Part shown: piece by piece, positions 1 through 64,000 of the stretch
How positions within the stretch are numbered: the stretch's first letter is position 1
Layout of the letters: each line of letters starts with the position of its first letter
Program-made: the position numbers and the translations under genes
The notes under the pieces: generated by a model
Told to the model about the DNA's origin: nothing
The model's database searches: none
What the model saw: only the letters and a program-made list of their open reading frames with translations
Source of the DNA: Guillardia theta CCMP2712
Taxonomy: Eukaryota > Protista > Cryptophyta
DNA length: 64,000 nucleotides
Direction: 5' to 3'
NCBI RefSeq assembly: GCF_000315625.1
Contig: NW_005434639.1
Span: forward strand, 257,511 to 321,510

Positions 1-7
1 CAGAAGG

Positions 8-895
8 TTGTGGGGGGGGATGAACGGAGGAGGGCTCTTCGACGATCGTTTCGCCTTCGCGTTTGCTGACAAGGTCCAGTTGACCTACGAGGCAGCTGTC
101 ATGGGGTACCGCTTCTTCGTGCTACCCAGCGTCTTCCTCATCCACGTCCCGCAGGCCGCAGGCTTCAGATGTCTGCCGTCCAGCCCCGAACTCTGCGCGC
201 TGAGCTCCAAGGATGTCGGGTGGAGAGCAGAGAACGTTGGCTTCCAGGCGAGCTTCGACCTGATCCACTTCATCCTAGACCTCCCAGTATGGGAATCGAG
301 ACCTTCGAAGCCGAGGAGCCGGCCCTGCTTCCTGCCCCCTTACAGGATCCTGCGGGACTTGAGCACCAAGGAGCTTCTCTCCATCCTCATCCCCGACTAC
401 TCGACGAGATCCAAAGGATGGAGCTGCTGCTTCAACGTCTGCGAGCATCTGCCAGTGAAGTTGCTCCACTTTGCTCACGCCTTCCTCGAGCAGAACCTGC
501 TGGACCCTGATGACGCGGCGACTGCCCTCCAGCACAGCGAGGCGCTCCGTGTCGGGATGAGGAAATGGTGTGCTGACGTCACCCCGTTGTCAGGGTACCT
601 GGTGAACACTCGCCAGGCTCAGATTGCGCTGGAGAGGCTGGTGCTGGAGGGAGGGCAGGGTGAGGCCGGAGCCTTCACCCACTACCTGGAGGAGGAGGGA
701 GTGGTCACCATGCTGAAGCCTGTGCGCGAGGAGGGCGAGTTTCTCCTCCTGCATGCAGACAACCTCCCCTCCTGCGATCTTGTCGGGCCTGTTTACAGGT
801 GCCTCATCACGACAGTGGACAACTCGACTGGGATGAATGGATTCGGGGTGAGAAGGACAGCATGGCTGGCTCCCTCCAAACCTCCTGCTGCAATC

Positions 896-958
<63 letters not shown>

Positions 959-3032
959 GATGGAAGGGCTACTCAAGGATGGAAGAAGCATTCCGAGGAA
1001 GTCAATGTGAATCTCAACGTCGACGTCGAAGGATCCCTCTCGTGCCGGCCTTTCTCGCTGCTAGTGCGGGCTCGGGGCCTCCTGCCGATGGTCCAGTACC
1101 GGATGGAAACTCACCTCTACGAGAAGTACTCAGGTCGGACTTACTTCTCCAACGTCTCCCAGCTGAAGTTTGTGGGAGAGGAGGAGGAGGAGCTCGCCTA
1201 CGAGTTCAGCTATCAAGTACCCAGGCTTGCTGGAGGAGATTTTACGCTGACTTGCCGGCTGTTGGATGAATACCCTGACCTCGCTCCCGGCGAGGAGCTC
1301 GTCGGAGCGAGGACCCTCGCCCTATTCGTCGATGCTTCCTCCTCGGATTGCCAGCAGAACACAGCAGGAGCGGATCAGGAGGTCGACAACTCGCGCAAGC
1401 AACCAGTGGAGGAGAAGGTGGAGGAGAAGGTGGAGGAGGTGGAGCAACAGGAAACTAGAGAGCATGTATGTGCGAGCTCGGAGTGGTGCGTGGATGTTGT
1501 AACTTCACCAACCATCGCCAAGAGCATCGCAAGGCTTCGTCGCCTTACTCGTGATCCTCTTCCTCTCCCGCTAAGGTCCATCTCGATGCCAGAGATCGAA
1601 GACTTCCTGGCTGCTAGGGACGAGACCGTTGCGGAAGCGAGAGGAGCAAGACAATTCACGGACCCACCTTCGATGCATGTGGAGGACAACTACATCCCCT
1701 CCTACGAGGAGAGCCTGTACAAGTTCTGGTCGATGCTCCGCCAGGGAACACCCTTCGCGCTCCTGCGCTTCGGGGATGGGGAGCTCGCGCTGCTGAACGG
1801 GGAGAGCTACCAGTGAGCTCCAGCATTGTTCGTTCCCTGCTCCTCCCTTGCTCCCCCCTTGCGGAGGATTGAAACCCCTGTGCTAATCGACGCGAGCAGG
1901 TCGAGGATCGACGTTGTTCAATGGTCGTCCCTCTCTAGCGACAGGGAGAGGGAGAGGATGAAGCTTCTGCTCGCGGACGCGTTCGCGCTCGCTCAAGGAT
2001 GCAGCGCAGCTCCTGTCCTCAACAGCAGCTGCGTGTACCTCGGACTTCCCGTCTACTTCTGTGCTGAAGGGACAGAGACTTATCTCAAGGGTGGAGGAGG
2101 AAGGTGTGGGCGGAGGAATCTGAACCGGGGGGGGAGGAGAAGGGAGGAGGGGCTGACGGGAGGAGCAGGTGGGAGTGGCTGGAGTCTTACTACAAGCAGC
2201 CGGCGATCGCAAGTTACCTGGAGCGGACCCACATGAGGTTCTTGACTCAGAGCTGGCTGTGGGGCAACCTGAACTATCAGGTCTTGCGCTCCTCTCCGCT
2301 CCCTTTTCCTGTCCAGCTCGTCTCTCCCCCTCCTTCCCGCCCCCTCTCCTTCCCCTGCTCCTGGCTGACTGGCCCCGGTGCGCTGTGCTGCAGACAACGT
2401 TGGACATGCTGGAAGATGTCGGGAGATATCGAAGAATCATCCTAGTCTGCAACGAAGAGATCAGAGGTCGCTCCTCCTTCGACGATCTTCCTAGTTGGAT
2501 CTCAACGATCCTCACGGTTCCAGGGGAGGGACTGCGCTGGTAGTCTCCCGCCATCCCTGCGTGCTCCTGCTAAGATGCTCCTGCTGTCCAGGTTCTCTGC
2601 CAACTTCGATCAAGTCGTGGACCAGGCGGCATGGCTGGCGAGCAGCGTGAACGACTGCGTCTTCGCCTTCGCCGCCGGGCCCATCAGCAACCTCCTGATC
2701 CCAGTGATGTGGCGAGCAAACCAGCACAACACATGTGAGTCTTGGAAGAGGGGGGAAGGAAGAGAGAGGAAGGAGGGACTAGCAGGGGAGAGAGGAGGAG
2801 AGGTTGGACGAGGAGGTTAACTTTCTTTGTGGCAGATGTTGACTTCGGCGGGACTCTCGACCTTGTTGTTCTCGGAAGGTCGACGAGGGACTTTCACCCC
2901 GACACGTCCGAGGGGGAGAAGACATGGGTGAAGGCAGGAGGAGCGTTGCAGCCAGGTCAAGAGTGCAGCCAGGTGCGATGGTCTATCCAGATGCGACTTG
3001 GTTCGATCGACCTGCTGTCGCTGTCTCCGTGA
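8..3032 (+). CDS. Multi-domain glycosyltransferase-like protein, 5'-partial: C-terminal end of a GT49 (LARGE/B4GAT1-like) domain, polyQ, C-terminal GT-D-fold (DUF1792-like) domain
   Basis: FDDRF..DKVQL..GYRFFVLPSVFLIHVP resembles the GT49 tail. PFALLRFGDGE ... FAAGPISN ... YVDFGGTLD resembles GT-D proteins. The frame is restored by GT-AG introns at about 1813-1899, 2104-2168, 2281-2393, 2540-2591 and 2735-2835; TGA at 3030-3032. Confidence 0.65.
899..955 (+). repeat. (CAG)19 coding microsatellite (polyQ)
   Basis: Perfect CAG run read directly. Confidence 0.95.
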
Positions 3033-3485
3033 AGGACGTGTCCTTTGGGCAATCAACTTGTACACATGAGAGATGATTGATGGATGGTGTGGATTTCCAT
3101 CTTGTAGATTATGACGCTGGGAAGGAAGTGGTACGTAAAGTTACACCCGAATGGCTCGAAAGCATTTTCAACGTGGTGAAGATAGTAGTTTGATCGCAAA
3201 GATTGGAGTGACGAGTAGACGGTAATTGTTTCATAAGATCTTCCTGGGGATGTGACCAGTTTCCTGCTCCTCGGCTCCTGCCCTTCGCTTCCCTCCTGCT
3301 CCTTGCTGCCTTGGGGCGATGAACAAGTTTGTGCAGTCAGTGCTGGGGGTAGTCTACACACTCAAATCACGGGTGGACCGAAGAATTTCATTAAAAACTA
3401 GGGGTCACATGGAAGATTTTTTCTGGAATTTAGGGGGTGGGGTATAGTGAGAGGGGGATGGGGTGGGGGTTATAAAGAGCGCTCC

Positions 3486-4239
3486 ATGCGCACCACGCTG
3501 CTGGCTTGCGTGTTGTTGAGCGAAGCTATCCTCCCTTGCCGCTCCTTCCTACTCCGAGGCCCGTCGCACCTTCCCCGAACCTCTCTCCATCACAAGGCCC
3601 TCAGGCTCTCAGGAGGATCCTCGTCGCGCAGCAGCGTCTCCTTGTCAGCTCGTAGCTTGTCGGCCAGCGCGGAGATGGCCAAAAACGTGCTGGGGGGAGA
3701 GCTGCAGTGCTGCTGCACCTCCCCTAAGACTGGGTTCTACAGAGACGGGTTCTGCAACACAGGACCTCAAGACACTGGCCGTCATGTTGTCTGTGCTCAG
3801 GTTTCTGATGTGATTCACCTTTGTCGCGTGATCTCATGCGTCCTTCAGGTCACTGCTGAATTTCTGAACTTCTCGAAGTCCCGGGGCAACGATCTCATGG
3901 TGATCTTCAAAGCTCCTGCTGTCCATTCTTTGGCTTCTACCCTAGCCTCTCTGACATCATCAAGAGATCGTTGAGCGCTGAGTGTTTTTCCAGTCCCCAG
4001 CACCCATGTTCAGCTTCCCTGGCCTCAAGCCTGGAGACAGATGGTGCTTGTGGTATGTCATGATCTTCACCATCATGTGCTTGCAAGTGACATCAGACAG
4101 CGCTTCTAGGTGGAAAGAAGCCTACGATGCCGGGTGCGCCCCTCCAGTTTTCCTCGAGGCGACGCACGAGAACGTGCTCAAGTTCGGCATTGCCCTGGAG
4201 GACCTCAAGAAGCATGCGATCCCTTACGTGGGTTCTTGA
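3486..4239 (+). CDS. DUF2237-family protein with bipartite (signal + transit) presequence
   Basis: NVLGGELQCCCTSPKTGFYRDGFCNTGPQDTGRHVVCA..TAEFLNFSKSRGNDL..PGLKPGDRWCLCASRWKEA..APPVFLEATH is the DUF2237 pattern; three short introns; leader MRTTLLACVLLSEAILPCRS-F followed by an S/R-rich stretch. Confidence 0.85.
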
Positions 4240-5153
4240 ATATTCTCCTTGTAAGTTTGGATGTCTTCTTGTACAGAGACATCGTGCATATAGAGATCCA
4301 TGTGTGCTCTCTAGATGGGAACGGGCCACTGGTTTCCCTCCCGGGATGTTGGTTCGAGTGAATGCTTCTCCCTCACTGCTCTGAAGGGAAAATAGGGTAG
4401 GGAACATGTCTCCATGGACGAGATTCGATCTTGTTGGATTGGTAAGAGCAGAACCGTCATTCTCACCCACTTTCACCTTCATGGAAGAACCCTGTACATC
4501 CGCCGGAGGCGGCCTCCCCGGTCCGGGCGGTCACTACTGAGACAGTGCCGCGCACGTGATGAATCGGTAAAGGACCTTCACCTTCATGAGTAGCTCAGTT
4601 GTCAGACCCCGTTCACAACATCGATCCCGTTGGATCCCTCTTGCAGCCCCAGCTGTTAAAACTCAACGATACTACTGAACCGGAGCAGCATGACACATTG
4701 TTCAGAATTTGTCAGATTGGTCATGAATGGTCACGAAGACCATGCTCTTGTGCTACAAGTGGTGGGCCCCCGAATCTTCTATACATTGTAGACAGAGTCT
4801 TTCGATTTCTTGGGCTGTTTGCGTTGCCAGCGAGGCTCTTGGCTATTCCATGTCTTTCCGCATGATCAGGCTCAACAGTTTGATAGGCAGGCTGGGTTAT
4901 TCTTTTTACAGGAGCGGACAGGTGAATCAGCAAGATCAAGGGTTGTACAGCAGAGGACTCAGACTCGCTGTGGTTGCTCAGCCATGGGGCCACTCAGAGC
5001 TATCGTCTTGTATTCTGTTGGTTTGAAAATTTGAAGACACACCTCTCCAAGCCCGTGGCATGCACACAGAGAGAGGCTGAAGAGAAGTGAGGTAGGAACA
5101 GTACATCCAGCTGCTAGCCGCTCCTTCCATCCTCACATGTCGTCCTTGCGGGT

Positions 5154-6330
5154 TCACTTCATCCTCACAGCGATCATCTTGACAGGCTGGAGGGGGTTGT
5201 CGTTGGGGTCGCAACTGCCAAAGGAAAGTCAAACCTTCCCGCTCGAGAGACAAGCTCAGTTGAGGCCTGACCGGACAGCCTCGATCTTCTTAACGACATC
5301 TGTCCCTGAGATCACCTGCACCAAGGTCAGACGTCCCAAGTGACAGTCGGAAGGAGTCAATCAAGAAAGGTTCCCACACCTTGCCAAAGACGGGATGGGC
5401 GGACTCCGTGCTCTTGTCAAACCTGCCGGGGTATCACTCAGGACGTGGCTCGCAGACTAGAAGTACAAACCAGTCGAGATAGGAGTTGTGGACGGTGTTG
5501 ATGAAGAACTGAGAGCCTCCGCTGTTGGGGCCGGCGTTGGCCATGCTCAGGGTGAATGGCTCGTTGGAGAGCTGGGATTCCCAAGATCAGAAATCAAAGA
5601 GATGAGTCTCATCACTTGATCCTCGACAACAAGTTCTCAGAAATGAGAAATGAGAAATGAGAAACGAGAAATGAGAAATGAGAACATTTCTAAGAAGTCT
5701 AAGAACAATCGTTCCATAAACAGAATGACATGTCCTCACCTTGACCGTGTGCTCGTCGGGGATCGACCCCTCCTGATTTCTCTTCATTACTCCCTTGCCC
5801 GGCACCTGGGCTGCTTCAGGTAGTGCGCTTTTTACCGGTTGATCGTCACCTCATAAGTGGAGTTGGGGTTAGGACCGCCAGTGCCGTTCCTTGGGTCCTT
5901 GGGGTTCTTGGAAAATGGGCAGCTGTTTCCAAACATGTCAATGAAGCAAAATTTGCGTGGGGGGGGGGGGGGGCTGGGGGGAGGGGGCTTCACCCGAACT
6001 GAAGCATGAACTCATTGATCCTGCCACATCCAGTCACATCCTCTTGGATTCAGGGAGATGCGGTCATAATTACACGCGATGGAAGTGCAAGCCATCGTAG
6101 AACTTGTCCTTCACGAGGGAAATGAAGTTTCCTGGCCATCACATTCACCCCCTGCAAGGGAGAGGAGAAGGGAGGAGCGGCAACAAGGCTCAGACCTGAA
6201 GTCAACGGCATCTTGTCCATGTAGATCTCTGCTTCGAAGTTGCCCATCGAGGTCTCAAACACAACCACCTGTGTGCGCGCGAGTTCAGAGACGTGCCAGC
6301 ATTGCACTGCCTCCTTACCGGATTCGCCAT
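5154..6330 (-). CDS. Cyclophilin-type peptidyl-prolyl cis-trans isomerase (10 exons)
   Basis: Spliced product [59 protein letters not shown]...[48 protein letters not shown]...[10 protein letters not shown]; all introns GT-AG. Confidence 0.92.
5638..5684. repeat. (GAAATGA)n heptamer tandem repeat in a cyclophilin intron
   Basis: About 6-7 near-perfect copies read directly. Confidence 0.9.
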
Positions 6331-6817
6331 CGTTGCGTCGACCCTTGCACCCCATTCCCGTTACCACCCCTCTTTTCTAGACCACACCCCCACTATATCT
6401 CATAAATCTGTCTGTTCTGGACGGGTACTAGAGATCAAGTACCGGTGGTCCGGAGGGTGAACCGGGAGTTGGGGACTACTAAAGGCCGTTCCAAGTGCTG
6501 CCCTTGAGATCACCTAGAAGTGCTGTAGGAGATAATCTCTGCCCCAAAATCAAATACTACGGGTACTTTTCAGCAAGAAATTACCCGTACTTGTCGGTTC
6601 TTCTGGGCTTGAGCGGGGAAGTGGTTCAGGCGGATCTCATGGTTGGAGTGGAGGCGGCGAGGACGAAGAGAAAGCGAGAGGACGGAAGGAGCAAGGAGAG
6701 GGAGGAAATGAAAGAAGACATGGAGTCAATACGCAATGAGCACGAGAAGAGGAGGGGAAGGAGTAGAATGCCTCCATGTAGAGGCTCCAGCACAGGCTCA
6801 TTCTTTGTCGGCAGGCC

Positions 6818-8613
6818 ATGAATCATCGCAACGTATGGCTGAGCCGAGTTTTCCGAGCGGCTGTAACGCTGCTACCTGTGTCTCTGGTTTGCCTTGACTT
6901 TCTTGCGTCACTTGTATGTCTGAACCGCTCTGCAGCAAGGAACTTGCGCCTTCCACGCGTCTTCCATTGCTTGCATTCAGAGCTTGAAGAACTACAAGCA
7001 CTCGAACCCTTTGCGTGACATTCCAACGCATCCCAGTAAGCACTGCACTGCGACTTCCTGACTGCAATTACTCTTGATTGATTCTTCTTCTCATCAAGAC
7101 AAGCTTTCTTTGAGGACTGGTAGACTGCGAATGAATCTAGGGAACGAAGCAGTAAGAGACCTGAATCGTGCTGCCTGCTGTAATGACGTTGGATGGACGC
7201 AGATTTCGCGGGAGGAGAATATATCAGCAAATAGAGAAGTGCTTGAAACGATCTACAAAGAAGCTGCGAAGGATTTCGCTTCCAGGGACAGCAACGTATG
7301 ATATGGTGAAGGGAGGGATGATGGGTTTTAACGGACCGGGCAGGTGGAGGTGTCTCTAGAGGTTCCTATGAACTGGTGGACTTCCGTTGTTGTGCCGCGG
7401 CTGAAGGAGATAGTCAAGACTGCAGAGATTAAGAAGGAAGACGTCATCTTCGAGGTGGGAAGTGGTCCAGGGACTCTGCTCAAGTACATCTGTGAGGAGG
7501 AATCGACAAACGTGGACAATGTGTACGCTGTCGATCTGTGCGAGGAGATGGTAGACATAGTTGAGGAGAGATTCCCTGACGTCAATACTCTCCTTGCCGA
7601 CTTTCTGGAGCTCTCGAAAGGATCATTACCCAACATGCAGAAGGGCGTTGACGTCATCTTCTTCAACTCTGTGATCAGCACCTTCACAGATCTGCAGGAT
7701 CCTCTCAAGGTATCGGCGTCCCTCTTGAATCCAGGAGGAAGAGTTGTCGTCAGCCATCCTCTTGGGTCGCCTTTTGTCAGCGAGATGAAGAAGTCTATGG
7801 AAGAGCTGTACCTGAACGATCTCCCAGCTGTCGACCAGCTCCAACTTCTTGTGAAACACCTCCCGCTCAAGGTCGACAAGTTTGTGTCAGAGGATGAGCT
7901 GTACATCGCAAGACTGGTTCAGCGACCTTACCATGCCCTGGAGAAAGTCATGTGCATGCGTGGGGACGTCGCATCGGGTTGGGGGAGAGGGGGGAAGAAG
8001 CTTGGGATCCCAACAGCCAACCTTCCTGAATCAATGTTTGCGGATGCTCTGCGGGAGGTCCAGACAGGAGTCTACCTCGGATGGGCTCAGATCGGTGGGG
8101 TGAGCAAGAAGTCGGTGAAAGCCGTGGTCAACGTGGGGTACAGCCCAACTTTCGTCGGAGCTGAGAACCGGGAGAAGGTATGGTAGAGCGTCGGGGGTCG
8201 ATAGTTGACCAATGTTGTGTGCCAGGTGGTAGAGGCTCATCTGCTGGAAAAGTTCGAGAACGACTTCTACGGGAAGGAGATGCGTTTGATGCTGACAGGA
8301 TTCCTGCGGCCAGAGACGAAGTTCGACTCGTTCCCTGAGCTACTGGAAGCCATTCACAAGGTGATTCTCTTCTGCCTCCTGGTGCTCTCCGATCATGACG
8401 ACTGCCTCGCGGGTTTTCAGGACATCGAAAACTCTAGGGAAGCGTTGGATACAGAAGAGTTCTCTGTCCTCTCAGCTCATCCCTTCCTGCAAGTAAGCTT
8501 TTCCTTGTCGTGTCTCGGACAGACCTAACCCAGTTTGCAAGGAAACTTCTGATTATGAAGCCTGGCAACAAATTGCGTATGACGATGCTGTGAAGGCTGC
8601 CGGAAGATGTTGA
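6818..8613 (+). CDS. SAM-dependent methyltransferase - riboflavin kinase fusion with putative plastid presequence
   Basis: MTase motifs IFEVGSGPG, AVDLCEEM, DVIFFNSV, LLNPGGRVVV. RFK motifs GWGRGGKKLGIPTANL, GVYLGWA, VNVGYSPTF, EAHLL, DFYG, FLRPETKF. The spliced N-terminus gives ..VTLLPVSLQGTCA-F. Confidence 0.85.
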
Positions 8614-9182
8614 GACTTAAAGTATTGATAACGATGAACTAATCTGGTCGTACCGGCCACTGAACTGAACTCGGAAGCGGCTTGAAGTGCCAGGGTGACC
8701 CGGCAACTGCTCCCGTGACTGCTGATTATTGAAGCACCGTGACTGAGATTGGACCGCCGTCATCGTATCAGGCTAGGGGCGAGAGATGCAACTGACCGCA
8801 ACTTGGCGGTTATTTTCCGAATACGTTATGATTATAACCGTTTAGATTGGGGTGGGGTCTTCAGACTGAATGTGAGGGGTGAAGAACACCCAGGGTGGGT
8901 ACGAAGACCCCAAGAAATTCACTACAAAGAAGGGGTAGAAAAAATATTACGGGAATATATCGGGGGAAGACATTATCGCCAAGGGTCCTTGAGGAAATGA
9001 CAAATATACCAAATTCTTGAAATTTTATTAAGAAAAACATCTGATTTGTTGAAAAAGAAAGTTTTATTTGAAACTTTTTGCGTCATAATTCACAAAATGA
9101 TCAAAGATAGATACCCCCGGCGCGAAGGGAGGGGTCCCTTTTACTAGAGGGGGCAGATACGCGCCTCCCCATCGTCGCCGCC

Positions 9183-10418
9183 ATGCTGCGCAGCGCGCTC
9201 CTTCTCGCCGGCGCATGCACTGCCTCCGCCTTCGCTCCTGCCGCCCTCCCAGCTCACCGTGCTCAGTCCCGTAAGTCTTATCTGGCACATCCTCCAGTGC
9301 ATCTTGTGCGTTAAAACGATGTGCGAACGTTCAGTCTCGATGCTTCTCGTAGAAAGTTGGTTGCATGCTGTCGGTCACTACGTGGGAAGTTGGATCCCTG
9401 TATCACTGACTCGATCTCTTCGTATGGGTTTGATCCATTCCCCTTGCTCGAGGGCGGATGCTTTCCCGCACTGTGTGAACTTCTGATCCGTGCACCTGAT
9501 GATCCTGAATGTGCTGTAAAACAGCTTGTCAACAGTATTTTGTGACAAGATGTATGATGCGAAGAGGAGCTAACTTGGCCTATCGTAGGATCCGGTGTCA
9601 CCATGCAGCTCTGGGGTGAGGGCAAGGTTCAGGGCAGGGGAGTCCAGGCTATCCCTTTCTCCGCTCCTCCTTCCACCCTCCCCGCGGACATGGTTGGCTA
9701 TGTCGGCTTCGATCCCCTCGGCTTCTCCACTCTCGTCGACATCAGACTCCTCCGTGAGTCCGAGCTCAAGCACGGTCGCGCTGCTATGCTTGCCGCCGCT
9801 GGAGCCATCGCTCAGGATCTCTTCACCTTCCCTGTGAGTGGGCAGGCAAACCCTCGCTGTCGCCTTCTAAAGTTTGGACGCAGGGAGTCGAGAAGGTCGT
9901 CGGAAAGGCCAAGATGACTGGCGCTCACGATGCCCTCATCGCCGGAGCTCATGCCGGCAACAAGCAGTCCTTCGCCATGCATCAGATCATCTTCTGGGTT
10001 GGCCTCATCGAGATCATCACCCTCCCCGCTATCTTCGAGATGCTCAACGGCTCTCCCCGCAAGCCCGGTGACTTCAGCTTCGATCCCCTCGGCCTCAACA
10101 AGAAGGTGACACTTCCCTCCTCCCTCTTCCCCTCGCTCACTCCTTCTCTCCTACTCGTGATCGTCGATGCTCATCTCTTGCTCTTGCAGTCTGATGGCCG
10201 CATGGAGCTGGCTGAGATCAAGAACGGCCGCCTCGCCATGATCGGCATCGGAGGTAGATGACTTTATGCTTCCGCTGTTGCACCTTTCACTCATCCTCCT
10301 TTTCGCAGGCATGATCCACCACTACCTCCTCACCGGCAAGGGACCCATCCAGTTCCTCACCGGCATCCCCAACTACAAGTCATGCATTGAGCCCCACCTC
10401 GGTGCTCTCTGCAAGTAA
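9183..10418 (+). CDS. Light-harvesting chlorophyll a/c-binding protein (Lhcr/CAC-like), plastid-targeted
   Basis: [19 protein letters not shown] leader; [44 protein letters not shown] motifs; four introns; TAA at 10416-10418. Confidence 0.95.
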
Positions 10419-10521
10419 ACTGTCTACCTACCATCATATTTATTGAGCACTCAATATAGAAAAGGGAAATGAAACCTCCTCTGCCCTCCACCTCCTGCCG
10501 CCACGTCCTCACACTTCATCG

Positions 10522-10843
10522 CTATGCCCCTGTGTTTCCTGCGTTATCCCACCGATTTCCTCGTATCCTGTTGCGCATGTCCTGACAGGGAAGGGTTAGC
10601 ACCGGGTCACACCTGTGCAGGCCTGACCATCTGTCCTCTCCTGCACTCGAAGAACATCTGTCTTATCTTCTTACAGTCTTCTGGCAGCTCGTTGTCTTGC
10701 AAGCATTGCTTCACCGTCCCTCCTCTATTCGCGCTGGGAGCACATATCAGTCTCAGAGGTTTCAAGACCGTGCTGCTTCACCAAGGTGTCGTGCTAATAC
10801 ATATCAAGAGCTTGTTCTTCAGATTCTTGCAGCTGGTAGACAT
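10522..10843 (-). CDS. COA5: Cytochrome c oxidase assembly factor COA5/PET191 (twin Cx9C-type), 3 coding exons
   Basis: Spliced product MSTSCKNLKNKLLICISTTPCANRGGTVKQCLQDNELPEDCKKIRQMFFECRRGQMDMRNRIRGNRWDNAGNTGA* has the Pet191 Cys spacing and the C-terminal F.EC.RG..DM..R..GN signature. Not in the ORF track. Confidence 0.88.
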
Positions 10844-11015
10844 CAAATCTGCGGACTTTTGTTACCAACAGCAATCAAATAATATGAAAATGCGCACAAA
10901 GACAGGCTCGAGGAGTTCTCAGATCTGATAGAAGAGTGCTGAAGGAAGGAGGGGAGGAAGAGAAGGAGGCGTTGAGATACGGAGGAGGATTGGGGGAATA
11001 GGTGGGGGAGTTGGG

Positions 11016-11115
11016 NNNNNNNNNNNNNNNNNNNNNNNNNNNNNNNNNNNNNNNNNNNNNNNNNNNNNNNNNNNNNNNNNNNNNNNNNNNNNNNNNNNNN
11101 NNNNNNNNNNNNNNN
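11016..11115. other. Assembly gap (100 N)
   Basis: N run. Confidence 1.
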
Positions 11116-11896
11116 TCAGATTTCATGAATTTCAGTCGATCTGTTGGTTCTCAAACTGGTCCTGCAATCTAGTCGCGATCCTCCGTCGAGGGCGGTTCAG
11201 GAACTACCTCATGCATTTGGCTTCGTTGGGGCCGCCGATGCGAAACCGATTTCAAGTAATGTCTAGATTCTATGGACGGCGTTTTAAATATATGATTAGG
11301 GGGCAAGCTGCGGGGTGGGGAGTCGGGTGGACGATATATGGGGGGCTCCAACAAAGGAAAGGAACAAAAGGAAAGAGAGGATGAGGTGTACAGTCATCGA
11401 CAAAATCCCTTCTATCTGACAACGTTGTCTCCTCATCTTGCACTGCCTATTGCAGCTCAATCCTCTCCTCCCCACGTCGCTCGTTCGCTGCCGTACGTTT
11501 ACCAATCTTCTGTGCCTCTCCAACCAACCCCCGCACTCCACCCCTTTCCTCCTTCAGCTCCCTTCGCTTCTCTTCTCCCAGGCGCCTCCTCCTCCTCCTC
11601 GTCGTCGTCGTCGTCGTCTCTTATCTCCTACTCTCCCTCCTGCTGCCTCCACCGTCCTCCATGGCAGTACTCCAGACATGCTGACCAACTTTTCAGGTAT
11701 GAAAAGGTGGGGTACAAATCATCTTCTAAAGGGGGGTGGGGTGGTACCTCGAGCCTTTCATTGCAACTCGTTACGAGTCCCTCCTGATGCCGCTCAGCTA
11801 AACTACAAAACTTAACAATCCCAGGACAACCAAGTTCCTCCTCATTCTACTGCTTCGCAAGCTCCTCCTGCTTCTGTGCACAAGTGTAAGCGACGT

Positions 11897-14684
11897 TCAA
11901 GCGCGATCGTAGCGGTTGACCTCCATGTACTTGCGGAAGCAAGCCACGTCTCCGAGTTCGCACCCCACCTTGCTCCTCATGATTCTCCTGCAGCATCGAT
12001 GAGAAGGGGAGGAGAAGAGGAGGAGGAGGAGAGGAGAAGAGAGAGGAGGTGACCTGAACTCATCACGCTTATCCAGGAATCTCGGATGCTGCCACCTTGT
12101 CACCGCCTCACATTCCTGCGTATCTCCTCACCTTCACGATGCCGTAGTCCTGATTCTCCAGGGGGTCGAACACCTAAATGATGGAGAATCAGAAACGAAC
12201 AACAAGGGAACAACGACGAGGAGGGGGAGGAGCGGGGTGAGGAAGGAGAAGAAGAGGAGAAAGGGGGGGAATTTTGCACACCTTCACGTTAAGAAGCTTG
12301 TCCTTCTCCGTGGCCTCCGAGTCATCACCAGGGACGAGCTCCTTGGGATACTTGGACCACTGCGGGTCCTCAGGGAAGAGGTCGCCCAACCTGTCGCTCG
12401 TTATCATCGTCCTCACCAACACCACTTCCTCCCCCTCCCGCCACTGCCACCGCCTACACCACCTCCTCCTCCTCTTCATCCTCCCTCTTCTCCCCGCCAC
12501 CACTTGCTGCTGTCTCTTCACCTCTGCTGTGCTTCTTTGAATGTGAGGTAAGCGGTGGTCGCGTTCTTCATCCTCGACTTATCCTCCTTCTGCGTCATGA
12601 CGTCCGGCAGCCCAGGCCACATGCTCATCTTCCTGAAGCAATCTGCATCTCCGAGGAGACAGCCTGACTTGTCCGACAGCTCGCGGCCATCGGGAAGGAA
12701 CTTGTAGTCCATGTCTGCGTTGTCTACCGGGTCGAAGACTTTGGTGTTCATCGCTCTCTCCAGCTGGAACAAGTCAGGCCCCATAAAGGCAGACTCCTGA
12801 ATTTCACCTCTGCTTCCTTCGACTCAGGATCCTTCATGAGCTCCTTGGGGACAGAGTTCCAATCTGATAGACAGCATGAGCTTCAGGAAGGAAAAATTTC
12901 AAACCGTCAGCACACCTGGATTCTCTGGAAGCAGATCACCCAAACGGTCAGCAGCCCTCGAGAGGTAGTTCTGAGAGGACAAGGTCTTAGGTCGGAGGAA
13001 GGTCACAAAATGAGTGCCTACGATCGTGTTGTTCTTGCAGTCATTGCCACATCCTGGGGCAGGAGGAGGAGGGACACTCCTTGCACTGGCTTTGACCTGA
13101 GTCGCTCATGAGCGAAACCAAGAGACATTTTGTGCTAGGAAAGTACCTTCTCGGGATCATGTCGATCCGCAACCTCTGTGTTGGGAGGGTCTTGCCTGCC
13201 AAATGTTGTCACAGGTTCTACCTCTTAACAGCGATAGCAAGCTCAGACCATGCGGTAAGCCAGTACTCGCTGGTATCCTTTGCTTCTTTCTCAGGCCCCA
13301 GAAACGCTTCTTTCGGATAGGTCACCTATAACAGGACATCAATCAGAACATCAGTTGCTGTGACTTGGGAATGCCAACCACTGGAGCAGAGGGAGGATTG
13401 CCGATCAATGATTGATATGCATTGTAGTTTGACTTCCAGAGGGACTCGTATTCCTGTGCCTGAAAGGTTTCGTGAGCAGCAGTTGAAACGAGCACCAGGT
13501 CCCATCTACCTTGTTGGAGTACGTCGGATAATTCTTCCAGAGGTTCCAAAGCCTGTAATATTTGATAGCTTCTCTCTTCTTCTCCACGGACCTTGAGATC
13601 AGATCATGCAAGCGCCAACAGGAAGGGGGATCAACTTACTGGTAGAGATCGCTCCAGTACTTGTGCATTTTATAGAAGTACTCGTACTCGTCCTTGATCC
13701 TCCTGCCAGTTGGCGAGTTGGGCGTTTCAAGGCCATCGTAGTCTCCTTTTCTCTTGAGATATTTCGCGTATTCAGTCGCGTCTTCTGCATTGTACCTCTT
13801 CATATCGTCGAGCCCAAATTGAGTCCATGGCAGGTTCACTTGGGCACAGTGGACCACGAAACGAAGATCGTCTCCACCGCATCCCTCAGCTGTCAGATGG
13901 AATCCTGTCATAACAGAGTTGTCTCCGCATGATGGATGATGTCTGTCCAGGTATGCCAAGGTCTTTTGTCGCACCAACTGACAGCTCCCCCAGACGTCCC
14001 TCAAGTTGGTGGTTTCGGCTGGGCTGCAGTAGTAGTTGATTCTGACCTGCTGCGAAGAACAACCGCTTGTCGTGAGTTGCCATGACTTCAGAACTTCACC
14101 AGGATTGCACTGCACTGGCTGCCTGTCAAGATACTCCAGGTACTCATCCCTGCAATGGAACAAATCTTAATCTCAGGGCAGCGGAATGGAAGGTCTCACT
14201 TGTTATCTTGGCAGCTTGTTTGGTAGAAGTTGCTTGTCGAACTTATTGCTGAACCGTGACTGGAACAATCATAACTTGCTTGAAACTTGAAGCGCATCCA
14301 ATCTCGGTTGTCGTCTGGATAGCAAGAATGGAATGTAAAAAAGTTAATTGCGCTATGATCAGGGCAGCTGAGTTGATGCTCTGAGAGTTTTCCGAGTTTC
14401 TTGTCGGCAAACCTGCTACAATCAGTATTCTTCTCATTTGAAGAGAGAGAAACGATCTCGTTCGCCAACAGGTCCTGCGCGACATGGTCGTCGGAGAGCA
14501 TCATCATTCGCTTCCATGGCAAGGAAAGTCTCACTCTCCGCGCATGGGAGACCGTCTGAGAAATGGGCGTGAGAGGGACGGGGACTTGCTGGTAGAGCAG
14601 TGACGGCATGATCCTATCATGTCGCTCGATGACCAGGGCGATCGCCATGAGCGACAACACGCCATAGCCTACCCGGCGCTGCAT
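11897..14684 (-). CDS. Hypothetical signal-anchored/secreted protein with three Cys-containing 'YLDRH/Q..C' repeats and two 'GCxLGDxxCFRK' repeats (multi-exon; may be two genes)
   Basis: N-terminal hydrophobic anchor MQRRVGYGVLSLMAIALVIE. Repeats LSEHQLSC, YLDRQPVQC and YLDRHHPSC, each followed by an F/W-x-L/F strand and usually a terminal C. A chain of GT-AG-flanked exons runs down to TGA at 11897. Confidence 0.55.
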
Positions 14685-15232
14685 GAAGAGCCGCTCTCTG
14701 AAAACGGGAATGGGTATGAGGGGTATCGTAACTGGTATTATAGGGGTAGTCGAAGTACATACCAGGGGGTCCTTCGAAGATATCAAGTAGGGGTAGTCAA
14801 CTATATTAGAAGGGGGTACCTGTTCAGGCCCTGGTGGCATCATGCCATGACATCGGACCGGCGGGCCGGCGGCCGGGCCCACCGGGGGGCGTGGCGGGCC
14901 CGGGCAACTTAACTGGGCCTTGTTCGCCACAGCTGCCGCCGGGCCCGGGGACTTCGGGAATCATGATCATCGGATCGGGTAGCGCCCAGTGTATCGCAGG
15001 CGGGGTACTCAGGAGGGGCCCGGTACGTCAATCGGCGGTGACCGGTGCGCGTCGGAACTGTGACGCTGGTTGGGGCCCGGTCCGAGTGATTCCGACAGTG
15101 ACTGGGCCGGGCCGCAGTGACATTGAGGCGTGATGTGAATGACTAACCGTGTTTAGACTCAAGTGGGGAAAGCCTAATTCTTTGAAAGTGCTAAGCAGAG
15201 CAGTGTTTGATAAGAAAGTTGTTCAAAGTTCG

Positions 15233-18200
15233 TCACTTCTTCAGGAGGGCGTCAGTCACGTTCATGCAGGCGCTGCGATAGAAGAGGAGGGAGGCGAGGA
15301 ACTCCATGACGTACGTGCCGATCATGTCAACCCCCATGAGCTGCAAGATCTGCAAACGAGACAAAGGATCAGGTCGTGTGGCAAACAGAGGGAGGAGGTA
15401 CCTGGAACTTGAGCTCTTGAGTCGGCATCGGGGTCAACATCAAGTATGCGTTGAAGTCCGTGCTCACTTCGAGGCAGACTCCGACGAGGAGGGCCACCGC
15501 GACGATGAGCGAGTAGAGGAGCGGCTTATGCTCGGTGAGGGACTGCATGTACGGCCTGCCTCTGTAATTGACGGCGAAGATCATCACCTGCGCAATGGCG
15601 GTGATGATGAAGATGACGGAGTTCAAGATGTTGGGCGAGAAGTTGGAGTCAGGGTCTCGATCGGACACGCAGGTGCCCCCGATGCAGCCGTTGCAGCCGA
15701 TGAACTCGCAAGGGCCCGAGCAGAGGGGAGCAGTCAGCCCCTCCTCCTTCGCTTTGGTGCTGTTGACCGAGTCCCCGCTGCATACCCATCCTTGCTTCAC
15801 GTGCGGGTTCGTGTGCTCGATTGCCTTGACCAGCACAAACAGATGCACGGCGAACTGGCCAAGGACGCTGAAGACCATGTAGGAACAGCAGATCGTTGAA
15901 GGAGGACGAACAGGAGCAAGAGTATTGAGAGGCTTCGCATGCGACATGAAGAGGAAGAAGATTGCCGACATCATGGCCGAGAGCATCATCTGCTGATCGC
16001 CCAGCTTGATGCCAGCTAGGTAGAGCGCAGACAGGCAGTAGGCTAGCGTCAGGCAGGAGAGCGCCTGAATCTTGTAGATCTGCATCGTTGTCACAAGCGT
16101 GCATCTCCCCTGCTGGATGATCCTCGTTATGGGGAAGATGCTGTTCTGCCTGCAGGTGAAGGGAGAAGCGATACTCGCGTCTCCCAGCCTCACGATGGTA
16201 ATCTCCTCGTTGGCCATCTGAGCGTCCCTGAGCTGGAGGTCGAACAAGGTCGGTCCCCCGACCTTGTTGAGGTAGACGCTGTCCTGCTTCCTCCTCCTCT
16301 CCTCGTCGTCGGGGTTGAACACGCCCGACAGCAGAGCGACTCCCACGTGCGAAGCTTTCAGCGCCCCGACATCGTTGGTACCATCCCCACACATGAGGGT
16401 GTAGTGACCCTTCGCCTTCAGGCAGAGCAGGATCTGCTCCTTCTGCGTCGGGGAGACCCGTGCGAAGACTCTGACGTGCTCCATCATCCTGTCGATAGTC
16501 TCCGTTGCCATCGATCTCCAGGTCTCTCCCGAGATGCACAGGTCGTACTTCTTGGACAGCTTCCCCGTGTCCTTCACATCGAACGGATGCCTCTCGCTCT
16601 CGTCAGGCGATACCCACTCCAGCTCACCAGACCCTCCGCCTCCAGCTGACGACTTGGCCGTCAAGATCAGGCTGACGTCGTTGCTGCACATTCCCAGCTC
16701 CCTCGCCACGTGACACGCGGTCAAGACTTGATCGCCAGTGATCATGACCAGGTGGTGGCCTGACTCCTTCAGAGCCTTCAGAGACGTTGCAGACTCGAAC
16801 TTGTTCGGGCATCGGAACACAACCAGCCCGGCAAACTTCAGCTGATTCTCAGCTGTCTCTCTCGACATCGAGCGAAGCTGAGAGATTTGCTGGCGTGGGA
16901 GCTCCTTGTAGCCCAGAGCAAGGACCCTTGCCCCTTGCCTCGAGTAGTACTCATAGGTGGCCTTGAAGTAAGGGGGGGTATACTCGTACCTGTCCTGCAT
17001 GGTTTCAGGCGCCCCCTTGCAGAGGACCATGAACTGAGAGACAGCAGCTCCACTCGTTGACCTGTCAGCGAGCTCTACAACAGTCGCCATCCTCTTGAGC
17101 GAAGACGCAAAAGGAAAACGATGGTGGACAACGATCTTTCGCTTCCTCCCAGAGGTTTCCATCGAGATATCTCCCTTGCTCAACGTCCACCCGAACGCCT
17201 CCAACGCCACCTTCTCCATCGTCTCTCCCGACAGAGAGTCGTCGATGTTCACCAGCCCGTGACATCCGCACAGGACAAGCACAGAAGGGTCAGGGACGTT
17301 GGCAGGAGAATCCAGCGTTGAGTGAGCCGCGTTGTCCTTAGGTGGCTGCATCCCTGCAACTCCCTCAAGGATCAGATCCTCCGACGTCAAAGTTCCTGTC
17401 TTGTCAAAGCAGCAGACCCCTACTTTCCCTGCAAATGGAATCCGAAATGGTTCGGTGCAGAAGACTCCAAGTTTCGAAAGCGAGTGAAGCGACGAATTTA
17501 CAGCAAGAGACAGATTCATCGGGAGCTCAGGAGGAACGACCGATGCGATGATCATGGAGCAGTTCAGCAGCAACTTCGCTTTGTTTCTCTTGGGGTCATG
17601 CCAACCTTCTTTGAGAACGTATCCTGCTGCAGCTAGTGCAAAGCAGAGCAAGACTGAGACAAAGATCCCGGCCTCCTTGGTAGCAGCAGTTGTTTGTTCA
17701 CTGGAGAACATGATGGTTCGCACCAGCCGACCTTGGGAGGTGTTGAAGCCGTTTCTGATCACATAAGCCACGCAGCCATTATCTGGGGGCTTTGGGATAC
17801 CCTTTGGATGTGTTTCTGGCTCCTGAACAGTTTGCAAGACCTTGGTTCCTCCGAACACGACATACAGGCGATCTCCAGTATCAGAAGATCGCTTGAGAGA
17901 GAGAACCTCCTGCTTGTCTCGCAGGGCAACTCCAACCTTCTGCTGCGGGGTTGCCTCTCCTGTCAAGATGGCCTCGTTGACCACAACCTTCCCGCTGAGA
18001 AGTAGGAGGTCTGCCGGCACGACTGCGTCAGGATCCAACCTGTTCCTTGAGACTGACATGATGTCTCCAGGAAGAAGACAGTCACTGTCCATGGTGTGCC
18101 ACGAGCCTCCTCGCAGCACCTTCACCTTGCTGGGTTTCCCCATCATGTCACGTAGCATGGAAATGTTTCGAGTCCGCGAGAAGACGACAGTTCCTTCGAA

Positions 18201-18992
18201 CAGGAGCAACATCAACAGTGTGAAGATGGAGAAATACCAGTACTCGTCCATACTCCAAAGAGCGACACACGCGATCTGAAACACGAAGAACGGCTGCCTG
18301 CATTGCTCCAGGTAGAGCTCGCTGAAAGAGGGCAGCGGGATCTGGAAGCTGTTGATACCCCATCGATGAGTGGCGTCTTCAATGTCCGACTCATCCTTGT
18401 AGCCCGTTGCTGACAGGTACTGCCCGAAAGAAAGATGAACAGGAAACTCAACCTTGTTGAACTTCTTGTTGTCTGCATCCCAGATGTAGCGGCGCTTGTG
18501 AAATTCGAAGCTGAGGACCTCCTCCTTCTTCTTGTCCATGGCAGGTTTGAGGGTCAGCTTTGCTAGTTCACAGATTCCGACTTTCTCTGTCACTTTCGAT
18601 GGCTTCACCTTCACAACAGTCGCGTCGTTGATGTCATCGACTCTTTTCATCGTGGCTAGAGCTTTGAATTCCACGGACCAGTAGGTGCCCAGGTGTGTCA
18701 CCAACTGCATGATCAAGAGCAATGGTATGAAAGCGGTGTTCAGGACAGGAAGCAAGAGGCCGAGGAACGCAACTCCCTCGTTCTGCTTGGTGATGTGCTG
18801 CGCCCGTGTAATGTTCTGTTCCATGGTGACGTTTGACTCCAGGTTGGCTGCTGGCCCCGCCGCCTGCGGTGCGAGCTTGCTGGCGTAAATGATGTAAGAG
18901 AAATTCACGATGTGGAGGATGATAAAAGGAATGACATCCAGCCTTGCCCATTTCGGTACAGGTTTGTGCAAACTGAAAGATTTGACCCCCAT
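15233..18992 (-). CDS. SPF1: P5A-type ATPase (Spf1/ATP13A1-like ER transmembrane-helix dislocase)
   Basis: PFFVFQ, PPELP, FDKTGTLT, KGAPE, MITGD, FARVSP, MCGDGTNDVGALK, LGDASIASPF, QGRCTLVTT, NYRGRPYM; one 3' intron at about 15350-15401. Confidence 0.95.
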
Positions 18993-19902
18993 CACGATGT
19001 TACTCTTCTCCAAGACCAGATTGCTGGGTAAATTCCTCTCCTGTGCAAACTGAGCTGGCAAACACGGAGACTTGGTTCAATCGATGAGCGACAAGCACAT
19101 CATTTCTGCTCGAAGATGTGTTCGACAGCTACAACGTTTCACAGTCAGATCTTGAAGACCTTGCAGATCATGAAAAAGATGACCAGGGAGGGTGCGAGGG
19201 AGGAAGACAGGGAAGGAGGAGCGAGGGAGCGAGGGAGAGGGAGCGAGGGAGAGGGAACAAGAGAGGATGGGAGGATCAGTTCATGGAGATCGGGAGGTTT
19301 GCTGCATGCGGTACCTCAAGCTGCTCTGCTGATGCTGCCGCTCGTCGGGTGCATGCGGAAAGTGCTTCACTAAAGCAGAGGGTGCTGGAACATCCATGAC
19401 GAGGGGGTACTAGTATGGAGCTACTGGGGGGTACTACAAGGGGTGGTTGGTCTGATTGTGCTATTGGCTTCCCAAGGTAGGTGGGAAAAGTAAGTGGTTA
19501 GCCCTGAGTAGGGTGGGTGGTAATGACCCATCATACAACATGGGTAGGTGGTAAAGGCGCTTATTACCATACTTTATCCAGGGGTGGGTCAGAGTGGGCG
19601 GAAGTTTTGGAGGGGGTGGGGAGGCTTTCTTCCTGAGGGAAGCTCGCCGGACGGTCGCCAGGAAACGAGTGTGCTGTCCCGGGCCCGGCGGGAGCCGCCC
19701 CGGCCGACAGGGCCTCATGTTGGCCCAGTATTGTGTGACGCCGGGTCCGACACGTTGGGCTCGGAATCGAGTTCTGACTCAGTGAGACTCAGTGGATACC
19801 AGAGTTTCAATGACACCGTCAGTGAGAGACATATACTACGGTGAAGTTACTGAATCAGAATAATCGTACCCTAGTAGCAAATTTTGCCAGTCACTGAGTG
19901 GC

Positions 19903-21785
19903 CTATGGGTCAGCTTGCTTCGAGTTCAAGAAGTCCATGTACTTTGTGAATTCTAAACCTGAAAGCAAAGCAGCAATCAGACGAAGGGAAGGCACTTGCG
20001 GGCAGAGGAGAGTGAATGCATTACGGCATTGCGACTCGTTCAGCGCCTGCTTCACACACTGCCCATCCTGAAGGTAAAGCACGCGGTCTGCGTAGCACTC
20101 GATGTCCTTGGAGGAGACATCAGAAGAAAGGAGCAGGAGCAAGACGAATCACCGGATTGTGCGTCACCATGACGAGGGTTGTTCTCTGCTTCTGCAGCAC
20201 AAGGGGATCAAAAGAAGTCTAGACTTCACACGTTGGCGCTTTACCAGGTTGATGTCCAGAAGAATGTCCATGACGTCGATCTGCTCGGTGTCGGGTCAGC
20301 GCCTTGCGACCTCCACAAGCTATCATCGACCGTGTTCCTCGTGTCAAGGTCTCCTGTGGGCTCATCCAAGAGCAGCAGTTCAGGCTTGTTGGCAAGCGCC
20401 TGGGGAGACAGGGGAGTGAGGAAGGACAAGGACAGCTCCCTGCTGACTTACCCGCGCGATGGCGACTCGCTGCTGCTCCCCACCAGACAATTCCGACGGC
20501 AAGTGGTCCATGCGATCCCACAATCCGACCTGGAGGGGGGGATGAGACAAGATGAGGAGGAGGAAGAGAGATCAGCGAGAAGGAGAGGGAAGGGAGAGAT
20601 GCAAGGGATGGGGAGGAGGGGGAAGGGGAAGGGAAGCTGGAGGGGTCGAGGGAGGAGGAGTTTGGAGCAAAGAAATACCGTGGTGAGAAGTTCGACAGCG
20701 CGCTTTTGTCTTTGTTTCTTGTTGAGAACTCCAAGAAGGGTCATCGGAAGCTCGACCTGCATGGCCGAATAAAATTATCCTCGGTGCAAAGAAATCGGGC
20801 GTGGAATGAAATACGTTTTCAAAGGCAGACATGGTTGCTAGGAGATTGAACGTCTGGAAAACAAACCCTTCACAACAAGAGTTAAGCTTGTCAGAATCCT
20901 GCAGTTAACTCAAGGTTGGACAGACCGATTTTGGCTAATCTCAATTTCGCAAGGTAGGAGTCACTGGTTTCTGCTGTGATCTGTTGATGTTCACATGAGA
21001 AAAACAATAAAGGGAACAAATAACTCACCTTGTCCCCGAACAATCTCAAGACGCCAGATGTCGGGTTATCAATGCACCCGATCATGTTTAAGAGAGTCGT
21101 CTTGCCTCCACCGGAAGGCCCTCGGAGTATCAGGAACTCTCCTTTCATGATGGGATACTGTCTGTACGTCAAGGCAAACACAGCAAGACAGGAGAAGCGC
21201 TACAATCTCGGATTCGTGGCAGATGTTAATTTCTTTGAGCGCCACGACCTGTTCATCTCGTCCTTCCAGGTTGTAAGTCTTGCGAATGTGTTCCAACTCG
21301 ACCGCGCATTCATCCAGCACCTTTTCACCTACACCACACGCCATCACAACTCTCACTGCATATTCGTTGTGTCAGCAACCTGCGCCTAGGTACGTCCCAT
21401 CGCCATTGCATGCATATCCCTCTACGTCAGCGCGCTCCAGCATTGCGCTTCCATTGGAATTTTCTGGGCCAAGCCCAACAAGTTCTATCTCGTCTTTCAC
21501 CCCATTGGAGTTGGCAGGTTCCGAAGGCATGTTCCAGCAACCGGGGAACAAACTCTCTGTTTAGTTGCCGATCGTGTCTTGAAGCCTCTCTGAAGTTCGT
21601 GGATGTCGCAGAAAATACCTGTAGCCCTTCTGTGTCCTGGTTCCAGGGGAGACAGAGTTCACCTCAATGCTCAAAATGATGCGCCAACCACCCTTCTCTC
21701 CTGACTATCCCTTCTCACTTACCAACTCTGTTTTCGCCCTCGCTCTTCGCTCGAGTGGGGACTTGCTCGACGACTTTGATATCTC
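19903..21785 (-). CDS. Stand-alone ABC ATP-binding protein (LolD/MacB-like single NBD); 5' end uncertain
   Basis: [57 protein letters not shown] and [11 protein letters not shown] found across exons; no TM domain seen. Confidence 0.88.
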
Positions 21786-22163
21786 AGCTACGATATATCA
21801 GACGCTCTCTCCCTCTCTGCGCGCCTCTGCCATGCTTCTGCTCTCGCTGTTTTCCTCCTGCCGCTCCCTCTAGGCAGTCGCCATTGTGGGGGGATGTTCT
21901 GAACGACTCATACAGCACAAACTTCCAGTGACCACCCCACCTGTCTGTTTTGTGGATAAAACATGAAAAAGTAGGGGTAGGTGAATTGTAGGATAGGTGA
22001 AGTATGTGTAGGGATTACCGGGGTATGGGAGTTGGGACAAGGGAAGGAGGAGAGGAGAGGTGAGATGGGAGATGATAATGAGAGCATGTAGAAGAACAAT
22101 GACGATGACAACCTGATAACAGAACCGATGTCTTGACGCGTTTCGAGTGAGACAACATAGAGG

Positions 22164-24690
22164 ATGCCCAGGAATAAGTCTGTTCTTGTTGCTCAAGACT
22201 TGAGCCTCATTCTTGCCATCTTGTTTTGTATTCATCGTGCACATGGACAAGCAACTGGTTATCCTGGCTATTGGTTCTATGGCGATCAATACTCGACAAC
22301 GCTGAAAGGAGAGACTGGGATCCTTTCACAGTTGAACGCAAGCCTCGCTCCCTGTCGATTTGATGGCGAGGTTTGTGTTCGATCCGTCTGGATCATGTCG
22401 GATCCTGGTCAGTACTCTCTGCTCACAACCCATTCACTTCTGACTGACTTGTTGTTTCTATCAGGTGAGTTTCAGCATAACACCGGTCGCAGTATTTGCG
22501 TGCAGACCGTAGCGATTTCCTCCTGCGCCACTCGGATGAAAGATTACGGCTACAGCCAGAGAATCGATCCTCTCAGACCGTATGGGCTCTATCCTAACTC
22601 AGACGGACCATCTACCACAACCTTCGTGAGCGGCCTTAACTTCCATGGGGAACTGGGGCTGGGAGACCGTGTTCCCATCCGAACTCCCACTTTGCAGAGG
22701 TATTTCAAGATTGGTGACGGCCTTTACGACCAGCCAGTAGGAGGAGGGAGAGGCTTCAAGAACCTGACCCTGGTCAACTTTGGGTTCAGCCATGGGTTCG
22801 GGATGGACAGTCAGGGGGTGCTGTATGCATGGGGCAGCAATGAATACGGGCAGCTCGGTCTGCAAGATAACCAGTTCCCTACTGGCAACAGATACCATGC
22901 CCTCTGGCCGCAGCCCCTCATCTTCTTCCGTCCTCTTCAAGTCTTCGTCTGCACGGGAGGAGTGAACAATCTGATCCCTTGCTCAGGACAGGGGGACAAG
23001 ACAACCTGCGTCGAGTCCAACAGCTACTGCGTACCAGGGGCGAATCCCGTGGCGCCCAGGAGGAACGCTTTCAGCGCCTCCAAGCAAACTCTGTCTGCTG
23101 CACATTCAGCTGTTCTCACTGACTATCTTCCTCGTGGCTGCTTCCGCTATGATATCTTCATGGACTCCTCCGCCACCGCCACTGCTGCAACGTCCACTTG
23201 CACTACCGACGCTAAGCTTTATGTGTGGGGATACAACATGTACGGGCAGATCGGACTGGGAGCCAACGATCCAATCTTCTACTTGCTACCTCAGCTAGTG
23301 TCTGCTCCATCAGGAGAGAAGTGGTATTCCGTTGCTTGCGGGGGGCTACATACGATTGCCTCCACGGTCTCGGGGAAGGTGTACACATGGGGGATAAACA
23401 TCGCAGGTCAGCTGGGTCTGAATCAAGAGGCCATGTTGAGCCGATGCCAAGGACCAGTCGCGTCCAAACAATGCTGCAATGGGTTCTGCTCCGTCCCTCA
23501 ACTCATATCGGGCGCCTGCACATCGAGCATGGACTGTCTGACTGGAAGGAGGGTGATCCACGTTGCAGCTGGACAGCAGTTCTCTGCTGCTCTAGACGTG
23601 GAGGGGATAGTTTGGCTCTTTGGCGATAATCAGTTCGGTCAGCTGTGTCAGGGACAGAGGGCTAGCTCCCTAGGTGGAATATCCATCCCCAACTTCGTCA
23701 CATCCTATCAGCCAGTTCGAGCCCACCTGCCTTCCGACGTATTCATTGTTGACGTCATCGCCGGCTTCTTCCATGTCGCCGCGATCTCTGCCGATGGTGG
23801 TCTGTTTCTCTGGGGGAGGAACAACAGGGGACAGCTCGGACGTGGACACGTGAAGGACGATTCTTGCCACCTGGAGGTGAGGAGGAGACAGAGGAGGGAG
23901 AAGCGAGGAGAGGGATGGAGGACGTGAGGGAGGGTTAAGGAGAGGAGGTTGAGTTCTGTCCAGGTTCGGACATACTTGCCTGAGCCGCTGGATGTGAATT
24001 GCACAGGGTCGGACGCGTCAGGGGTCATGAGGACTGCGATGAAGTACTGCAACTTCATCCCGGGGAATTCCACCTACTTCACAGCTGGAGAGTTTCACTC
24101 CGGGTTTGTGAGCATGGGGAACAGGACGTCGAGAGATCCACGTATGACTCACGAGAGGAGGAGGAGGAGGAGTTGAGAGGAGTGGAGAGGAGTGGAGAGG
24201 AGTGGAGAGGAAGATGGAGGTGCGTGAGTGGAGGAGGAGATCTCTGAAGCTCCTATGACAGATGTCGGGTATCGCTACCCGTTGCTTGCGTCTCAAGCGA
24301 CTCAGGTAACTTTTACAAATGATTTTGTTTGTGACGCTTTCCCAGCCTCAAAACTATGACACATCCAAGATGAAGCTCGACTGCTCAGGTTCTGCTGGGC
24401 GAGTAGAACAACGAGATTGGTGACCAAGTGCTTGCAGGACCGTACCTCAGTGAGTGCAAGGAACAGGGTAAGTTGTACCGCTGGCCTCGCAAACTTGCCA
24501 ACGTGTACATGTTCGGAGACAACCGATATGGGCAGGTGAGAGACTTTGTAAGGCATGCGAGCTGGGAAACTTCTTGACATCGTCGTGATAGCTGGGGCAA
24601 TCGCTGTCCCGTGGGATGTACACAGTCCCGACGCTGTTGCCTGGCTTCTCGATCTACGATTGGCAGGCGGTGTTTGCTGGCAGTAGACAG
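22164..24690 (+). CDS. Signal-peptide-bearing RCC1/BLIP-II-like beta-propeller protein (3' end not found)
   Basis: Signal LSLILAILFCIHRAHG; repeated blades GLNFHGELGLG, YAWGSNEYGQLG, YVWGYNMYGQIG, VACGGLHT..YTWGINIAGQLG, VAAGQQFS..FGDNQFGQL, AGFFHV..WGRNNRGQLG, MFGDNRYGQ; the last visible exon ends at a GT donor before a GGA run. Confidence 0.85.
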
Positions 24691-24716
24691 GTAAGGCTGT
24701 GGTCCAATCAGAGAAG

Positions 24717-24800
24717 TGGAGGAGGAGGAGGAGGAGGAGGAGGAGGAGGAGGAGGAGGAGGAGGAGGAGGAGGAGGAGGAGGAGGAGGAGGAGGAGGAGG
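24717..24800. repeat. (GGA)~28 microsatellite
   Basis: Read directly. Confidence 0.95.
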
Positions 24801-25494
24801 ATGATGTTGTGGGTAAGGTACCCTCTCTCTTCCTCAACTACCCCCACGTATCGAGTCGTGAGACATACGTCTACCCCTTTCTCCTACGTAAAATACCCTA
24901 CCAGATTAGAATGTCCAACCCCAGGGGAACAGACCGGTGATATGGATTTGATGGGGTGGGTACATGACTAGGGGTGGGGGGGGATCAGGTTACCTGGTCT
25001 GCAAACTTTCATCGGATTCCGAAGTTTGACCGGGGTCCACCCGGGCCGGGCCGGCCGCGGCGGCGAATCGGCAGGGGCCCAGTGTGCCCAGCGGGACTCC
25101 GAGTCTCAGCAGGGCGGTGAGTCCCGGATCGGTGACTCAGTGGCCACCAAGCCAGCCCGAGGGCCCGCCAGCGGCCGCTCCGAGGCTCAGCGGCCGGGCC
25201 GCCGTCACGGCCGAGTACTAACTCAGAACAGGCTCGGAACGTTCAACCGGCGGCCCGGCGCCGCCGTGAATGCCGTGCAGTCACAGTGACTGATGGTCCG
25301 GCTGATTGTTTACATAAAACTTTGAACGATCTTCTACAGTGCACACTTGCTCTCCGACCGTGCGGCTGACGCGGATCGATAGGAAGAGGGAGATAGAGGG
25401 AAACCCATGGCACGGTCATAATTGAAAGAGCACGGAGTGAGACGAAGCCTTGAAGCGCCACGCCGTGGCCCGGGCACCGCCTGAAAGTCAGGAC

Positions 25495-26048
25495 NNNNNN
25501 NNNNNNNNNNNNNNNNNNNNNNNNNNNNNNNNNNNNNNNNNNNNNNNNNNNNNNNNNNNNNNNNNNNNNNNNNNNNNNNNNNNNNNNNNNNNNNNNNNNN
25601 NNNNNNNNNNNNNNNNNNNNNNNNNNNNNNNNNNNNNNNNNNNNNNNNNNNNNNNNNNNNNNNNNNNNNNNNNNNNNNNNNNNNNNNNNNNNNNNNNNNN
25701 NNNNNNNNNNNNNNNNNNNNNNNNNNNNNNNNNNNNNNNNNNNNNNNNNNNNNNNNNNNNNNNNNNNNNNNNNNNNNNNNNNNNNNNNNNNNNNNNNNNN
25801 NNNNNNNNNNNNNNNNNNNNNNNNNNNNNNNNNNNNNNNNNNNNNNNNNNNNNNNNNNNNNNNNNNNNNNNNNNNNNNNNNNNNNNNNNNNNNNNNNNNN
25901 NNNNNNNNNNNNNNNNNNNNNNNNNNNNNNNNNNNNNNNNNNNNNNNNNNNNNNNNNNNNNNNNNNNNNNNNNNNNNNNNNNNNNNNNNNNNNNNNNNNN
26001 NNNNNNNNNNNNNNNNNNNNNNNNNNNNNNNNNNNNNNNNNNNNNNNN
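25495..26048. other. Assembly gap
   Basis: N run. Confidence 1.
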
Positions 26049-26177
26049 TCCTCCTCCTCCTCCTCCTCCTCCTCCTCCTCCTCCTCCTTCCTCCTCCTCC
26101 TCCTCCTCCTCCTCCTCCTCCTCCTCCTCCTCCTCCTCCTCCTCCTCCTCCTCCTCCTCCTCCTCCTCCTCCTCCTC
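26049..26177. repeat. (CCT)n microsatellite
   Basis: Read directly. Confidence 0.95.
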
Positions 26178-26218
26178 CCATCTCCTCCTCCGCCTCCTCC
26201 TCATTTTCCTCCCCTAAG

Positions 26219-26320
26219 TGTTGTGCCTGTCTAGCCATCCTCGCGTCGATCGTCAGCGGCGTCGTCTTCCTGCTTCTGGTGGGCATCGGAATCTGGTGGT
26301 ACAGGAGGCGGTCAAGATAG
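26219..26320 (+). CDS. Orphan terminal exon encoding a C-terminal transmembrane helix plus basic tail
   Basis: After a pyrimidine tract and AG: ..LAILASIVSGVVFLLLVGIGIWWYRRRSR*. Confidence 0.6.
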   Translation, partial: CCACLAILASIVSGVVFLLLVGIGIWWYRRRSR

Positions 26321-26524
26321 CGGCAGGGGGGGAGGAAGAGGAAGAGGAAGAGAATGGAGCCAGCGAGGCAGGATGTGGATAGATATGAAGCTAGGTGGAG
26401 GAGGAACAAGAGGGAGGAGGGGAGGAGGGCAGGCCTTGGGATTGTGAGATATGAAAGTAGAGGATGTCTAGTGTTGTTGTTCATGTTTAGAATACATCTG
26501 TACAAGTCAATAGTGCCTTTCTTG

Positions 26525-26593
26525 TCATTTCCTCGGAATCGGGGGCTCGTACTTCACTTCTTTGGTCACCGGGTTATAGTAGTACGTCTGCGT

Positions 26594-26629
<36 letters not shown>

Positions 26630-29600
26630 TCCATCATCATCTCCATCATCATCTCCATCATCTTCATCATCTCCATCATCTTCATCATCACATTCATCAT
26701 CATCAGCAGCAGCAGCAGCTCTTGATTGCATGTCAGAGAAACACGAAGATCACAACTGAACAGAGGAGAAAGGGAGGAGTACGAGAGAAGCTGAAGAAGC
26801 AGCACAGGAGCAGGAGCAAGGAAAGGAAGAAGGAAGAGAGAGCGGGAGCACGAGACAAGTTGAAAGAACGTGTTCAACCTTGAGGCCCTTGTAAGGACGA
26901 TGATTTCCTGACCCTGATCGCAAGACCCATCCTTTCACCTCAGGCGCTTTCCACTCCTGCATGCAGCGTTACTTGCTCCTGCCCATGCTTCTTTATCCAC
27001 GTCCCTCCTCCTCTGCTTCTCCTTCCCCTTCAGCCACTGCCACCCTCCTTCCTCTTCGCAGCCCCTCCCCAACATCGCCTCCGTCGCTCCTCCACACGTC
27101 TTCCTTGCTCCATGCCCTTACCCTCTGCTTGGTATCGTTGTTGTAGTAGAACCATCGCTCCTTCGTCTTGCTGTAGTGCACACTCCACAACAACTAGCAG
27201 CGACAGTCAGAGGCTTCCGCATGATGCAGGAAGAGTTCGAGAATGAGAAGGAGAAAAAGGAGGACGGGAAGGAGAAGAAAGAGATTATGGAGGAATGCGA
27301 GGAGGAGGAGGAGAAGGAGGACAGCAAGTGTAAGAGGTAGACTAAGAGGAAATACAACCTTGCTTGCCTTTTTCTTCCTGGAAACATGCTTCCTGGCGCT
27401 AGAGCCCCCCTCATCCTTCCTCTCCTCGTCACTGTTCTCGTCTCGGGCGGAAGGGAAGGCTTCGTCCCAGTCAGGGTCGGGGGAGAGGCCGATGTGATGG
27501 TCGAAGTCGAGGAGGGGAGAAGAGGAGGAAGCTTCGAGCCGAGCGCCGTTACGATCAGCGTGCCGATCAGAAGTCTCAGCGAAGAGCTCGACGATGGCGT
27601 GAACAAGATCCCTGACATCCTGTCGCAGGATCATCAGAGGGAGCAGAGGAACAAGGGGGGAGAAGAACGAAGCGCAGGAGACAGGGAGCTGGTTGTAAGG
27701 TCTTTGCATTACCAGGAACGTCTTGTCCGACTTGCTCGTGTCCTTCCAGTACTTGAGGCTCCTACACACATGAAGGTCAAATAGAACCACTCCTTCTCCC
27801 ACTTCTCCTCTGATCCCCCTGCTCCCCCGACCCACCCTCCTCTTCTCTTCTTCTCTCCTCCTCCTTCTCCTTCTCCTTCTCCTTCTCCTTCTCCTCCTCC
27901 TCCTCCTCCTCCTCTTAGTCCGCCTCCTTCCTCGTCCTCCTACTCGTACTCATACACGCCCTCCTCCTCTCGTGTTTACAGGTCGCAACCGATGATGACG
28001 AGCTCTTGCCCAGTGCTTGCCCAATGCTCTAGCTGCAGCTCCCACATCCTTCCAAATCAGAAGTGAGCGAAGTTGGAAATGACGAGTGGGAGAGCCCGAT
28101 GATGATGATGATGACNNNNNNNNNNNNNNNNNNNNNNNNNNNNNNNNNNNNNNNNNNNNNNNNNNNNNNNNNNNNNNNNNNNNNNNNNNNNNNNNNNNNN
28201 NNNNNNNNNNNNNNNCTTCAGCTTCTGGTACATGAGCGGGAGAGGATACCCCACTGAGATGCGCTTGTCTCCGAGGATCGCGGCTCTCTCCCTGCTTCTT
28301 CCCCTCCCCTCCATCGTGTCGCGGTCATAGCAGAAGGACTCAAAGTCTCGGCAGGGCTCATACCCCATGTCCTGCCGCCTGTCAGCACCATCGCCCAGCT
28401 CCAGCAGACCATATCACCTTGAAGACGTCTGCAGCCTCCCCGTAGACCTTGCAGCTCACAGTCTTCCGCTGCTTCTCCAGCGTCACCGACTGATTTCTGA
28501 CCTGCCCGGCACGTCAGCGTCCACCAGCGCCTCCAGCACCAACGTGCCGCATTCTCCAGCTGCAAGGAAGTCTCTGCGTCAATGTCTACCAGCCCCAACC
28601 TCTCCAGCTGCGCGTTGGAGCATCCCTGAGCGATGAGGAGGCGGACTGCCACGTGGTACTGGCAGAGCATGCTGAGCTCGAGCTGGCTCAGTCGCTTCTC
28701 TTCTACTGGAAACTGTGAGGACGATGCATGAAGCAGAGGAAGGATGAGTTGGGAGAGGAGTTGGCAAGGACAAGAAAGGCAAGCAGGAGCAGGAGAGCAG
28801 GAGCTGGACGAGGTGAAGACCTCTGGTTCCTTGAACAGAGAACTGATTCTTCGTCCACCTATGATAAGGAACCACCGTTAGCATACAAGGAATATCAGAA
28901 GCAAGTCAGTCAGATCAAGACATTCACAGACCAACAGCAGCAGCAAGTCGAGAGGCAGAAAACGTGGCTGAAAACACGAACCTCTCAAGGATGCGGAAAC
29001 GGCAGCGAGTGTGGAGGCTGGAGAAGGAGGAGAGCGGCTGCTCCGACGAGTCTGTACGATCAGGACGGAAGAGAGTGTTGCAGAGGCAGGGCATCGCCAC
29101 ACAGCACCAGAGAAATCTGATCTCCATCTCCACGTTCCACTCGTTGCTGCTGGACATCGCCGGTGATCTCTCGAGCAGGTCGATCCGGCGCAACAGGGCG
29201 AGGACGAAAGTCTCGTCCTCGACGCAGCTGAGAGCGAAGGAGGAGAGGATGAATACGCAGTCGTTCAGGGGAAGCGCCTCCAAGACGTCCAGCTGTTTGA
29301 ACCTGTCCATCATCTGCAAGCCCATCTCTGTGGAGAGGAACAGCTGAAGCTGAGCATGAAAGCAGACTACGTCCTTGAGCTCCTGAGCGCTCATCTCCCC
29401 AACCTGTTGCTGCAGCCTCTTGATCAGCCTGTAGCTGAAGTTGACACTCCTGTCCCCTGCACAGCCCATCCACCAGAAGATGGTCTGGACGTGCCTTGTT
29501 CTCAGCTCAGCCCCGCACCCGTCAATCTTCTCCTTGAGCTTTTCCACAGCAATCATGTCCACCAGGTGCTGCCCGACGCTGAGGCTCCTCATGAGGCACG

Positions 29601-32600
29601 TGCAAGCGAACACGGGGACGACAACGTCGACCTGCAGTAGCCTGACAAACTCTTCGTCCTTGCAGCGGTTGACAAGAGCAAGGAGGGTCTGAGACAGAAC
29701 CTCCTTGGGCAGCTCATCCTTCGCCTCCAGGATCCCGCTGCACATGTTCGCGACCATGGAGAGGTCGAGGTTGTCTCCCTTCATCGCCTCCTCGCCCAGC
29801 TTCATCAGCGTCACCATCAGCGAGGTCGGGAACCTGCTGCGAGGCCGACCGACTTCAATCCAGATGCTGACAACGTCATTGAAGAGCTGCGCTTGTTGAG
29901 ATCCGTCCATCTCGTCGAGCTTGGAGGAGCAATGAGCAAGTAGACCGGATTGAAACACGATCTCCTGCAGCCTCCGGCTGTTGTCCATCGGGTTCTGCTG
30001 CCCCAGCTTACGCAGGCACAGCGCGATCGTCCCGGCGTCCATCCTCACGAAGCCATCATGTATGCAGAGGAGAGCCTCTAGGAGTCTCATGACCTCAACA
30101 CGATGGTGGAGGCGCGGGAGGGCGCGGAGGATGCATTCTTCTTCGAACTCCGATGAGATGTAGTTGCGCAGTCGATCCCCTCGGAACAAGAACTTCTTCT
30201 TCTCGACGTTCACCTCCCGCACAAGCTTCCACGATGACAGGCGGACCTGCAGGAGGGACCAACCCGACAGCGATAAGATCTGCCTCCTCAACTCGAACCT
30301 TCCGTTGAGTCGCAAGCTTGTCTCCTCCGGAGAGAACAACTCGTCCTCCGCCCTCACCACATCCAGCACGACCTTCTTCTCCTCGTTGCTCAACGGCAAC
30401 AAGAAACCAGCACCCTCGTCCCTCCGACCGACTCGCAGCTCCACTCCAAACTCAGCTGCCGTCTCGCTGATTTCCTTCAGGCATCGGCTGCCCTCCTCGC
30501 CATCCGTAAAGTCCTGTAAGAGCATCAGACATTTCTTCCCGGCCATTCTGATCGTCTCCATCGTCTCCTTCTCCCTCTCCCCGAGGGTAGCAGTCGCTTG
30601 CGGGCTGATAAGGCCGACCAGACTCGTCAGCATGTAGAATCTCTCCAACGAGGACTTGCCGAGCTTCTTCTCGACAGCGTCCTCGCCAACTTTACCTGCG
30701 TCAGACAACAGAGCTTGTCTCAGACGCATCAGCATCGTAGTCAATAGTGCAACTTCGCGCGACTCGGAGTTTGTCTCGCTCCCGTTCTTCTTCCAGACGT
30801 CTTCCATGGAATTGTCGTTGTTGCACAAGATAACTTGCGAGAAGAGCAGCATGATGGCCATCTGTGCATGCAGGTAAGGGTTGCTGAGGCTCTCCCTCAT
30901 CCTTATCCTCCTCTCTTTCTCCTTGACGTCCTCTACATCGAACATGTCGACGTCCTCGCTGTCCTTGGACTTCGCCTTCTCACTCTCAGAACTGGTCTGT
31001 TCGTCGAGGAGTGTATCAAGCATCTCGTCGTAGAGCTCCTTGAAGTCCGGCACCAACTGGGTCTGATTGAACATCCCCAGGGCCAGCAACATGCAACTTC
31101 TGTCTGCTATCGACAGCTCCTCCCTACCCCTCACCACGCGCTTCACTGCCTGGCCAAGAGCCTCTACAGACGGGATCACTCCGAGAAGGGCGAGGGAGCA
31201 GATGATCATGCAGCATGTCTTGGCCGGCACCTCCTCCAGCTTCCCTGCCAACTTGCTGAAGATGCCGACCCACGTTGAGCTCCGAGCTTCCTCTTTTGCA
31301 TCACCTGAGAGGAGGAGGAGGAGGTAGAAGCGACCAAGGTCTGCTGCCTGCATGCGATCCCGCAGGTCCATGATCAACTTGAGCAGAGAGGACAAGAAGT
31401 TCTTCATCTGCAATCCGCCTCGCTGACCCCCCAAGGCGTCTCCTGTTACAGCTGTTGGAAGCTCCTCCTGCTCTCCCTCCAGCAGCAGCTCGGGGAACCT
31501 AGCTCGCAAGCACGACTCGAGCTCCTCGCCCGAGGACAAACTGACGTACATGTCCAGCACGACAGCCGGGTCCGAAGAACGAGCAAAGAAGAGAGTCACC
31601 TCTCTCAGCATGTCGAGGTATTGCGCATGCAAGGGAGAGTCCCAGCCGAGGGAGTAGGAGGTCCGAGCAAAGAGGAAGAGATGCTGGAACTCCCTTTGAA
31701 AATTCGCCTGTTGGAAGTCCGACGACGGTCTCCCCCCTTGCTGAGCCCGGCTCCCTCCCCGTATAGCCGTGGAGTATCGCTCCAGCAGCTGCAGAAACTT
31801 GCGAGCGAAGGAGGTCTCTACCTCTTGTTGCACCTTGAGCTGCAAGCGGCTACAGACAAGGACGATCTTCGCCACCTGCTGGGTGTCACATCTGTCCAGC
31901 ATCCTCGCCACATCCAAGAGGATCGAGGTAGCCAGGCTCTTCCTGTGCTCCCCTCCTATTTCCCCACCACTGCTCTCCAATCCGCTCGACAGGGCCTGGA
32001 GGATGCTGATCGCCGTCGATGCAGACAAGTTCCTCCCCAGCGCCCTGGAAGAGAGTGGGATCGCCTCCACTAGCTCCTCGCAGAGCGCGTGCCCTCCGAA
32101 CGTCAAGCCTGACAGGGTCACCGCAAGCTCACCCGAAGAGTAGGAGGAGACGAACTTGGCTGCTGCGCGGGAGATCTCCTGCTGCATACTCAAGCTGACC
32201 TTCAGCTCGAGTTTCTCGATCGCATATGCCAGGTCGGTGATGTCTCGTCCTCCTAGCTGACCCGGGTCGACCATGATCCTCCTCTCCAGCGCAGGGACAA
32301 ACTTCTCCGCCCTGTCCTGCATGTCCAACCTACACAAGACCCACAAGAGACGAGCAGCGTTCACACTGCTCAATTCCATCTCCCCAACGGGAGCAGAGCC
32401 AGAACTTTGAGGCGGAGGGTCATGGAGAGTCTGTGTTGCTGAGAGCAGCAGAGTGTCCATCACCTTGCTGTCGGCATCGCGCCATTCCAGCGAGCAGAGT
32501 GCCCAGAGAGCCTGAGTAGCTGCTGGAGGGACCAGCTCCTGCCCCCACTTCGCCAGCTGGGCAGCAAAGTCGTGCAGGATGGCCATGCTGAGAGTGATGT

Positions 32601-35091
32601 CTCGCTCAGCCAGCAGCAGCAGGACGGCAAGGAGATCCTGAACCTGCAGTGCCTGCACTCTGATCTTTGAGGCGATGAGGCGAATCACTTCGATGTTTCG
32701 AGCACAGTCCCTCGCCTTTCCGAAGAGGAGGAGCAACCTTACCATCCGATCCATCCCGATCTCCGTCCTGCCATCGAGGAGGAGGCGCTTCAGCCGATCG
32801 CATGCTCGCTCGTTCAGGCTCGAGCTCATGTCGACTTTGATCGCAGCAAGAGCGTCAAGAACCGCCAGGAATTCGAAGTTGTTCATCTGCTTGACAGAGT
32901 TCTCCACCTTTTTGATGAGCGACCAGCCGGCAGAGCTGGAGAGACAGGATGACGCACAGCTGAAGGGAGAGAGGGAAGAGAACAACCTCGCAAGCTCAGT
33001 GTGCTTCATGGCGAAGACAGATTTGCTCAGGACCTTGACTATGTCCGGCAGGAGGGAGGATGACGGCTCCTTCTTTCCGTCCCAGCCGATCAACGACAAC
33101 TGATCGAGCATGGAGATCAGCTGGTGAGAAGATATCTTGCTGTCCGAGAGCAAGCTTCTCATCTGGCCCTCCACCAGCTTGTACGTTTCAGGGTATTTCT
33201 CTCTGAGCGCTGTCGAGTCGATCTTCTCCACCTTTGAGACTTCAGCAATCTTCCTTACAAGTCTGTCGATCTCATCAAAGTTCAACACCTTCTGCGTGTT
33301 TGGCAACATCACGAACGACTCTAGCTGATCCATTGCATGTGCATCACGCAGAATTATGGAGATTGGAATCGCTGGGTCCGCCTGCTGCCACTCCTCTGCT
33401 GCTTCCACCCTTGCGGAAGTATCTTGTATTCCAGCATTCGCATTCGCAATCCCCGGGGTCACCAGACCAGGTTGAACAGGTAGATTCCCGTTGGCTTCAA
33501 AACTCATAGGTTGATCCCTTCCAGGCTGCCCGACAGACGCTAGATCTTCGATCGCCTTGTTTGCAGGAAAATGTTGGGGAGTATTCGGAATCGCTGAAGT
33601 GAAGAGAGCGAAGACAACAGGGGTATGAGCTGCAGGGACCTTGGGGTGCTCTATAAAATTCCTTTCTCCATCCTGAATCCCAGCATCTTGTTTTCCTATC
33701 TTGCTATCAGCCTTCGTTGTCGGCTCCCTTCCTATCCTGCCATCAGCCTTAGTTGTGGGCTCCCTTCCTATCCTGCCATCAGCCTTGATGGCCGGCTCCC
33801 TTCCTATCCTGCTATCAGCCTTGATGGCCGGCTCCCTTCCTATCCTGCCATCAGCCTTGATGGCCGGCTCCCTTCCTATCCTGCTATCAGCCTTGATCGC
33901 CGGCTCCCTTCCTATCCTGCCATCAGCCTTCGTCGCCTGTGCCTCTTGCCCACCAGCCCTTGGCTTCTTGTTCGGCTCTACCTCGCTCTCCTTTGCAGTG
34001 TTTTCCCTCTTTCCAAGACCAGTCGATGAAGACCTGATCAGCTCCACCTTGAAACTTCCATAATCTTTCCTGAACATCTCCAGCAGCAGCACAGTCCCTT
34101 CTCGTCCCAGCACGCGCTTCTTGATCTCTTCCCGCAGTACTCCCCTGCAATCCAACTCATCGACCCTGAGCACGAGGTCCCCGTTCCTGATCGTCCCTTC
34201 GCACCATACAGACCCTCCCTCCTTGATAGATCGAACTTCACAGAAGCCATCTGGACCAGGGTCTGCTGGTTCAAGAACCATACCAACTCCACAGATCCCT
34301 TTCGCTCCATTGTTCCTGTCCCCCAATGACGAACTACCCCCGTTGCGCTGCTCTGCCTGTGCAGGTGTTCCCTTGGAATCCTTTTTCACATCAGCACGAG
34401 GTGCATCATCCTGCCGAGCTTTTCCTGTGTTTGTCAATTTATCTTCATTCATGCGCTGAGAACCCTTGAACTGCTCTATGTGCTCTTTTGATAGTGTTGC
34501 ACGTGTGGAGGGAAACGAGGTTTCGGATGGGACTTTCAAAGGCTCGGAGTCCTTCATGTCAGCTATCGCATCTTCTGCTGGGTCGTACTCTTCTTCACTG
34601 TTACCTCCAAGGATCTCACCCAGCACATCGACGCCTTCATCAGGATCCGAATTCTTGGGATATGATACAGGCAGGCTTCCAACGTCAGGAGTATCCTTCT
34701 TACTGTCAGATGGGTTCCGTCTTGCACTGTTCTGGAAAGCTTTAAGCCATTGTTCTGTCTCTTGGACATCTTGAGATTGGAGGAGAACCTCCTTAGCTCC
34801 CTTTCTAAGAGAAATGCTCACATCATCGGTTTTGCAAATCGAGTCGAGCTCTTTCAGGTTCATGGAGAACCGTTCGATCTTTGCAACAGAAGTCTGGCTA
34901 TCATAGAAGTCGAGGTTGCCATCCTTGTCCAGCTTCAACCACTTCCTCGCCCATCTCTTCAACTTCCCTTCGAACTACAAGGAAATGTAAACAACCACAG
35001 CACAATCAAGCGCCGCACGTACCTGAACGCGCAGGAAACCTTCCAGGCCATCCTTGACAACGTCAGAGCCGGAAGCACTGGAGCTTTGCAT
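26525..35091 (-). CDS. Giant multidomain protein: PH - PDZ - 12-aa repeats - helical (FASTK/OPR-like) region - RAP - helical region - RAP-like - WW - WW
   Basis: PH: LEGFLRVQ|FEGKLKRWARKWLKL...ETEQWLKAFQ. PDZ: CGVGMVL..EVRSIKEGGS..IRNGDLVLRVD..VLGREGTVLLLE. RAP: GFLLPLSNEEKKVVLDV..GRFELRRQILSLSGWSLLQVRLSSW. Downstream exons give GYPLPLMYQKLK..WELQLEHW and WW-like WSVHYSKTKERWFYYN..QEWKAP and GW..YYYNPVTKEVKYEPP. The join below 28924 is inferred and crosses a gap. Confidence 0.65.
26594..26720. repeat. (CAT)n / degenerate CATCAT and (CAG)5 intronic microsatellite
   Basis: Read directly. Confidence 0.9.
28116..28215. other. Assembly gap (100 N)
   Basis: N run. Confidence 1.
33696..33930 (-). 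repeat. 36-bp coding minisatellite (AIKADGRIGREP, ~6.5 copies)
   Basis: Alternating ADG/ADS variants visible in both DNA and translation. Confidence 0.92.
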
Positions 35092-35279
35092 CGTCCTGTG
35101 GACTTCTCCCCTCGCTCTTCCTCTGCTCAGCCTATCATCCCCTCATGGGCTCTTTAGAACCTTCATCATGCCACCCGGCACCTGGCATGGTGAGCTGGAG
35201 AAAAGGAAAAAATTCTCTTGAAAAATTAGTCAAAAATCAAGTAGTATCAAAGCTCACTTTTATAAATTAGTAAATGAGA

Positions 35280-36050
35280 GCCGCCGGGCCGGCGGCGAGA
35301 CCCGGGCCGGTCCTAGCTCACTGAGGCCGCCGCGCCCCACCGTCCGCACCGTTCAAAGAGCACCGTCACCGTTCAAGTTTCAGAGTTGCTTGGCGCACAC
35401 TTTGCTTCACGGTCCCCGGGCCCGGGGGCGGACCGGACCGGACCTGAACTCTCCTGTTTGCCCTCGTACTAGGCTGATTTTCAATGTAACTTACCGTCTT
35501 CAATGAGAGTCGAGTTGAAAGACACTGTGACAGTCCAGCGGCAAGCCGCAGTCACACTGCGGCCTGAAGAGCCAGGGCCGCACCGGCCGGGCGGGGAGTC
35601 CAGTCCGCCGCCACTGTTCCGAGTTCACGGCGACTGCGGCGGCCCGGCGCCGCGGGCCCGGCGAACTTCCGAACTTCGGAAGGCACGGTTTCAGATTCAC
35701 AGGTGACTGTCAGATCCGATGGGATCGGCCGCACGACTGGACCTTTTAAAACTACTTTTAGAAATTGACCGACAGACCAAGTGCGGTACTAATATTTTAG
35801 TTACTTCACGGCGGCCTCTCTCTTTGGAACCTGATCGTTTGGTACCTTCACTACCCCACCCCTCCCCGATTCTTCGTGATGGTCTTAGCCTGATGCACCG
35901 GTACCCTTCCACCTACGTGTTGACGTGACTGGTAGAATCGGACTGAGCAGGGGTGGAGTAGGGGATGGGGGTGTACATATCGGTCAAACTTCTTGAGGAG
36001 GGGTGGGTGGTAGGATTGAGCATTGTAGGGTGGGCAGGGTGGGGGGCAAA
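35280..36050. promoter_or_regulatory. CCGG/GC-rich island plus GGGGTA/TACCCC cluster in a divergent intergenic region
   Basis: Dense CCGG/GGCC with TCAG/TGAC words, then G-rich/TACCCC words, between the PH-RAP and CDC14-like gene starts. Confidence 0.4.
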
Positions 36051-36452
36051 GTACGCAGATGTGATCGGGATTGGGCAACAGATGGAGGGAGATGAGAGGC
36101 GAAGGGCGCATGAGAGCGGTAGGATCATCGAGATGGCGACATCATGCACCAGAGACAAACGTTGCAGAGAACAGAGATGTCATGCAGGCTTCCGCCGCTG
36201 ACTACCTGCGATTCGATTGAACGAGCTGAGCCTTTTTCCTTAAGACCTGTGCCTTGAAAGAGCCTGGAATCGACAAGAGATTGAAGTTTGCTCTTTTAGC
36301 AAGAAACCTACACATAGAGTGCGATTTCGCCCTGGGAAGGAAGCTGTAGATTGGAAGGGATGAGCAAGGAGGGGAACGTGACCCTCCCACCTATCGCAGC
36401 AGCAAAAGGAAATGGCAAGCCTGGAAGAGGATCGAAGAAGGGGACTGGAGCA

Positions 36453-38467
36453 ATGAGATCCAGGGCCTTGTCGGACGTTTCTGAGACTCAGCCGTTGATT
36501 CAGAACAGGTGAGGTGGAACTAAACTGATCTGTGCTGATTCTCACTCTCCTTGCCGCTTTACCCTATCAAGGAAAGAGGCACAGTCAGTGCAGTCACGAC
36601 TCAAGCCGTATGTCCCTGTTAAACTCAGCTTTGCTCCTCGACCCTCTGGTTTGCACAAGAGTCAGAGCCAAATCTTTCAGGTCCCAGACTTGGATGATGA
36701 TGAACTCGAGCAACGCAACGGCGCAAGAGGAATTTTGACTCACAGCGTCTCAGTTCCGTCACTCATGAAAAAGTCCCAGTCAACCCTGGGCTTTGCATAC
36801 GAACATGCAGCAAGCTCCAATGATTTTTCAAAAGACTTGAGGAGAAGGTTATTCAGACAATCGGTAGAAACCTCCTCGATCCAAGTCAAGATATCCAAGA
36901 TCATTGCCTCGGAAGGGAGAAGTACAGAAAAAAATGAAACTGACAGGTACTGGGAATTCTGTGAAAGCTGTCCGATCATGATGTTGGATGTAGGACTCCT
37001 GAGCTTTCTAGAGTACAATGGAAGAGTAAGAAGATCGTGGAGCTGAACAAGTTGATCTCCTCCTGGAATGAGGTCGGGGGTTTCCCCAAAGAGAAAGAAA
37101 GAGAGAAGAGGGCGCAAACGCCGTCGATCGGACCAACAAGAACTTCTTCGATAGCTTCTGTGACCTCAACTACTTCACGAGCTCGAAGTCCATTGTCAAA
37201 GGACCGGCTTCCGAACACGATGTGGGACCAAGACCGATTGATTCCAGTCATCACCGGCAGACTTTCTCTCTGTCGGACATCAGCACATCATGAGGATTTG
37301 GCAGAAGAAAGTTATGGGACGGCGATCAGGATCATTCGAGACTTGCTTGACGATGAAGTCTGTTGTGTTGGTTTATGTCCTGCGCTTCTCACACCTCATT
37401 GCTCAGATTCTTGTCAACGATTTGAGCCCTCTAAGCGTCATTGCCTTTTGCAAGGCTCTCCGTAAGCACGAGGTTCATTACTGGACGGATCATCTGGTGC
37501 TGCTGGGCGGTGAAACCGTAAGAAGCATCATGATGCTCTGATGCTTGGAGCAGCACAACATTGACATGAAGGCAGGAGCTAGACTTCACCCGTTCTGCCG
37601 TTCTGCTTGCTGTCTACCTAGTGCTTCTGCGTGGATATTCCGTGGAGAATGCGTGCGAACCCTTCCTGCAGCCAAGAGTTTGTCATTTCAAGAAAGTCTA
37701 CGACAGGAATGGTGAATGGTTGGAATGCTACAACATCAAGAACGTTGTTTCCTCTCTCTGTAAGGCTCATCAGGTCGATGGATCTTCCCTTGTTCATCTC
37801 AAAGTGACATGTTGCGCAGAGGGAGTTCTTTACTTTAGAAGGCAGCCCGCAGTGGCTGATAGTCGGAGCTGATATTGAGAGTAGTTTTGAGCTCCTGCAA
37901 GCATGCCCGAAGATCTACCTGTTCCGTGTCAAGGATTCTCAGCTCCTCGACCTGGCTGAGGTCAAGGAGCATTTCAAGAACCTGCAGGTGGGTTCCAGAG
38001 GAGGCAGCAGCGCGTTTGACTTACATCGCTACAACCAGGTGGGAGAAATTATCAGAATCAAGGAAATGAGCATCCAAAGCAAGGACGACAAGTTTCCCTG
38101 GCACGATCACTTGCCACATGTGAGGGTTCAAGATGTTGCTTGGAGCGACAAGATTGAGTTGCAGTACATCTTCAAGGATGCTCACTTGAGTACGACGAGC
38201 CAGGTTCTGCAGATTGAAAGCAGACGCTCCAAGGAGACGTGCGCTATCGGATATGTCTTGATCACGGATCATGGTTTCAGTGTTGAAGAAGTTGTTTGCT
38301 GGCTCTACAACACCCGGCCATCTTCGGTGACATGCTTGTTCCTTCTTCTCGTCGGGTTCTCACACCCTCAATAGGTTGCAAAAAGTGACATCCTCTTCTT
38401 GGAATCCGTATTCTTCAAACACAAGCTTGAGCAGGAAAACATGACGAATTTACAGCAAAATAAATAA
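36453..38467 (+). CDS. CDC14-like dual-specificity phosphatase homolog, probably catalytically dead
   Basis: N-domain SAVLLAVYLVLLRGYSVENACEPF..YNIKNVVSSLCKA; C-domain VGEIIRI..CAIGYVLITDHGFSVEEVVCWLYNTRPSSV. No HCx5R motif (LQIESRRSK occupies its position). Confidence 0.6.
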
Positions 38468-38553
38468 TTGCACAGTCGAAGACCTACATTAGCAGCGAAT
38501 TTGAGGTTACAGAAAGAATGTATATACACATGAATCTACATGAAGTTCTGTTC

Positions 38554-41026
38554 TTATCCCTCTGCCTGCAATCGATTCATTTCTTTGCTGAGCGTACAAA
38601 TCCACAACGTGATGTAGACCCACTCGTATAGAAACACCTACCCCAAACCATCACCATCACTCAAGCTTCTCTCATCGAGTTACCGTCGGAAATCCTTCCC
38701 GGAGCAGGGCGGAGTGACGAATGGAAGTGAATTGACGGAGAGTGAGGTCATATCTCCTGTCAAAAGACTCCTCATGCGTCTTGGTTGGATCAAAGCTCTC
38801 TATCAAGACCTAGAGCTCAGGCATCAAAGAAGCGATGAATATTCTAGGAGCGGATTTACGGATAGCTTGTCTCGTGAATGTCTTTCATCGATGAGGATTC
38901 CTCGGATGTAGGACCAGGTCTCCATGGGCTCAGCCTCGAGCTTCTCAGGCTGTTCTTCGAATTGTTTCAGCAGGATGAGAACTGCTTTCCAAACCTGCAG
39001 GGAGGTATCAGGTGTCAGATGCCTCTGTTATCAATAGGATGCACCTTGATAGTCTCTGGGGGAGGGCTGGGAATGTGCACGCAAGACCGCAATCGACGCT
39101 TGTTGTATTGATGGTTGAAAGTTTCATCCTCCATGGCGCGCTTGAGTTGTACGAGGTCCTCAACCTTGGCTGAATACAACTCTGAGACTGTGTTCACCTG
39201 TAGCTCCATGAGAAAAAGCTACAGAGAGCAGATCTAACTGAGGAAAAGTCAAACATTACAAAGTATCTCCTTCGAAGGATTTCTTCTTTGAAATAGCCGA
39301 ACATCTGCACAAAAAGTCAACATGCAAAGCAGCAAGAGCTGGATAGCCTCACATTCTGCCCTCTTTCTGCCAAAGAAGAAATCAATGGAGCATCCAATTC
39401 CTCGAAGATGATCTAGCACTTGAGTTCAGCTCTCTTTCCGGCAGATGTCAACTGAATCCTGTCCCTCACCTCGTCATAATCCGCAAGTGTTTCAACAGGC
39501 ACTCCTTTCGTTACTTCCAACATTCTCTTCGCGTAGTGCACAGGACCATGACAGCTCTCAAGGTCATACCCTAGCCCTTCATGCATTGCATACGCTTTTC
39601 CAAGAAATTTCGCTATCGATCTTAGAAAGTCGATTTTCCATTTCACATTCAAGTCTGGCACCGGTGAGTCGATTTGTAGAGAATCCACAGCGACGAATGC
39701 GCAGAGCGTTCCTTGCTGGTTGAAGACTGGCACTGCAATGTATGTGCAGCTCCTCTTGTCTCCGTCCTCCTCCGTCTTGTTGAAGCGATGCAGCTGACTG
39801 GATGACTCGGGGCCGAAGATAACCAGCGGTTTGCTCTTCTTCTCGTTCACAAAGTGAGAATATGTGATCGAGCTCCTTGGCAGCATCTCACCGACGAGAA
39901 AGCTGTTTGCACTCGATGCGGCTACATACAAGAACTTCTCCTCACTTGCCCTGTCCAGCCTTCTTTCACTCTTTCCCAACTTCAGTTTCTCATTGAGGAC
40001 AGGCGTCTGATGCATTCGCTCAGCCAGGTAGGCACATTTGATTTGCAAGACGCAGGCAATCATCTCAGGAACGAGCTGCAGGATCTTCTGCAAGTGAGAG
40101 TCATCGAGTTGATCTTGCCCCTCAATCTCCGAGATGTTTGCAAACCTTGAGAACTGAAGCATCAGGTGCGCGTGAACCAACGCCTCGTGCGAAGCTTGGT
40201 ATGCTGCATTCTCAGCGTCTTCAAGATGCAAACTTTGCTTGCCATCATCATTTATGCCCAATTTGATCTGAGCGATGGCATGCTCTGCAGCATCATGCCA
40301 GTCAAGCACCAAACTTCTCTCAGCTTCAAGCGATTTGTCCATGGCATGAAGCTTGGACTTGAAAGCAAGCTCGCCGAAGTTCATCTTTTCGAGTTTATTG
40401 CCTGTCTCCTTGAGGGTCTTGGCAAGTCTTTCGTTGCTTTGGATAATGAGTCTGCTCTCCGTGTCCTGCGACTTCACTTGGATCCTGAGGTCCTCAAGCT
40501 CCGTCTGCAGGGCCTTGTTCAAGTTCCTCTCCTTGTCGAGGTCCTCTCTTGCTATCTTGAGGTTCTCGCTGGTGATTTCAAGCTCTTCTTCCAGCCTCTC
40601 AATCTTTTCGTTGAGCTCGACTGTGTTTCCGTCCATCATCTCTATAGTCTCTTGCGCTGTACTCAACTCTGCCAACTGCATCTCCAGCTTGTCGTGCAGG
40701 CACAGTCGCAGCATCTCCTGCACGATGAGGAAGAGAGGATAGGCATCGGTCTTAGCTCGCGGTTGAACGTGCGATATCCACTCGAAGAACAACTTGGCGT
40801 CCTCTTTCTTCTTCTCCCAGGCTTCTCGCAGGCCGTTGAGCGATTCTTCGTGCTCTTGCGCATTGAGGAAATCGCAGTAGTAGAAGCGCAAGTAGTCTGC
40901 AGGGCCCTCCTGGTTCTGCTGATCTTTGGGGAGGGAGACATCGAAGTGTTTCATGCGGAGGGGAAGAGAGGGAGGACATCCGCTCTCCTCCTCCCCCTCC
41001 TCCTCCGGCATGAAGTAGCGCCGCAT
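38554..41026 (-). CDS. Coiled-coil + GAF-like domain protein (EFCAB5-like C-terminal organisation)
   Basis: Long heptad region; FLYVAASS..FLVG..TYIAVPVFNQQGTLCAFVAVDSL..IDFLRSIAKFLGKAY is GAF-like; 3' exons read SPPPETIKVWKAVLILL...W and FLYEWV. Confidence 0.6.
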
Positions 41027-41199
41027 GCCGGGCTCACTCTGCCTGGCAGACCTGGTTGAGGATGTTAATGCTAAAACAACAAAAATAAGATTAATTTATG
41101 TATTTGGGCTTATTATTGGGAAATAATCTTAAAGTCATATCTAATGGTAAAATCTGTTTTTAATGTTATTTTTGTTTTAATATTAATAAACATCTGCTG

Positions 41200-41640
41200 A
41201 CCCCACCTCTCCTTCCCGGCTCTTGTCCTTCAACGGAATTTTCACCCCTGCTTTTCCCTTTTATCTCAGTACAAAAGTACCTACCCTTGGATATCAGATT
41301 CTCAGGGCTTTACCCTCTACCCCTACAACTGTCACAACCCTACCCCCCTTCGGCACCTCCTCGTTGCCCGTGGATTCCTACCCCATGCACGAACTACTAC
41401 CCCTTGACCTGTCCACCGGTGCAAACATCCCCACCCTTTGATGCAACTATCACTCTTTAAGTACCCCTACCTATTCACCTACAGAAAAATTGTCGTATAG
41501 ACCCCCTACGAAGAGTTTTTCCTGACCACCCCTACCTATCTTCTCAACACCACAACAATCCACACCCCGGGATGAAAGTACCCCTACCCTTTTCCTCCAT
41601 AAAACCACCGACCCCTGCTACTCCCTGTACAAAAAAATGG
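41200..41640. promoter_or_regulatory. TACCCC/ACCCCT-rich divergent intergenic region (candidate promoter)
   Basis: More than 10 copies of (C)TACCCC(T)-like words between two divergent gene starts; the same motif appears before most genes in the window. Confidence 0.4.
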
Positions 41641-41957
41641 TTGCCCATCGCGGCATGTGCGCGCTCTTTTCCCCTGTTTAAGAGCCTCCTCCTCCTCCTC
41701 CTCCTTTCACTTCTCTCCCCTGCATCCTATCCATCTCCTTCTTTTCCCCATTCCCCGATCCCTTTCCTCATCTTCTCTTTATATTCGTCATTATTGAATC
41801 ATCCACGGGCACAACTTTGTTCGTGTGTAGCTTGCTGGCTTCAACTCATCCGATTCTCTAATCAGAGTCGGGTGTAATTCTCCAGCACAGTAGACACTTT
41901 CTGCGGTGAAGGTCCAAAAGCTCCTTAAGATCGTTCTTCCCTGCTTACATCTGGAAA

Positions 41958-42452
41958 ATGCCGCACCCAATTGCAGAAACTGGGACTTGCAGGAATTGTG
42001 GGAAACGTGCTTTGTTGTATCTCTGTCTTGGGGGGAAAGGTTGTGAAACACAGCTTTGTAGAATTTGCTTGGATGCAGGCTTTGGCTCTTTGGCGCAAAT
42101 CAATGCCAATCAGGTTCCTACCGGGAGCAAGACTACGTCGTTCCTCCACGAACCAGAGAACTTTCACCCGATGCTGGCGGATGAGATTGCTTGTGGGGAG
42201 GCACTCCAGATGATCCCGCTGGAGATGTTAAAGAATGGAGTTCCTCTCAGTCTCAATGGGAACCGATTGACCTCTGCGATGCTGAAATGCGAAGGACAAG
42301 AGCAGATCTGTCGAAAGAGAAGTGCAGCTGTCTGCGATGGGTATGTACAGTTTGGGATCCCTCTCTCTTCTCAGTCTCACATGCTGGATGCAACATCGTT
42401 TCAAGTTAGCAAGAAGCAGAGACTTTACTCGCAGTTTGCAGACATGCATTGA
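41958..42452 (+). CDS. Small hypothetical protein with N-terminal Cys cluster (putative Zn finger)
   Basis: CRNC-x8-C-x5-C-x4-CRIC in a 164-aa intronless ORF downstream of a promoter-like TACCCC cluster. Confidence 0.45.
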   Translation: MPHPIAETGTCRNCGKRALLYLCLGGKGCETQLCRICLDAGFGSLAQINANQVPTGSKTTSFLHEPENFHPMLADEIACGEALQMIPLEMLKNGVPLSLNGNRLTSAMLKCEGQEQICRKRSAAVCDGYVQFGIPLSSQSHMLDATSFQVSKKQRLYSQFADMH

Positions 42453-43075
42453 AGCTGATGCCAGTCTTTTATCCTTTCTATATTTTTTTGTACTGTGGGT
42501 TTCCTGTGATCCATGGATCTTCCGAGGTGTAATGGAAAGTAGTATTGTTTGTTACATTTCTTGATGTTGGAAAGTCGTTCTTTTTGTTGCCTGCTTGCAT
42601 ACATGTTCCATGTTTGTTCGCCAGCCCGTGTACCCCTACCAACATCACACAGGATTCTGGAAATAAAATACTTCAGAAGACCTCAAGGAAACCTGAATGT
42701 CCTTCTCAACATCATCTGCATCTCCACCATCATTCATCACTATCACCTCCGTCATCTACATAGTCCATGATATCATTATCTAGATCATTGTCATCTTAAT
42801 ATTCATGCTATCATCCGCTCATCATCATGATGATAGTCGTCTGTATCATCTCTATCTCCCCCATGATCACCATCACCTTCTTCGTTATCATCATCTCAAT
42901 CATCATCACCATCTCAATCATCATCTTCTCGATCTGCTTGCATATTGTTTTGGCCCCGATTGCTTGCCCACCCTACCCCTAATATCGGAATACCCCCTAC
43001 CCACCTATTCTTTTCGTATACAGACAGAAGTAGGGGACATATCACCACCCCACCCTTGTGAATTGCCAATCCAGC

Positions 43076-43218
43076 ATGGCGAGGGCCTGTTTCATGGTAG
43101 CGGTGCTGCTCCTGGAAGTGATGGGAGGAGGAGAAGCAGAAGCACGGTTGGCATCAACCATAATGCAGACAGGAACAACTGCAGGAGCAGGAGCAGGAGC
43201 AGGAGGAGGAGGAGAAGG

Positions 43219-43259
<41 letters not shown>

Positions 43260-43748
43260 GAGCAGGAGCAGAAAGAGCAGGACGAGGCAGGCTTAGAATC
43301 TTGAGGATGAGGGGAGGATGTCCGAATGGTGTGATCCCTACTCAGCAGGAGGAGGAGGCAGCGAGTCCTCTGAGGGCAAAGGTCCTCGAGCTAGAGAAGG
43401 AACGGGACAGGATAGAGGAAGAGATCAAATCCCATGCGGACCTGATGGAGCAATTGGGTGCCCCGGCGCATGTGTCGGGAGAGTTCTGGGAGAGACACAC
43501 TCCCTTGATAGATGCAGAAGGGTATCCGCGGTCGGACATACCGATCATGGAGGTGAAGGAGAGTTGCATGCTGAACTTGCTCCTTATGGTGGTGCAGGTG
43601 ATGGAAGCGAGAGGCAAGATGGCGAAGTTGAAGCTAGATCACAAGGTATGCATACTCTATGCTGCTCTCCCTCGTCGACTCAGATGCATGCCTGCAGGAG
43701 ATCTGTGAAAAGCTCGAAAAAGCCCTGGAGGAATACATAGCATCATAG
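43076..43748 (+). CDS. Nas2/PSMD9 N-terminal-domain protein (proteasome base assembly chaperone-like, no PDZ) with signal peptide + Gly/Ala-rich presequence
   Basis: ELEKERDRIEEEIK..LEQLG..PLIDAEGYPRSDIPIMEV|MEARGKMAKLKLDHK|EICEKLEKALEEY matches Nas2_N; introns at about 43553-43597 and 43646-43697; TAG at 43746-43748. Confidence 0.8.
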
Positions 43749-43813
43749 GCGACAGCTGGCCTTCCATCTCCTGTGATGGTGCTAATGTTGATTCGTGTAT
43801 CTTATTCATTTTG

Positions 43814-46800
43814 CTACATAGTTGAGGCAATTGAAGGAAAAAATTTGTTCGAGCAGCGGTGCTCGATCAAATACCCTGGTCCTTTTTCCTCCCATTCCTG
43901 CATCGACAACCGAACAGTTAGAGGACGAGAACGAGAGAAGAAGGAGAGGTTGAAGAATCGTAGATGCACGAGTGGCATGCAGGTGAGGGTACGAGTCAAT
44001 AAGGAGAGAACCAGAGAGTGGAAGGAGAAGAGGGGAAGGGAGAGAGCAAAGAGAGGTGGAGAGGAGAGAGGAGAGTGGGGAAGGGAGAGAGGCAGTATGG
44101 AGGAGGAAAGAAGAGACGAGGAGAGATAGAGGGGAAACAAGGGTGAAAGGGAGGTCCACCTGCTTCGTCAAGCAGACAGACTCGAATTTCTCATGGGCTG
44201 CGAATTTGGACGCTCCTCTCCAAGTCTCAAGGATCGGATCGTGGGCCACCACCACCTGGCATCGGAGGTCAGCGACAGCAGGAGCGGGTAGGTGAACGCA
44301 TCACGTTCAAATTTGCCCCTGCAGGAAGCAGGCAACGGATCTCGTACTCGATCCTCTCCTTGAAACCCGGAAACAGCGACCCCCCTCCACAGATGTACAC
44401 GTTCTCCGCCATCCTCATCCTGTTGCTCGTCAACCTCCGCCTCCTCCCTCCCTCCTCCGCCTCCATCACACACCTCTGGTCCATGTTGTAGCGATTCAGC
44501 ACGTTGTTGATCAGCTCTGACATCGAGTGTTGCGTCAAAACCCCTGCCATCTCCACCTCCTCTTCTTACCAGCCATGCCACAGTGCTCCAGCCCGATGAT
44601 GGAGGGCTGGAAGAGAATCTCTGGGACTTGGATGAGCTCGGTGGAGAGAGCAAGCTGAAAGTCTCGCGCGGTTGGGATGTAGACGTTGGTGCTGGGCTCG
44701 TTCTCCTGGTGGAACTTTCCCGGTGTGATTGAGGAGCCAAAAGAGGGAGAAGCGAGGTGCGAGGAGGGAGAAAGTAAGAGGCAGGAAGGGGGGGGAGAAG
44801 GAGGAAAGAGGAGCGGGGAGGTGGGAGCGAGAGAGGGGGGAGGAAGTATTCTCTGTACCTGTGACACTGGGATATGGAGAGGATCGAGCTCTAAGATCTG
44901 CGCATCCAGCTCTGTGACAGAAGATTCAGAGGGTCGCCCGATCGTACAGATAGCAAGTACCGGCCAGAGTAGCATCAACCTCCTCCTCGCTGCTGTCAGA
45001 TACTGCTTCCCTTGAAATCTGGAGCAGAGGTATGAGAGATAGGAGCAGAAAGGTGTTGAAGCGATCGGGCACGGGAGTTGAGCAGAGCAGGGGAAGAAGG
45101 GAATAAAACGCAACCCGTTCACCTGTCTGTACACGTTCCAATCATCGTCATCATCTCCAAAGTCAGATCCGTCATCTGCGTACACACAGAGGCTGAGGGA
45201 ATTGGCCGCATGCTAGAACAGTCCTACCGGCGCATCCGTCTGCATTCTTCTTCTTTGCGTCTTCCGATCCCGCAAGGGTGGAGATAATCGCCTTCATCCT
45301 CTCGTTTGAGGCCTCTGACCTCCTGTCGTTCACCATGGCCTGCATCCAGGGTGTGAGGGAGGGAATGGGGAGAAGAGGAATATGGTAGGAGAAAAGTAGT
45401 GTTGTCCCGGCCGGGGGGCGGGGGGGGGGGGTGGCGGGGGCGAGATGGAACTGAAAACAGGCAGGAAGGGAAGGGAGAGGATCAGAGCAAGGGACACAGC
45501 AAGGACTGACACAGGAGGATGAGAAGAAGTGGACAAAACCATTTGTCACCTTCTTCTTCTGCCTCTGCTGATACTTTTGAAACAAGTTTGCGTGCTAGAT
45601 TGCCGTTCAAGTCATCATTCACCACCAGCCTTGAAGGCAGTTCTCACCCTCTGTTTCGCTCCAGTCAACCACTTCTGAGGATCGAGCTTGCGCTCCTCCT
45701 CCTCCTCCTGACGTTTCCTCTGCTTCTCTGCTCACTGGTTCATTAAAACAGCAAGCAGAAGTAGCAGAAGACCTTCAGCTTGCTCCGTCTTTCGTTTCTG
45801 TAGTACGGAGAGGCAAGAAGGGGAGAGGGAGGGAGAATCGCTCAGACGTTTTAACGGTACAGGAACCGTTTCTCACCTTCTCTGCCAGACGAGCTTGCTG
45901 CAGTCCAGCCATCATCTTCTGCTTCCTCTTCTTCTCTCTCTGAACGACCGTCAGCACGACAGACAGACAGCAGGAGCCGAGAGACGTCTTCGGCGCTCAA
46001 CTTGTCGTCCGGCACGTTGAGCAGAGGGAAGCTCTCCTGAGCAAGGATCGGGATTAGGAAGAAACAAGTCGATGTGCGCAGGCCTCACCTCCTTGTCCTC
46101 TTCCGGTTCAGCTTTCAGGAACTCTTCAACCACAGGATCGTCTGAGGCATCAAACTTCATCGACGCCGGAGCAGCTTCCCCGCCCTCTCTCGCCTCACCC
46201 GCAGGAACATCGAACCCCTTCGCCTTGTGCTTTGCTCGGATATCGTTCAGCTGCCTTGACAGATTCCTGCCTCCTCATTCACTATCCTCTCCTCCTCCCC
46301 CGTTCACGAGCTTCACCCCAAGAACTTGGAGACGGAGGCAGGTTTTGTCGGCTCCGAGATGCCGAAGGCTGCGATCTTCTCGCCCACTTCATCGATCTAG
46401 TCAGGAAGCCAAATGACGGAAGCGAGAGGAGAGAGGGAAGGGACAAACATTGAGAGGGAAAGGAGGAGAGAATGGAAAGAGAATCAAGAGAGGAGGATAG
46501 GCCGGAAGCAAAGGGACACGGAGGGGAAGAACAAATAATCAGGAGGTCAGAGGAGGTGATGAAGATGATGCGGCAAAGAATCAGGTGGGGCAGGGACGGT
46601 CAATCACCGGCTGCAAGTTCTTTCCCCTTAAGTCCTTTCATCTGGTTCTTCACCGCAAAATTAGCCATCATCATCACAGTATCCAACTAAGAATCCTCTC
46701 GAAACCGTATCCTCCTGTTCTCAAACCTATATCCTTCCTACGAAACCTCCCGCCCCACACCCACCCTTACTCCTCCTCCTCCTCCTTATCATCATCATCT

Positions 46801-48800
46801 CCGCAATGACAACATGAACAACCTGGAGATCCAAGAGAGCCTTGATATTCTGGGCAAGCTGGAGGATTGTTTCTCAGCTGTCAGCTCATCGTATCATCTT
46901 CCTCTCACCACGCGCAGCTTCTCCTGCCTCTTCTGTGAAGCCATCTCCCGCAATCTCTTGGCCTGCTCCTCTCGCTGCCATGAGAGCATCAGAAGAAACA
47001 TCAATGAGAGGTGGAATGCTCCTCGACCTGTCGCTTCCTCCGCTGAATCTCCTCTTCAGTCTGCACCGGAACTTCCTGCATTCTACTTTCACCTTCAAGT
47101 AAACTTGGACGAGGGGCGGGGAGGGCGGGGGCATTGGGGAAGAGCTGAGGGAGGGACGGAGAAGGATGAGGAGGGAAAGGGTTGGATAGCCAAGCAAACG
47201 ACAAGGAAAGGGAGGAGCAGGAATAGAATCGTGAGGGGCAGGAGAAGCAGGACACGACCTTCTCAGTGTAGGGCAGCTGAAACCTAACAATTCTGCGAGG
47301 AGACGAGTGAGCCAACATACAAATTTTCAACCCTCATCGACTTCTTCTGCAGGCTCTCGAGAGACTCGTATTCCCGCAACTTCTCCATATAATCCTCCTG
47401 CAGTCTCAGTCAAACTCGGACGTTGGGGACAGAAGGACGAGATGGTGACCTGGGCGACGAAGCAAAACTTCTCCTTGATCAACTGGACGCGGTGGGCAGT
47501 GATTGCAGGTTTGTGCTGTGGATGTCTGAGGAGGAGGAGCTGCTGGAGAGTGTTGGAGCAGGAGAAGCCTCCCAACGCCATCCTGTACGATGACTGATGG
47601 ATAACAAGCAAAGATCAGGCACAAGGAAAAGCGACAAAGAGGAGCAAAGGGTAAGAAAAGGAGGTCAAACGTTCAGTCACCTTGAATCCTACTGCCCCGT
47701 CATAGATCGGGATGACGTTGGAACTTGAGTGCCCAACGCGAATTATGAGCCCATGAGACGCTTTCCCGCCCCACTAGAGGAAACAATCGATCAGGAGTTT
47801 GAGTCCCGGCATGAGAAAATGCTCACAGTCTCCTGGGGAGTGTAGGAAGCTGGGGAGTTGAGCATCGAGTCGTAGGCAAACAGCGCGTCTACACCGTAGG
47901 CGACCTGATCAACTGGTGAGCAAGTGACAGCAGATGCACACGATAAACTCGTCATATCACCTTCGGTGCTCCGTAGCACTCAAAGAGAATCTCGGAGAAT
48001 CTCGAGCGGCAGTAGTTGGGATTGCACAGTGCTGTGGGATGGGTTCAAACAGGGGGGAACTTGAACAAGTTTGGATAGCGAAGAAGAAGAAGGAAAAGAC
48101 GAGAGGAGAAGAAAGAAAACGAGATGTAGGAGACGAGATCTAAGGACGAGACGGAAGGAGAGAAGCAGAGAAGATGAAACAGAAAGGACCTTCGGTGACA
48201 AGAACTGGATGGTAGAGCTTCTCCGTGTGGATCCCCATCCTGTACAGCGTGTAGTCCAAGATTGTTTCCATGCTCTCGAAGTGCTGAACAACATCCTGCA
48301 AAAACTTTCAACATTCGGATTCGCGAGAAATTCTGCCGCCTCTACCTTCTCAAACGGCGACCTCACCATCGTCTTTGAGATGTCCCTACACAAGAGCTGG
48401 TCGCCTGGCGTCCACGTTTAGTCAGGATGCTGCGCACTCTCGAAGGATCACGAGAGCGCACCTGCTAGTGTGACGAGGTCCCCCTTCCCATCCTTCGCCT
48501 TCCCTACGAGTGAACGGAGCACAACGCAGGGGTCCTTTTCGCCCGCCCAGCCGGCTCTGCTCCTCGCATCATTCTGCAAGGGGAGGGGGGAGGGTATACA
48601 AACAAGGAAAACGGACCTGGTTGAGTGGGATCCTACATCGATCACAAGAGGCTTGGAGGGAGGCCATTTGCTCCCATCATACTCTAGAGGACGAGGCTCG
48701 GGCAGGCTGAGCGATGGTGAGGACTGAGAACTAAAGGTCAGGAACTTACTTTGATGTTGAAGGTTCCGGCGGGAACTCAATCACATCCTCATCATCCTGC
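43814..48800 (-). CDS. ARP5: Actin-related protein 5 (INO80 complex); further 5' exons probably extend to ~49250
   Basis: [70 protein letters not shown], coiled insert, [57 protein letters not shown]. Confidence 0.9.
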
Positions 48801-50123
48801 AATCAAGATTGCATCAGTGATGATCAAGCTAGTATCTAAATGCTAGTATCTACAACTAGTGCTGCCAATCCGAAGCGACGTCACCAACCCCTTTCACTTC
48901 CTTTTTCCTTCTTGTCCAAATCCTCTTCGGGCAGTGCTACGTCCCAAAGATCTCAACGATTTGACCATCAACGAATGTTTTCAATGTCAAAGGCCTACTC
49001 CGGAGGAATTTCAAACCAAGGCACCACCTCTACTCCAACAGTATCAGCTCAAACTCTTCATCGTATCCTCATACCGATGTAGGTGTTGAAGAACAACAGC
49101 TCCTTCTACCCATAGCAACATCTCAGTTGCAAGATTCTCTTTCCACGATGCAAAATTGGTTCCTACTCGCCATTCTTGTCCTCATCCTCCTGAACTCCTT
49201 CTCTCCCCGCTCCTCCTCTGCGTTCCTCCAGTAAATCCTCACCTTCGGCATTTTCCGCCGCTCAAACTTAGGAACTTCGAGCTCACAGAAGTATGATCGA
49301 AACTTTGGTGTGCTAAGTTTTTCCACACATTTTCATAAAATTTCAAATTTATTCAAATGTTTCGTTGAAATTTGATATCGGAGTTCAAGCCCGAAAATGC
49401 AATTTGCTCCACCCCACCCTGGTAGAACAATATACCATCGTGGAATTGATCAACTATACCCACCAAAGTTCAATGAAAAGTACCGGTGATCTGAGACTTT
49501 ATGAAACGTAGTACCCCTACCCTACACTCTTACATCTTCGAATACAGATTGCTTCCCCACCCCCACCCCTTGCTTTTTAACCACCCCTTGGTGCAGACAT
49601 CGTGAAAATCACCCGTAGTAAAGTCAAAAGGACTGTACCCCTACCTACACCCTTGCCGGCGTGTATGGAATACCCCTTCATTTGAAGGCAAATTTGTGAG
49701 AAATGAACGGGTGGGAGGGATTGTGCAGACCCGTTCTGCTCTACGTACCCCCACCCAACAATTCGTAAGGTGACCCTAACCTCCCACCCCACCCCCATGA
49801 TAGACACCTCTCAACAACAACAGGAGGAGACTTCAAGGAGGAGACATATAAGGCCTGCTAGCTACATACTTCCCCTTCTTCTCTTTCGCTGCTTGGTTCC
49901 TGCCTCTCTCCTCCCCCTCCCACTGATTCGATTGCTCAGACGCTTCTTCTCTCCCTTCTTCTTCGTCCAGGCTCTCCTTCTTTCAGTTTTCTAGCCCTGC
50001 ATTCAACTTTGCTGTCATCCCATGAAAAGTTGCCGGACATTTTGAAGTTCGAACAGTCTGGTCGGTAGTTTCCGCTAATCACAGCTTTCGAAGCACTGAA
50101 GCAAATACTGGATCATTAACAAA

Positions 50124-52255
50124 ATGAGATCAACATATTCATTGCTCTACATCTCTTTGTTTTCTCAATTTCTCAACTCCTCTGCATGGCTTGTACCTGC
50201 AACTTTCTCGCAATGCATCAGGTCCGTTGGAAAACCCCAGCACAGAGGAGCTTGTGGGATGACAAGGAACGTTGTGGTTTCTTTGAAGATGAATCAGGGC
50301 GAAGACAGCAAGGCTAAAGATGTCGTTCTTGGTCCAGGACTGTTTGCTCCTGATATTCAATTGGGGCCCAATGCTGACGATTTTGTGCCTGAAGAGAAGA
50401 TCATCTCAAGGATACAGATGTCAAACTTGTTCTCTTTCTTTGACACAGATTCAAATCAGAAGATTGACCTCGATGAGCTTGTTTTGCTTTCTGGTGCAAT
50501 CGGCAAAGAATGGTCTAAAGAAAAGGCTTTGCAAGCTCTCTGGGAGATTGATGAAAACAAGGATGGGTTTGTAACCTTCGAAGAGTTCTACCGTTGGTAC
50601 TTGGCCGGGAATAAGAAGGTTCTCGAAGAAATGCCAGTGCCCCAGAAGGTCTCAGCCTTTCTGCAGAATAGCAGATATTCCAAGGCAGACGTGGAGAAAC
50701 TTTTCCAGTTAGCGGATGAGAACTCTAACGACAGAATTGAGCACGCCGAATTTCTGGAGCTCATGTCAACCTTGGGACACAACATGACCTCTGAGAAAGG
50801 CACTGAAGTGATTGCGAGATTGTCTACAGTGTCAGGAGGGTCAGAGCCCTCTGTCACGTTCCCAGAGCTGTATGCCTGGATCTCGGCTGGGTATGACGTG
50901 GCTACTGCCCAAGTTCAGACCTCCATTCTTCTTGAACCGTCGGAGAAAGATAAGAAGCGTGTTTTTGTCCGAGGATTCCCATGGAGGGCGAAGGAAGGGA
51001 CGGCTCTGAAATACTTCTCGAGATGCGGTGAGGTACAGGAAGTGCAAATGATCAACTGGTCACGTGACGGGACCCCGAGTGGAAGATGCATCGTGACCTT
51101 CAAGGATGAAGAGAGTGTCGAGAAAGCGATTGCCTTGCATCGTAACAGAATGGGGAAAAGATGGCTGGAGGTGTACCGAGTCAATGAGGGAGATAAGGAG
51201 GAGATTCATAAAGTCGACAAATCTCTTCACGGGGCATTGATTGGAATCAAAGGTAAGGTTGTGCAAGAAATGCAGCAGGAGAGCGGAGCTCGAATCTTCT
51301 TTGAAACCGAACCAGAGGATGTCATGATTATCAAGGGCCGTGAGTTTGAGCGAGTCAAGGCGTGGGCCATGGCTAAGGCAGTCATCGACGACAACACAAT
51401 GGAGGAACATCCTGTTGATATCTCACTCCATGGCAAGCTGATCGGAGCCAAAGGCAAGCTCAAGAAGATTATGGAGGAACAAAGTGGGGCACACATTGTT
51501 TACCGGCAAGAGCCAAAGCCAAGATGCTGCATTTGCGGATCGTTCGAGGCCCGCCAGAGAGCCTGGCAGCTTGTGCAGGGGAAGATGTGGGAATTCCAGC
51601 AGGCGAACGAACAGAGGTTCCCTCTTGATCGCAAGTACCATGGCACTTTGATTGGCAAAGGAAGTGTTGTTGTACGCGCAATCGAAGATGAAACTGGCGC
51701 GAGGATCCGGTTTTCTAGCGGAAAGCAATACAACTCTCGTGAAGAAAAGGGTTATGAGGGTGAGAAGGAAGGCGCTGAGGTATGTTTTGCTGTTCTCACC
51801 TACAAGATCTCAGTCGTCGTTCTACAGAACTTGGATAGTGGGTGTATGGTTGTGAGGGGAACTCCAAAGCAGTGCGAGAATGCCTGGAAGTATGCACAGG
51901 TACCACTAGCTAGCACACTTAGATAGTGTGAATGAGGTTTTTCAGATCTTCTTGAAGGAGATGCCTCTGCTGTTGAGCGAGCTTCGAGATGAAGACATTG
52001 CACTCGGAGCACTCAGATCCCTTCCTCTTTCTCCAGATCAGGTCAGTTTGCGCTGCTGTCATTTGCGGTGCCATAACTGCATTTATCAAGGTGTGGCAAG
52101 CTGCGGTCGAGGAAGCAACCAAGAAGGCCAGACAGTCTGTGGGAGTGCATGATGAGAAGAGCCAAGTAAGCCCCGATCGTGTGCATACTGTCATTCTAGT
52201 GACATGTTTGGCTTCACAGGGCAGCAATGCGGAGGAAAGTATTCTTTTACTCTAA
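50124..52255 (+). CDS. Putative plastid-targeted EF-hand (x3-4) - RRM - KH (x3) RNA-binding protein
   Basis: Leader MRSTYSLLYISLFSQFLNSSA-W. EF loops DTDSNQKIDLDE, DENKDGFVTFEE, DENSNDRIEHAE. RRM RVFVRGFPW..SGRCIVTF..MGKRWLEV. KH motifs HGALIGIKG, HGKLIGAKG, HGTLIGKGS. 3' introns lead to TAA at 52253-52255. Confidence 0.85.
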
Positions 52256-52740
52256 ACTAACAGATTAGGCGTTGTATCCTTGAATGTTGAAACTGAGACT
52301 TTTGTGTCCGTCCGTATGGGCCCTCATGTTGGCCTCTTGCTGGGCTCTGATATCATGGACTTGAATCTTGCGCTAGCAAGCTGCTGCGCGAGTCTTCGTC
52401 GGGATCAGCGTGTCTGCCAGCCGCCAGGAAGGCATGCTGGACCTTGTAGTCAGGCCTTTCGATCTCACAGTAAACTAGTCTAACAGGCCGCCGCGTTCGG
52501 CCTGTCCTACTATTTTTTATATTGCGGTTGTTAGGGCCGTGCATAGAAAATGCGGCAAGGGGGAGAAGTAAAGGTGCTCGTACGATGATGAAGAAGGGCT
52601 GACGACTCAAGACGTAGAGACAAGTAGCTGATATGCAGGATCCCTCCACTCATCGCAAGAAAACAATCGATGATGCGAAGATCTTTAGCCTCAGTGTGCG
52701 GACTTTGATGTTCACAGCTATCTTCCTTGCACGCTGGACA

Positions 52741-53532
52741 ATGGGAAACTCGCAGGAGGCTGCTCCAGTGCAACGAGATGAGGTGAAACGAGATGCGACA
52801 TTGTGAACTTTGTTAAGCTGATGATCAGAGACTTCTAATAGACCAACTTGCGTCTTTGGAATTGCAGGTAATGATCGGTGACTTGTTGGACTATCATGCA
52901 TATAAAACTTGCTTGCAGAGAAGCCTAGGCCACCTTCAAGAAATGGACCATGGTCAGTATGTTGAGACAGTTCGCCACATTATCGCAAATGCTCTTGTGG
53001 TTTCACGAGGTTGTCAAAATGTTTCGTTTCTTAACTTCATGAAACGCGGCTGCAGATGCAGTGGATTTGTTTGATGAGGATGGAAAGACTGCGCTTCATG
53101 CTGCTTGTATGAATGGCTGGGAGGTAGCGCAATCATACCTGCGTCATATTGCAAGAATACTTAGGCAGAGATCAGGTCCAAGTCATTGAACTGATACGAG
53201 CTGGCGCCGACGTGAACAAGAGATGCAAGTATGTTGGGCAAAGTCCTCTTTTCTTCGCAACGAGTATGTCTTCATGTGTTGATGGATTTGTTTTTCAGTC
53301 ATTTTGATACAAGTTGCAGAATGGGAGCATGCCAACATAATGAAAATTCTTCTTGATTCTGGATCAGACCCGGAGCAAGAGGATAAGTTTGGAAGATCTA
53401 CTCTTCGATGGGTAACAATGCAGCCAAACCAAGAGTGAGTTTCTACCTGAAATTTTCGATTTTCTCATCAGACGTCCCTGCAGCGCTAAGATGGATAACA
53501 CTCTGCAGCTGTTGAGAAGGAATAGCCCATAA
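52741..53532 (+). CDS. Small ankyrin-repeat protein (starts MGNSQ)
   Basis: Spliced DEDGKTALHAACMNGWEVQVIELIRAGADVNKRCKYVGQSPLFFATKWEHANIMKILLDSGSDPEQEDKFGRS; five short introns; only fragments appear in the ORF track. Confidence 0.8.
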
Positions 53533-53739
53533 ATGATTCCATTAGATCTGCTCAAATCTACACATGGAGGAATCGCAGTCGTAAAGCATAACGGCTGAGA
53601 TTCTCCTCTATGATTGCTGCAGAGGTTTCATGGTATCTCTGACATCAGTAGATTTCTTTGAAGAGGACTCAGGAAGGAAAATTTTATTGTGTACAAAGGG
53701 GGGAGAAAGGCGACAAACGACATCCAAGAAAAAAACAAC

Positions 53740-55644
53740 CTACCAACCAGAAGGAGATTGGAATCCAAGAGATCTTCCAGTGGCTGTGTCATACACCTGA
53801 TCAAAAATCACGGAAATAACACAAGTTTCGAAGCTACAACTGATCACCTCTCTATCGTATAGACGCTGAGTTGGCCTTGCTGTATACCCTTGTTCGTAGA
53901 GCAAATCTGCATGATGATTTGGAGAAATAAGCACTGGAGTCTTAAGGACGATCCTAGCATATTGATCAGAAACAGTGGGAGAAAGATGCAAGAAAATACA
54001 CACCACGTTACTCCCTCAGTACAAGGTGGTGCAGTGAGGGACCCATAGTACGTATAGTAATTTGCATAGTTGCTTCCGGCTCCCAGCACATCCTCAGCCA
54101 TTTTTGCAGTATCAAACCAAATGCTTGGTTTCACATCCTGACCATATCGAGGATACACATAAGAACCAGCAAGACCATTGGCGTCAAGATTGTAGGTGCC
54201 CTCAAACCCTCCAACACCATCCATGATCGTTTGTAATGATGAGGCAGTGTAAGGACCGACTTCAAGAAAGGCTGAGACGACCACTTTGACGTCTGATGAC
54301 CCTTTGGACGTATGATAAAACTGGATTTCTCCTGCAGTCTGCCTTCCTTGCAGTCTGTGTTCACTGGGAGTATGAATTTGAGCATACTTCAACTCAACTT
54401 CTTCGTCGTTTACTACCATGGTGCCTTGCAATCCTTCGACCTGTGAAAAAACGATAGATTCATCAATAAACCCCGGAAAGCTGGCACGAATGAAAACTTA
54501 CCGTGATCACATTCTTGTACAACGGAGAGATTAATGTGACCTCATAAGGATCCGTCGGACCGACCCATCGAAGCATTTTCAAATTATCATCCCTCAAGAC
54601 GTTCAATTCAAAATTGATCGGACTTTGATTTTGTCCGTTCGCACAGACTCCATATGAACCTTTGATATCACCCCAATGATTAGGACCTTTCTTTCCACTG
54701 TATGCCCAGATTTCGCCATCAACATTTGGAAGCCAACCTCCATGATTCACGTGAAAGGAGTATGCAGGAGTTGGATAGGCGGGGTACGCGTTCAACTGAG
54801 TATTTGCACCTACAGCAGGGCTCTGGTATTGCACATCATTTTGAAATACAAACTGATTGCTGGATGATCCTGATGGCGCAACATTCACATATCCATTCCC
54901 CAGTACATTATCAGCCTTCTCCGGAGAGTGAACGTCATATTCGAAAGGATCGATCTTCATCAAACTTTGCTTTCTTGTGTTCTTCTTCTTGCTTGGAGAC
55001 GACGGTGCATCCCAAGATGCGGGAGAAAGAAGTTTTTCTAATCCGCCTGTATTGGAATCTTTGCTTTTCCTCTCTTGCTTATTCGAGGCTCCTGTACTTG
55101 CAAAGGTCTGCCTGTGCCGATCGAAGTACTTGTCGAGCTTCCGAGTGAAATCATCTTTATGCCCCGCTCGAATGTTCCTGAACTCTTTTGCCAAAGCAGC
55201 ATCGGACAATTGCTCGAATCTACCGAAATCGTCACGTTGCTCTGCCAGCATACTTCTGGCTTTGGACTTATATGACTGGTATTCCACATTTGTTCCAAAT
55301 GGGTAGGCTGTTGAGGTAGGGCCAGTTAAGAAGCCAATCGTATCAGCCGTTGTCATCGCAATACCATCTTGTGTCACAATGCCAGGTGTGTAAGTGGTAG
55401 TGGGAGTTTGATACTCAACGTTGTTCCACGTGTACCCCAGCGTGTTTTCCTGTTGAGAACCGGGAAAGTACCATGTGACAGGCGGCGTGTCGTACATACC
55501 ATCATATGCCAACATCATTCTACCAGAGCCTAGCAAGTTCGTGCGAGACAAAGACAATGATGACGACGCAAGAGCAATCAGAACCAAAAGAGCGGTAGCA
55601 GCCACAGCAGCAGCCACCATGGCCTGCCGTCCACGCCGCCGCAT
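53740..55644 (-). CDS. Signal-anchored alpha-carbonic anhydrase-like protein, probably acatalytic
   Basis: WAYSGKKGPNHWG, CANGQNQSPINF, QIHTPSEH, GEIQFYH, YYTYYGSLTAPPCTEGVTW, ARPTQRL; N-terminal hydrophobic anchor and a ~280-aa spacer. Confidence 0.85.
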
Positions 55645-56329
55645 GGCTGCTTGCCTCTTCGTACTACATCCGATTTCTTCCCCCTCATACCCATCCCACC
55701 GCACTCGGATGTCCGGCGGGCCCAGACGGTCCGACCGTACCGATGTCCGATCCGGCGGGGCTAGTGTGTCCGACCGTTAGTCGGACGCCAGTCACTGAGA
55801 ACGGTACGGTCCGACCGCGGTCACCCGGGTTCATCGGTTTTCCAATCGTGCGAGCGTGGGCCCGCCGAGTTTTGAACAAACTTGAACTATAAATGGAGTG
55901 TTTGAACGAAGGCCCTTACATTAGCGCCGCCCCAGTGACCGCCACTGGACTCCCTATCGTCGGCGTACGTTTAAGGTGGACTTGCCAGTCTGCTCGGACC
56001 GTACTATGATACTAGCTGGACTCAGCTCCCAGTTGGTTGCACGACCGGCCGGGCACGGTGTGCCTCCCCTCCGACTCCGGTATCATGCCTTAGAGAGCTC
56101 CCCACCGGTGGTTTCCTGGGTTTATTCAGGGGTGAGAGGCTACCAGTAGAACCCCAGGGAGTAACTCAGTTCAAGCACCCTTTCGACGCCAGAGCAAAAG
56201 GGGGGTGGGCTTTCAAAGAAATGCGCGCGCTTTTTGCAGCAAGAAAATCATCGTCGTTGACTCATGCATTGTCCTAAGAGGATTCATGTACAGGGAGTGG
56301 GGGGGGAGGAGGAGGAGGGACTTGTAACA

Positions 56330-59300
56330 ATGGATTTGATAAAGCCTAGCTTTCGTACTGGTGACTTGAACTCTATCGATTCAAATGGTGCTCATCTCTG
56401 AATTTTCGGCATCAGTCCTTTCATGTGATTAATGATTTTTGTTGTTTGAAAGAGGTCGGACGGAAAAGTAAAGAAATAGTATACTTCCAAGAATAATCAT
56501 AGTCTGTTCAAGAGATTCAAGGCAAAACCTGTGTTGAGCGAATAATGACAAAATTTTGTAGATGCAGGCAAAAGAAACCCTTGTTTCGAAGTGGAAAATG
56601 GTGTATGGATGTCATTCCTGCGGAAACGAACTGCAACATTTAGACAAAGGTAATTGCCTACACATGGATGCAGTGTCTGATAGAAGCGATTCAATATAGT
56701 AAAAACGAACATGTGCAAACATTGCGAAGCTCGTGCGGAACCACAAGTTTTGGGAGAAAGGTTTATGCGTGTGGAATGCTCAAATTTATGATCTGATCTC
56801 TGTCCCTTTGTTCTAGATGTCCTGCATGTTCAAGTATCAACGAGTTTACAGAAGACGAAAGCAAAATGTGTCAAATATGTGGATATGAAGAAATGGGAGA
56901 CGGCAAAACAGATAATCCTCAAACCGAATTCCTGATACAAGTCGAAAGTCGAATCATCCAGAAACTCGAAGATGAAATCCATCGATTCCTGACCAAATAC
57001 AATTCAAGAGTCGACGAAATGGGATTGAAAATGAACGATGTGGAAACAAAATTCAGACAAAATAAAAACGAATGCAAGATTAAAGAAAAAATAGTCAAGC
57101 CAACACAAAATCAAGTTGAATCTAAACATGTTGTTTCCAAATCACAAAATTTAGAAACCAACAACCAACAACAGATAAGAACAGAAGAGAACAAATCCGA
57201 CCAATACCAAGTGATGCAACGAGAAAATGAGGCATTCCACAACAAACCACAACAACAAGAACATGAGGCGGTGCAAGCCCGCTTGGCGAAGCAGTCCAAG
57301 GAGGCGGCGGAGTACGCGGAGCTGCTGGAGCGGGAGCTTGAGGCGGCTCGGGCGGCGGGGCTGGAGGCGTCGGCAGAGCACGCGGCGCAAGAGCAGGCGC
57401 TTGCGGAGGAGCGGCGGGGACGGGCAGAGCTAGAGGCAGCGCTACGGGCGCTGGAGGCGGAGAGGGACGGGCTGATGGAGGCGCAGGAGGGGCTCGGGCG
57501 GGAGCTTGAGGCGGTGCAAGCCCGCTTGGCGAAGCAGTCCAAGGAGGCGGCGGAGTACGCGGAGCTGCTGGAGCGGGAGCTTGAGGCGGCTCGGGCGGCG
57601 GGGCTGGAGGCGTCGGCAGAGCACGCGGCGCAAGAGCAGGCGCTTGCGGAGGAGCGGCGGGGACGGGCAGAGCTAGAGGCAGCGCTACGGGCGCTGGAGG
57701 CGGAGAGGGACGGGCTGCGGGAGGCGCAGGAGGGGCTCGGGCGGGAGCTTGAGGCGGTGCAAGCCCGCTTGGCGAAGCAGTCAAAAGAGGCACAGCAGGC
57801 GCTGCGGAGGAGCGGCGGGGACGGGCAGAGCTAGAGGCAGCGCTACGGGCACTGGAGGCGGAGAGGGACGGGCTGCGGGAGGCGCAGGAGGGGCTCGGGC
57901 GGGAGCTTGAGGCGGTGCAAGCCCGCTTGGCGAAGCAGTCCAAGGAGGCGGCGGAGTACGCGGAGCTGCTGGAGCGGGAGCTTGAGGCGGCTCGGGCGGC
58001 GGGGCTGGAGGCGTCGGCAGAGCACGCGGCGCAAGAGCAGGCGCTTGCGGAGGAGCGGCGGGGACGGGCAGAGCTAGAGGCAGCGCTACGGGCGCTGGAG
58101 GCGGAGAGGGACGGGCTGATGGAGGCGCAGGAGGGGCTCGGGCGGGAGCTTGAGGCGGTGCAAGCCCGCTTGGCGAAGCAGTCCAAGGAGGCGGCGGAGT
58201 ACGCGGAGCTGCTGGAGCGGGAGCTTGAGGCGGCTCGGGCGGCGGGGCTGGAGGCGTCGGCAGAGCACGCGGCGCAAGAGCAGGCGCTTGCGGAGGAGCG
58301 GCGGGGACGGGCAGAGCTAGAGGCAGCGCTACGGGCGCTGGAGGCGGAGAGGGACGGGCTGCGGGAGGCGCAGGAGGGGCTCGGGCGGGAGCTTGAGGCG
58401 GTGCAAGCCCGCTTGGCGAAGCAGTCAAAAGAGGCACAGCAGGCGCTTGCGGAGGAGCGGCGGGGACGGGCAGAGCTAGAGGCAGCGCTACGGGCGCTGG
58501 AGGCGGAGAGGGACGGGCTGCGGGNNNNNNNNNNNNNNNNNNNNNNNNNNNNNNNNNNNNNNNNNNNNNNNNNNNNNNNNNNNNNNNNNNNNNNNNNNNN
58601 NNNNNNNNNNNNNNNNNNNNNNNNNNNNNNNNNNNNNNNNNNNNNNNNNNNNNNNNNNNNNNNNNNNNNNNNNNNNNNNNNNNNNNNNNNNNNNNNNNNN
58701 NNNNNNNNNNNNNNNNNNNNNNNNNNNNNNNNNNNNNNNNNNNNNNNNNNNNNNNNNNNNNNNNNNNNNNNNNNNNNNNNNGGCCTGTCAGCGACGGCCC
58801 GGCAAGAGGTCGGGGCTTTGCAGGAGGCTAAGCAGAAGGCCATGGAGGCGATCAAGACACAGACCGGGAAGCTGGAGGAGGAGATCGGTACAGTAGAGGC
58901 GATGATGAGATCAGAGCAGAACAAGCGAAGGAATCTGGAGGGGTCGATCCGGGCGCTGGAGGCGGAGAGGGACGGGCTGCGGGAGGCGCAGGAGGGGCTC
59001 GGGCGGGAGCTTGAGGCGGTGCAAGCCCGCTTGGCGAAGCAGTCCAAGGAGGCGGCGGAGTACGCGGAGCTGCTGGAGCGGGAGCTTGAGGCGGCTCGGG
59101 CGGCGGGGCTGGAGGCGTCGGCAGAGTACGCGGCGCAAGAGCAGGCACTGCTACAGGAGAATGGTGCACTTGAGGCGGAGAGGGACGGGCTGCGGGAGGC
59201 GCAGGAGGGGCTCGGGCGGGAGCTTGAGGCGGTGCAAGCCCGCTTGGCGAAGCAGTCCAAGGAGGCGGCGGAGTACGCGGAGCTGCTGGAGCGGGAGCTT

Positions 59301-62300
59301 GAGGCGGCTCGGGGCGGCGGGGGCTGGAGGCGTCGGCAGAGCACGCGGCGCAAGAGCAGGCGCTTGCGGAGGAGCGGCGGGGACGGGCAGAGCTAGAGGC
59401 AGCGCTACGGGCGCTGGAGGCGGAGAGGGACGGGCTGCGGGAGGCGCAGGAGGGGCTCGGGCGGGAGCTTGAGGCGGTGCAAGCCCGCTTGGCGAAGCAG
59501 TCCAAGGAGGCGGCGGAGTACGCGAGCTGCTGGAGCGGGAGCTTGAGGCGGCTCGGGCGGCGGGGCTGGAGGCGTCGGCAGAGTACGCGGCTCAGGAGGA
59601 CATTCTCTTGCGTAGGGCGCTGGAGGCTGAAGCTAGGCTAGATGCCGCGCGTCACTCCAGGGAGCAGGCCGAGGCTCGCTGGAGAGCCGAGCGAGAGGGC
59701 CTGTCAGCGACGGCCCGGCAAGAGGTCGGGGCTTTGCAGGAGGCGCAGCGGAAGGCCATGGAGGCCATCAAGGCACAGGCCGGGAAGCTGGAGGAGGAGA
59801 TCGGTACAGTAGAGGCGATGATGAGATCAGAGCAGAACAAGCGAAGGGATCTGGAGGGGTCGATCCGGGCGCTTGAGGCGGAGAGGGACGGGCTGCGGGA
59901 GGCGCAGGAGGGGCTCGGGCGGGAGCTTGAGGCGGTGCAAGCCCGCTTGGCGAAGCAGTCCAAGGAGGCGGCGGAGTACGCGGAGCTGCTGGAGCGGGAG
60001 CTTGAGGCGGCTCGGGCGGCGGGGCTGGAGGCGTCGGCAGAGTACGCGGCTCAAGAGGACATTCTCTCGCGTAGGGCGCTGGAGGCTGAAGCTAGGCTAG
60101 ATGCCGCGCGTCACTCCAGGGAGCAGACTGAGGCTCGCTGGAGAGCCGAGCGAGAGGGCCTGTCAGCGACGGCCCGGCAAGAGGTCGGGGCATTGCAGGA
60201 GGCGCAGCGGAAGGCCATGGAGGCGATCAAGGCACAGGCCGGGAAGCTGGAGGAGGAGATCGGTACAGTAGAGGCGATGATGCGATCAGAGCAGAACAAG
60301 CAAAGGGATCTGGAGGGGTCGATCCGGGCGCTGGAGGCGGAGAGGGACGGGCTGCGGGAGGCGCAGGAGGGGCTCGGGCGGGAGCTTGAGGACATGCGGA
60401 GGAAAGCAGAGGCGCAAGCTATGGAGGCGGCGGAGTACGCGGAGCTGCTGGAGCGGGAGCTTGAGGCGGCTCGGGCGGCGGGGCTGGAGGCGTCGGCAGA
60501 GTACGCGGCGCAAGAGCAGGCACTGCTACAGGAGAGGAGCGCACTTGAGGCGGAGAGGGACGGGCTGCGGGAGGCGCAGGAGGGGCTCGGGCGGGAGCTT
60601 GAGGACATGCGGAGGAAAGCAGAGGCGCAAGCTATGGAGGCGGCGGAGTACGCGGAGCTGCTGGAGCGGGAGCTTGAGGCGGCTCGGGCGGCGGGGCTGG
60701 AGGCGTCGGCAGAGTACGCGGCGCAAGAGCAGGCACTGCTACAGGAGAGGAGCGCACTTGGGACAGAGAGGGACGGGCTGCGGGAGGCGCAGGAGGGGCT
60801 CGGGCGGGAGCTTGAGGACACGCGGTGCCAAGAAGATGGACATGTGATGGGGCAAGCAGATGTACGTGTGTTAGATCGAGTAAGGCTTGGGGCGGGGTTG
60901 AAGGCTTCGCGGGCGTTGTATTCGGAGGTTGGGCAGAAGCTGGAGGAGAATAGGATGGTGTGTGAGAGACGGAATCTTGTAGATGTTCATGGCTTTTTTT
61001 CGGATGCTTCCTTACTTGGAACATTTCATGATTTCGTCAGCATAACAAGAATTATTTCCTCTGAGATGATTGAATTTAAGGTCTGCATGAATGACTTGAG
61101 TAGATCTTTTGAGGATTTGAGGAGCAAACTTCGTTCCCAAACCCAAGAATCAGAGGAATATGCTTCGTTCTTGGAGGCTCAGTTGGAAGATAGTCAGACA
61201 GAAGCTGCAAGTTTGTTTCAGGAATTGGAAGAACTTCGACTGGCGTTTGAAAATGAATCTACTGTCAAAGAGCAGGAGATTCAACACCTTCAAGGGATTA
61301 TACAACAGCGAGACGCCACCATCAGATCAAAGGAATCAATAATTTGTTCAGTGCAGTCCCAGAAAGACTCATTAGAAATGAGATTCAAAACGCAAAATAC
61401 TCAGGGCATGCGTGGCTCATCAAATTTCGGTGTTCAGGACATTGAAATCCAAGATGGACATGCAAATAGCAGAGATCTTCATGATCAGATTGCAACCTTG
61501 AAGCAGGCTCTCGAATATTCTGACCGCAGCAACAATATATTCATGAAAGAGATAGAAAATTACCAGAGACAATTATCAGAAATGAAATCAGATATTGAAG
61601 AAAACCTCAGCAAGATAAAAGAATCGGAAAGGGATGCTGAAGAAGCAAGAGAAACCACAATTGCTGCTCTACAAGCGAAATCTTTCGCTCAGCACGCTCT
61701 TGATGTGGCCATTCGTGAGAATAATTATTTTCGAAGCAAATCAGGAAACACATTTTCGAAGGTACTTCAAAAATGTTACGCCATGAAAGCATATGCACAA
61801 GAAGCTTTGGAAATTTTGAAATGCCCTGATCAATTGGATCTTATCAATATTTTTGAACAGGTAGATGATTCGTACTTCGCAGAAACTTTGATAATGGATA
61901 TTCCACATCTTGCTCATGACTTAGCAGAAACCTCCGAAAACTTGGATTTCGAAGAAATAGAGGCAGTAAAGGGCACCAAATCAAATTCTCGAACAGCATC
62001 AGAGATCTCTGAAACTCATAATTACGGTGAATGTCTATCTCAAGCACTTGGAGTTATCGAAAATGTGGAACATGTCCAGGAATTCTTAGAAGAAGGATCA
62101 AAACCTGGAACAACGGTTGAAGGTCAAACCCCTTTGATGATTCAAAGCAAAGAGATATCCGACAACATCATCGAAATAAAGCAATCAAGAGAATATGAGA
62201 TTTCAACAGATCTTTCCGAATCCAGAAACTGCAGACATATTTTGACTCAAATTTGGATCTTCGCTCTGGTTACTTTGTCCACTCTTGTACTCTTTTTGAA

Positions 62301-62781
62301 TTTCGACTACATGCATTACAACAGACATTTTACTCAGAATCATTGCGTTCCTGCTCATAAAAGAGTTGTATCCATTCGAGCTCCTTCTAGATCAAGACGT
62401 GACGATTCCATAATGAAAGAGTGCATCGCGAACATGAGCCAGAGTTCGAAAATGAACCAAATCTCAATTGGTCGGATTGAAAACTTAGAATTTCGTCTCG
62501 ACTATGCTCATTTAGAATTGCAGGAATGCAAAACTGTAATTCGGTCATTAAGGGCATCCCTTCAGCTCCAATCGCAATGTACTGCAACCCACAACATAAC
62601 AAGTCATGAAAATTCCATTCATCAGAGTGATAGGAGCTATGCAGGCAACATCACAAACTTGACTGTAACATCAAATAGCTCGAAGAGCAGTTTCCATGAC
62701 AAATCTGAGGACGATATCGCTGTCACGGCAGCAAGAAGAAGGAAACGCGAAGCAGCAGTCCGATGGAGATTATTCTTATAA
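56330..62781 (+). CDS. Giant protein: double zinc ribbon - highly repetitive coiled coil - single TM - C-terminal domain (apparent frameshifts and a gap in the repeat; start uncertain)
   Basis: Small 5' exons give CHSC, CKHC, CPAC and CQIC; E/A/L/R-rich repeats; TM ILTQIWIFALVTLSTLVLFLNF near 62240-62300; TAA at 62779-62781. Confidence 0.7.
57265..60820 (+). repeat. GC-rich coding tandem repeat array with 243-bp (81 aa), 459-bp (153 aa) and 213-bp (71 aa) units
   Basis: Identical anchors at 57265/57508, 59591/60050 and 60391/60604. Confidence 0.92.
58525..58781. other. Assembly gap
   Basis: N run. Confidence 1.
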
Positions 62782-62876
62782 TTTCATTTTGAACGGGCTC
62801 GTGCGGTGATGACCATTAGTTCGTCTCGGAGCCACCTGGTTGGGCATTGAGCTCTTTTTCCTACAAACTAGTGCAT

Positions 62877-64000
62877 TTACTTACGGTACGAATGTGAGTG
62901 CTTGTGATGCACGTAACTCTTGTTCTGCTTCAAACTGAACACGAACGTTGTCGAACAAAGGCTTGGAAAGCTCAGATTAGCAAACGGAATAGGTAGCCAT
63001 GCTGCACCTTGATTTCTTGGCACTTCAGATCTATCAAAACCTCTTGTAAAGGATGCCTTGTCATCAGCCATCGGTCTTCTGAAACACTGCAATCCTTCAA
63101 CAATCATTCGACATTGGAATGAAATACCTGCATATGAAAGTTGACGTGGTTCGCAAACCGTAAGTCTTTCGAAACTGCGCCTTCAGTTTCTGTAACTGTT
63201 CATCGCACATAAACTGAAGGATTGAAAAGATGCGTGTTCTGATTGCTTACGATCTCTCCAATCGTGCTGGAACCATATTCTTTGCGGTCCTTGTATGGCC
63301 ATTCGTGATACTGGTTCTGAATGTCACATAAAATAATTTGTAAGATGTACTCAATTACCCTAGACATTCTCCATTTCGCGATAATTTCGATGTACTGTCG
63401 AACAGAAATCTTCTGCAAGGACGGTGTCAATCCAACACATTAGAGTCACCACGTTTCGTCTGTTTACTGACTCCTTCATTGATGAGCTTGTCATCGGGAA
63501 CAGTCTTGGATTTCTGCATTTCAGGATTCAACAATTCAACCATCCAGAAGGTTATTGAGTTTTGGGTCTACATCCTTTTTCTTCTTTTGGAGATTGACTG
63601 CCATCTATCCAAAAAAGTCAAATTGAAACCAGCAGCACAAAGAATGTCAAAGATAAAGATAACATTCACCTTCGATCGCTCCAGATCTTGCTGGAGCGCA
63701 ACTGTTGACTCGAATTCCTTCATCAGCTCATCTCTCTTGTTTGAATTACGGCTCTATAGCATCAAGACTAAGATTACAGCTTTCCAGTCCGAAGGGGAAA
63801 TGATCTTGCACGTGAAGAGGTGCTCTGAAAATGCTCTCTTGTCTACTACCGCATCATCTAGCGAGGTTTCAATGTACGTCTTGAGCTGAACAACCGATTC
63901 AGATCAAGATACTGGACGTCGTCAATGAGACCTCTGCACCACTCTTATCTTGATTCTTAACTCGTTCACACGTCTCCGGCCAGCTGAGGATCACTTTCCC
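62877..64000 (-). CDS. Hypothetical multi-exon protein, 5'-partial
   Basis: Series of short open segments bounded by GT/AG (e.g. KRDELMKEFESTVALQQDLERSK; NQYHEWPYKDRKEYGSSTIGEI); no recognisable family. Confidence 0.45.

Follow-up and report, generated by a model that had tools for sequence, protein, structure and literature searches.

A nuclear gene of Guillardia theta that joins a class I methyltransferase domain to a riboflavin kinase behind a putative plastid leader

Results

Organisation of the locus

Within the window, i.e. the whole 64,000-nucleotide stretch of DNA that was analysed, positions 6818 to 8613 hold a single nuclear gene of Guillardia theta CCMP2712, which comprises seven exons, encodes about 490 residues and lies entirely on the plus strand (+). 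The structure is established from exon 2 onward, and exon 1 together with its splice forms the predicted part of the gene model. Variable sites are much denser in the introns of the model than in its exons (15.1% versus 4.5%, p = 1e-7).

The core of the gene is exon 4 (7344..8177). In its uninterrupted frame a linker of 12 residues separates a class I SAM-methyltransferase domain from the first, N-terminal half of a riboflavin kinase (RFK) of the eukaryotic type (GWGRGGKKLGIPTANL ... VNVGYSPTF). The exon scores 255.8 bits against the family profile, and its methyltransferase part contains motif I (FEVGSGPG), D64, D86, N108, SHPLG and LP. In the corresponding ORF (7344-8186) the Pfam families Methyltransf_12, 31, 11 and 25 match residues ~29-155 with 35-45 bits, all above their cut-offs, and Flavokinase (PF01687; EC 2.7.1.26) matches residues 202-272 with 50.2 bits (cut-off 19.6), so that both domains meet within a single open frame. 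The initial annotation had seen a class I methyltransferase domain and a complete riboflavin kinase in this one exon, and had let the exon end at 8178. The methyltransferase assignment is borne out by the Pfam matches, whereas the exon ends at 8177, with a GT donor at 8178, and covers positions 4-68 of the 124 of the Flavokinase profile only. The rest of the RFK is encoded in 8226-8360 and 8421-8492, with Flavokinase positions 73-115 found in 8226-8360 (42 bits) and the helices of the C-terminus in 8421-8492 and 8542-8613, and the kinase is thus not complete in one exon.

Two sources, NCBI model P0012 and Hanusia transcript P0002, confirm the splice across intron 4 (8178..8225; 48 nt, GTATGG...CAG; nine variable sites in 48 nt). 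The splice leads into exon 5 (8226..8360; 67.7 bits against the family profile), which encodes the C-terminal half of the RFK, aligned to human RFK, with VVEAHLL..., the catalytic Glu and LRPE. Intron 5 (8361..8420; 60 nt, GTGATT...CAG) contains a 3-nt indel relative to L004, one of two related strains, and is removed in P0012, which joins ...AIHK to DIENS; the Hanusia phi transcript P0002 retains this intron. Exon 6 (8421..8492) encodes the C-terminal helices of the RFK (DIENSREAL...HPFLQ) and matches human RFK up to residue 146 (family profile, E = 7e-5). Intron 6 (8493..8541; 49 nt, GTAAGC...AAG) is read through by P0012, whose end ...HPFLQVSFSLSCLGQT is the translation of the intron. The gene closes with exon 7 (8542..8613), a conserved C-terminal tail (..EAWQQIAYDDA..) followed by a TGA stop. 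This last exon we infer, because taken alone it gives no significant match to the family profile; its tail resembles those of P0003 and P0004 (..EDWEEVPYDAA..), and that of P0004 is modelled as an ordered strand and helix.

Upstream of the core, intron 3 (7296..7343; 48 nt, GTATGA...CAG) differs between strains by a 2-nt indel and four substitutions. Exon 3 (7099..7295; ending ...KEAAKDFASRDSN) lies in an open frame of 7074-7301 and would encode the remainder of a transit peptide plus the helix at the N-terminus of the methyltransferase clade; its ...GWTQ...DFAS part aligns with cryptophyte homologues, and a change of GTAAGA to GTGCGA in strain L004 is a synonymous double change. Intron 2 (7036..7098; 63 nt, GTAAGC ... 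pyrimidine tract ... AG) is in a phase that fits the start of exon 3 at 7099. Acceptors at 7140, 7152 and 7202 were set aside in favour of that at 7098 on the basis of its upstream pyrimidine tract, of cryptophyte homology that extends upstream of 7203 and of the pattern of variation: among three strains 7054-7096 contains eight variable sites and a 1-nt indel, and 7097-7142 none at all.

Exon 2 (6936..7035) shows the lowest variability of the locus, with two variable sites per 100 nt among the three strains. The CAG acceptor and the GTAAGC donor on its two sides are both conserved, and a 1-nt indel follows a short way downstream. Directly 3' of the acceptor, from 6936, it encodes QGTCA-FHASS, i.e. 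the predicted end of a signal peptide, cleavage before F and the start of a transit peptide, in a frame which differs from that of the ATG at 6818 and in which both substitutions are synonymous. A read-through of the second frame to a donor at 7015 was rejected, as it would make both substitutions in 6936-7035 non-synonymous and as variability rises abruptly at 7036 rather than at 7015.

One gene encodes both domains

The public model of the locus, GUITHDRAFT_71408 (154 aa), is truncated and contains the kinase only. That the public annotation (P0012) models the kinase alone is what one would expect if adjacent methyltransferase and kinase genes had been read as one in our gene model. Such an artefact is nevertheless extremely improbable: the two domains share one ORF without a stop, only 12 residues separate the last methyltransferase strand from the first kinase strand, and transcripts of other species, Hanusia phi and Geminigera cryophila, contain both domains. 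In addition, exon 4 is under purifying selection, with ratios of synonymous to non-synonymous changes of 15:4 against strain L003 and 17:8 against strain L004. The earlier view that the fusion does not stem from a faulty gene model was hence correct, and almost certainly a single gene encodes both domains.

The riboflavin kinase half

The Flavokinase domain reaches 94.4 bits in a whole-genome scan, and the best solved relative of the kinase half is human RFK (E = 6e-32). In the alignment with the latter, its segments GWGRGGKKLGIPTANL, VEAHLL and FLRPE fall on the Gly-rich loop, PTAN, the Glu of E-x-H and LRPE, and these motifs are invariant in 36 fusion proteins. Judged from these residues the kinase half is very probably active, and the C-terminal domain would form FMN from riboflavin and ATP. 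Like human RFK (PDB 1NB0) and Schizosaccharomyces pombe Fmn1 (1N05), it is of the eukaryotic type, its ~150 C-terminal residues aligning end to end with human RFK; different from the monofunctional eukaryotic enzymes, the Guillardia protein adds an N-terminal methyltransferase of ~200 residues and a leader of ~90 residues.

A second catalytic domain N-terminal to the RFK is likewise found in plant AtFMN/FHy, which combines a HAD-type FMN hydrolase with RFK, and in bacterial RibF, which combines an FMN adenylyltransferase with RFK (PMC2972280). In the Guillardia protein, however, this place is taken by a class I SAM methyltransferase. Neither a HAD phosphatase nor the adenylyltransferase domain FAD_syn gave a Pfam match in any of its exons, and the NCBIfam models of RibF match the kinase part only, with 24-36 bits as compared to cut-offs of 184-461. 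The Guillardia theta genome contains a separate canonical RFK gene elsewhere, which leaves the fusion copy free for an organellar role.

The methyltransferase half

The AlphaFold model of the methyltransferase half (pLDDT 93.1, pTM 0.90) has the Rossmann-like seven-stranded fold of class I enzymes. It finds more than 500 matches in the PDB by Foldseek with a probability of 1.0 to class I methyltransferases of the small-molecule type, and methyltransferase clusters of the ESM Atlas superpose on it with TM values of 0.78-0.84. In class I enzymes, motif I and acidic residues equivalent to D64 and D86 contact SAM. The SAM-binding motif I (FEVGSGPG) is kept in the Guillardia domain, D64 is invariant and D86 is conserved in at least 90% of the sequences. 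On this basis the domain is likely to bind SAM and to be a genuine methyltransferase.

We assign it to an orphan 'SHPLG' methyltransferase clade, defined in the present analysis by the signatures NACFGN, SHPLG and VPHxLP, against whose profile the Guillardia domain scores 180.8 bits (E = 9.7e-52). The residues that are invariant in the clade (G41, D64, N108, H138, P139 and L160-P161) are all kept. The clade shares the class I fold and the Methyltransf_11/12/25/31 signature with small-molecule methyltransferases of the UbiE/MenG, BioC and DVU_1556 types, which are also its best NCBIfam matches, but its motifs SHPLG and VPHxLP differ from theirs. None of the curated NCBIfam families reaches its cut-off for the methyltransferase (BioC 47.5 versus 184.95; MenG_MenH_UbiE 31 versus 158.35; UbiE 29.9 versus 216), and the stand-alone relatives in the clade likewise stay below the curated cut-offs. 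As regards function, the sequences of solved structures, NCBIfam, the features and folds of the ESM Atlas and Foldseek against the PDB returned generic class I matches only, and a word search restricted to the methyltransferase domain returned, apart from its own cluster, only P0075.

Not all clade signatures are preserved. In both Guillardia and Hanusia NACFGN has degenerated to NSVIST, and the HxxHQxxVFD motif near the N-terminus is divergent, as might be expected if the domain were catalytically dead and served as a SAM sensor or as a structural partner of the kinase. Plant plastid FAD synthetases, which contain a degenerate kinase-like module, offer an analogue for such a partner, and the tight packing predicted for the two domains (see below) would be compatible with a regulatory role. 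We still consider loss of catalysis improbable, since motif I, D64, D86, the invariant N108 and H138-P139 are all retained and the domain is under purifying selection. Moreover, stand-alone members of the clade occur in one red alga and in scattered bacteria, and this speaks for an enzyme that functions on its own. We thus favour an N-terminal class I SAM-dependent methyltransferase of the orphan clade that would be active and methylate a small molecule.

The 5' end of the gene and plastid targeting

The initial annotation described a hydrophobic N-terminus ending in TCA-F. A TCA-F junction does exist, but the join implied at that time, with exon 1 ending at 6913 and a donor at 6914, requires an unlikely intron of 22 nt (6914-6935, GTATGT...CAG). 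The ATG at 6818 is the first one after an in-frame stop, and the frame that starts there includes a hydrophobic stretch. In the preferred model, exon 1 (6818..6886) comprises the start codon and the n- and h-regions of a signal peptide in 23 codons, and is followed by an intron 1 of 49 nt (6887..6935, GTTTGC...CAG). The same TCA-F junction, with a shorter hydrophobic core, results from an in-phase donor at 6887 (49 nt) or at 6878 (58 nt, with exon 1 ending at 6877). The choice at intron 1 is one between 22 nt with a good donor and 49-58 nt with a weak one (GTTTGC or GTGTCT). Of the 22-nt and the 49-nt version the latter is the better fit, both to the length of the other introns of the gene model (48-63 nt) and to conservation between strains: the proposed exon 1 has 5 variable sites in 69, which is exon-like, as opposed to 6 in the 27 positions of 6887-6913, and the proposed intron has 8 in 49, like the other introns. 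As its donor GTTTGC is weak, we infer this boundary; a search of the literature on nuclear intron lengths in Guillardia turned up nothing usable. A donor at 6833, which would give a 103-nt intron and no signal peptide, was rejected, its GT being lost in the related strain L004; the change reads as V to I, and the stretch thus reads as coding there.

The leader, a putative bipartite signal for the plastid stroma, would accordingly be assembled from the hydrophobic ORF that begins at the ATG at 6818 and from QGTCA-F at 6936-6953, with T at position -3 and A at position -1, the join between them being the predicted splice. Similar N-termini recur in the family. In diatom fusions (Seminavis, Fistulifera, Chaetoceros, Entomoneis and others) the signal peptide ends in xxA-F, and the cryptophyte proteins P0136 and P0006 read ..TAG-F and ..TAC-F; by a crude rule, a signal peptide followed by F is present in 71 of the 159 full-length fusions. 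A predicted plastid location is therefore well supported for the family.

For the Guillardia protein itself one has to consider that translation might start at ATG 7131, an alternative start that shares its frame with the remainder of exon 3, in which case exon 2 and the upstream ORF would be 5' UTR or uORF and the protein would be cytosolic or take another route. The invariance of 7097-7142 in three strains is what a start context might show, the problems of the weak donor and of the 22-nt intron would vanish, and several cryptophyte proteins (that of Geminigera, P0009 and P0010) have no clear signal peptide. Some ochrophyte members of the family, too, speak against a leader of the plastid type, their N-termini being presequence-like. 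Against this stand the properties of exon 2, which is the least variable part of the locus, has synonymous changes only and lies between conserved CAG and GTAAGC sites, as well as the signal peptides followed by F in diatom and in two cryptophyte relatives and the canonical RFK that is already present for the cytosol. We regard a start at 7131 as rather doubtful and targeting of the Guillardia protein to the plastid as reasonably likely. The targeted protein would enter the complex plastid by cleavage of the signal peptide at TCA-F followed by use of the transit peptide, and the fused kinase would supply FMN inside the plastid. The plastid location in the earlier proposal of an FMN-making enzyme is thus supported by the leaders of the family, and is plausible for Guillardia, where the 5' splice is a predicted one.

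Discussion

The fusion is no rarity and has been in the databases before: hundreds of entries under the name 'riboflavin kinase' contain it. The co-occurrence of the methyltransferase and Flavokinase domains across algae is confirmed by at least 306 protein clusters (E <= 1e-30), which include Hanusia, Geminigera, nine diatom species of eight genera and one pelagophyte. Among the 150 best matches to the methyltransferase profile the kinase is present in 71, always C-terminal to the methyltransferase. The database 'riboflavin kinases' of Seminavis robusta, Fistulifera solaris, Chaetoceros debilis and Amphora coffeiformis show the same domain order and clade motifs, and so do those of Pelagophyceae sp. 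CCMP2097, Hanusia phi and Geminigera cryophila; all of them have the C-terminal kinase, and their identity to the Guillardia exon is 32-90%. Different from these entries, the reference model of Guillardia has no methyltransferase half, and the degenerate NACFGN sets Guillardia and Hanusia apart. We found no paper that describes the fusion.

The same fusion probably occurs in green algae as well. The ESM Atlas clusters nearest to it are two of chlorophyte 'riboflavin kinases', 431 and 532 aa long. A Methyltransf_11/12 Pfam match is present in 42% of the members of the 532-aa cluster, and the 431-aa cluster has the kinase domain only. Chlamydomonas RFK2 (Cre01.g025250) is a chloroplast riboflavin kinase that associates with thylakoids (bioRxiv 10.1101/2022.05.31.493820). 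We liken it to the fusion by its chloroplast location and its kinase only, and take it as a lead and nothing more.

Since the same fusion is found in hundreds of algal proteins, mostly behind plastid import signals, it is probably the FMN-making enzyme of the plastid. The identity of this enzyme is poorly settled outside a few model organisms, and diatoms, pelagophytes and cryptophytes account for much of marine photosynthesis. In these three groups the fusion is a strong candidate for this enzyme. For the Guillardia protein as a whole, the best explanation in our view, and one that we consider more likely than not, is a plastid FMN enzyme which carries an active methyltransferase of the orphan clade.

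But what would a methyltransferase do on a riboflavin kinase? The model of the full-length cryptophyte homologue P0004 (pLDDT 90.9, pTM 0.90) speaks for domains that are fixed relative to each other, and a packing as one rigid unit is predicted for them across the 12-residue linker. The rigid two-domain model and the stable retention of the fusion in several algal lineages are what a coupled pathway predicts, in which the two halves would act in sequence and the methyltransferase would methylate riboflavin, FMN or a flavin precursor or analogue to yield a modified plastid flavin. Then again, the bacterial stand-alone members have no adjoining riboflavin genes, and the family, structure and fold searches place the domain near no flavin methyltransferase; methylated flavins are also not known to occur in these algae. 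Sequential action of this kind appears unlikely to us, and the same holds for a flavin as the methyl acceptor. Any coupling between the two activities is putative, and the modified flavin or SAM-sensing domain put forward in the initial annotation is conjecture. The gene neighbourhoods of the stand-alone members, covering the genomes of Obscuribacterales, Parendozoicomonas, metagenomic Acidobacteriota, Deltaproteobacteria and Hebobacterum and one metagenome contig, contain no riboflavin genes and no conserved neighbour, and neither they nor the structure or family searches gave a pointer to the acceptor. A yet more specific possibility, to which we give little credence, is that both halves serve a same-molecule plastid pathway of cryptophytes, diatoms, pelagophytes and probably green algae, which would make a methylated flavin or analogue or carry out an FMN-dependent methylation, and whose two enzymes would have been fused before the spread of red-derived plastids. 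In any case, what little can be said on the function of the orphan methyltransferase clade comes from its stable fusion to a flavin enzyme, a clue that is directly testable.

In the databases, the truncated Guillardia reference model covers the kinase part only, and proteins that consist of the methyltransferase alone have inherited the name 'riboflavin kinase'.

Domain architecture and the kinase half

The window maps to contig 35 of the genome (257511-321510), and its open reading frame at 7344-8186 on the forward strand encodes a class I methyltransferase domain at residues 28-155 (Pfam Methyltransf_12, 31, 11, 23 and 25, each above its cut-off) and a Flavokinase domain, PF01687, at residues 202-272 (50.2 bits against a cut-off of 19.6), with only about 12 residues between the last methyltransferase strand (..ELYIARLVQR) and the first kinase strand (..CMRGDVASGWGRGG). 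The initial annotation had placed a complete riboflavin kinase (RFK) in the same exon as the methyltransferase. The domain junction does lie within a single open frame, but the claim is wrong in detail because exon 4 (7344-8177) holds only positions 4-68 of the 124 of PF01687, while positions 73-115 fall in the following exon, 8226-8360 (42 bits). In a word-index search the translation of 7344-8177 matched GUITHDRAFT_71408 of Guillardia theta CCMP2712, with 100% identity over the kinase part, and a Hanusia phi transcript with 90% identity. The Guillardia fusion gene is real, and its protein, as judged from sequence, is a riboflavin kinase by every criterion that could be tested.

The kinase half is of the eukaryotic type, since among solved structures it matches human RFK (E = 6e-32) and S. 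pombe RFK (1.5e-24) best, with bacterial RibF kinase modules scoring behind (1e-13 to 1e-16). It retains the Gly-rich loop, PTAN, the Glu of E-x-H and LRPE, none of which varies across 36 fusions. Guillardia has a second, canonical eukaryote-type RFK gene on contig 48 (111736-111873, minus strand, plus flanking exons; sequence L002), which is spread over at least three exons, carries the motifs ..GEVVKGFGRGSKVLGIPT.., ..GIYFGWATV.. and ..EPHLLHSFPDDFYG.. and probably encodes the cytosolic enzyme.

Distribution of the fusion

Co-occurrence of the two domains across algae, which the initial annotation had proposed as a check, proved widespread: a profile built from 23 fusions matched 306 or more clusters (defined at 90% identity) with E <= 1e-30, and nearly all of the 120 clusters listed from these carry both Pfam signatures. 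When the methyltransferase domain alone was searched exhaustively with HMMER, 187 representatives reached E <= 1e-30; among the best 150 of them, 71 contain a kinase domain, C-terminal every time. Named fusions come from the diatoms Seminavis robusta, Fistulifera solaris (two copies), Mayamaea, Chaetoceros debilis, C. neogracile, Cylindrotheca, Amphora and Entomoneis, and from Pelagophyceae sp. CCMP2097, Hanusia phi and Geminigera cryophila. In ESM Atlas the two clusters closest to the fusion consist of chlorophyte proteins named 'riboflavin kinase', 431 and 532 aa long, and since part of the 532-aa cluster has methyltransferase Pfam hits, the fusion is probably present in green algae too. Chlamydomonas RFK2, a thylakoid-associated chloroplast protein (bioRxiv 10.1101/2022.05.31.493820), may be a relative.

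Fusion proteins are labelled 'riboflavin kinase' in the source databases, and full-text literature searches found no paper on a methyltransferase-RFK fusion. Since the fusion is already visible in databases, the architecture itself is not a discovery; it is a widespread, uncharacterised variant of riboflavin kinase. Like plant HAD-RFK and bacterial FMNAT-RFK, in which the kinase is fused to an N-terminal partner (PMC2972280), the Guillardia RFK has an N-terminal fusion partner, but unlike theirs it is of another kind, a methyltransferase.

The kinases of Cyclotella cryptica (P0095) and Thalassiosira pseudonana (P0117) have a long acidic N-extension where the methyltransferase would be, which suggests that this domain was lost or replaced in Thalassiosirales.

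The methyltransferase half and its relatives

The AlphaFold model of the methyltransferase (197 residues, pLDDT 93.1, pTM 0.90) has a standard class I fold, for which Foldseek and ESM Atlas returned generic small-molecule methyltransferases and no specific match. All models in an NCBIfam scan of this half fell far below cut-off, and the fusion lies outside the UbiE/MenG, BioC and RibF families. Invariant throughout the family (exon 4 numbering) are G41 of motif I, D64, N108, H138-P139 (SHPLG) and L160-P161. For the full-length cryptophyte homologue P0004 (pLDDT 90.9, pTM 0.90), the pTM of the two-domain chain speaks for a fixed mutual orientation of the modelled domains.

We propose that the kinase domain would phosphorylate riboflavin to FMN, most likely in the plastid stroma, and that the methyltransferase domain would bind SAM and methylate a small molecule. 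A flavin is an unlikely candidate for the methyl acceptor. That the domain would instead be non-catalytic and regulatory strikes us as improbable.

Stand-alone proteins of 205-250 aa share the motifs of this clade, which we name after SHPLG. They occur in the red alga Galdieria phlegrea and in bacteria (Candidatus Obscuribacterales, Parendozoicomonas, and metagenome-derived genomes of Acidobacteriota and Deltaproteobacteria); the gene neighbourhoods examined had no common gene and no riboflavin genes. In Candidatus Obscuribacterales (L005/L006:6001-7548) an EamA-family transporter gene follows 19 nt after the methyltransferase on the same strand, a pairing absent from the other bacteria examined; some EamA proteins transport riboflavin. 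Three methyltransferase-only bacterial or metagenomic proteins (P0291, P0294 and P0302, in the clusters of P0215 and P0235) are called 'riboflavin kinase' in one source, a label that seems to have spread from the algal fusions.

Guillardia itself has a single-exon paralogue of the clade without a kinase domain (contig 72, 223590-224147 region; L011:985-2073; hhalign probability 99.8, E = 1e-28), in which THANG replaces SHPLG. Its own hydrophobic leader, a signal peptide followed by F, ends ..CQC-FSF, which suggests that Guillardia has a second plastid-type member of the clade.

Gene structure

The gene structure is based on the window, the NCBI model P0012 (GUITHDRAFT_71408), homologues and two contigs from closely related strains, L003 (Logan assembly) and L004 (ENA metagenome). 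Our preferred model has seven forward-strand exons, at 6818-6886, 6936-7035, 7099-7295, 7344-8177 (methyltransferase and first part of the kinase), 8226-8360, 8421-8492 and 8542-8613, with introns of 49, 63, 48, 48, 60 and 49 nt and a coding sequence of 492 codons. With these boundaries 59 of 1324 exon sites vary among the three strains against 31 of 205 intron sites (Fisher p = 1e-7), every indel lies in an intron or the final few codons, and synonymous to non-synonymous differences in exon 4 are 15:4 against L003 and 17:8 against L004. When each exon was compared separately with the family profile, exon 4 reached 255.8 bits, exon 5 reached 67.7 bits and exon 6 matched with E = 7e-5; neither exon 3 nor exon 7 gave a significant match alone.

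P0012 (154 aa; window 7957-8528) is short at both ends: it begins with a Met inside exon 4, ends by read-through of intron 6 (..HPFLQVSFSLSCLGQT) and lacks the methyltransferase domain, leader and last exon. The reference annotation can be improved. In the Hanusia phi transcript P0002, the sequence past ..AIHK, equivalent to window 8361-8420, matches no homologue and looks like a retained counterpart of intron 5.

The 5' end and predicted targeting signals

Exon 2 is the least variable part of the locus (2 sites in its 100 nt, both synonymous in the QGTCAFHASS... frame) and is bordered by a conserved CAG just before it and a conserved GTAAGC at its end; directly 3' of it eight sites vary and there is a 1-nt indel. 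Since it has no ATG and a stop precedes it in its own frame, it requires an upstream exon. ATG 6818 is the first ATG downstream of an in-frame stop. Translation from ATG 7131, yielding a leaderless protein, is a possible alternative to a start at ATG 6818.

ATG 6818 is followed by six in-phase GT donors: 6833 (absent in L004, where the change turns V to I), 6848, 6863, 6878 (58-nt intron), 6887 (49 nt, GTTTGC) and 6914 (22 nt, GTATGT). The last is the best donor of the six and gave the join of the initial annotation. We prefer, from strain variation and intron size, the 49-nt intron, because 22 nt is less than half the size of every other intron in the gene and because 6 of the 27 sites in 6887-6913 vary, compared with 36 of the 834 in exon 4 (p = 0.0013), whereas 6818-6886 does not differ significantly from exon 4 (5 of 69; p = 0.23). 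With donor 6887 the predicted signal peptide has 28 residues, comprising a basic n-region, AAVTLLPVSL as its core and QGTCA as its c-region, and is followed by F (T at -3, A at -1). The TCA-F junction first noted for this gene would arise with every donor that gives a usable hydrophobic core, while the 22-nt intron used to derive it is disfavoured.

Diatom fusions have an N-terminal signal peptide ending xxA-F (ASAFAP type), as in Seminavis (..SCMA-FS), Fistulifera (..TAA-F), Chaetoceros (..ASA-FSP) and Entomoneis (..ALA-FSP). A crude hydrophobicity-plus-motif rule was positive for 71 of 159 full-length fusions, many more being evident by eye. Two cryptophyte relatives (..PVPTAG-F and ..PVQTAC-F) closely resemble QGTCA-F of Guillardia; in other cryptophyte sequences (Geminigera, P0009 and P0010) no signal peptide is apparent, and these may lack part of their 5' end. 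The N-termini of a few ochrophyte members look presequence-like.

The 46 nt at 7097-7142 are identical in all three strains and lie beside an intron segment in which 13% of sites vary. In the seven-exon model they form the start of exon 3, which here encodes basic residues of the predicted transit peptide and contains ATG 7131 in frame. Downstream of the fusion gene, an open reading frame at 9183-9314 on the forward strand begins with a textbook signal peptide of the ASA-FAP type, and the neighbouring gene is likely also plastid-targeted.

What the first reader, a model, noticed from the sequence alone, without database searches (positions are those of the whole stretch)
43076..43748. PDZ-less Nas2/PSMD9 chaperone apparently targeted to the periplastid compartment
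Seen: signal peptide (ACFMVAVLLLEVMGG..), no Phe at +1, a Gly/Ala linker ending in LRILRMRGG, then only the Nas2 N-terminal helical domain and a stop; the PDZ domain is missing. Established: Nas2 is a cytosolic 19S-base assembly chaperone; cryptophyte nucleomorphs encode proteasome subunits; non-Phe bipartite leaders direct proteins to the periplastid space. Inference: a host-encoded minimal chaperone for the endosymbiont (nucleomorph) proteasome.
Basis: partly seen in the sequence, partly recalled or inferred. Interest (0 to 1): 0.7.

Follow-up and report, generated by a model that had tools for sequence, protein, structure and literature searches.

The report
PDZ-less Nas2 with periplastid leader
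This expressed gene of the alga Guillardia theta encodes only the helical front half of the proteasome-assembly chaperone Nas2, behind an import leader of the type that sends proteins into the remnant cytoplasm of the alga's red-algal endosymbiont, so the host probably supplies a stripped-down helper for the endosymbiont's own proteasome.

Summary
Window 43076-43748 (+) is a three-exon gene of Guillardia theta (191 codons). They read straight through the stop at 43746-48, so no PDZ exon is spliced on. The mature part is a complete Nas2_N domain (Pfam E 9e-17). A canonical Nas2 with a PDZ domain lies elsewhere in the genome (contig C86).

The leader is real coding sequence. Orthologues in Hanusia, Baffinella and unnamed relatives all show a hydrophobic signal, a basic spacer, an [LIM]RGG motif and a Nas2_N domain without PDZ. 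None has an aromatic residue after the signal.

The same LRGG ending closes the leaders of cryptophyte periplastid starch synthases (12 of 12 complete orthologues). It is absent from two stromal-type leaders. I found this independently, but this scan had already reported the LRGG leader many times on other DNA of this genome.

The public model (XP_005832397.1, 96 aa) starts too late and removes a false intron, so it hides the leader.

Periplastid targeting is likely (about 0.8). A role on the nucleomorph-encoded proteasome base is inferred, not shown. Weak points are thin RNA cover of the 5' end and near-neutral change against one close relative.

The parts
43076..43144 (+). Signal-peptide-like start (residues 1-23: MAR, hydrophobic core ACFMVAVLLLEVM, then GGGEAEA)
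   Evidence: Translation. Kyte-Doolittle maximum 2.68 at residue 5. First ATG after the in-frame stop at 43031. The equivalent hydrophobic start is present in Hanusia P0003 and six other orthologues.
43145..43318 (+). Transit-peptide-like spacer (residues 24-81, net charge about +5). It includes the Gly/Ala run encoded by the GCAGGA repeat at 43173-43282.
   Evidence: repeat masked by read laying. The repeat length differs from the related contig L004, always in frame. Leader dN/dS is 0.26, against 0.05 for the domain, in the P0006/P0166 pair.
43292..43318 (+). LRILRMRGG, the ubiquitin-tail-like end of the leader (residues 73-81). The presumed mature protein starts at C82 (nt 43319).
   Evidence: An [LIM][RVW]G[GA] motif sits at the same place in every leader-bearing orthologue. 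Chance per leader is 0.7-13%. The same ending occurs on G. theta starch synthases L067 and L068, on the Grx-like ORF in L051, and on 12 of 12 complete cryptophyte starch-synthase orthologues.
43307..43309 (+). Internal ATG (M78), used as the start by the public model XP_005832397.1
   Evidence: P0004 begins MRGGCPNG. This Met is not conserved: L004 has it two codons earlier, and Hanusia has none between its leader and the domain.
43076..43552 (+). Exon 1 (159 codons)
   Evidence: The RNA contig joint is listed as 43550/43596 (cut +2), which corresponds to intron 43553-43597 with GT..AG ends. It is seen in runs X1, X4 and X5.
43553..43597 (+). Intron 1 (45 nt, GTGAAG..GTGCAG), in frame and without a stop
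   Evidence: joints. Its removal restores the spacing seen in canonical Nas2 and extends the Pfam match from profile position 50 to 77.
43598..43645 (+). Exon 2 (16 codons)
43646..43697 (+). Intron 2 (52 nt, GTATGC..CTGCAG)
43698..43748 (+). Exon 3 coding part (16 codons plus TAG stop at 43746-43748)
   Evidence: RNA contigs run unspliced from 43696 to 43896/43901.
43385..43736 (+). Nas2_N domain (PF18265), interrupted by the two introns. The model is a two-helix hairpin.
   Evidence: Pfam 61.2 bits on P0002, residues 19-103. AlphaFold2 pLDDT 89.3, helices 13-41 and 72-105. 3WHJ matches at TM 0.56 and rmsd 3.6 A and by phmmer at E 0.022.
43749..43896 (+). 3' UTR, overlapped by the last coding exon (43814-43896, minus strand) of a convergent actin-related gene
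   Evidence: minus-strand intron 43897-44158, CT..AC; merged contigs. (L005: actin-family gene of 754 aa ending 66 nt after the stop).

Best explanation
The gene encodes a 191-residue precursor with four sections:
- a signal peptide;
- a basic, low-complexity transit-peptide-like spacer;
- an LRMRGG ending;
- a 110-residue mature protein that is essentially one Nas2_N helical hairpin, with no PDZ domain.

Shown: the gene is expressed and spliced as described. It has no PDZ exon. It belongs to a distinct, conserved cryptophyte clade of leader-bearing Nas2_N-only proteins. It coexists with a canonical cytosolic Nas2.

Inferred with good support: the leader is a bipartite periplastid-type signal. 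It would take the protein through the ER-continuous outer membrane and the SELMA translocon into the periplastid compartment. There the leader is probably removed at or near the LRGG motif.

Inferred from homology only: in the compartment, the hairpin binds the C-terminal small AAA subdomain of the endosymbiont-type Rpt5. Yeast Nas2's N-domain does this (PDB 3WHL; from my own knowledge). The protein would thereby chaperone assembly of the Rpt4-Rpt5 module of the proteasome base, whose subunits are nucleomorph-encoded. It would do so without capping the Rpt5 tail, which is the job of the missing PDZ domain.
For: Gene structure and expression:
- Spliced contigs from three RNA runs of three studies confirm both introns and show no splice past the stop.
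- P0002, from a JGI transcript contig, equals the spliced mature part.

Domain:
- PF18265 matches at E 9.3e-17, covering 76 of 79 profile positions.
- The structure model is confident, pLDDT 89, and is a hairpin like 3WHJ.

No PDZ here, canonical copy elsewhere.

Start codon: this is the first ATG, all upstream ATGs are in frame, and there is no out-of-frame ATG before 43318. An RNA contig from run X4 covers 43086-43197.

Orthologues:
- Hanusia phi (transcriptome; no Met between its leader and the domain), Baffinella frigidus and Rhodomonas salina, plus six unnamed environmental lineages, form a set. It is separated from canonical Nas2 by a gap in E-value, from 1e-27 or better to 1e-10 or worse.
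- They group together in a tree.
- They share a GAP..G.F insertion.
- In the P0006/P0166 pair the domain is under strong purifying selection, dN/dS 0.05.

Leader class:
- No aromatic residue or Leu follows the signal in any orthologue, which is the published periplastid rule (PMC3101018, PMC6105332, PMC4494062).
- The LRGG ending is shared with starch synthases, which work in the cryptophyte periplastid compartment. All 12 complete orthologues carry it, including Teleaulax and Hemiselmis.
- It is also on a Grx-like ORF next to the second Dre2 copy.
- It is absent from the stromal-type leaders of HCF101 (SQA|F) and of the EF-hand RNA-binding protein (SSA|W).

Target: a 26S proteasome is reported in the G. 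theta periplastid compartment, and the nucleomorph holds 21 proteasome subunit genes (PMC6559170, PMC3514955).
Against: - The 5' end is weakly documented. Only one 138-nt contig in one run covers the signal-peptide codons. It starts at 43086, ten bases after the ATG, and has depth 13. Runs X1 and X5 show nothing upstream of the repeat, and the raw-read run had almost no reads on the gene. A shorter cytosolic form starting at M78 therefore cannot be excluded.
- The leader spacer is unusually long and carries four Glu residues.
- Against the closely related contig L004 the mature part shows 11 non-synonymous and 3 synonymous changes (pN/pS about 1; only 14 changes). In that relative the motif reads RIWGG.
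- Foldseek does not single out 3WHJ; helical hairpins are unspecific.
- No binding partner was tested. The nucleomorph Rpt5 sequence could not be obtained here.
- Rhodomonas-type members (P0005, P0013) show no leader in the available, probably incomplete, models.
Confidence: 0.6

Rival explanations
1. The protein is periplastid-targeted as above, but its partner is not the proteasome base. It could act on another AAA+ machine of the compartment, such as the SELMA Cdc48. Alternatively it could be one half of a split Nas2, whose PDZ half now sits on other proteins and does something unrelated to proteasome assembly.
For: - The clade has a loop insertion (GAP..G.F) that canonical Nas2 lacks, and it lost the PDZ domain.
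- Nas2-type PDZ domains with the W.G.GLLGC signature occur in two other G. theta genes without Nas2_N. These are C32:570604-570858 and C2:749402-749650, the latter behind a hydrophobic N-terminus.
- Second nuclear copies of Rpn1, Rpn2 and Rpn3 were not found, so few host-encoded periplastid proteasome parts are evident.
Against: - The only known function of Nas2_N is Rpt5 binding.
- The residues most conserved with canonical Nas2 (L.D.EG[FY]PR.D) are invariant in the clade.
- A periplastid proteasome with nucleomorph-encoded ATPases exists (PMC6559170, PMC3514955).
Confidence: 0.2
2. The leader is not translated. The gene would make the short cytosolic protein of the public annotation, starting at M78, as a second, PDZ-less cytosolic Nas2.
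For: - The public model XP_005832397.1 starts at 43307.
- Two of three RNA contig sets begin inside the repeat, and cover of 43086-43172 is low.
Against: - Four in-frame ATGs and no stop lie upstream of M78 in transcribed sequence, so a scanning ribosome would start earlier.
- M78 is not conserved.
- Hanusia has no alternative Met.
- The leader architecture and the LRGG motif are conserved across lineages whose leaders are otherwise unalignable.
- The same public model also removes a false intron that RNA and all orthologues retain.
Confidence: 0.1
3. The gene is a decaying duplicate of Nas2 that lost its PDZ domain and has no function. Alternatively it is a secretory, ER or stromal protein rather than a periplastid one.
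For: - pN/pS is about 1 against contig L004.
- The repeat in the leader expands and contracts.
Against: - The gene is expressed and correctly spliced in several studies.
- The clade is conserved across cryptophyte genera, with domain dN/dS of 0.05 in another pair.
- A proteasome-chaperone domain has no known role in the secretory lumen.
- No aromatic residue follows the signal, and the LRGG ending matches periplastid leaders, not stromal ones.
Confidence: 0.07

Closest known systems
Nas2 (yeast) / PSMD9, also called p27 (mammals): assembly chaperone of the 19S base. N-domain structures are PDB 3WHJ and 3WHL.
   Same: The N-terminal helical hairpin domain (PF18265, 61 bits). The core motif L.D.EG[FY]PR.D is conserved. 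The predicted fold superposes on 3WHJ (TM 0.56).
   Different: No PDZ domain and no W.G.GLLGC tail. Adds an 81-residue bipartite leader. Has a 6-8 residue loop insertion (GAPAHVSGEFW). Forms a separate clade.
Canonical Guillardia theta Nas2 at C86:187370-188530
   Same: Same genome and the same N-domain family (50 bits on its main exon).
   Different: The C86 gene starts MANDEEEL with no leader. It has the short canonical loop, a PDZ_6 match and the WSGRGLLGCHLNPLP end.
Host-encoded, periplastid-targeted assembly factors of G. theta, namely the CIA factors Nbp35, Nar1, Tah18, Dre2 and Grx3 (Grosche et al. 2018, PMC6105332)
   Same: The same logic applies: a nuclear gene with a non-aromatic bipartite leader supplies an assembly factor to machinery that is partly nucleomorph-encoded. 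The Grx-like ORF beside the second Dre2 copy has the same LRGG-ended leader.
   Different: Those leaders were localised experimentally in Phaeodactylum. This one was not, and it serves a different pathway.
Cryptophyte periplastid starch synthase leaders
   Same: Signal peptide, then 20-35 basic residues, then L-x-L-R-G-G, then an acidic start of the mature protein.
   Different: The spacer here is about twice as long because of the Gly/Ala repeat, and the cargo is unrelated.

Membership tests
Nas2 / PSMD9 (canonical) | N-terminal helical domain Nas2_N (PF18265) | tested here: met
   61.2 bits, E 9.3e-17, profile positions 2-77 of 79 on P0002. 36.5 bits on exon 1 alone.
Nas2 / PSMD9 (canonical) | C-terminal PDZ domain ending in the W.G.G.hGC motif | tested here: not met
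   The stop comes directly after the N-domain. RNA reads through it. There is no PDZ-half match in the window.
Nas2 / PSMD9 (canonical) | Binds the C-terminal domain and tail of Rpt5 | not testable with these tools
   The nucleomorph Rpt5 sequence could not be obtained. Host Rpt5 was not recovered from the lid-domain search. No complex job was sent.
Nas2 / PSMD9 (canonical) | Cytosolic or nuclear protein without a targeting leader | tested here: not met
   An 81-residue N-terminal extension with a hydrophobic start, conserved in orthologues.
Cryptophyte periplastid-targeted proteins (bipartite leader, non-aromatic class) | N-terminal signal peptide | tested here: inconclusive
   No signal-peptide predictor was available. 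Heuristics fit: the n-region has R3, the hydrophobic core scores 2.68, and small residues sit at -3/-1 (G17/G19, A21/A23).
Cryptophyte periplastid-targeted proteins (bipartite leader, non-aromatic class) | The first residue after the signal is not aromatic and not Leu (PMC3101018, PMC6105332) | tested here: met
   The possible +1 residues are G, E, E and R. The same holds in all eight leader-bearing orthologues.
Cryptophyte periplastid-targeted proteins (bipartite leader, non-aromatic class) | Basic transit-peptide-like spacer ending in [LIM]RGG. This feature was observed here and in other reports of this scan; I did not find it in the literature. | tested here: met
   LRMRGG at residues 76-81. 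The motif is shared with L067, L068, L051 and 12 of 12 complete starch-synthase orthologues. It is absent in two stromal-type leaders.
Cryptophyte periplastid-targeted proteins (bipartite leader, non-aromatic class) | Localisation in the periplastid compartment | not testable with these tools
   This needs a GFP fusion in Phaeodactylum or immunolocalisation.

The most novel reading that the evidence does not exclude
In cryptophytes the endosymbiont-side Nas2 exists as a natural split.
- The N-domain is a stand-alone, host-encoded protein. It is imported into the periplastid compartment through an LRGG-ended leader and acts as a minimal chaperone for the nucleomorph-encoded Rpt ring.
- Nas2-type PDZ domains, with an intact W.G.GLLGC signature, have been moved onto other proteins. 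These are the genes at C2 and C32, which earlier notes of this scan describe as periplastid starch-binding adaptors.

The gene would then be expected to be lost together with the nucleomorph proteasome genes, as in Chroomonas mesostigmatica.
Probability: 0.2. Interest if true: 0.75.

Novelty: new variant of a known kind. Interest (0 to 1): 0.58.

Why it matters
The periplastid compartment of cryptophytes keeps its own 26S proteasome, built largely from nucleomorph-encoded subunits. Nothing is known about how it is assembled. This gene is a concrete candidate for a host-supplied assembly factor.

It is also a natural experiment on what the Nas2 N-domain can do without its PDZ domain.

The public gene model hides the leader, so catalogues built on that model would probably miss this protein.

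The gene adds one more well-documented case to the LRGG-ended leader class. That class gives a second, easily scored mark for telling periplastid from stromal proteins, alongside the +1 aromatic rule. It also points to a ubiquitin-type protease as the enzyme that removes these leaders. This scan has already reported the LRGG point on other windows, so it is not new to this report.

Tried and rejected
- UMP1/POMP (PF05348) in the genome: no match anywhere, including the controls, so uninformative.
- Second nuclear copies of Rpn3, Rpn2 and Rpn1, sought as further periplastid proteasome parts. Only single clear copies turned up, plus one weak Rpn2_C match at C165 (E 0.0096).
- Host or periplastid Rpt5 for a complex prediction. 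PF16450 found three loci. PF17862 found 26, among which I recognised only Rpt6-like and Rpt1-like ends. No complex job was sent.
- Foldseek against the PDB: nothing significant, with 3WHJ only at rank 20.
- ESM Atlas: only generic Nas2_N clusters, and no taxonomy for the unnamed orthologues.
- Tree of 136 Nas2_N domains. The careful search did not finish, and the quick tree leaves the clade's origin unresolved. Named neighbours are Chlorokybus and Mesostigma; no red alga was named.
- Nar1 and Nbp35 periplastid copies: their first exons could not be identified with confidence.
- Papers on the mature N-terminus of G. theta GBSS1 (PMC1489276, PMC1489270) and the supplements of PMC3514955 and PMC6105332 are not held.
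The precursor was searched as exon 1 by reference. The spliced mature part was searched as the database protein P0002, which is identical to it.
- Rejected reading: a mis-modelled full-length Nas2 with a PDZ exon further on. RNA and the convergent neighbouring gene exclude it.

Full report
**Identity of the sequence.** The window is contig C35:257511-321510 of an 87-Mb, 669-contig genome. The product of this gene is catalogued as XP_005832397.1 / EKX45417.1, hypothetical protein GUITHDRAFT_108684 of Guillardia theta CCMP2712, UniProt L1JAT3.

**Gene structure.**
- The ATG at 43076 follows an in-frame stop at 43031 and is the first ATG in at least 176 nt.
- The four further ATGs up to 43307 are all in the same frame. 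No out-of-frame ATG occurs before 43318.
- Contigs of three RNA runs from three studies are spliced at 43553-43597 (45 nt) and 43646-43697 (52 nt), both GT..AG. They then run unspliced through the TAG at 43746-48 to about 43896-43901.
- The coding sequence is therefore 43076-43552, 43598-43645 and 43698-43748: 576 nt, 191 codons.
Its reading included the first intron as 15 extra residues.
The spliced mature part is available as the database protein P0002, from a JGI transcript contig (L005), and is identical to the window.

**No PDZ domain.**
- The transcript has no further splice.
- The 66 nt after the stop are followed by the last coding exon of a convergent actin-family gene on the minus strand (43814-43896, then its intron 43897-44158).
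- Nine full-length Nas2 proteins match the window only with their N-terminal halves.
- The genome does hold a canonical Nas2 at C86. It has a leaderless start (MANDEEEL), Nas2_N in two exons (50 and 22 bits), a PDZ_6 fragment and the family's WSGRGLLGCHLNPLP end.

**The domain.**
- P0002 matches PF18265 at 61 bits, E 9.3e-17, over 76 of 79 profile positions.
- An AlphaFold2 model built on 63 aligned sequences has pLDDT 89.3. It consists of two long helices (13-41 and 72-105) joined by a loop.
- The model superposes on the yeast Nas2 N-domain 3WHJ at TM 0.56 and rmsd 3.6 A. Foldseek does not rank hairpins specifically.
- Sequence search of the PDB finds 3WHJ/3WHL at E 0.022.

**A distinct family.** An exhaustive phmmer search found 258 relatives.
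- The best relatives, after the gene itself, share the same layout: a long N-terminal extension and the domain at or near the C-terminus. They are Hanusia phi P0003, P0005, P0006, P0007, P0008, P0012, P0015 and P0029.
- The named members are all cryptophytes: Hanusia phi, Baffinella frigidus and Rhodomonas salina.
- A profile of the set separates members (E 1e-27 or better) from canonical Nas2 (E 1e-10 or worse).
- Members share a loop insertion with invariant G, P, G and F. They group together in a quick maximum-likelihood tree (one change; SH-aLRT 67, or 92 together with P0056).
- Named neighbours in the tree are the streptophyte algae Chlorokybus and Mesostigma. That hints at an archaeplastid affinity, but the forks are weak and no red alga was named, so I leave the origin open.
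- In the pair P0006/P0166 the domain has dN/dS 0.05, against 0.26-0.33 for the leader and linker.
- Against the near-identical environmental contig L004 there are only 14 coding changes, 11 of them non-synonymous (pN/pS about 1). I record this as a caution. The count is too small to decide.

**The leader.** All leader-bearing members have the same order of elements:
- a hydrophobic start (Kyte-Doolittle maxima 2.1-3.0);
- no aromatic residue or Leu after any plausible signal cleavage site;
- a basic spacer;
- the motif [LIM][RVW]G[GA], most often L-R-G-G;
- then acidic residues.

The rest of the leaders cannot be aligned. The chance of the strict motif in a shuffled leader is 0.7-13% per sequence. 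Hanusia has no Met between its leader and the domain, so there the leader must be translated. The Met used by the public G. theta model is not conserved, even in L004. That model also deletes 18 residues (GAPAHV...HTPLI) that the RNA contigs and every orthologue keep.

**Is the LRGG ending a mark of periplastid leaders?** I looked at other G. theta genes whose products should be in that compartment.
- A Grx-like ORF 830 nt upstream of the second Dre2/CIAPIN1 copy (L051) has a signal, a basic spacer and TLCLRGG. The G. theta periplastid Dre2 and Grx3 leaders were localised experimentally by Grosche et al. (PMC6105332).
- Two starch synthases (L067, L068) have TLNLRGG and MSLRGG just before the catalytic domain. 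That cryptophyte starch is made in the periplastid compartment is from my own knowledge; the two papers I sought on it were not held.
- Among the 40 closest homologues of L067, all 12 with a complete hydrophobic start carry the motif at residues 40-61. They include Teleaulax amphioxeia and Hemiselmis. Four 5'-truncated ones also carry it. Of the 80 remaining homologues listed, the only one with a hydrophobic start and the motif (P0276) carries it inside its mature protein, not at a leader end, while P0264, a truncated hit 71% identical to L067, has the leader variant LRLYGG.
- Two stromal-type leaders, HCF101 (SQA|F) and the EF-hand RNA-binding protein of this window (SSA|W), lack the motif.

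Only after this did I query the scan's notes. The LRGG-ended periplastid leader has already been reported many times on other windows of this genome, with estimates of 160-200 genes. My result agrees with those notes and was reached separately, but they are unchecked AI notes and I do not count them as support. Full-text searches found no description of the motif in cryptophyte leaders. A 2015 paper on cryptophyte targeting states that the +1 aromatic residue is the known discriminator (PMC4494062).

**Mechanism.** The following steps are inferred.
1. The signal peptide takes the precursor into the ER-continuous outer plastid compartment.
2. The spacer takes it through SELMA into the periplastid compartment.
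3. Because it lacks an aromatic +1 residue, it stays there.
4. The leader is probably cut at the ubiquitin-tail-like LRMRGG, leaving a 110-residue hairpin that starts at C82.
5. By homology with yeast Nas2 (3WHL; from my own knowledge), the hairpin would bind the small AAA subdomain of Rpt5 during assembly of the base.

The target exists: a 26S proteasome is reported in the G. theta periplastid compartment, and 21 proteasome subunit genes are nucleomorph-encoded in G. theta, Hemiselmis and Cryptomonas, but none in Chroomonas mesostigmatica (PMC6559170, PMC3514955). That the six Rpt ATPases are among the 21 is my recollection and was not checked here.

**Weak points.**
- RNA cover of the signal-peptide codons rests on one 138-nt contig (43086-43197, depth 13). 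That contig has an inverted loose end typical of a cDNA artefact. Two other runs have no contig upstream of the repeat, and the raw-read run had almost no reads on the gene.
- The GCAGGA repeat breaks assemblies, so this absence is not strong evidence. A short cytosolic isoform remains possible.
- No binding test could be run.

**A lead from earlier notes, partly followed.** Searching the genome with the PDZ half of a canonical Nas2 gave its best match not at C86 but at C32:570604-570858 (E 1.8e-9), with a further match at C2:749402-749650.
- Both keep the W.G.GLLGC signature, and neither has a Nas2_N domain.
- The C2 frame has a hydrophobic N-terminus but no LRGG.
- Earlier notes describe such genes as periplastid starch-binding adaptors.

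This raises the possibility that the endosymbiont-side Nas2 was split into separate N-domain and PDZ modules. I rate that at about 0.2.

**Verdict.** This is a new variant of a known chaperone: a conserved, leader-bearing, PDZ-less Nas2 clade. It is mis-modelled in the public annotation, and its leader belongs to the LRGG class that this scan has found repeatedly.

Noticed in passing
G000 C32:570604-570858 (L074) and C2:749402-749650 minus strand (L076:1096-2217:-): Nas2-type PDZ domains sit in genes that lack Nas2_N. They carry the W.G.GLLGC signature and match the PDZ half of canonical Nas2 end to end. One is joined to TPR repeats. The other lies behind a hydrophobic N-terminus without LRGG. 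This may be the missing half of a split endosymbiont-type Nas2.
   Followed up: partly
window 43749-44158: A convergent actin-related gene (PF00022, 754 aa) ends at 43814 on the minus strand, 66 nt after the Nas2_N stop. Its last intron is 43897-44158. The two 3' ends overlap, and unstranded assemblies merge the two transcripts into one contig.
   Followed up: partly
window 43307-43748: The public model XP_005832397.1 (96 aa) starts at the internal Met and removes a false 54-nt intron encoding GAPAHVSGEFWERHTPLI. RNA contigs and all orthologues keep that segment.
   Followed up: yes
P0008 residues 204-211 and P0012 residues 241-248: Two orthologues carry a second ubiquitin-tail-like motif (LRIRGG, MRIRGG) after the Nas2_N domain, ahead of a Pro-rich tail. 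The domain is thus flanked by two such motifs.
   Followed up: no
L051:2152-2619:- (G000 C8, 830 nt upstream of the second CIAPIN1/Dre2 copy): A Grx-like ORF has a signal peptide, a basic spacer and TLCLRGG. In its glutaredoxin-like stretch the site where I would expect the CGFS motif (my recollection of Grx3/4) reads TQES, so it may be a redox-inactive Grx. It could also be the first exon of the periplastid Dre2.
   Followed up: partly
window 43173-43282 and L004:1-110: The GCAGGA hexanucleotide repeat inside the leader differs in copy number and interruptions between G. theta and a 94-96% identical environmental relative. It always stays in frame.
   Followed up: partly
window 42680-42960: A CAT/CATCAT-rich low-complexity tract lies just upstream of the gene. 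An RNA contig with unrelated loose ends touches it, so similar tracts probably exist elsewhere in the genome.
   Followed up: no

What the first reader, a model, noticed from the sequence alone, without database searches (positions are those of the whole stretch)
50124..52255. Putative plastid-stromal Ca2+-sensing RNA-binding protein (EF-hands + RRM + three KH domains)
Seen: one exon (50124-51780) carries a signal peptide ending SSA-W, a transit-like stretch, three canonical-looking EF loops plus a degenerate fourth, an RRM and three KH domains. Two KH domains have an intact GxxG; the third reads GKGS. Established: an aromatic residue at +1 after the signal peptide marks stromal import in red-secondary plastids. 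Inference: this could couple plastid Ca2+ transients directly to plastid mRNA stability or translation. I do not recognise this domain combination from any characterised protein.
Basis: partly seen in the sequence, partly recalled or inferred. Interest (0 to 1): 0.8.

Follow-up and report, generated by a model that had tools for sequence, protein, structure and literature searches.

The report
Cryptophyte plastid-targeted EF-hand RNA-binding protein
This is a real, expressed gene of the alga Guillardia theta whose protein joins a calmodulin-like calcium-binding module to four RNA-binding domains and carries a conserved plastid import signal, so it may link plastid calcium signals to plastid RNA, though no function has been tested.

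Summary
The window is Guillardia theta nuclear DNA. The gene is GUITHDRAFT_108686, whose public model starts 45 codons too late and so lacks the signal peptide.

- **Gene model:** Transcript contigs from three studies give a five-exon mRNA. The CDS is 50124-52255 and encodes 644 aa.
- **Domains:** Pfam finds two EF-hand pairs, one RRM and three KH domains. The RRM resembles the quasi-RRMs of hnRNP H and GRSF1. KH1 and KH2 keep GxxG; KH3 reads GKGS in nearly all relatives.
- **Calcium loops:** EF2 is canonical in 18/18 orthologues, EF3 in 16/18 and EF1 in 13/18. EF4 is degenerate in 16/18.
- **Targeting:** All 11 relatives with a complete N-terminus (nine orthologues, two paralogues) keep a signal peptide followed by an aromatic residue. 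It is W in every orthologue, Y or F in the paralogues. A basic, acid-poor transit peptide ending in M follows, as in curated cryptophyte plastid precursors. Stromal import is therefore likely, but not shown.
- **Distribution:** An exhaustive search of 1.84 billion representatives found this architecture only in this family and one paralogous clade. All named sources are cryptophytes. No paper mentions the gene.

Calcium-controlled RNA binding remains an inference. I rate it a new variant of known kinds (EF-hand sensor-responder fusions; plastid RNA-binding proteins), of moderate to high interest.

The parts
49839..50123 (+). 5' UTR. It holds a 7-codon uORF starting at 50022 and an in-frame stop at 50097.
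   Evidence: Transcript contigs of three studies start at 49839-49862. uORF and in-frame stop.
50124..51779 (+). Coding exon 1 (aa 1-552): signal peptide, transit peptide, N-terminal motif, four EF-hands, RRM, KH1, KH2 and the first half of KH3.
50124..50186 (+). Signal peptide, aa 1-21, ending S-S-A before W22.
   Evidence: Hydrophobic core and small residues at -3/-1. Conserved in all complete orthologues.
50187..50291 (+). Transit-peptide-like region, aa 22-56: W at +1, no D/E, 5 K/R, pI 10.9, ends in ..SLKM.
   Evidence: Same look as curated cryptophyte plastid precursors.
50322..50366 (+). Conserved short linear motif VVLGPGLFxPxIQ[LV]G (aa 67-81), function unknown, disordered in the model.
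   Evidence: Alignment A1. Mostly pLDDT below 50 in that stretch. No Pfam match.
50442..50477 (+). EF-hand loop 1 (aa 107-118), canonical in Guillardia. Position 12 is Gly in 5 of 18 orthologues.
50550..50585 (+). EF-hand loop 2 (aa 143-154), canonical in 18/18 orthologues.
50715..50750 (+). EF-hand loop 3 (aa 198-209), canonical in 16/18 orthologues.
50823..50867 (+). Degenerate fourth EF loop (aa 234-248). It is canonical only in Hemiselmis and in the Hanusia paralogue.
50961..51176 (+). RRM (aa 280-351), quasi-RRM-like, with RGFPW and KRWLEVY motifs.
   Evidence: Pfam RRM_1. Best solved relatives are hnRNP H qRRM1/2 and GRSF1.
51195..51392 (+). KH1 (aa 358-423), type I, GxxG = GIKG.
51396..51602 (+). 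KH2 (aa 425-493), type I, GxxG = GAKG. It holds a conserved Cys pair in the beta-prime strand.
51606..51899 (+). KH3 (aa 495-576), interrupted by intron 1. The loop reads GKGS (last Gly replaced). It has a disordered acidic insert in the variable loop.
51780..51827 (+). Intron 1, 48 nt, GT..AG, in frame and stop-free. This is why the raw ORF reads on to 51926.
   Evidence: Joints in contigs of 3 runs.
51828..51899 (+). Exon 2 (aa 553-576).
51900..51945 (+). Intron 2, 46 nt.
51946..52041 (+). Exon 3: conserved C-terminal helix LLSELRDEDIALGALRSLPLSP.
52042..52090 (+). Intron 3, 49 nt.
52091..52165 (+). Exon 4: second C-terminal helix.
52166..52219 (+). Intron 4, 54 nt.
52220..52255 (+). Exon 5 with stop codon. 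An acidic stretch is followed by the conserved hydrophobic C-terminus ILLL.
52256..52332 (+). 3' UTR (transcript contigs end at 52297-52332).

Best explanation
A nucleus-encoded protein found, as far as sources are named, only in cryptophytes. It most likely enters the ER through a signal peptide and is passed on to the plastid stroma by a transit peptide that starts with an aromatic residue. The mature protein (about 588 aa) has five parts. First comes a disordered N-terminal motif. Next is an acidic calmodulin-like module with two or three working Ca2+ sites (EF2 always, EF3 nearly always, EF1 in most species). A conserved linker follows. Then comes a basic single-strand nucleic-acid-binding block: one quasi-RRM plus three type I KH domains. 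Last is a conserved helical C-terminal region ending in a hydrophobic tail. The most likely mode of action is a sensor-responder. The RNA-binding block holds plastid transcripts. Ca2+ binding to the fused EF module then changes either RNA affinity or partner recruitment, so that stromal Ca2+ elevations feed into RNA stability, processing or translation. Shown here: gene structure, expression, domains, conservation of Ca2+ ligands, and conservation of the targeting signal. Inferred: stromal location, RNA rather than DNA as ligand, and any Ca2+ dependence.
For: Gene and mRNA: spliced contigs from three studies include ATG 50124, with an in-frame stop upstream. Domains pass Pfam cut-offs. AlphaFold folds the EF pairs, the RRM and three beta-alpha-alpha-beta-beta-alpha KH domains at mean pLDDT 74. 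Ca2+ ligands are kept across orthologues: EF2 18/18, EF3 16/18, EF1 13/18. Targeting: 11/11 complete N-termini (nine orthologues, two paralogues) have a signal peptide followed by W (Y or F in the paralogues) and an acid-poor basic stretch ending in M. The presequence is 43-51% identical between Guillardia and Hanusia, against 85-95% for the N-terminal motif, EF, RRM and KH regions and 70% for the C-terminal region, as expected of a targeting peptide. The mature part has no hydrophobic segment. Curated cryptophyte plastid precursors look the same: ASA|F-x-x-P-S..., with transit peptides ending ..RM or ..SM. The aromatic +1 plus positive charge rule is documented (PMC3017844), and ASAFind accepts F/Y/W/L (PMC12136025). 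The EF module has pI 4.6 and the RRM-KH block pI 8.8. Stromal Ca2+ signals exist in a red-derived secondary plastid (diatom, PMC11663583). A chloroplast fusion of four EF-hands to an effector domain, calredoxin, is a proven Ca2+ sensor-responder (PMC4911631).
Against: There is no localisation, Ca2+-binding or RNA-binding experiment. The +1 residue is W. Among the 23 reference cryptophyte precursors I read, +1 is almost always F (one Y), and the four xxAW endings I searched for matched only inside mature sequences, so W is within the accepted set but atypical. The Guillardia signal peptide core is weakly hydrophobic (best 10-residue Kyte-Doolittle mean 1.5, against 2.1-2.8 in orthologues). SignalP and ASAFind could not be run. 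EF1 has Gly at position 12 in five orthologues and EF4 is degenerate, so Ca2+ stoichiometry is not fixed. KH3 lacks the last Gly of GxxG. The model's domain arrangement is unreliable (pTM 0.37), and it does not dock the N-terminal motif or the C-terminal tail onto the EF module. KH domains can also bind single-stranded DNA; the best-scoring KH match in the fold search is the FBP KH3-KH4 complex with DNA.
Confidence: 0.55

Rival explanations
1. It is a constitutive plastid RNA-binding protein. The EF-hand module is structural, a Ca2+/Mg2+ buffer or a fixed protein-docking domain, so Ca2+ does not regulate RNA binding.
For: EF4 is degenerate in 16/18 orthologues and EF1 has lost its bidentate Glu in 5/18. 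The structure model predicts no intramolecular EF target. Nothing measured here speaks to regulation.
Against: EF2 is canonical in 18/18 and EF3 in 16/18 at 47-54% overall identity, which argues for selection on Ca2+ binding itself. The EF-to-RRM linker is strongly conserved. Fused four-EF modules act as switches in calredoxin (PMC4911631).
Confidence: 0.22
2. It stops in the periplastidal compartment and acts on nucleomorph-derived, eukaryote-type mRNAs.
For: The quasi-RRM and type I KH are eukaryotic cytoplasmic/nuclear domain types. The nearest non-EF cousin, P0045, carries SAP and HeH domains and no signal peptide. W rather than the usual F at +1 has, as far as I could find, not been tested in cryptophytes.
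Against: Periplastidal proteins are marked by the absence of an aromatic +1 residue (PMC3017844). Here an aromatic residue is kept in 11/11 N-termini and the transit peptide has the net positive charge needed for envelope passage.
Confidence: 0.12
3. It is a stromal protein that binds single-stranded DNA at the plastid nucleoid (replication, transcription bubbles) rather than RNA.
For: KH domains of FBP and hnRNP K-type proteins bind ssDNA. The FBP KH3-KH4/ssDNA complex is the best-scoring KH match in the fold search.
Against: The RRM is closest to G-tract RNA-binding quasi-RRMs. RRM plus multi-KH layouts such as IMP1/IMP2 are mRNA binders. No DNA-specific domain is present.
Confidence: 0.07
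4. It is a secretory-pathway or ER-lumen Ca2+-binding protein, and the transit-peptide-like stretch is fortuitous.
For: It has a signal peptide and EF-hands, as in lumenal multi-EF-hand proteins (resemblance from general knowledge only).
Against: RNA-binding domains make little sense in the ER lumen. The acid-free basic stretch, the aromatic +1 and the terminal M are conserved across divergent species while the sequence itself drifts. There is no ER retention motif at the C-terminus. ER residents tend to carry acidic N-termini that block onward import (PMC3017844).
Confidence: 0.04

Closest known systems
Calredoxin (CRX), Chlamydomonas reinhardtii chloroplast (PMC4911631)
   Same: A chloroplast protein in which four EF-hands are fused directly to an effector domain, giving a one-polypeptide Ca2+ sensor-responder.
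   Different: Its effector is a thioredoxin domain, not RNA-binding domains. It belongs to the green lineage and has a simple transit peptide. No sequence relation beyond the EF-hands.
hnRNP H/F and GRSF1 quasi-RRM proteins
   Same: The RRM aligns best to hnRNP H qRRM1/2 (E 1e-17) and to the GRSF1 qRRM, and shares R-G-[LF]-P-W and R-[YW]-[IL]-E-V-[FY]. From my own knowledge, GRSF1 is itself an organellar (mitochondrial) RNA-binding protein.
   Different: Those proteins have two or three qRRMs and no KH or EF-hand. Here there is a single RRM, with an aromatic residue still at the RNP2 position (VFVRGF). G-tract binding is untested.
IMP/ZBP1 (VICKZ), FUBP/KSRP and PCBP multi-KH proteins
   Same: Tandem type I KH domains with GxxG loops. 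IMP proteins also combine RRMs with KH domains. IMP1/IMP2 KH34, FBP KH3-4 and PCBP2 KH1-2 are the best KH matches in the fold search.
   Different: They are cytoplasmic or nuclear and have no EF-hands or targeting signal. Domain numbers differ. Identity is only about 20%.
Plant chloroplast ribonucleoproteins (cpRNPs such as CP29A, CP31A)
   Same: Nucleus-encoded, eukaryote-type RRM proteins imported into the stroma, where they stabilise plastid mRNAs (general knowledge, not tested here).
   Different: cpRNPs have two canonical RRMs and an acidic N-terminal domain, with no KH and no EF-hand. No specific similarity was found.
Diatom KEA3 with C-terminal EF-hands (cited in PMC11663583)
   Same: A protein of a red-derived secondary plastid that acquired EF-hands thought to read stromal Ca2+.
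   Different: It is a thylakoid K+/H+ antiporter with one EF pair, unrelated in function.

Membership tests
EF-hand / calmodulin-like four-EF module | Paired helix-loop-helix units with 12-residue loops bearing D at 1, D/N/S at 3 and 5, and E/D at 12. | tested here: met
   Pfam EF-hand_7 x2 and EF-hand_1 are above cut-off. Loops 1-3 are canonical in Guillardia and loop 4 is degenerate. The model shows eight helices in two pairs.
EF-hand / calmodulin-like four-EF module | Actual Ca2+ binding with a conformational change. | not testable with these tools
   Needs ITC, 45Ca overlay or spectroscopy on recombinant protein.
Quasi-RRM (hnRNP H/F, GRSF1, ESRP type) | RRM fold with degenerate RNP1/RNP2 and conserved loop motifs R-G-L-P-[WFY] and R-Y-[IV]-E-[VIL]-F. 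| tested here: inconclusive
   Best PDB relatives are qRRMs. RGFPW and KRWLEVY are present, and the RNP1 position reads SGRCIVTF with no aromatics. RNP2 still has Phe (VFVRGF). The motif definitions are recalled from the literature, not taken from a tool.
Type I KH domain | Beta-alpha-alpha-beta-beta-alpha topology with a GxxG loop between helices 1 and 2. | tested here: met
   KH_1 x3 at E 7e-31. Topology seen in the model. GIKG and GAKG are conserved. KH3 reads GKGS, so it departs at the last Gly.
Cryptophyte bipartite topogenic signal for stromal import | ER-type signal peptide with small residues at -3 and -1. | tested here: met
   Hydrophobic core and S/A at -3/-1 in Guillardia and A-x-A in orthologues. 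Judged by hand; SignalP was not available.
Cryptophyte bipartite topogenic signal for stromal import | Aromatic residue (or Leu) at +1 of the transit peptide. | tested here: met
   W in all nine orthologues with a complete N-terminus, Y or F in the two paralogues. Rule from PMC3017844 and ASAFind. W is rare among the reference cryptophyte precursors examined.
Cryptophyte bipartite topogenic signal for stromal import | Transit peptide with net positive charge and few or no acidic residues. | tested here: met
   The acid-free stretch after the cleavage site runs to E60 and holds 5 K/R; the W22-M56 transit peptide has pI 10.9.
Cryptophyte bipartite topogenic signal for stromal import | Demonstrated import into the stroma. 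| not testable with these tools
   Needs presequence-GFP in Phaeodactylum or immunogold EM in Guillardia.
Calredoxin | Four EF-hands fused to a thioredoxin domain. | tested here: not met
   No thioredoxin domain in Pfam. The resemblance is in logic only.
IMP/VICKZ family | Two N-terminal RRMs followed by four KH domains arranged as di-domains, in a cytoplasmic protein. | tested here: not met
   One RRM, three KH, EF-hands and a presequence. Only fold-level similarity of about 20% identity.

The most novel reading that the evidence does not exclude
This is the first protein in which a Ca2+ sensor is fused directly to RNA-binding domains inside a plastid. It would be a one-polypeptide switch by which stromal Ca2+ elevations (for example at light-dark transitions or under high light or oxidative stress) change the binding, stability or translation of specific plastid transcripts. 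It would have been invented in the cryptophyte lineage and duplicated there.
Probability: 0.3. Interest if true: 0.75.

Novelty: new variant of a known kind. Interest (0 to 1): 0.55.

Why it matters
Stromal Ca2+ signals are well documented in plants and now in a diatom. Very few stromal proteins that read them are known, and none acts on RNA. A protein that joins a calmodulin-like module to a quasi-RRM and three KH domains behind a conserved plastid presequence is a concrete candidate. It can be purified and used to ask whether Ca2+ reaches plastid gene expression post-transcriptionally. The finding also corrects a public gene model whose late start hid the targeting signal, which would keep the protein out of predicted plastid proteomes. 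Finally, it shows a lineage-restricted family assembled from eukaryotic domain types and recruited to a red-derived secondary plastid.

Tried and rejected
- **Literature:** searches for the locus tag and for EF-hand + KH + RRM in Guillardia, and for EF-hand RNA-binding proteins in the stroma, found nothing relevant.
- **ESM Atlas:** the look-alike search returned only generic multi-KH clusters at TM 0.23-0.34.
- **Foldseek against PDB:** the whole model gave only domain-wise matches (Prp24, FBP, IMP, PCBP, calmodulin), none with the full architecture.
- **Pfam on the ends:** scans of the N-terminal 60 aa and the C-terminal region, at E up to 10, gave nothing.
- **Docking idea:** I considered that the N-terminal motif or the C-terminal hydrophobic tail docks onto the EF module. 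The model leaves both largely below pLDDT 50, so there is no support, though this is not a refutation.
- **W at +1 in reference sets:** I searched the ASAFind 2 supplements for six xxAW endings. Four of them occur in the cryptophyte file, but only inside mature sequences. One diatom reference precursor has ASA|W.
- **Profile word search:** repeating the word search with an alignment profile added no new taxa.
- **PF28441:** this accession is listed among precomputed domains for most relatives but is absent from the local Pfam copy, so I could not identify it.
- **Earlier findings of the scan:** nothing bearing on this gene.
- **Not run:** SignalP and ASAFind scoring were unavailable, and I did not retype the published matrices.

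Full report
**Identity of the locus.**
The window ORF 50124-51926 is 100% identical to GUITHDRAFT_108686 of Guillardia theta CCMP2712. NCBI calls it a hypothetical protein and UniRef auto-names it 'Calmodulin'. The public model has 599 aa and starts at Met46 of the window ORF, so it lacks the first 45 residues.

**Gene model and expression.**
I laid contigs of three independent studies, plus a few raw RNA reads, on 49800-52600.
- They give one spliced form, running from 49839-49862 to 52297-52332.
- It has four GT..AG introns: 51780-51827 (48 nt), 51900-51945 (46 nt), 52042-52090 (49 nt) and 52166-52219 (54 nt).
- Joining the exons gives a 1935-nt CDS (50124-52255, 644 aa) whose last 599 residues equal the public protein exactly.
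- The mRNA includes ATG 50124. An in-frame stop lies at 50097, and the only upstream ATG (50022) opens a 7-codon uORF. ATG 50124 is therefore the first usable start.
- Intron 1 is in frame and stop-free, which is why the raw ORF runs past the true exon end at 51779.

**Domains.**
- Pfam gives KH_1 x3 (7e-31), EF-hand_7 x2 (2e-17), EF-hand_1 (4.5e-13) and RRM_1 (2e-9).
- AlphaFold2 on a 23-sequence alignment folds all domains (mean pLDDT 74) but not their mutual arrangement (pTM 0.37). It shows two EF pairs, one RRM, three beta-alpha-alpha-beta-beta-alpha (type I) KH domains and two long C-terminal helices.
- KH3 carries a disordered acidic insert, and its last strand and helix are encoded by exons 2-3.
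- The RRM aligns best to hnRNP H qRRM1/2 (E 1e-17) and to GRSF1. It shares RG[LF]PW and R[YW][IL]EV[FY] and lacks RNP1 aromatics.
- The EF module is acidic (pI 4.6) and the RRM-KH block is basic (pI 8.8).

**Conservation of functional residues across 18 orthologues.**

| Element | State |
|---|---|
| EF2 loop | canonical in 18/18 |
| EF3 loop | canonical in 16/18 |
| EF1 loop | canonical in 13/18; position 12 is Gly in five |
| EF4 loop | degenerate in 16/18; canonical in Hemiselmis and the Hanusia paralogue |
| KH1 | GIKG-type loop kept |
| KH2 | GAKG-type loop kept |
| KH3 | GKGS (last Gly replaced) in nearly all |

The pattern suggests two or three working Ca2+ sites.

**Targeting signal.**
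- Every relative with a complete N-terminus has the same layout: a hydrophobic signal peptide, then an aromatic residue, then an acid-poor basic stretch that ends in [LV]-x-M just before an acidic mature start. These are Guillardia, Hanusia, Hemiselmis, Baffinella, five metagenomic orthologues and two paralogues, 11 in all.
- The signal peptide ends in small residues. The aromatic residue is W in all orthologues and Y or F in the paralogues. The acid-free stretch is 18-44 residues long.
- Between Guillardia and Hanusia the signal peptide is 43% identical and the transit peptide 51%. The N-terminal motif, EF, RRM and KH regions are 85-95% identical and the C-terminal region 70%. This is typical of targeting peptides.
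- The mature part has no hydrophobic segment, so a lumenal or membrane fate is unlikely.
- Curated cryptophyte plastid precursors in Appendix S9 of ASAFind 2.0 look the same: ASA|F-x-x-P-S..., with transit peptides ending ..RM or ..SM.
- The rule that an aromatic +1 residue plus positive charge gives stromal import, while its absence leaves a protein in the periplastidal compartment, is stated in PMC3017844. ASAFind accepts F, Y, W or L.
- Caveats: W is rare among the reference cryptophyte precursors I examined. The Guillardia hydrophobic core is weak. No predictor could be run.

**Distribution.**
- The word-index search found about two dozen clusters. All named ones are cryptophytes: Guillardia, Hanusia, Hemiselmis, Baffinella.
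- A profile search added none.
- The exhaustive phmmer search of 1.84 billion representatives found only 23 proteins below 1e-30. Apart from family fragments, giant EF-repeat proteins and generic multi-KH or multi-RRM proteins, the full EF + RRM + 3 KH + C-terminal layout recurs only in a paralogous clade: the Hanusia protein P0024, a cluster that includes Rhodomonas salina, and P0029/P0030.
- That paralogous clade is monophyletic at 100/100 support.
- One more distant cousin, P0045, has SAP + HeH + two RRMs + three KH and the same C-terminal helix, but no EF-hands and no signal peptide. This suggests that an older nucleo-cytoplasmic RRM-KH module gained EF-hands and a presequence.
- PDB, the Atlas and the literature hold nothing with this architecture.

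**Mechanism.**
- Shown: an expressed gene, a conserved presequence of the stromal type, conserved Ca2+ ligands, and conserved RNA-binding folds joined by a conserved linker.
- Inferred: stromal location (about 0.75), RNA as the ligand (about 0.8) and Ca2+ control of that binding or of partner recruitment (about 0.45).
- Plausibility comes from calredoxin, a chloroplast fusion of four EF-hands to thioredoxin that acts as a Ca2+ sensor-responder (PMC4911631). It also comes from stromal Ca2+ elevations under high light and H2O2 in a diatom (PMC11663583).
- Rivals are a constitutive RNA-binding protein with a non-regulatory EF module, a periplastidal protein acting on nucleomorph mRNAs, a nucleoid ssDNA binder, and an ER/secretory protein. 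They are weighed in the rival section.

**Unexplained conserved elements.**
- The motif VVLGPGLFxPxIQ[LV]G lies just after the transit peptide.
- An acidic stretch followed by a hydrophobic C-terminus (LMLL, LMIL, ILLL) is present in 16/16 complete orthologues and absent from the paralogues.
- A Cys pair sits in KH2.

**Verdict.**
I rate it a new variant of known kinds, with interest 0.55.

Noticed in passing
window 50124-50258: The public model of GUITHDRAFT_108686 starts at Met46 and so omits the signal peptide and most of the transit peptide. Proteome-wide targeting predictions made on that model would miss this protein.
   Followed up: yes
window 50022-50045: A 7-codon uORF (MKSCRTF) lies in the 285-nt 5' UTR, in frame with the main ORF but closed by a stop. 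A further in-frame stop lies at 50097.
   Followed up: partly
window 52220-52252; orthologue C-termini: All 16 complete orthologues end in an acidic stretch plus three or four hydrophobic residues (ILLL, LMLL, LMIL, LLML). The paralogues do not. It could be a docking or degradation signal; no explanation was tested.
   Followed up: partly
window 50322-50366: A conserved, disordered motif VVLGPGLFxPxIQ[LV]G lies between the transit peptide and the EF-hands. It has no Pfam match.
   Followed up: partly
window 51507-51512 (aa 462-463) in KH2: Two adjacent Cys residues in the beta-prime strand of KH2 are conserved (second Cys in at least 90% of sequences). A redox role is conceivable but untested.
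   Followed up: no
P0045 (metagenomic, 777 aa): A cousin protein has HeH + SAP + two RRMs + three KH and the same C-terminal helix, without EF-hands or a signal peptide. It may resemble the nucleo-cytoplasmic ancestor of the plastid family. Its taxon is unknown.
   Followed up: partly
P0007/P0008, P0047, P0002: Several database relatives diverge into unrelated sequence at or next to the exon ends found in Guillardia: P0007/P0008 one residue after the end of exon 2, and Hanusia P0002 right after exon 4. P0047 does so after FSEVI, inside the Guillardia exon 1. These look like unspliced introns in gene calls or assemblies, and the first two hint at conserved intron positions.
   Followed up: no
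window 53844-54431 (-): An ORF fragment matches the eukaryotic-type (alpha) carbonic anhydrase family (PF00194, E 9.5e-14). It probably belongs to the next gene downstream on the opposite strand. A separate transcript contig begins near 52555.
   Followed up: no
EF1 loop of P0004, P0006, P0010, P0011, P0013: One orthologue subclade has Gly instead of Glu/Asp at position 12 of EF1, which should weaken or abolish Ca2+ binding at that site. EF2 stays canonical everywhere.
   Followed up: partly
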